Program-made: the position numbers and the translations under genes
Shown: one piece after another, positions 1-10,708 of the stretch
How positions within the stretch are numbered: position 1 is the first letter of the stretch
Layout: each line of letters opens with the position of its first letter
Notes under the pieces: generated by a model
Database searches by the model: none
Told to the model about the DNA's origin: nothing
What the model saw: only the letters and a program-made list of their open reading frames with translations
Source of the DNA: an uncultured Spirochaetales bacterium
GTDB lineage: Bacteria; Myxococcota_A; UBA9160; JAFDDA01
Direction of reading: 5' to 3'
NCBI GenBank assembly: GCA_964474935.1
Contig: CAYYUT010000065.1
Span: 1-10,708 of the forward strand
DNA: 10,708 nt

Positions 1-1490
1 AGACCGAGGTCCACACCCCGGCGGAAGCCACCGAGAACTTCGATCTGATCACCAACGAGAAGGGCGCATCGGTGGTGCGGATGCTGGAGCGCTATCTCGG
101 CGCGAACCGCTTCCGCAAGGGGGTGCGCCGCTACATCCGGAAGCATCGGCTCGGGAATACCGTGGCGGCCGACCTGTGGAACGCGCTCTCGGAGGCCTCG
201 GGCGAAGAGGTCGAGCCGGTGGTGCGGGCCTGGATCGAACAGAGCGGTTTCCCGGTGGTGTCCCTGACCCGCAAACGGGGCCGCGGCGGACCGCGCATCC
301 GGGTACGCCAGGAGCGCTTCCACGCCCGCAAGCCGCGGCGCCGTGTGCGCCAGCGCCCGTGGCCCGTCCCGTTGGTGCTTCGGATCCAGGGAGCGCGAGG
401 CCGGGCGACGCGGATCGAGCGCAAGCTCGTCACGGGGGCGCGAGACGAGGTGGTTCTCGCGCGCGCTGCGCCGGGCTTCGTCCATGGGAACGCGGACGCT
501 GGCGGCTTCTACCGCACCCTGCACGAGCCCGCCGAGCTCTCGGCCCTGGCGGCCGGGCTCGATGCGCTGACACCGCTCGAACGGATGGCGCTCATCGGCG
601 ACCAGTTCGCGCTGCTCCGCGCGGGCCGTGCTCCGCTCGCCGCCTTCCTCGAGCTGGCGGCCGCCTACGGAGGCCAGACCGACCCCGACGTGCTCGTGGC
701 GGTCCGCGGTCCGCTCGCCACCCTGTCCGAACGGCTCGGCCCGGCGGTGGGCGACGAGGTCGAGGCGGTGCTCCGCAGCTGGATGGTGCGCCAGTTCGGC
801 GACCAGATCCTCGCGCTCGGCTGGGAACCCGAGCGGGGCGAGGACGAGGCCACGCGCGTGCGACGGAGCGTGGTGGTGGAGATCCTCGGATCGCTGGCCG
901 AGTGGGAGGCGGTGGTGGACTCGGCGCGCGAGCGCTGCGAGGCCTATCTCGACGATCGCCGCTCGCTCGAGCCGAATCTGGCCGACCCGGTGGTCGCGAT
1001 CGCGGCGCGAAACGGCGACGGCAAGCTCTACCGGCGGTTCCAGGCGGCGGCCCGGGAGGCCGCGACACCCCAGGAGCGACGCCGCTTCCTGATGGCGCTC
1101 GGGGCCTTCCGCGACCGGAAGCTCGTAGCGACGACCCTCGAGGCGTCCCTCGGAAACGAGATCCCCACCCAGGACGTGGCCATCCTGATCGCTCGCATGC
1201 TCGCGAACCGCAGCGCGCGCGACGCCACCTGGCGCTTCGTGAAGCGGCACTGGACGGCGCTGCGCGAGCGGATGCCGCCCATGCTCGTCACCCGCGTCAT
1301 CGATGCGCTCCCGGAGCTCGGGGGCAGGGCGAACCGCCGGGACGTCGCGGCCTTCTTCAAACGCCACCCGGTGCCGACCGGCGCACGCGCCCTCGTCCAG
1401 GCCCTCGAACGCTTCGACATCGACGAGGCCTTCCAGCGCAAGGCGGGACCAGAGCTCCGGCGTTGGGCGCGCCTCGAGACCGGAAGCTAG
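1..1490 (+). CDS. pepN: M1-family zinc aminopeptidase (aminopeptidase N-like), C-terminal ~496 aa; 5' end lies outside the window
   Basis: The frame is open from nt 3. Its translation (TEVHTPAEATENFDLITNEKGASVVRMLERYLGANRFRKG...) matches the conserved 'FDxI(S/T)YxKGAxVLRML' segment that follows the catalytic domain of M1 peptidases. An ERAP1_C-like, Leu/Ala-rich helical C-terminal domain follows, up to the stop TAG at 1488-1490. The HExxH-(18)-E motif would lie upstream of the window. The pepN symbol is a family-level guess. Confidence 0.88.
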   Translation, partial: TEVHTPAEATENFDLITNEKGASVVRMLERYLGANRFRKGVRRYIRKHRLGNTVAADLWNALSEASGEEVEPVVRAWIEQSGFPVVSLTRKRGRGGPRIRVRQERFHARKPRRRVRQRPWPVPLVLRIQGARGRATRIERKLVTGARDEVVLARAAPGFVHGNADAGGFYRTLHEPAELSALAAGLDALTPLERMALIGDQFALLRAGRAPLAAFLELAAAYGGQTDPDVLVAVRGPLATLSERLGPAVGDEVEAVLRSWMVRQFGDQILALGWEPERGEDEATRVRRSVVVEILGSLAEWEAVVDSARERCEAYLDDRRSLEPNLADPVVAIAARNGDGKLYRRFQAAAREAATPQERRRFLMALGAFRDRKLVATTLEASLGNEIPTQDVAILIARMLANRSARDATWRFVKRHWTALRERMPPMLVTRVIDALPELGGRANRRDVAAFFKRHPVPTGARALVQALERFDIDEAFQRKAGPELRRWARLETGS

Positions 1491-2614
1491 TCGGTCCCCG
1501 CACCGCCCGGGCCGCCGTCCGGAGGAGGCGGCGGCGGCGGAGGCCCCTGGAACAGGGGCGCGAGCGCGGGCACCGCGCCGGCCGGCTGCCAGCCCGTGAG
1601 CCCCGCGGTCCAGACGAGGGTCTGCGGACCCACGCGCCCTCCGGCGATCGCCTCGGCCAGGGCCGCCTGCTCGACCGCGAAGCTCTGACCGTTCTCGGCG
1701 ACGTACCACGAGGGCAGCTGGGGCAGCGGCGGCGGACCCGCCGGGGCCGCGGTCGGCGCGCCCCCGCCCGGCACCGTCTGGGCGTAGGCCATCCCCATCC
1801 CGAGCCCCACGCCGGCGCCGGCCAGTCCGCCGGCCGGGTTGGCGGCGGCCACCGGGGTCGCGGCTCCGATCTGGAACTGCTGGTAGCGGGCCAGGTCGCC
1901 CACCACGTTCATGCCGGTCCGGGCGTCGAGCGCCTTCTCGACCTCGGGCGGAAGCGAGATGTTCACGATGTAGAGCTGGGGCAGGTCGAGCCCGAACTCG
2001 TCGTCGATCTTGGACACCACCCGCTTGCGCAGCTCTTCGGACAGGGCGCGGTAGTTCTCGGCCAGGTCGAGGGCCGCCACGTCGGCGCTCGCCACGAGCT
2101 CGGCGAAGGCGTGGTTGATGATCGACCGGATCAGCTCGCTGATCTCGTCGGTCTCGAACGACGAGTCGGCGCCGACCAGCTCGTTCAGCAGCGCGCGGGG
2201 ATCGATCGCCCGCAGCGTGTAGGTCCCGAACGCCCGCAGCCGGATCGGTCCGAAGTCGACGTCGCGCATCATCACCGGGTTGGGCGTACCCCACTTCAGA
2301 TCGGCGATCTGGCGCGTGCTGGTGAAGTAGACCTCGGCCTTGAAGGGGCTGTCGAAGCCGTACTTCCAGCCGGCCAGCGTGCTCAGCACCGGGAGGTTCT
2401 TCGTCTCGAGTCGGTACTGACCGGGGCCGAAGACGTCGGCCACCCGGCCCTCGCGCACGAAGATCGCCTGCTGACCCGGCCGCACGATGAGCTGGGCACC
2501 GTATTTGATCTGGTTGTGGTACCGCGGGAAACGCCAGACGAGGGTGTGGCGGCTGTCGTCGATCCATTCGACGACATCGATCAGCTCACCGCGCAGTTTG
2601 TCCATGAAGCCCAT
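1487..2614 (-). CDS. SPFH/Band-7 family protein (Band_7_1/COG4260-like) with C-terminal GYF_2 (DUF4339-like) domain and Pro8 tail; 375 aa
   Basis: The ORF track extends to 2746, but the real start is the ATG at 2614 (MGFMDKLRGELIDVVEWIDDSRHTLVWRFPRYHNQIKYGAQLIVRPGQ...). It is preceded by GGAGG (+ strand 'cctcc' at ~2623-2627, 8-nt spacer). The N-terminal 250 aa match the Band_7_1 consensus (VWRFP...IKYGA.LIVRE.Q.A.F...G...D.FGPG.Y.L.T.N.P.L..L.GWKYGF.SPFKAEVYF). The C-terminus SWYVAENGQSFAVEQAALAEAIAGGRVGPQTLVWTAGLTGWQPAGAVPAL matches the GYF_2 consensus (WY...GQ..GP.....L.....G.I...TLVW..GM..W.PA..VP.L). It is followed by PPPPPPPP. Confidence 0.9.
   Translation of the reverse strand: MGFMDKLRGELIDVVEWIDDSRHTLVWRFPRYHNQIKYGAQLIVRPGQQAIFVREGRVADVFGPGQYRLETKNLPVLSTLAGWKYGFDSPFKAEVYFTSTRQIADLKWGTPNPVMMRDVDFGPIRLRAFGTYTLRAIDPRALLNELVGADSSFETDEISELIRSIINHAFAELVASADVAALDLAENYRALSEELRKRVVSKIDDEFGLDLPQLYIVNISLPPEVEKALDARTGMNVVGDLARYQQFQIGAATPVAAANPAGGLAGAGVGLGMGMAYAQTVPGGGAPTAAPAGPPPLPQLPSWYVAENGQSFAVEQAALAEAIAGGRVGPQTLVWTAGLTGWQPAGAVPALAPLFQGPPPPPPPPDGGPGGAGTD
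1520..1545. repeat. Short GGN/GGC trinucleotide tract (ggaggaggcggcggcggcggaggc) encoding the Pro8 run at the C-terminus of the SPFH-GYF protein
   Basis: Read directly from the sequence. (GGC)4 is flanked by GGA/GGC repeats; the reverse complement encodes PPPPPPPP. Confidence 0.8.
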
Positions 2615-2622
2615 GGGTCGAT

Positions 2623-2627
2623 CCTCC
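2623..2627 (-). promoter_or_regulatory. Shine-Dalgarno (GGAGG) for the SPFH gene, inside the 16-nt gap after the Zn-ribbon gene stop
   Basis: The reverse complement of 2615-2630 is accGGAGGatcgaccc, followed by ATG (2614). This supports the internal ATG as the true start rather than the upstream in-frame ATG at 2746, which overlaps the preceding gene. Confidence 0.7.
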
Positions 2628-2630
2628 GGT

Positions 2631-3482
2631 TCAGTCGAGTAGGGAGATGATGAGATCGAGCGCGCTGCGGCCGAACCCCCCAGCCCCTCGATTGGATTCG
2701 AGCCTGCCTGCGTGGGCGAGCCGGTGGAACTCGTGGGCCACGGCACGGGTCTTGCGTTCCTCGTCCCGCGTCGGTGTGGCGTCGCCTCCGTGGTCCACGA
2801 TGAAGCCCGCGATCTCTTCGAGCTCGTCGGCGTCGAGCCAGGTGCCGTGATCGTGACAGCGATCGATGATCACTCCCGAGCTGCGCCGGAAGTTCCGGCG
2901 ATGCATGAATGCCTCGCAGACGGGGCACTTTCGGTAGTGCACACCGCGGGCGACCGGGTTCCCGCCCACGCGCCGCGGCGCCAGCCGCTCCCGCTCCCCG
3001 GGCGTTCGCTTGCGCAACGAATCGACCGCCCGGTTCACCAGCGTCTCGAAGTGATCGCCGGGTACCCAGAGACCGTTGCAGGAGGGGCATTCGTTGGTTG
3101 GGAGCTCGCCGATCGAGCGGACCGGCATCAGACCGCCACAGCAGGGACACGGCAGCTCACGGCCCTCGACGAGCGGTTGGGGATCGAAGGCAACGCCGCA
3201 TGCCGTGCAGAAGCGCGAGTGCTCGGCGTTTCGCGCGAAGCACTCGGGGCAGATCGTCGATAGCGCCTCCTCGTCGCGAACCAGGCTCCCACCGCAGTAC
3301 GCACAGACCTCGGTGTCCCCCGTGACGCTGGCTCCGCACGACCCGCAGCGATGGATGGGCTTGTCGACGGGCGTCTGGGGTCGGTTCGCGATGGACGCCC
3401 CGCAGCTGCAGGCGACGAACTCCTGCACGACATGGGTCACGTCGTACTGCCGATGGCAGTCGGGGCAGGCGACGAGGCGCAC
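2631..3482 (-). CDS. Multi-zinc-ribbon protein (283 aa): three double-CxxC ribbons followed by two zf-TFIIB-like (PF13453-like) zinc-ribbon modules and an acidic/helical tail
   Basis: Cys pairs are CPDC..CSC, CGSC..CAYC and CPEC..CTAC. Two further modules match the zf-TFIIB pattern: CPCCGGLMPV...ECPSCNGLWV, and CPVCEAFMHRRNFRRSSGVIIDRCHDHGTWLDADELEEI, the latter with His in place of one Cys. The GTG start at 3482 directly abuts the pilT stop (TAG, 3483-3485). A GAGGGG SD-like sequence lies 7-12 nt upstream in the mRNA. There is no ATG until residue ~118, so the GTG start is likely. Confidence 0.8.
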   Translation of the reverse strand: MRLVACPDCHRQYDVTHVVQEFVACSCGASIANRPQTPVDKPIHRCGSCGASVTGDTEVCAYCGGSLVRDEEALSTICPECFARNAEHSRFCTACGVAFDPQPLVEGRELPCPCCGGLMPVRSIGELPTNECPSCNGLWVPGDHFETLVNRAVDSLRKRTPGERERLAPRRVGGNPVARGVHYRKCPVCEAFMHRRNFRRSSGVIIDRCHDHGTWLDADELEEIAGFIVDHGGDATPTRDEERKTRAVAHEFHRLAHAGRLESNRGAGGFGRSALDLIISLLD

Positions 3483-4547
3483 CTAGGCCCCTCGTACGAG
3501 CGGCTCGAAGCGCCCCTTGTCGTGCGCCTTCGACATCGCCTGCTGCGGATCGACCCGCCCTTCCTTGGCCAGCGCGAACAGGGCATCGTCCATGGCCTGC
3601 ATTCCAACGTTCCGGCCCGACTGGATCAGCGAAGTCAGCATCGGGGTGATCCCCTCGCGCACGAGGTTGGGCAGGCCGGAGGTCCGCAGCAGGATCTCGT
3701 GGACGGCGACCCGTCCCGCGCCGTCGGCCGTCGGCAGCAGCAGCTGCGACACCACGGCGGCCAACGAATCGGCCAGCGACATCCGCACCTGGGCCTGCTG
3801 CTCGGCCGGGAACGCGTCGATCACCCGGTCGATGGTCTTGGCCGCGCTGTTGGTGTGGAGGGTCCCGAATACGAGAGAACCCATCTCGGCCGCCGTGATG
3901 GCGAGCGAGATGGTCTCCGGGTCGCGCATCTCGCCCACCAGGATGATGTTCGCGTCCTGGCGCACGACGGCCCGGAGCGCACCGGCGAACCCGTCGGTGT
4001 GGGCGCCCACCTCGCGATGCGAGAAGACCGAGCCGCGGCTCTCGTGGACGAACTCGACGGGGTCCTCGATCGTGACGATGTGCTTGGCATGATCGCGGTT
4101 GACGCGGTCGATGATGGCCGCGAGGGTCGTGCTCTTGCCCGAACCCGTGGGCCCGGTGACGAGGACGAGCCCCTTCTCGAGATTCGCGAGCTCGGCGACC
4201 GCATCCGGCAGGCCCAGGTCCTCGGCGGGAATGATCTGTTCCGGGATGATCCGGAAGACGGCGCCGGCCCCGTTCTCCTGCATGAAGAAGTTGGCGCGAA
4301 AGCGTGCGATCCCCGGAAGCCCGTACGCGAAGTCGAGATCTCCCCCGGTCGCGAAACGGTCCCACTGATCGGGCTCGGCGATCTCTGCGAGCAGCGAACG
4401 GACCGCCTCGTCGCTGAGGAGCGCCTCTCCGTCGATCGGTTCGAGGGCACCCTTGGCCCGGATCCGCGGCTCGCGTCCGGCGGCCAGATGGAGGTCGCTG
4501 CCCTTCCTCTCCTTGAGCATCGTGAGCAAGCGATCGATCTCGGCCAT
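3483..4547 (-). CDS. pilT: Type IV pilus retraction ATPase PilT (354 aa)
   Basis: MAEIDRLLTMLKERKGSDLHLAAG... gives the PilT N-domain 'SDLHL' motif. Walker A is LVTGPTGSGKSTT and Walker B is VTIEDPVEF. The Asp box is ILVGEMRD and the His box is TLHT. The C-terminal GLPNLVREG is a diverged AIRNLIRE motif. The length is typical of PilT. ATG at 4547 is preceded by GGGAGG (10-nt spacer), which overlaps the stop of the upstream gene. Confidence 0.95.
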   Translation of the reverse strand: MAEIDRLLTMLKERKGSDLHLAAGREPRIRAKGALEPIDGEALLSDEAVRSLLAEIAEPDQWDRFATGGDLDFAYGLPGIARFRANFFMQENGAGAVFRIIPEQIIPAEDLGLPDAVAELANLEKGLVLVTGPTGSGKSTTLAAIIDRVNRDHAKHIVTIEDPVEFVHESRGSVFSHREVGAHTDGFAGALRAVVRQDANIILVGEMRDPETISLAITAAEMGSLVFGTLHTNSAAKTIDRVIDAFPAEQQAQVRMSLADSLAAVVSQLLLPTADGAGRVAVHEILLRTSGLPNLVREGITPMLTSLIQSGRNVGMQAMDDALFALAKEGRVDPQQAMSKAHDKGRFEPLVRGA

Positions 4548-4550
4548 CGG

Positions 4551-6083
4551 TCAGCGACCTCCCGCGAAACGCTTCGAATCGTTGGCGTGCAGCCGGGCTT
4601 CATCGGCGCTGATCGTCCCGGACCTCACCAGCTCGGTGAGCGAGTCGTCGAGCAGGCACATGCCCTGAGCCGCGCCGGTCTGGAGGATCGAGTGGATCTG
4701 GACCGTCTTGTTCTCGCGGATCAGGTTCCCGATGGCCTTGTTCACCACCATCACCTCGAGCGCGGGAACCCGGCCCGTTCCGTCCGCCTTCGACACCAGA
4801 CGTTGCGAGACCACCCCCCGGAGCGACTCGGACACCATGCTCCGGATCTGGCTCTGCTGGTTCGGCGGAAAGACGCCCACGAGCCGGTTGATCGTGCCGA
4901 TCGCGGAGTCGGTGTGGAGGGTCGCCAGGACGAAGTGGCCGGTCTCGGCGGCCGTGAGGGCCAGTGAGACCGTCTCGAGATCGCGGAGCTCGCCGATCCC
5001 GATCACGTCGGGATCCTCGCGGAGCGCCGCCCGAAGGGCGCGTGCGAACGATTCGGTGTGGCCCCCCACCTGGCGTTGGTTCACCAGGCAACGCTTCGAT
5101 GCGTGGAGGAACTCGATCGGGTCTTCGATCGTGATGATGTGATCGCTGCGGTCCTCGTTCACGATGTCGAGCAGGGCCGCCATGGTCGACGACTTGCCGC
5201 AGCCGGCCGGTCCGGTCACCAGCACCATTCCCTGATGGAAGCCCGTGAAACGCGCGAGCGTGCTGGGAAGACCGAGCTCCTCGAGGCCCGGGGGAGCGAT
5301 CGGGATGGCCCGGAACACCCCGTCGACGCCGTGCTGCTGTCGGTACACGTTGCACCGGAACCGGGCCACGCCGTCCAGGGTGTAGGCGAAGTCGATCTGG
5401 CCCTGCGTCTCGAGCTGCTCCCACTGCGCCGTCGAGAGCGCGTCCCGGAACATCGACTCACAGGCAGCGGCTTCGAGGGGAGCGTCTCCCGACGTCTCGA
5501 GCTTTCCATGACGACGCATCCGAAGTGCCGAACCGGCATGGATGTGGTGATGGCTGGCGCCGGCCTCGACGGCCTTGCGCAGCAGCCCGGCGAGCCGCTC
5601 CGAACGCTCGGCCGGGCGGCTCGCCGTAGACGCCGCGAGACCGGCGGGCGGGCTCGCTTCCGGGACGGCCCTCACGGACGCGTCCGGACTCCGTGGCGCG
5701 GCCGCGGGCGGCGACGACCCGGCAGCCACGGGGGATGGCGCGCGCGTCGCGCCCGCTCCGCCCGGCGGATCGGGCGGCGGGTTCGCGGGGCGCGCCGACT
5801 CGGGCCTCGCAGTCGGGTCGGGGGCCCGGGAAGCGCCCGCGGCGGCCGACCCCGAGGCGGACTCCGTGGCGCGGGACGCCCGCGACTTCACCAGCATGTC
5901 GCGCTGGATCTGGAGCAGCCGATCGAGCTGCTTCTGGGTGACCCAGCCGTGCTCCATCATGAGCTCGCCGAGCCGGTGCTCGGGCGGCTGATCCGCCAGC
6001 ACCTGCTCGAGCTGGTCCTTGCGGATGAGCTTGTAGTGGACGGCGAGTCGTCCGAGAAGCGGTGCGCGCGACAGGTCGGCCAT
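4551..6083 (-). CDS. PilT-family ATPase paralog with N-terminal MshEN/T2SSE_N-like domain (predicted c-di-GMP binding) and ~95-aa disordered Pro/Ala/Ser-rich linker (510 aa)
   Basis: The ORF track runs to 6851, but the in-frame ATG at 6083 (MADLSRAPLLGRLAVHYKLIRKDQLEQVLADQPPEHRLGELMMEHGWVTQKQLDRLLQIQ) has an AGGAAG SD 6 nt upstream. Sequence upstream of 6083 translates to Arg/Pro-rich junk. The N-terminus has two tandem 24-aa motifs matching the MshEN consensus RLGxxLLxxGxIxxxxLxxALxxQ. Then comes a low-complexity linker (ASGSAAAGASRAPDPTARPESARPANPPPDPPGG...). A full PilT core follows: GASHHHIHAG corresponds to 'SDLHL'. Walker A is LVTGPAGCGKSST, Walker B is ITIEDPIEF, the Asp box is IGIGELRD and the His box is TLHT. 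AIGNLIRENKTVQI is a near-canonical AIRNLIRE motif. Confidence 0.9.
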   Translation of the reverse strand: MADLSRAPLLGRLAVHYKLIRKDQLEQVLADQPPEHRLGELMMEHGWVTQKQLDRLLQIQRDMLVKSRASRATESASGSAAAGASRAPDPTARPESARPANPPPDPPGGAGATRAPSPVAAGSSPPAAAPRSPDASVRAVPEASPPAGLAASTASRPAERSERLAGLLRKAVEAGASHHHIHAGSALRMRRHGKLETSGDAPLEAAACESMFRDALSTAQWEQLETQGQIDFAYTLDGVARFRCNVYRQQHGVDGVFRAIPIAPPGLEELGLPSTLARFTGFHQGMVLVTGPAGCGKSSTMAALLDIVNEDRSDHIITIEDPIEFLHASKRCLVNQRQVGGHTESFARALRAALREDPDVIGIGELRDLETVSLALTAAETGHFVLATLHTDSAIGTINRLVGVFPPNQQSQIRSMVSESLRGVVSQRLVSKADGTGRVPALEVMVVNKAIGNLIRENKTVQIHSILQTGAAQGMCLLDDSLTELVRSGTISADEARLHANDSKRFAGGR

Positions 6084-6463
6084 GCCGCTTCCTATCGGAC
6101 TCCGCGCAGTCGGCGTTGAGCGCCACGACGCGGAACGCATGCCGTCGCGCGCGGCCCGACGCGATCCGGCCGGGATCGCGGGGCACCCGGGCCGGGCGGG
6201 GGCATCGGACGCATCGCGAGACCACTTCCCGAGGCGGCAAGCGAGACGCGATCCGTCGGCAGGCGACGGACGGAGCGGAGCGAACCCGCACATGGGGTGG
6301 GGCTCGGCCTGTCGCGGGATCGGATACCCTCGTCGTATGCGCCGGATCGTGACGGCCAGCTTCGGAAGCGACATCGTCCGCATCCCTCCGGACCCGCCGA
6401 ACCGGTTCGAGCCGCTGCACGTGGAGCTCGATCCCGCGCTCGAGCCGTTCCGGGAAGCGAACC
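6084..6463. promoter_or_regulatory. Divergent intergenic region (~380 bp) between the PilT-cluster first gene (-) and the ABC-class ATPase gene (+); presumed to hold both promoters
   Basis: There is no credible ORF here; the only 131-aa ORF is Arg/Pro-rich and overlaps both gene starts. The region contains an 8-bp-arm palindrome CGCGATCC-ggccg-GGATCGCG at ~6160-6180 and a second inverted repeat CCGTCG-gcagg-CGACGG at ~6252-6268. No sigma70-like -35/-10 pair is recognisable by eye, which is expected for a high-GC genome. Confidence 0.5.
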
Positions 6464-8251
6464 ATGCGGAGCGTTGAGGCGCTCTCGCAGGCCCTCCGCC
6501 GCCTCGACGGACGCAGCTACAAGGGCTACCGCGAGCTCGAGGGCGGCTGGGCGGGACGCGACTTCGAGCTCTTCCTCGACCACGCCCAGGGTGATCCCTT
6601 CGCCGCGCCCTCGAGGCTCCGCGTCCGGATTCCGATGCGCCGCGCCGATCTCCCGCGCGACCTGTTCGACCGTCCCGTCCGGCGTCTGGCCCTCGCCGAC
6701 TTCCTGGCGCGTCGCACCGCCCGGGCGATCGACGCCGGTCGCGGTCGGGGACGGGGCTCGGGACGCAGCGGACGCATCCGCATCGACAGCGGCGGAGCCG
6801 CGGTGCTGGCGCGCAGCGCCGTGCGCCTCGAGGACGACTTCGTCGAGGCACGGCTCGAGGCGGGGCTCCCGGCCGCCGGTCGTCGGATTCTGGGCGGCGA
6901 GGCCGACGCCCTGCTCACCGAGGCCCTCCCGGAGATCGCGCGACGCGGCCTCGAGGCGAGTGCGCTGCCCGAGACCGAAGCGCGCGAGTTCGTCGAGTGC
7001 GTCGAGAACCAGGAGTTCCTGCGCGCGCACCTCGGAGAGCTCGGGCTCGTGGCCTTCGTCGCGGATGGCTCCCGCCTGCCGCGTCTGTCGGGCGTCACCG
7101 AGCGCCCGCTCGCATGGGACCGGACCGTTCCCTTCGAATCGCCCGACTCACTCCGCGTCTCGGTCGAGCTTCCCCACCCGGTGCGCATCCGGGAACGCGA
7201 GCCGAGCCGGGAGGTCCGCGGCATGGGCGTCCGGCGAGGCATCACCCTGGTGGTGGGGGGCGGCTATCACGGCAAGTCGACCCTGCTGCGCGCCCTCGAG
7301 CGGGGCGTACACCCCCACGTACCGGGAGACGGGCGCGAGTACGTCGTGAGCGATCCCGACCTCGTGAAGGTCCGGGCCGAGGACGGACGCCGCATCGAAC
7401 GGGTCGACATCAGCGCCTTCATCGGTCGGCTGCCGCAGGGACGCGACACCCGCGTCTTCTCGAGCAACGACGCCAGCGGCAGCACGAGCCAGGCCGCCAG
7501 CATCGTCGAGGCGCTCGAAGCCGGGGCCCGCGTGCTGCTGCTCGACGAGGACACCTCGGCCACGAACTTCATGATCCGCGATGCCCGGATGCAGGCCCTG
7601 GTACCGGACGGCGACGAGCCCATCACCCCCTTCCTGGATCGCATCGAAGCGCTGCGCGATCGGCTCGGCGTCTCGACGGTGCTCGTGATGGGCGGTTCGG
7701 GCGACTACTTCGACGTGGCCGATCACGTGATCCAGATGCGCGGCTACCGGGCGATCGACGTCACGGCGAGAGCCCGGAGCATCGCGAGCGAACATCCCAC
7801 GCGGCGCCGGCGCGAGTCATCGGGCGAGCTCACCCCACCCGCGCCCAGGGCACCGCTCGCCGCGAGCTTCGATCCGGAGCGTGCACGCGGGCGGATCCGG
7901 ATCGAGGCGCGGTCGCGACACACGATCGGGTTCGGAGACGAGCGCATCGAGCTCGGAGCCCTCGATCAGCTGGTCGACCGGAGCCAGACCCGGGCCATCG
8001 GACGAGCCCTCCATCTCCTCGGCCGGCGCTGGGTGGACGGCACCCGGTCGCTCGGAGTACTCCTCGACGCGCTCGAAGCCGAGCTCGATGCCCGCGGGCT
8101 CGACGTGCTCGCGTCACCCATGGGTCGCCAGGCCCCGGACACGGATGAGAACGCGCATCCCGGAGATCTCGCCCGTCCGAGGCGCCACGAGATCGCGGCA
8201 GCGATCAACCGCCTGCGATCCCTGCGCGTGCACTCGGACCCGTCCGAGTGA
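6464..8251 (+). CDS. Uncharacterised 'ABC-class ATPase' family protein (PF09818/COG3044-like), 595 aa
   Basis: The N-terminus (LRRLDGRSYKGYRELEGGWAGRDFELFLDHAQGDPFAAPSRLRVRIP) matches the conserved start of the predicted ABC-class ATPase family. Walker A is VVGGGYHGKSTLL, Walker B is ARVLLLDEDTSATNF, and a signature-like SNDASGS sits between them. The only in-frame start after the upstream stop (6350-6352) is ATG 6464. A weak SD (GGGAAG) is present. Confidence 0.85.
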   Translation: MRSVEALSQALRRLDGRSYKGYRELEGGWAGRDFELFLDHAQGDPFAAPSRLRVRIPMRRADLPRDLFDRPVRRLALADFLARRTARAIDAGRGRGRGSGRSGRIRIDSGGAAVLARSAVRLEDDFVEARLEAGLPAAGRRILGGEADALLTEALPEIARRGLEASALPETEAREFVECVENQEFLRAHLGELGLVAFVADGSRLPRLSGVTERPLAWDRTVPFESPDSLRVSVELPHPVRIREREPSREVRGMGVRRGITLVVGGGYHGKSTLLRALERGVHPHVPGDGREYVVSDPDLVKVRAEDGRRIERVDISAFIGRLPQGRDTRVFSSNDASGSTSQAASIVEALEAGARVLLLDEDTSATNFMIRDARMQALVPDGDEPITPFLDRIEALRDRLGVSTVLVMGGSGDYFDVADHVIQMRGYRAIDVTARARSIASEHPTRRRRESSGELTPPAPRAPLAASFDPERARGRIRIEARSRHTIGFGDERIELGALDQLVDRSQTRAIGRALHLLGRRWVDGTRSLGVLLDALEAELDARGLDVLASPMGRQAPDTDENAHPGDLARPRRHEIAAAINRLRSLRVHSDPSE

Positions 8252-8293
8252 GGGGTCGGGATGGAGGACGACCCGCTCGCACAGGACACGGGC

Positions 8294-9835
8294 TCAAGGC
8301 TCGCGGGCCCGTTCGATCAACGCGCGCCGCAGCCGGTCCGACTCGGCCTGTGCCGCGCGCCCGGCGGCCGACTCGGGCCCGAACAGGCGCGCGGCCGAAT
8401 CGAGCATGAAGACCGCCTCGGCGTAGCGTTCTCCCCGGATCAGCAGGATGGCCACCAACCGCGCGACGTCCCCGAGATGCGAGTCGAGCCGGGTGATCTC
8501 GCGGGCGCGGTCGGCGGCCACCACCCGGGAGGTGCGCGCGGCCTCCATGGCCTCTTCGAGACCCGACTTGCGGTAGAAGAGATTGACGCCGAGCGCGCCG
8601 AGATAGGCCTCGGTCATGGTCTCCTCGTCGACCTTGGCGAACACGTTCTCCTCGAAGCCACCGGGACCAAAGCCGCGGTCCTTGAGCATCCGCAGGATCC
8701 TCTGGTTCATCGGGTCGATCTGGGTCGCCTCGCCGTCCGGGTTCATCAGCGACTCGACGTCGTCGAGGACGTGGACCCCTCCGTAGATGTGGACCAGCTC
8801 GTGGGCGAGGACGCGGCTGTCCACCTCTCCGGGCTCGAGTCGGACCACGAGCGAGCGTCCGAGGAACTCGGCCTCTCCGAGGCGTGCTGCCGTGCGACGT
8901 CTCACCGGAGGCTCGCGTTCGGTGAAGGCGGCCACGATGCCCTCGGGCGGGAGCCGCCGATCGCGCCGGAAGCGGCCATGGATGGCCTTCAGATCGTCGG
9001 CCACCCCGCGGGTCGAGAAGGCGTCGATCGAGATCGGCACGAAGACGGTCGCGAGCCACGGATCGAGGGCGCGCGACACCCGATTCCAGACGAGTCGCAT
9101 ACGGAACCGCCATTCGGGGTGGGACCGGACCGACTCGTCGGCGTAGACCGCCACCGGGACGACGCGCCGCCCGGCCCACTCGGCATCGACGCTCGCCAGG
9201 TCGGCGAAGGTCTCTTCCGCCAGATCGGCGGCCTCGTCGATCGCGAACACGGCCTGACGCAGACTCGAGCGGGCTGCCTCCTTGCGACCGATCTCGCGCA
9301 GGGCACGGCCCGCCGCGAGCTGGACGTAGGGGTCGTACGGGAAGCGCTCCATCACGGCGCCAAGCGTCTCGAGATCCGTGATCCGGAGCCCCGGCGGTGC
9401 GCGTCCGGTGGCCTCGAAGAGCCGGTGGTGGGTGCGGGGGTCGAGCGGGGCGCGCCTCACGGCGTCGCGGAGCAGCCCGCGTGCACGGTCGAGATCGCCG
9501 CGGCGCTTCGCGATCTCGGCCAGTCCGAGCAGCGGCGAGAGGGACTCGGGGTCGGATTCGGCGGCGGCGGCGAAGTGCGCCTCGGCCGCGGCGGCGTCGC
9601 CGGCTCGGAGCGCCAGCTCGCCGAGGCCTGCCTCGGCCCGGGCGGAGCGGGGATTCGCGACGAGCGCACGCGCATAGCGATCGCGCGCGGCCTCGAGATC
9701 GCCCTCGGCGACCGCTCGCGCAGCGAGCTGCAGAAGCCGTTCCTCGAGATCGTTGGTCCCGCCGGCGGACGTCGCGGCGAGCGAGAGCAAGGACGCGAAC
9801 ACGAGGGGCGCCCACGCTCGGAGCCAACGACCCAC
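8294..9835 (-). CDS. Secreted TPR-repeat protein with C-terminal metzincin-type zinc metallopeptidase motif (513 aa)
   Basis: The N-terminus MGRWLRAWAPLVFASLLSLAATSAGG is a Sec signal peptide (basic n-region, hydrophobic core, AxA-like site, no lipobox Cys). Several Ala/Leu-rich TPR-like repeats follow (DLEAARDRYARALVANP, AEAHFAAAAESDP, LDRARGLLRDAVRRAP). HELVHIYGGVH is an exact HExxHxxGxxH match, followed by a Met-turn-like SLMNP. The start is GTG, with no obvious SD. Confidence 0.85.
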   Translation of the reverse strand: MGRWLRAWAPLVFASLLSLAATSAGGTNDLEERLLQLAARAVAEGDLEAARDRYARALVANPRSARAEAGLGELALRAGDAAAAEAHFAAAAESDPESLSPLLGLAEIAKRRGDLDRARGLLRDAVRRAPLDPRTHHRLFEATGRAPPGLRITDLETLGAVMERFPYDPYVQLAAGRALREIGRKEAARSSLRQAVFAIDEAADLAEETFADLASVDAEWAGRRVVPVAVYADESVRSHPEWRFRMRLVWNRVSRALDPWLATVFVPISIDAFSTRGVADDLKAIHGRFRRDRRLPPEGIVAAFTEREPPVRRRTAARLGEAEFLGRSLVVRLEPGEVDSRVLAHELVHIYGGVHVLDDVESLMNPDGEATQIDPMNQRILRMLKDRGFGPGGFEENVFAKVDEETMTEAYLGALGVNLFYRKSGLEEAMEAARTSRVVAADRAREITRLDSHLGDVARLVAILLIRGERYAEAVFMLDSAARLFGPESAAGRAAQAESDRLRRALIERAREP

Positions 9836-9843
9836 GCGAGAGA

Positions 9844-10708
9844 TCAGCCGAGACCGGCGAATGCGGCGTCGAGGAGCGCGCCCTGCCTCTCGCGGTGCAC
9901 CCGGGCGGAACCTCCCGCCGGGCTCGCGGCCTCCCCGCGACCGGCGTAGCCGAGGCGCTGCTCCGGGCGCAGCACGTCTCCGATCCGCTCACGGACGAAG
10001 CTCCAGGCGCCCATGTTGGACGGCTCCTCCTGGACCCAGAGGACCGTCTCGGCCTGCAGATAGCGTCGCACGGCCGCGGCCACCTCGACGGAGGGCCACG
10101 GGTAGAGCTGCTCGACCCTCACGATCGCGACGTCGCCGGCGGCGTCGGGACCGACCCGCTCGACCCGCTGGTCGCGCCAGTCGAGCAGCTCGTAGTAGAC
10201 CTTCCCGGTGCAGAGCAGCACGCGCTTCACGCGGTCGGGCCGCGGGGCGGTGTGGTCGTCGTCGATCACGCGTTGGAAGCGACCGCGTACGAGCTCGTCG
10301 GGAAGCGAGGTGGCCCGCGGGTTTCGCAGCAGGCTCTTCGGAGTGAAGACCACCAGGGGGGCCCGCCATCTCCGCAGCATCTGGCGACGCAGCAGATGGA
10401 AGTACTGGGCCGGCGTGGTGGCGTTCACCACCTGCAGGTTGTCCTCGGCGCAGAGCTGCAGGAACCGCTCGAGGCGCGCGCTCGAGTGCTCGGGGCCCTG
10501 GCCTTCGTAGCCGTGCGGGAGGAGCATCACCAGACCGCTCATCCGCTGCCACTTCACGTGCGCCGACGCGATGAACTGGTCGATGATCACCTGGGCGCCG
10601 TTCGCGAAGTCGCCGAACTGGGCCTCCCACATCACGAGGGCCCGGGGCTCGGCCATCGCGTAGCCGTACTCGTAGCCGAGCACGCCGCACTCCGAGAGCG
10701 GGCTGTCC
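9844..10708 (-). CDS. sucA: 2-oxoglutarate dehydrogenase E1 component, C-terminal ~288 aa; the gene starts beyond the window end
   Basis: The frame is open to the window edge. The translation ...DSPLSECGVLGYEYGYAMAEPRALVMWEAQFGDFANGAQVIIDQFIASAHVKWQRMSGLVMLLPHGYEGQGPEHSSARLERFLQLCAEDNLQVVNATTPAQYFHLLRRQ... is the highly conserved C-terminal region of SucA/OdhA E1 (compare E. coli SPLSEEAVLAFEYGYA...WEAQFGDFANGAQV...LLPHGYEGQGPEHSSARLER). The 'M' at 10683 in the ORF track is an internal GTG. Confidence 0.92.
   Translation of the reverse strand, partial: DSPLSECGVLGYEYGYAMAEPRALVMWEAQFGDFANGAQVIIDQFIASAHVKWQRMSGLVMLLPHGYEGQGPEHSSARLERFLQLCAEDNLQVVNATTPAQYFHLLRRQMLRRWRAPLVVFTPKSLLRNPRATSLPDELVRGRFQRVIDDDHTAPRPDRVKRVLLCTGKVYYELLDWRDQRVERVGPDAAGDVAIVRVEQLYPWPSVEVAAAVRRYLQAETVLWVQEEPSNMGAWSFVRERIGDVLRPEQRLGYAGRGEAASPAGGSARVHRERQGALLDAAFAGLG

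Follow-up and report, generated by a model that had tools for sequence, protein, structure and literature searches.

Probable operon fusion of a PilT-family ATPase pair with a zinc-ribbon/SPFH-GYF gene pair in an uncultured bacterium

Gene content and layout of the locus

The window, i.e. the whole stretch of DNA that was analysed, is a complete metagenome-derived contig of 10.7 kb (10,708 nt; Table 1). Four genes, here called A, B, C and D, occupied the minus strand from 1487 to 6083, with intergenic gaps of 3 nt (A–B), 0 nt (B–C) and 16 nt (C–D). A, B and D started with ATG and C with GTG, and the starts of A and C matched those of their homologues. Purine-rich motifs similar to Shine–Dalgarno (SD) sites preceded B (GGGAGG), C (GAGGGG) and D (GGAGGA). 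The coordinates and gaps of the four tightly packed genes, and the separate SD site for each downstream gene, were as described in an earlier note on this DNA.

The other window genes encoded the C-terminus of an M1 aminopeptidase, an ABC_ATPase, a TPR protein and the C-terminus of 2-oxoglutarate dehydrogenase (OGDH) E1. Pilin, PilB, PilC, PilMNOPQ and secretin genes were all absent from the window, and the previous description of the PilT genes as 'orphan' there agreed with the domain calls, which contained no pilus-machine gene. The GC3 was even over all eight genes (0.84–0.93) and thus gave no sign of foreign origin. The intergenic region between A and the divergent ABC_ATPase gene is the presumed promoter region of A–D, since it is the sole non-coding stretch upstream of all four genes. 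This region contained no match to an Rfam family or to the sigma-70 consensus. No terminator-like or sigma-70-like sites were detected between 1300 and 6600 in a scan that had low power at 70% GC.

Table 1. Features of the window and their coordinates.
Feature	Position	Strand	Description
M1 aminopeptidase gene, 3' part	3..1490	+	ERAP1_C, Peptidase_M1; convergent with D; frame open to base 3 (window edge)
Gene D, soluble SPFH protein, 375 aa	1487..2614	-	Band_7_1 (PF13421) + GYF_2 (PF14237)
Junction 2	1487..1490		CTAG, overlapping stops of D and convergent pepN
Poly-proline tail of D, aa 358–365	1520..1543	-	PPPPPPPP, after GYF domain
Gene C, cytosolic five-zinc-ribbon protein, 283 aa	2631..3482	-	DZR (PF12773); Zn_ribbon_TFIIB (PF13453) x2
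Junction 1 of the putatively relocated cassette	3480..3485	-	TAG stop of B abuts GTG start of C, 0-nt gap
Gene B, PilT-family ATPase, 354 aa	3483..4547	-	TIGR01420
Gene A, PilT-family ATPase, 510 aa	4551..6083	-	TIGR01420, T2SSE; N-terminal MshEN-like region and Pro/Ala-rich linker
Pro/Ala-rich low-complexity linker of A, aa ~66–161	5601..5888	-	19% Pro, 28% Ala
MshEN-like region of A, aa 9–60	5904..6059	-	Matches to NF053729, NfrB C-terminal region and motif regular expression
Intergenic region A/ABC_ATPase, divergent, 380 nt	6084..6463		Presumed promoter region
ABC_ATPase gene	6464..8251	+	PF09818 domain match; divergent from A

Genes A and B: a PilT-family pair

A and B exceeded the TIGR01420 (pilT_fam) cutoff of 319 bits, with 440 and 418 bits, respectively, and B shared 44% identity with the core of A. 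The nearest solved structures of A were PilT hexamers (3jvu and 2ewv, E ~1e-92). Walker A, Asp, Walker B and His boxes were retained in both proteins (in A, GPAGCGKS, ITIEDPIE, DVIGIGELRD and GHFVLATLHT, respectively). Additionally, A contained the motif AIGNLIRE, and in B the AIRNLIRE motif was degenerate and read LPNLVRE.

The N-terminus of A scored 37.9 bits (E 1.2e-9) against NF053729, a model of the MshE-type c-di-GMP motif with a cutoff of 38, and also matched the NfrB C-terminal region (E 7e-5). As in the MshEN of MshE/PilB/GspE-type ATPases and in NfrB (PMC5013675), it consisted of a tandem 24-residue motif region, in which the second motif (RLGELMMEHGWVTQKQLDRLLQIQ, aa 37–60) fitted the full consensus. 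Unlike in canonical MshEN, positions 1 and 10 of the first motif (aa 9–32) were degenerate, the spacer comprised 4 instead of 5 residues and the score was 0.1 bit under the NCBIfam cutoff. While MshE, PilB and GspE are extension ATPases, the MshEN-like region of A was carried on a PilT retraction-type core. A regular expression derived from the relaxed form of the motif in PMC5013675 matched motif 2 of A, and one motif was present in 84 of 120 A homologues. The MshEN-type motif probably provides A with a c-di-GMP input. The profile searches thus bore out the proposed identities of the pair as an MshEN-fused PilT and a PilT. Of the 14 A homologues listed as closest, 13 had linkers similar to the Pro/Ala-rich linker of A (16–22% Pro), and none of them was seen beside zinc-ribbon or SPFH genes.

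In all homologous contexts examined, A and B adjoined, between overlapping by 1 nt and lying 15 nt apart, and one natural A–B fusion protein was found (P0122, 818 aa). This constant, tightly spaced adjacency and the fusion protein suggest that A and B act together. By description, the pair resembled PilT/PilU tandems and Myxococcus xanthus MXAN_6705/6706, i.e. adjacent PilT/PilU-family genes located off the pil cluster. The two M. xanthus genes have neighbouring locus numbers and show high conservation among Myxococcales; the N-terminus of MXAN_6705 is long, with an extension called disordered, and deletion of MXAN_6706 leads to a partial S-motility defect (PMC13584747). A/B similarly was conserved as a pair across Myxococcota relatives, with a long N-terminal extension on the first gene product. 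In contrast to MXAN_6705, which was not in a published M. xanthus MshEN list, the extension of A and of most of its close homologues carried a conserved MshEN-type 24-residue motif.

Genes C and D: a zinc-ribbon and SPFH-GYF pair

Five ribbons were formed in C by 20 Cys/His ligands, which were invariant in 24 homologues. Three N-terminal ribbons (aa 6–95) were followed by two TFIIB-type ribbon-plus-helix modules (aa 112–165 and 185–231), a helix at the C-terminus and a Leu-rich tail that was conserved. The AlphaFold2 model had a pLDDT of 74.9, and no transmembrane (TM) segment was found in C. The sole related solved structure was ZifS of Thermus thermophilus (TTHA0897, PF13453, PDB 8yoz), with which C shared the TFIIB-type ribbon-plus-helix module (profile E 9e-6, Foldseek probability 0.96). 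ZifS is a single-module protein of 82 aa, whereas C had two such modules and three more ribbons. A literature search found no paper on ZifS function.

D contained a Band_7_1 domain (aa 26–236, 318 bits), a Gly/Ala-rich low-complexity segment and a C-terminal GYF_2 domain (aa 303–351, 44 bits) with a poly-Pro tail behind it. No TM segment was found in D, and a sequence search of solved structures returned no relative. Together with the PF12773 and PF13453 matches of C, these domains confirmed the earlier multi-zinc-ribbon and SPFH/Band-7-GYF calls. Most of the 40 D homologues listed (68 full-length homologues were recovered) had a PPPxP-type tail behind their GYF domain. In GltJ of M. xanthus, a bacterial GYF domain binds the proline-rich sequence of AglZ, and the zinc ribbon (ZnR) and GYF form a switch (PMC11135422). 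By analogy, the tail of D is a possible ligand of its GYF domain. GltJ, with its ZnR-linker-GYF arrangement, also resembles C/D in combining zinc ribbon and GYF in Myxococcota and in the use of a ZnR in protein–protein regulation. However, C/D carries the ZnR and GYF on two polypeptides, and GYF was located C-terminal to SPFH in D rather than N-terminal to a membrane receptor.

A second precedent is the pspA-ydjGHI (samGHI) operon of Bacillus subtilis, in which, as in C–D, a multi-ZnR gene precedes the gene of a Band-7/SPFH protein that is soluble, lacks a TM segment and contains a low-complexity region (PMC8581546, PMC11237479, bioRxiv 10.64898/2026.02.06.704340). In YdjG, two ZnRs are combined with an NTF2-like domain and a TM segment, and in YdjI a Band-7 domain is combined with a ZnR; membrane recruitment of YdjI requires YdjG and YdjH (PMC11237479, PMC8581546). 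Both C and YdjG started with a CPxC ribbon (MRLVACPDCH in C; MIISYKCPNC as read from the ydjG primer), but C had five ribbons, and D ended in GYF_2 and a poly-Pro tail instead of a zinc ribbon. The analogy is partial, since C lacks the TM segment and the NTF2-like domain and no PspA or YdjH/TPM gene was found near C–D. Additionally, the C–D dyad was found in MAGs of Myxococcota, Eisenbacteria and Gemmatimonadota, unlike samGHI, which belongs to Firmicutes.

Gene neighbourhoods in relatives

Of 79 informative GTDB loci from other species, 74 had the SPFH-GYF gene directly after the zinc-ribbon gene, with constant order and strand and a gap of 8–112 nt. Across these 74 loci, the SPFH part of D was 66–88% identical. 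This adjacency, together with the YdjG/YdjI precedent (PMC11237479, PMC8581546), upheld the proposal that the zinc-ribbon and SPFH genes are functionally linked. Among loci with 300 nt or more of sequence upstream of the pair, the flanks (up to 10 kb on either side) contained no PilT homologue in any of 76 at species level, nor in any of 11 additional contigs from close relatives. No other neighbour family of the zinc-ribbon gene occurred in more than 17 of 80 loci, and the commonest annotated neighbours of the pair were housekeeping or metabolic (DnaG, RpoD, GlnE, HisF and a pyridine-nucleotide oxidoreductase).

The closest A homologues (~60–62% identity) lay in the order OGDH – TPR – ABC_ATPase – A – B – convergent M1 peptidase, a backbone collinear with the window but without C and D. 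The M1 peptidase gene was convergent with PilT-B in loci L088–L092, L101 and L104. The divergent ABC_ATPase neighbour was found in L088, L090, L101, L102 and L104, and radical-SAM or other small genes intervened between the ABC_ATPase side and A in L090, L091, L102 and L104. For the closest MshEN-PilT/PilT pairs, six independent contexts were informative; in each of them a convergent gene came directly after PilT-B, and no zinc-ribbon or SPFH gene was present. In at least three metagenome samples (3300023199, 3300022725 and ERR3484147), both dyads occurred on separate contigs. The nearest sampled relatives were ~60% identical in A and 58–66% in C, and closer lineages outside this sample may have the fused layout as well.

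Synteny had been named beforehand as a test of the four genes as one module; the zinc-ribbon and SPFH homologues were not syntenic with PilT paralogues in the other loci examined, which makes the arrangement a one-off juxtaposition. The 76 loci and the backbones without C–D did not support a 'hard-wired' connection of the PilT ATPases to the products of the zinc-ribbon and SPFH genes. The separate conservation of the two pairs and the same backbone without C–D in relatives therefore point to a lineage-specific relocation of a C–D cassette to the 3' end of a conserved operon of PilT paralogues. The zinc-ribbon gene of relatives had its own upstream intergenic region of ~140–170 nt and a divergent neighbour. 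At the other end of the cassette, the CTAG overlap of D and pepN was the same as that shared by the PilT-B and pepN stops in L088. With the 0-nt B–C junction and the loss of the promoter region of C, co-transcription of A-B-C-D is plausible and their co-expression very probable in this genome, and the products may be functionally coupled in this lineage.

Alternative explanations

We consider it unlikely that the locus is a genuine lineage-specific four-component system, in which the SPFH-GYF and zinc-ribbon proteins, after the fusion, tether or regulate c-di-GMP-sensing PilT motors, e.g. through contact of GYF with the linker of A. The short gaps (0, 3 and 16 nt), the individual SD sites, the scan without an internal terminator-like site and the missing upstream region of C are consistent with such a system, as is the presence of a Pro-rich linker in A and a GYF domain in D, given that the GYF of GltJ binds Pro-rich sequences (PMC11135422). 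However, the A-B-C-D arrangement was seen once in ~90 loci. The Pro-rich linkers also occurred in A homologues that are not beside C/D and are therefore not specific to the fusion, and the conserved PPPxP tail of D homologues themselves would be a more economical GYF ligand. Fusions of unrelated genes into operons, moreover, are common and can be neutral.

Another doubtful reading takes C as a nucleic-acid-binding or transcription-related zinc-ribbon protein instead of an SPFH adaptor. It would fit the source annotation ('Zn-finger nucleic acid-binding protein'), the TFIIB-type Pfam names, a weak fold resemblance to RNA-polymerase zinc-ribbon subunits and the position of the dyad downstream of dnaG-rpoD in one clade. 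The fold matches were non-significant, however (best E 0.055, none reaching 0.001), C homologues were near-obligately adjacent to a soluble SPFH protein, and protein–protein contacts of ZnRs are known in YdjG/YdjI and GltJ (PMC8581546, PMC11135422).

An assembly artefact, i.e. a chimeric metagenomic contig joining two loci, is very improbable. The window is a whole contig and the search found no second contig with the same junction, but the backbone around the cassette was collinear, and a chimera would thus need two joins. Both joins fell exactly at stop or start codons with intact ORFs and SD sites, the GC3 was uniform, and relative to the same clade, C and D had diverged to an extent within the range of the backbone genes.

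An anti-phage defence or conflict system of the four genes or the C–D pair, a possibility listed in the earlier note, is highly unlikely. SPFH, zinc-ribbon and NTPase components do occur in some conflict systems, which gives a lead, but C and D had no PADLOC matches and A and B weak P-loop-level matches only, the dyad had constant housekeeping neighbours within clades (dnaG-rpoD, glnE, hisF) rather than lying in variable islands, and the SPFH part of D was conserved to a degree unlike that of fast-evolving defence genes.

Proposed origin and function

The locus thus probably represents an operon fusion of two two-gene units, each conserved independently, and not one four-part system. In this lineage, the C–D cassette would have moved, promoterless, into the precise site that separates the B stop codon from the convergent M1-peptidase gene. 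Since it arrived without a promoter region of its own, all four genes probably are transcribed from the region upstream of A.

By analogy with other SPFH proteins, D would form oligomeric assemblies under the membrane. C would act as a five-zinc-ribbon adaptor that recruits or regulates D, comparable to YdjG/SamG with YdjI/SamI in B. subtilis. The GYF domain of D probably binds a proline-rich sequence, which may be the conserved PPPxP tail of adjacent D subunits. A and B, tandem paralogues of PilT/PilU-family hexameric ATPases with their own conservation in related uncultured Myxococcota, would most likely drive retraction, in an accessory or conditional role, at a type IVa pilus machine whose genes lie elsewhere, with A probably responding to c-di-GMP through its MshEN-type motif.

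Gene content and layout

Four minus-strand genes of the window, which has a GC content of approximately 70%, encoded two PilT-family ATPases (A, with an N-terminal MshEN-like region, and B), a five-zinc-ribbon protein (C, the Zn protein) and an SPFH-GYF protein (D). The intergenic gaps A–B, B–C and C–D were 3, 0 and 16 nt, and Shine–Dalgarno-like motifs preceded B (GGGAGG), C (GAGGGG) and D (GGAGGA), so that the coordinates and motifs bore out the compact same-strand arrangement described in the earlier note. Co-expression of the four genes in the source genome is likely, because the B–C boundary leaves no space for a promoter. A consensus scan of positions 1300–6600 for promoters and terminators, which is weak at 70% GC, gave nothing. 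An Rfam scan over the full window (E ≤ 1) matched no family, and no c-di-GMP riboswitch was found in the 380-nt leader.

In a Pfam scan of the eight window genes, the remaining four encoded an M1 aminopeptidase (pepN), an ABC_ATPase, a TPR protein and an OGDH E1. No pilin, PilB/GspE, PilC/GspF, alignment complex or secretin gene was present among the eight, in agreement with the first reading of the sequence. The same type IV pilus and type II secretion genes were absent from the gene tables of the control loci L088–L104; one PilZ gene was located 6 kb away, in L100 only. No transmembrane segments were found in A, B, C or D.

Coordinates of the four genes and of the candidate MshEN-type region
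Feature	Position	Strand	Remarks
A	4551–6083	−	510 aa
Candidate MshEN-type region of A	5904–6059	−	aa 9–60
B	3483–4547	−	354 aa
C	2631–3482	−	283 aa, start GTG
D	1487–2614	−	375 aa

Genomic context of the zinc-ribbon genes

A profile scan for the Zn gene in one genome per GTDB species yielded 80 loci, which were examined together with up to 10 kb of flanking sequence. Every locus came from a metagenome-assembled genome (MAG). Most of these were labelled Myxococcota or 'Deltaproteobacteria', and the labels Eisenbacteria, Gemmatimonadota and Entotheonella also occurred; no cultured organism with the Zn–SPFH dyad was among these species-level loci. Several of the MAG labels (Spirochaetales, Opitutales, Geobacter) were implausible. 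In tblastn with all window proteins, the Zn gene had an SPFH-GYF gene as its immediate 3' neighbour at 74 of the 79 informative loci; the two never differed in strand and were separated by 8–112 nt (median 32 nt). This adjacency strongly supports the functional link between zinc ribbons and SPFH protein that had been proposed from the sequence. Five Zn genes were not followed by an SPFH gene (L044, L049, L051, L058 and L071, labelled Eisenbacteria/Eiseniibacteriota, Gemmatimonadota or unclassified bacterium); L051 carried an OsmC-like gene instead.

Upstream sequence of 300 nt or more was available for 76 loci, and of 5 kb or more for 58; tblastn detected no PilT gene within the flanks of any of them, and the same PilT queries found their targets in L088–L104, the positive control. 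JGI metagenome contigs of close relatives likewise had no PilT gene 5' of the Zn gene on any added contig. The earlier note had read A–D as one module, a reading to be given up if homologues of the Zn and SPFH genes were not syntenic with PilT paralogues in other genomes. Because no such co-occurrence was found (0/76 loci), the four-gene module is not supported.

When the ORFs around the Zn genes were clustered all against all, every other neighbour family was limited to 17 or fewer of the 80 loci. The commonest annotated neighbours were DnaG, RpoD, GlnE, HisF and a pyridine-nucleotide oxidoreductase. P0002–P0005, the closest Zn homologues for which context was available, shared the order divergent gene, an intergenic region of approximately 140–170 nt, Zn gene, SPFH-GYF gene and a small gene. 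The small gene encoded 132–141 aa with a lipoprotein-like N-terminal signal and no Pfam match (L023 12039–12440; L081–L087, 3' of the SPFH gene). It was rejected as a third core member, since it was confined to the closest clade and the window, like most loci, lacked it. In L081–L087 the dyad lay beside genes for a carbamoyltransferase, the small lipoprotein-like protein, a glyoxalase and DsbA, presumably the ancestral location of C–D.

Genomic context of the PilT pair

The nearest relatives of A had an identity of approximately 60–62% overall and 72–73% in the core. In five loci (L088, L090, L092, L101 and L104), A was followed by B with a 1-nt overlap to a 15-nt gap, and a convergent M1 peptidase gene directly followed B. 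A divergent ABC_ATPase gene lay 5' of the pair in four of the five (not in L092), and L088 contained the TPR and OGDH genes beyond it. This layout is the window backbone minus C and D. A stand-alone A–B pair also occurred in the more distant context L100, and samples 3300023199, 3300022725 and ERR3484147 each contained a C–D contig and a separate A–B contig. The divergent ABC_ATPase gene (PF09818/MRB1590-like; window 6464–8251) was seen 5' of the PilT pair in L088, L090, L101, L102 and L104, with a radical-SAM gene in between in several of these contexts. Its adjacency could be clade-level synteny or could mark a functional neighbour.

Junctions and origin of the combined layout

In L088, the stop codons of the PilT gene B and of the convergent pepN overlapped in CTAG (10619–10622). 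In the window, it was the stop codons of D and pepN that overlapped in the same palindromic CTAG (1487–1490), and the TAG stop of B (3483–3485) abutted the GTG start of C. The simplest reading of these junctions is an intragenomic relocation, in which a promoter-less C–D cassette would have moved within the genome into the 3' end of the A–B operon. TAG stands at both ends of the presumed cassette. GC3 was uniform across all genes, and the divergence of C and D from the same relative clade was in the same range as that of the backbone genes; on these grounds a foreign origin of C–D was rejected. A chimeric assembly joining two loci would likewise place the two dyads side by side, but it is unlikely, since two joins would be needed within a collinear backbone, each falling precisely on a codon boundary.

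A functional meaning of the co-expression of A–B and C–D is not supported and seems very improbable. It is just as doubtful that the fusion is adaptive, with C and D physically tethering or gating a candidate c-di-GMP-sensing PilT pair, for example through binding of the GYF domain to the proline-rich linker of A; retraction-type ATPases would then be used in a non-canonical way, anchored at a microdomain. The proline-rich linker of A is not supported as a specific ligand of this GYF domain, as 13 of the 14 nearest listed homologues of A had such a linker; D's own conserved PPPxP tail also disfavours it. The defence module suggested in the earlier note is very unlikely: a PADLOC-DB 2.0 scan of six window proteins returned nothing for C and D, and the matches of A and B were weak and at P-loop level.

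The PilT-type ATPases A and B

The PilT-family assignments were confirmed by TIGR01420 (PilT/PilU) scores of 439.6 bits for A and 418.1 bits for B, both over the cutoff of 319.1, and PilT hexamers were the nearest solved structures to both. A and B shared 44% identity. All boxes were intact in A (Walker A GPAGCGKS, Asp ITIEDPIE, Walker B DVIGIGELRD, His GHFVLATLHT) and in B (GPTGSGKST, VTIEDPVE, NIILVGEMRD and GSLVFGTLHT, respectively). The PilT-specific AIRNLIRE motif was kept at 7 of 8 positions in A (AIGNLIRE); the corresponding LPNLVRE of B was degenerate and PilU-like.

A and B were immediate, closely spaced neighbours in all contexts seen. In P0122, a protein of 818 aa from an 18.8-kb ENA contig, the two PilT types were naturally fused into a single chain, whose B-like part (residues 466–813) was 64% identical to window B. 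P0122 may represent either Rosetta-stone support for A–B cooperation or a lost stop codon. The single fused protein and the constant adjacency fit two ATPases acting together, like PilT and PilU. MXAN_6705 and MXAN_6706, candidate counterparts of A and B, were reported as highly conserved in Myxococcales in a 2026 study of M. xanthus, in which the long N-terminus of MXAN_6705 was described as disordered and deletion of MXAN_6706 caused a partial S-motility defect (PMC13584747).

The N-terminus of A scored 37.9 bits (E 1.2e-9) against the MshE-type c-di-GMP motif model NF053729, 0.1 short of the cutoff of 38. The relaxed MshEN motif consists of two tandem 24-residue copies of [RKPN]hGxxhhxx[GAS]hhxxxxhxxxhxx[QNKRYWST] (PMC5013675). 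Motif 2 of A (aa 37–60), RLGELMMEHGWVTQKQLDRLLQIQ, fully fitted this consensus. Motif 1 (aa 9–32), separated from it by a spacer of 4 aa, was degenerate, departing from the consensus at position 1 (L) and position 10 (K). One MshEN-type 24-residue motif was kept in 84 of 120 close homologues of A. No description of an MshEN–PilT fusion was found in the searchable literature, including PMC5013675 with its supplement and PMC8844925. MXAN_6705 was considered as an annotated MshEN protein and rejected, being absent from the M. xanthus MshEN listing in the supplements of PMC8844925 and PMC5013675.

The zinc-ribbon protein C and the SPFH-GYF protein D

C contained a DZR and two TFIIB-type ribbons (Pfam), and twenty invariant Cys/His residues accounted for five ribbons, as first read from the sequence. 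The family was well conserved (732 matches), and the nearest relatives of C were 58–66% identical; an exact-sequence look-up of window C gave no record. The 19-residue Kyte–Doolittle maximum was 0.95. An AF2 model (pLDDT 74.9) showed confident ribbon-plus-helix modules and C-terminal helices. ZifS (8yoz) was the only related solved structure, and a fold search with the model found, apart from the ZifS module, nothing but RNA-polymerase ribbon subunits below significance. No papers were found on ZifS 8YOZ or zf-TFIIB. The last 10 residues of C (2631–2663, alignment columns about 325–335) were Leu-rich and conserved, with the consensus SLLxLLxxLL, here ALDLIISLLD. This C-terminal peptide, predicted to be helical, is a possible docking motif or, alternatively, a tail for membrane binding.

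Matches of D to Band_7_1 and GYF_2 (Pfam) agreed with the proposed SPFH/Band-7-GYF architecture; a poly-Pro tail followed, and no Cys-rich motif was present. A PDB sequence search with D gave no match. Most printed D homologues carried a short PPPxP-type tail directly after the GYF domain (L002–L045; window 1520–1543). This tail is a candidate ligand of the protein's own GYF domain, by which subunits could be linked head to tail. Between SPFH and GYF, residues 269–291 (window 1742–1810) formed a Gly/Ala/Met-rich, glycine-zipper-like segment, AANPAGGLAGAGVGLGMGMAYAQ, which recalls the low-complexity region reported for YdjI.

In the B. subtilis pspA-ydjGHI/samGHI system, a published precedent for C–D, YdjG has two zinc ribbons, an NTF2-like domain and a transmembrane segment, and together with YdjH, a TPM-domain protein, it recruits the soluble Band-7 protein YdjI, which ends in a zinc ribbon, and with it PspA (PMC8581546, PMC11237479, bioRxiv 10.64898/2026.02.06.704340). 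Similarly, the soluble Band-7/SPFH protein D is encoded with the multi-ribbon protein C, the two genes being adjacent in 74 of 79 loci. Unlike YdjG, C is not membrane-integral, consisting only of ribbons and helices in the AF2 model. YdjH (TPM) and pspA are absent from the window, and no neighbour family exceeded 17 of the 80 Zn loci. D ends in GYF_2 and a PPPxP tail, whereas YdjI ends in a zinc ribbon. Bacterial GYF domains bind proline-rich sequence, a zinc ribbon lies adjacent in approximately 44% of GYF proteins from bacteria, and a zinc ribbon–GYF pair acts as a switch in GltJ (PMC11135422). In contrast to GltJ, in which both lie on one polypeptide with a flexible linker, the ribbons (C) and the GYF domain (D) are on separate polypeptides.

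Implications

Recognizing the four-gene layout as a one-off fusion removes the tempting false lead of a new PilT–SPFH machine and leaves two widespread, unstudied dyads, a PilT paralogue pair and a Zn–SPFH pair, whose implications are incremental rather than surprising. If c-di-GMP binds to the motif of A, a retraction-type motor would receive direct input from a second messenger, which so far is known for extension ATPases, and the conserved MshEN-type motif could also contribute to an explanation of the auxiliary PilT paralogues found in Myxococcota. The C–D pair, a minimal relative of B. subtilis SamG/SamI without transmembrane segment or PspA, combines zinc ribbons with SPFH and GYF domains and could help to narrow down the core role of the zinc ribbon–SPFH partnership.

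What the first reader, a model, noticed from the sequence alone, without database searches (positions are those of the whole stretch)
5909..6062. Tandem MshEN-type c-di-GMP-binding motifs at the N-terminus of a PilT-like retraction ATPase
Residues ~8-58 contain two consecutive 24-aa motifs: LLGRLAVHYKLIRKDQLEQVLADQ and RLGELMMEHGWVTQKQLDRLLQIQ. Both fit the published MshEN consensus RLGxx(L/V/I)(L/V/I)xxG(L/V/I/F)(L/V/I)xxxxLxxxLxxQ. In Vibrio MshE this domain mediates high-affinity c-di-GMP binding.

MshEN is best known on extension ATPases (MshE, GspE/PilB-like). Finding it on a PilT-type core is unusual. The core here has the SDLHL-equivalent, the AIRNLIRE-like 'AIGNLIRE', the His box and a PilT-like length. 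The fusion implies direct second-messenger control of a retraction-type motor.

The second motif is the better match. The first has K in place of the conserved G.
Basis: partly seen in the sequence, partly recalled or inferred. Interest (0 to 1): 0.7.

Follow-up and report, generated by a model that had tools for sequence, protein, structure and literature searches.

The report
c-di-GMP sensor domain on PilT motor
A pilus-retraction-type motor protein (PilT family) carries, on a long floppy tether, the small four-helix module that other bacterial proteins use to bind the signalling molecule c-di-GMP. This combination is conserved in many uncultured soil and sediment bacteria, I found no paper describing it, and binding itself has not been tested.

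Summary
The gene at 4551-6083 (minus strand, 510 aa) starts with two tandem 24-residue MshEN-type motifs (residues 9-32 and 37-60). An Ala/Pro/Ser-rich, predicted-disordered linker follows (about 78-156), then a complete PilT-type ATPase.

- **Motor.** The core scores 439.6 bits on TIGR01420 and 2e-93 against P. aeruginosa PilT.
- **Contact residues.** Both essential glycines, both glutamines and all six leucines that stack on guanine are present.
- **Deviations.** Leu at motif I position 1 fits the 2024 extended consensus. Lys at motif I position 10 and a 4-residue spacer both have counterparts in NfrB, a proven binder.
- **What is missing.** Only the N-terminal MshEN subdomain is present.
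- **Conservation.** At least 152 distinct relatives share the architecture, in Myxococcota and Thermoanaerobaculia MAGs. A plain PilT gene follows in 47 of the 54 related loci.

I found no published description; a 2024 review says this domain distinguishes extension from retraction ATPases. It is a new variant of known parts.

The parts
4551..6083 (-). Complete gene for the long PilT paralog: 510 aa plus stop, ATG at 6083.
   Evidence: Translation has no internal stop. The protein is the exact representative P0001 in the protein collection. Homologs start at the same point. GC3 is uniform: 0.91 in the N-domain, 0.87 in the linker, 0.87 in the core.
6089..6094 (-). Shine-Dalgarno-like AGGAAG, 5 nt upstream of the ATG.
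   Evidence: Read from the sequence. Consensus resemblance only.
5988..6059 (-). MshEN-type motif I, residues 9-32: LLGRLAVHYKLIRKDQLEQVLADQ.
   Evidence: NF053729 alignment. In-register alignment to MshE residues 9-32. Across 152 relatives, L9, G11 and R12 are invariant, K18 is in 145, L25 in 146 and Q32 in 140.
5976..5987 (-). Spacer PPEH (residues 33-36), 4 residues.
   Evidence: Spacer length in the family: 4 residues in 16 sequences, 5 in 21, 6 in 7, 7 in 108.
5904..5975 (-). MshEN-type motif II, residues 37-60: RLGELMMEHGWVTQKQLDRLLQIQ.
   Evidence: Matches Wang's relaxed motif. Across 152 relatives, L38 is in 143, G39 in 139, G46 in 135, L53 in 136 and Q60 in 142.
5853..6083 (-). The whole predicted four-helix-bundle domain (MshEN_N-like), residues 1-77, including the long fourth helix.
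5616..5852 (-). Low-complexity Ala/Pro/Ser/Arg-rich linker, residues about 78-156, predicted disordered.
   Evidence: Composition of residues 66-160: A 27, P 19, S 15, R 10 of 95. pLDDT is below 50 over residues 81-155. No Pfam hit.
4554..5615 (-). PilT-type ATPase core, residues 157-510: Walker A 291-298, Asp box 320-325, Walker B 357-368, His box 381-391, AIGNLIRE 450-457.
   Evidence: TIGR01420 scores 439.6 bits over residues 164-503. P. aeruginosa PilT 3JVU gives 2.2e-93 end to end.
3483..4547 (-). Plain 354-aa PilT paralog. Its start is 3 nt after the long gene's stop, so the two are probably co-transcribed.
   Evidence: TIGR01420 scores 418 bits. P. aeruginosa PilT gives 3.6e-96. It is 44% identical to the long core. 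The same tandem is seen in 47 related loci.

Best explanation
**What the gene encodes.** It encodes a PilT-family hexameric ATPase, the type that powers type IV pilus retraction. [quoted passage not shown] About 80 predicted-disordered residues tether the module to the motor.

**Proposed mechanism.** The domain parts are shown; the binding and its consequences are inferred.
1. One c-di-GMP molecule lies across the bundle.
2. For the first guanine, the backbone amides of G11-R12 bond to its edge, L25/L29/L38 stack on it, and Q32 holds the ribose-phosphate.
3. G39-E40, L53/L57/L10 and Q60 do the same for the second guanine.
4. L9 (and possibly the invariant R12) replaces the stacking Arg9 of MshE, as Leu does in the high-affinity PilF GSPII-B domain.
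5. Ligand binding rigidifies the bundle and creates a composite surface.
6. That surface changes what the tethered domain binds. Candidates are its own ATPase ring, the co-encoded short PilT, or the pilus base (PilM/PilC).
7. The cell's c-di-GMP level would then decide whether this retraction-type motor engages.

The direction of the effect, activation or inhibition, cannot be told from sequence.

**Conserved partner.** The long gene forms a conserved two-gene module with a plain PilT paralog. This is reminiscent of PilT/PilU pairs.
For: **Shown: domain identity.**
- NF053729 scores 43.1 bits against a cutoff of 38.
- The family profile hits only MshEN/GSPII chains in the PDB.
- Foldseek's best match is 5HTL (probability 0.98, TM 0.63, 2.3 A over 53 columns).

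**Shown: PilT core.**

**Shown: contact residues.** All residues that Wang 2016 lists as ligand contacts are present in this protein. They are conserved in 152 relatives from two phyla.

**From the literature.**
- Isolated MshEN_N (residues 1-62) binds c-di-GMP.
- Mutating Arg9, Asp12 or Gln32 did not seem to change affinity more than fivefold.
- Leu at motif position 1 is in the extended consensus and is proposed to predict very high affinity (PMC11731258).
[quoted passage not shown] In Wang's alignment it has Gln, not Gly, at motif I position 10 and a 4-residue spacer.

**Shown: real architecture.**
- The fusion is present in 118 of the best 120 homologs.
- About 42 of the 50 GTDB loci carry a complete fused ORF.
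- The tandem short PilT is present in 47 loci.
Against: - No binding data exist for any member of this family.
- Motif I has a family-wide Lys where the turn Gly sits (145 of 152 sequences). Other invariant residues are not part of the MshEN consensus (R12, A14, H16), which suggests a specialised function.
- Most relatives have Thr rather than Leu at motif I position 21.
- A subclade of MAGs labelled Myxococcaceae keeps motif I but has a degenerate motif II (PLS..K..A.WLAQAQ). Conservation is therefore not explained by c-di-GMP alone.
- PilF GSPII-A shows that a near-consensus domain can fail to bind (PMC12002112).
- The MshEN_C subdomain is absent.
- Foldseek E-values are weak because the domain is small.
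- Nothing shows how a domain on a roughly 80-residue tether would act on the ring.
Confidence: 0.6

Rival explanations
1. The N-terminal bundle is a degenerate MshEN_N that no longer binds c-di-GMP. It would serve as a protein-protein docking pad, for example for the partner PilT, PilM, or a PilZ-like adaptor. PilF GSPII-A, XpsE-N and the Xanthomonas PilB N-domain behave this way.
For: - Family-specific invariant residues lie outside the ligand consensus: R12, A14, H16 and K18.
- Gly to Lys at the motif I turn.
- Thr at motif I position 21 in 91 of 152 sequences.
- A subclade retains motif I while motif II decays.
- Non-binding homologs are well documented: XpsE and PilF GSPII-A, proposed as a 'landing pad'.
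Against: - In this protein, none of the substitutions blamed for loss of binding in XpsE (G11V, L29R, R38G, G40L, L54H, L58C, Q61V) is present.
- Both position-3 glycines, both glutamines and all six leucines are kept.
- Most of these are kept across Acidobacteriota and Myxococcota.
- The two deviations also occur in proven binders.
Confidence: 0.3
2. The domain binds a different nucleotide second messenger or another small ligand, and the motif I changes retune its specificity.
For: The conserved, non-canonical motif I (L9, R12, H16, K18) is asymmetric relative to the canonical motif II. That would fit an asymmetric ligand. This is inference only.
Against: MshEN specificity comes from the backbone amides of the Gly-X pair reading guanine O6/N7, and both Gly-X pairs are intact. 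No MshEN-type domain with another ligand turned up in the papers read.
Confidence: 0.06
3. It is an artefact: a chance motif match, a wrong start codon, or a chimeric or misassembled ORF that joins an unrelated N-terminus to a PilT gene.
For: Long spurious ORFs are common in this 71% GC window. One relative, P0002 (818 aa), is clearly a frameshift fusion of the two PilT genes. One NCBI MAG annotation calls a relative at 373 aa, without the N-domain.
Against: - HMM and profile E-values run from 1e-9 to 1e-12.
- The same architecture is found in 118 of 120 homologs and in 50 genomes.
- There is an SD-like site before the ATG, and GC3 is uniform through the domain, linker and core.
Confidence: 0.02
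4. The protein is really an extension (PilB/MshE-type) ATPase that was mistaken for PilT.
For: It carries an N-terminal GSPII-type element, which a review treats as the hallmark of extension ATPases.
Against: - TIGR02538 (PilB) scores 137 bits against a cutoff of 676, and TIGR01420 (PilT/PilU) scores 440 against 319.
- PDB PilT structures score about 316 bits end to end, against about 95 bits for PilB over the P-loop region only.
- It has an AIGNLIRE motif and no CxxC pair for the PilB zinc site.
- It has no MshEN_C/N1 subdomain.
Confidence: 0.02

Closest known systems
MshEN domain of Vibrio cholerae MshE (PDB 5HTL) and of PilB-type extension ATPases (Geobacter, Myxococcus, Chloracidobacterium PilB)
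   Same: Two tandem 24-residue motifs form a four-helix bundle at the extreme N-terminus of a PilT/VirB11-superfamily ATPase. The position-3 glycines, the leucine triangles and the position-24 glutamines are the same. MshE is the best structural match. Geobacter PilB even shares the family's usual 7-residue spacer.
   Different: The ATPase attached is PilT-type, not PilB-type. The MshEN_C/T2SSE_N1 subdomain is missing and a disordered linker of about 80 residues takes its place. Motif I has Leu at position 1 and Lys at position 10. The spacer is 4 residues in this protein.
Thermus thermophilus PilF GSPII-B domain (PDB 8PDK; Neissner et al. 2024)
   Same: It binds c-di-GMP without Arg at motif position 1 (Lys and Leu instead), the situation in motif I here. 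The profile and fold searches both hit it.
   Different: PilF is an extension ATPase with three complete GSPII domains. GSPII-B keeps the turn Gly and uses its C-terminal subdomain for extra affinity.
E. coli NfrB C-terminal MshEN domain (c-di-GMP-activated glycosyltransferase)
   Same: It is an experimentally proven binder. In Wang's alignment it has a non-Gly (Gln) at motif I position 10 and a 4-residue spacer. The NfrB model hits residues 5-63 of the window protein.
   Different: Its output domain is a membrane glycosyltransferase, and the MshEN is C-terminal.
Myxococcus xanthus PilT paralogs MXAN_6705 and MXAN_6706 (Rahman et al. 2026, PMC13584747)
   Same: These are two neighbouring locus tags for PilT paralogs that are highly conserved across Myxococcales. 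MXAN_6705 has a longer N-terminus. This resembles the long-plus-short tandem found here. [quoted passage not shown]
   Different: The paper describes the extra N-terminus only as predicted intrinsically disordered and does not mention c-di-GMP. Orthology could not be verified: no cultured genome was among the 50 loci and no M. xanthus-named protein appeared. The relatives labelled Myxococcaceae have a degenerate motif II.
PilT/PilU tandem retraction ATPases (Pseudomonas, Vibrio, Neisseria)
   Same: Two adjacent PilT-family genes that probably work as a pair.
   Different: Both genes here score closer to PilT than to PilU. Neither PilT nor PilU in those systems carries a sensor domain.
Indirect c-di-GMP control of pili through FimX and PilZ adaptors
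   Same: Both link c-di-GMP to a type IV pilus motor.
   Different: Those adaptors are separate proteins that act on the extension ATPase PilB. Here the sensor is fused to a retraction-type ATPase.

Membership tests
MshEN_N c-di-GMP-binding module (Wang et al. 2016) | Significant match to a curated model or profile of the 53-residue module | tested here: met
   NF053729 covers residues 10-60 against model positions 2-53 of 53. It scores 43.1 bits (cutoff 38) on the fragment and 37.9 bits on the whole protein. The family profile gives 2e-9 to MshE and 7e-12 to PilF.
MshEN_N c-di-GMP-binding module (Wang et al. 2016) | Two tandem 24-residue motifs of the form (R/K/L)LGxxhhxxGhhxxxxLxxxLxxQ | tested here: met
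   Motif II fits, with M, M and W at hydrophobic positions, and matches Wang's relaxed regex. Motif I fits the 2024 extended consensus except for Lys at position 10.
MshEN_N c-di-GMP-binding module (Wang et al. 2016) | Gly at position 3 of both motifs, whose backbone amides read guanine (G11 and G40 are essential in MshE) | tested here: met
   G11 and G39 are present. They are conserved in 152 of 152 and 139 of 152 relatives.
MshEN_N c-di-GMP-binding module (Wang et al. 2016) | Two leucine triangles (MshE L25/L29/L39 and L10/L54/L58) and Gln at position 24 of each motif | tested here: met
   The window protein has L25, L29, L38, L10, L53, L57, Q32 and Q60. In the family, the L29 position is Thr in 91 of 152 sequences.
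MshEN_N c-di-GMP-binding module (Wang et al. 2016) | Turn Gly at position 10 of each motif (MshE G18 and G47) | tested here: not met
   Motif II has G46. Motif I has K18, which is Lys in 145 and Arg in 7 of 152 relatives. AF2 still predicts the turn. NfrB, a proven binder, has Gln at this position.
MshEN_N c-di-GMP-binding module (Wang et al. 2016) | 5-residue spacer between the motifs | tested here: not met
   The spacer is 4 residues here and ranges from 4 to 7 in the family. NfrB has 4 and Geobacter PilB has 7, so spacer length is not strictly defining.
MshEN_N c-di-GMP-binding module (Wang et al. 2016) | Four-helix-bundle fold | tested here: met
MshEN_N c-di-GMP-binding module (Wang et al. 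2016) | Specific c-di-GMP binding | not testable with these tools
   This needs DRaCALA, ITC or MST on the purified domain.
Complete MshEN / GSPII (N1D) domain of extension ATPases | MshEN_C (T2SSE_N1) alpha/beta subdomain following the bundle | tested here: not met
   Pfam T2SSE_N gives no hit at E <= 1. Residues about 78-156 are low-complexity with pLDDT below 50.
PilT/PilU family type IVa pilus ATPase (TIGR01420) | Score above the curated cutoff over the full model | tested here: met
   439.6 bits against a cutoff of 319.1, covering residues 164-503 and model positions 2-341 of 343.
PilT/PilU family type IVa pilus ATPase (TIGR01420) | Walker A, Asp box, Walker B, His box and the PilT AIRNLIRE motif | tested here: met
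   GPAGCGKS 291-298, EDPIEF 320-325, DPDVIGIGELRD 357-368, TGHFVLATLHT 381-391 and AIGNLIRE 450-457. All catalytic positions are invariant in the family.
PilT/PilU family type IVa pilus ATPase (TIGR01420) | Closer to PilT than to PilU or PilB | tested here: met
   PilT structures score 302-316 bits, PilU 209 bits and PilB about 95 bits.
PilT/PilU family type IVa pilus ATPase (TIGR01420) | Drives pilus retraction | not testable with these tools
   This needs genetics and pilus imaging.
MXAN_6705/MXAN_6706-type PilT paralog pair | Orthology to the M. xanthus genes | tested here: inconclusive
   The architecture described in PMC13584747 matches. The M. xanthus sequence could not be retrieved. No cultured genome matched the N-terminal pattern, and one search returned no M. 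xanthus-named protein.

The most novel reading that the evidence does not exclude
This family would be the first type IV pilus retraction-type motor that senses c-di-GMP directly. In that reading, the long PilT acts as the sensor subunit of a long/short PilT pair, either stacked or mixed in one ring. High or low c-di-GMP would then switch retraction itself, rather than only extension as in MshE and PilB. This would give Myxococcota and Thermoanaerobaculia a second, opposing input point for the same messenger on the pilus machine.
Probability: 0.4. Interest if true: 0.72.

Novelty: new variant of a known kind. Interest (0 to 1): 0.6.

Why it matters
Known c-di-GMP control of type IV pili acts on the extension ATPase. 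It works either through the ATPase's own MshEN/GSPII domain or through FimX/PilZ adaptors. Retraction is treated as following passively, and a recent review uses the N-terminal GSPII domain as the feature that separates extension from retraction ATPases.

A conserved PilT-type ATPase carrying the binding module would mean the messenger can address the retraction side directly.

- **The hypothesis is easy to test.** The domain is 77 residues and the diagnostic point mutants are already known.
- **It gives a lead on PilT paralogs of unknown role.** The 'disordered' N-terminal extension reported on a Myxococcus PilT paralog may hide a folded domain of this kind.
- **It exposes an annotation gap.** Current annotation names these proteins plain 'PilT/PilU family ATPase', or truncates the N-domain. 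Genome surveys of c-di-GMP receptors may therefore be missing them.

Tried and rejected
- **Pfam T2SSE_N on residues 1-68.** There was no hit. This does not count as evidence against, because the Pfam model lacks the first three helices. The only Pfam hits were sub-threshold: FumaraseC_C, DUF4388 and E1_dh.
- **Genome scan with the 50-sequence N-terminal alignment.** A 10-sequence alignment worked.
- **Exhaustive representative search with the N-terminal profile.** It returned 11,667 hits. The top of the list is dominated by multi-repeat MshEN_N proteins, so it could not size the PilT-fusion family.
- **Linking the family to M. xanthus MXAN_6705.**
  - String searches of the Wang 2016 supplement found nothing, but the table text is fragmented.
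  - The 2026 paper has no held supplement.
  - The cluster look-up and a second homolog search returned only MAG proteins.
  - The link remains unproven.
- **P0002 (818 aa) as a natural fusion of the long and short PilT.** Rejected. The junction reads like a frameshifted tail.
- **A c-di-GMP riboswitch or any other Rfam element in the window.** None found.
- **Sigma-70 promoter or intrinsic terminator around the two genes.** None found.
- **Conserved pil genes or c-di-GMP genes next to the pair.** Flanks differ between loci. An ABC_ATPase gene and an M1 peptidase gene flank the pair both here and in L003.
- **PilB identity of the core.** Rejected.
Full report
**The gene.** The finding lies in a minus-strand gene at 4551-6083.
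- It starts at the ATG at 6083, which is preceded by AGGAAG five bases upstream, and encodes 510 residues.
- The much longer ORF listed at 4551-6851 is a high-GC artefact. The window is 71% GC, and homologs begin at the same Met.
- A second PilT gene of 354 residues starts three bases after the stop, at 3483-4547 on the minus strand.

**Checking the observation.** Residues 9-32 (LLGRLAVHYKLIRKDQLEQVLADQ) and 37-60 (RLGELMMEHGWVTQKQLDRLLQIQ) are there, separated by PPEH.
- The match is not chance. NCBIfam NF053729 is a 53-position model named 'cyclic di-GMP-binding domain-containing protein, MshE-related'. It aligns residues 10-60 to model positions 2-53 with E = 2.6e-11.
- Its score is 43.1 bits on the isolated fragment, above the 38-bit cutoff. 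On the whole protein it is 37.9 bits, a hair below.
- The NfrB model also hits this stretch.
- phmmer against PDB sequences aligns residues 9-60 to MshE residues 9-61, in register.
- Pfam T2SSE_N does not hit. Wang et al. 2016 point out that this Pfam model omits the first three helices and therefore the binding site.

**The family.** Of the best 120 database homologs, 118 carry the same N-terminus, then a variable low-complexity linker, then a PilT core. They are 440-574 aa long and share 54-74% identity with the window protein over the aligned region.
- A pattern scan of one genome per GTDB species found 50 loci. Nearly all are MAGs and none is a named cultured isolate.
- By record title, 26 are Myxococcota or 'Deltaproteobacteria' and 17 are Thermoanaerobaculia or Acidobacteriota. 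The other 7 carry Bdellovibrionales, Spirochaetales, Proteobacteria or Gammaproteobacteria labels.
- About 42 of the 50 loci have a complete ORF with the N-domain fused to a P-loop ATPase core.
- tblastn shows the long gene followed directly by a plain PilT in 47 of the 54 related loci. The other seven loci are mostly cut by contig ends, and L022 has a disrupted long gene.
- The flanking genes differ between loci and are not pil genes.

This is a real, conserved two-gene module and not a misassembly.

**Homology of the N-domain.** A profile of 50 family N-termini (alignment A1) searched against all PDB sequences returns only MshEN/GSPII domains at significant E-values:

| PDB hit | E-value |
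|---|---|
| T. thermophilus PilF | 7e-12 |
| Geobacter PilB 5ZFR (one continuous alignment, with the same 7-residue spacer most of the family has) | 1e-10 |
| V. cholerae MshE 5HTL | 2e-9 |
| M. xanthus PilB | 6e-6 |

- AlphaFold2 on the domain alone gives four helices (7-16, 22-30, 35-45, 50-71) with mean pLDDT 76.8.
- In the full-length model, 10-residue blocks covering residues 11-70 have mean pLDDT 92-98. Residues 81-155 fall below 50, and most of the PilT core is above 85, dipping to about 50-65 over roughly residues 311-350.
- Foldseek against the PDB ranks 5HTL first (MshE with c-di-GMP): probability 0.98, query TM 0.63, 2.3 A over 53 columns. The E-value is weak, as expected for a small helical domain. 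PilF GSPII-A, Xanthomonas PilB-N and PilF GSPII-B follow.

**Ligand-contact residues.** Wang et al. 2016 describe the contacts in MshE:
- Guanine 1 is stacked by Arg9 on one side and by Leu25, Leu29 and Leu39 on the other.
- Guanine 2 is held by Arg38 and by Leu54, Leu58 and Leu10.
- The backbone amides of Gly11-Asp12 and Gly40-Asp41 read guanine O6/N7.
- Gln32 and Gln61 hold the ribose-phosphate.
- Gly18 and Gly47 make the helix turns.
- G11 and G40 substitutions abolish binding, whereas changes to Arg9, Asp12 or Gln32 did not seem to alter affinity more than fivefold.

The window protein has L10, G11, L25, L29, Q32, R37, L38, G39, G46, L53, L57 and Q60. None of the substitutions blamed for loss of binding in XpsE is present.

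Over 152 distinct family N-termini the contact positions are conserved as follows:

| Position | Residue counts (of 152) |
|---|---|
| 10 | hydrophobic 152 |
| G11 | 152 |
| L25 | 146 |
| Q32 | 140 |
| L38 | 143 |
| G39 | 139 |
| G46 | 135 |
| L53 | 136 |
| 57 | L/V/I/M 138 |
| Q60 | 142 |

**The deviations.**
- *Position 1 of motif I.* It is Leu in all 152 sequences. Neissner et al. 2024 extended the consensus to (R/K/L)LG. They showed that PilF GSPII-B binds without any Arg, and proposed that a hydrophobic residue here predicts very high affinity.
- *Position 10 of motif I.* It is Lys (145 sequences) or Arg (7), never Gly.
- *The spacer.* It is 4 residues in this protein and ranges from 4 to 7 in the family.
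- NfrB has Gln at motif I position 10 and a 4-residue spacer in Wang's own alignment. [quoted passage not shown]
- Isolated MshEN_N (residues 1-62) binds on its own, so the lack of MshEN_C is not disqualifying.

**Points against binding.**
- The family also has invariant residues outside the consensus: R12, A14, H16 and K18.
- Most members have Thr at the Leu29 position.
- A subclade of MAGs labelled Myxococcaceae keeps motif I but has lost the motif II Gly, turn Gly and Leu (PLS..K..A.WLAQAQ).
- PilF GSPII-A shows that near-consensus domains can fail to bind, for structural reasons invisible in sequence.

I therefore put c-di-GMP binding by this particular protein at roughly 0.6. It is one of the most canonical members of its family.

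**The motor.**
- Residues 164-503 match TIGR01420 (PilT/PilU family) at 439.6 bits against a cutoff of 319.1. The PilB and GspE equivalog models score 137-140 bits against cutoffs above 630.
- Against solved structures the core aligns end to end with P. aeruginosa PilT (2.2e-93), Geobacter PilT and Aquifex PilT. PilU gives 1e-60, and PilB about 1e-26 over the P-loop region only.
- Walker A, the Asp box, Walker B, the His box and AIGNLIRE are present and invariant in the family.
- There is no CxxC pair for a PilB-type zinc site.
- The downstream short gene is likewise PilT-like (3.6e-96). It is 44% identical to the long core, so the two are old paralogs.

**How it most likely works.**
- *Shown:* a PilT-type ATPase with an MshEN_N-type bundle on a roughly 80-residue predicted-disordered tether, co-encoded with a plain PilT.
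- *Inferred:* c-di-GMP binds across the bundle as in MshE and PilF. Binding stabilises the domain and creates a composite surface. This changes the domain's partner, whether its own ring, the short PilT or the pilus base, and so couples the motor's engagement to c-di-GMP level.
- The sign of the effect is unknown.
- The main rival is that the bundle is a ligand-free docking pad.

**Comparison with what is known.**
- The 2016 catalogue of MshEN architectures lists fusions to the T2SSE ATPase domain (all examples MshE-, PilB- or XpsE-type), glycosyltransferase, REC, HD-GYP, CheA, CheX, cyclase, kinase, AAA_31, peptidase M23 and TrxB. It lists no PilT. The main text never mentions PilT.
- Full-text searches for MshEN with PilT, for MshEN_N, and for related terms found no description of such a fusion.
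- A 2024 review states that the N-terminal GSPII domain distinguishes extension from retraction ATPases.
- The nearest experimental lead is a 2026 paper on M. xanthus PilT paralogs. It says MXAN_6705 and MXAN_6706 are highly conserved across Myxococcales. It describes MXAN_6705's longer N-terminus as 'predicted to be intrinsically disordered' and does not mention c-di-GMP. Deleting the paralogs gave varying S-motility defects.
- That pair looks like this module, but I could not verify orthology.
- Source annotations name the relatives 'twitching motility protein PilT' or 'PilT/PilU family type 4a pilus ATPase'. One NCBI MAG record calls a relative at 373 aa, too short to include the N-domain.

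**Verdict.** The architecture is a new combination of two well-known parts. It is widespread in uncultured Myxococcota and Thermoanaerobaculia, and I found no published description of it. Binding and regulation still need experiments.

Noticed in passing
window 5538-5558 (minus strand; residues 176-182): The PilT N-terminal 'ASDLH' element reads ASHHHIH here. The Asp is at least 90% conserved in the family alignment but is His in this protein, which produces a run of four His within six residues.
   Followed up: partly
window 2631-3482 and 1487-2620 (minus strand): Directly downstream of the short PilT, on the same strand and nearly abutting, lie a double zinc-ribbon/TFIIB-type zinc-finger protein and an SPFH/Band-7 protein with a C-terminal GYF_2 domain. 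These two genes are absent from the otherwise syntenic locus L003, so they look like an insertion into the neighbourhood.
   Followed up: partly
window 6464-8251 (plus strand) and 72-1490 (plus strand); L003 6139-7890 and 10541-13216: An ABC_ATPase-family gene (PF09818/ABC_N/MRB1590_C) lies upstream of the long PilT on the opposite strand, and an M1 aminopeptidase gene lies beyond the pair. Both flank the PilT pair here and in GCA_029261875.1 (L003). This suggests a related lineage. No functional link is evident.
   Followed up: no
protein P0002 (818 aa, ENA metagenome): One relative is a single ORF containing both the long and the short PilT. The junction is an Arg/Ser/Gly-rich out-of-frame-looking tail, so it is probably a frameshift or sequencing error and not a natural fusion.
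   Followed up: partly
cluster of P0121, member P0128 = MBE2252621.1: An NCBI MAG annotation calls a family member at 373 aa, whereas sibling sequences in the same 90% cluster are 465-482 aa. The 373-aa version is too short to include the MshEN_N-like domain. Annotated starts may be hiding this domain in some records.
   Followed up: no
loci L040, L042, L044, L045, L047, L048, L051, L052 (N-terminus of the long PilT): A subclade labelled Myxococcaceae, Archangium or Myxococcus sp. (all MAGs) keeps motif I almost unchanged, but motif II has decayed: LG becomes LS or IA, the turn G becomes K in most, and L becomes A or V. This is a natural 'half-degenerate' version that could serve as a non-binding control.
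   Followed up: partly
protein hits P0253-P0272: The N-terminal profile scores highest on proteins that contain 4-11 tandem copies of the MshEN_N-like unit, with lengths from about 380 to 1970 aa. I did not examine these multi-repeat architectures further.
   Followed up: no
L004 4933-6912: In one related locus, a Response_reg + PatA_N (DUF4388) + DnaJ protein lies two genes upstream of the PilT pair. Residues 33-60 of the window protein gave a sub-threshold DUF4388 hit (E = 0.036). This hints that part of DUF4388 resembles an MshEN-type helix pair.
   Followed up: no
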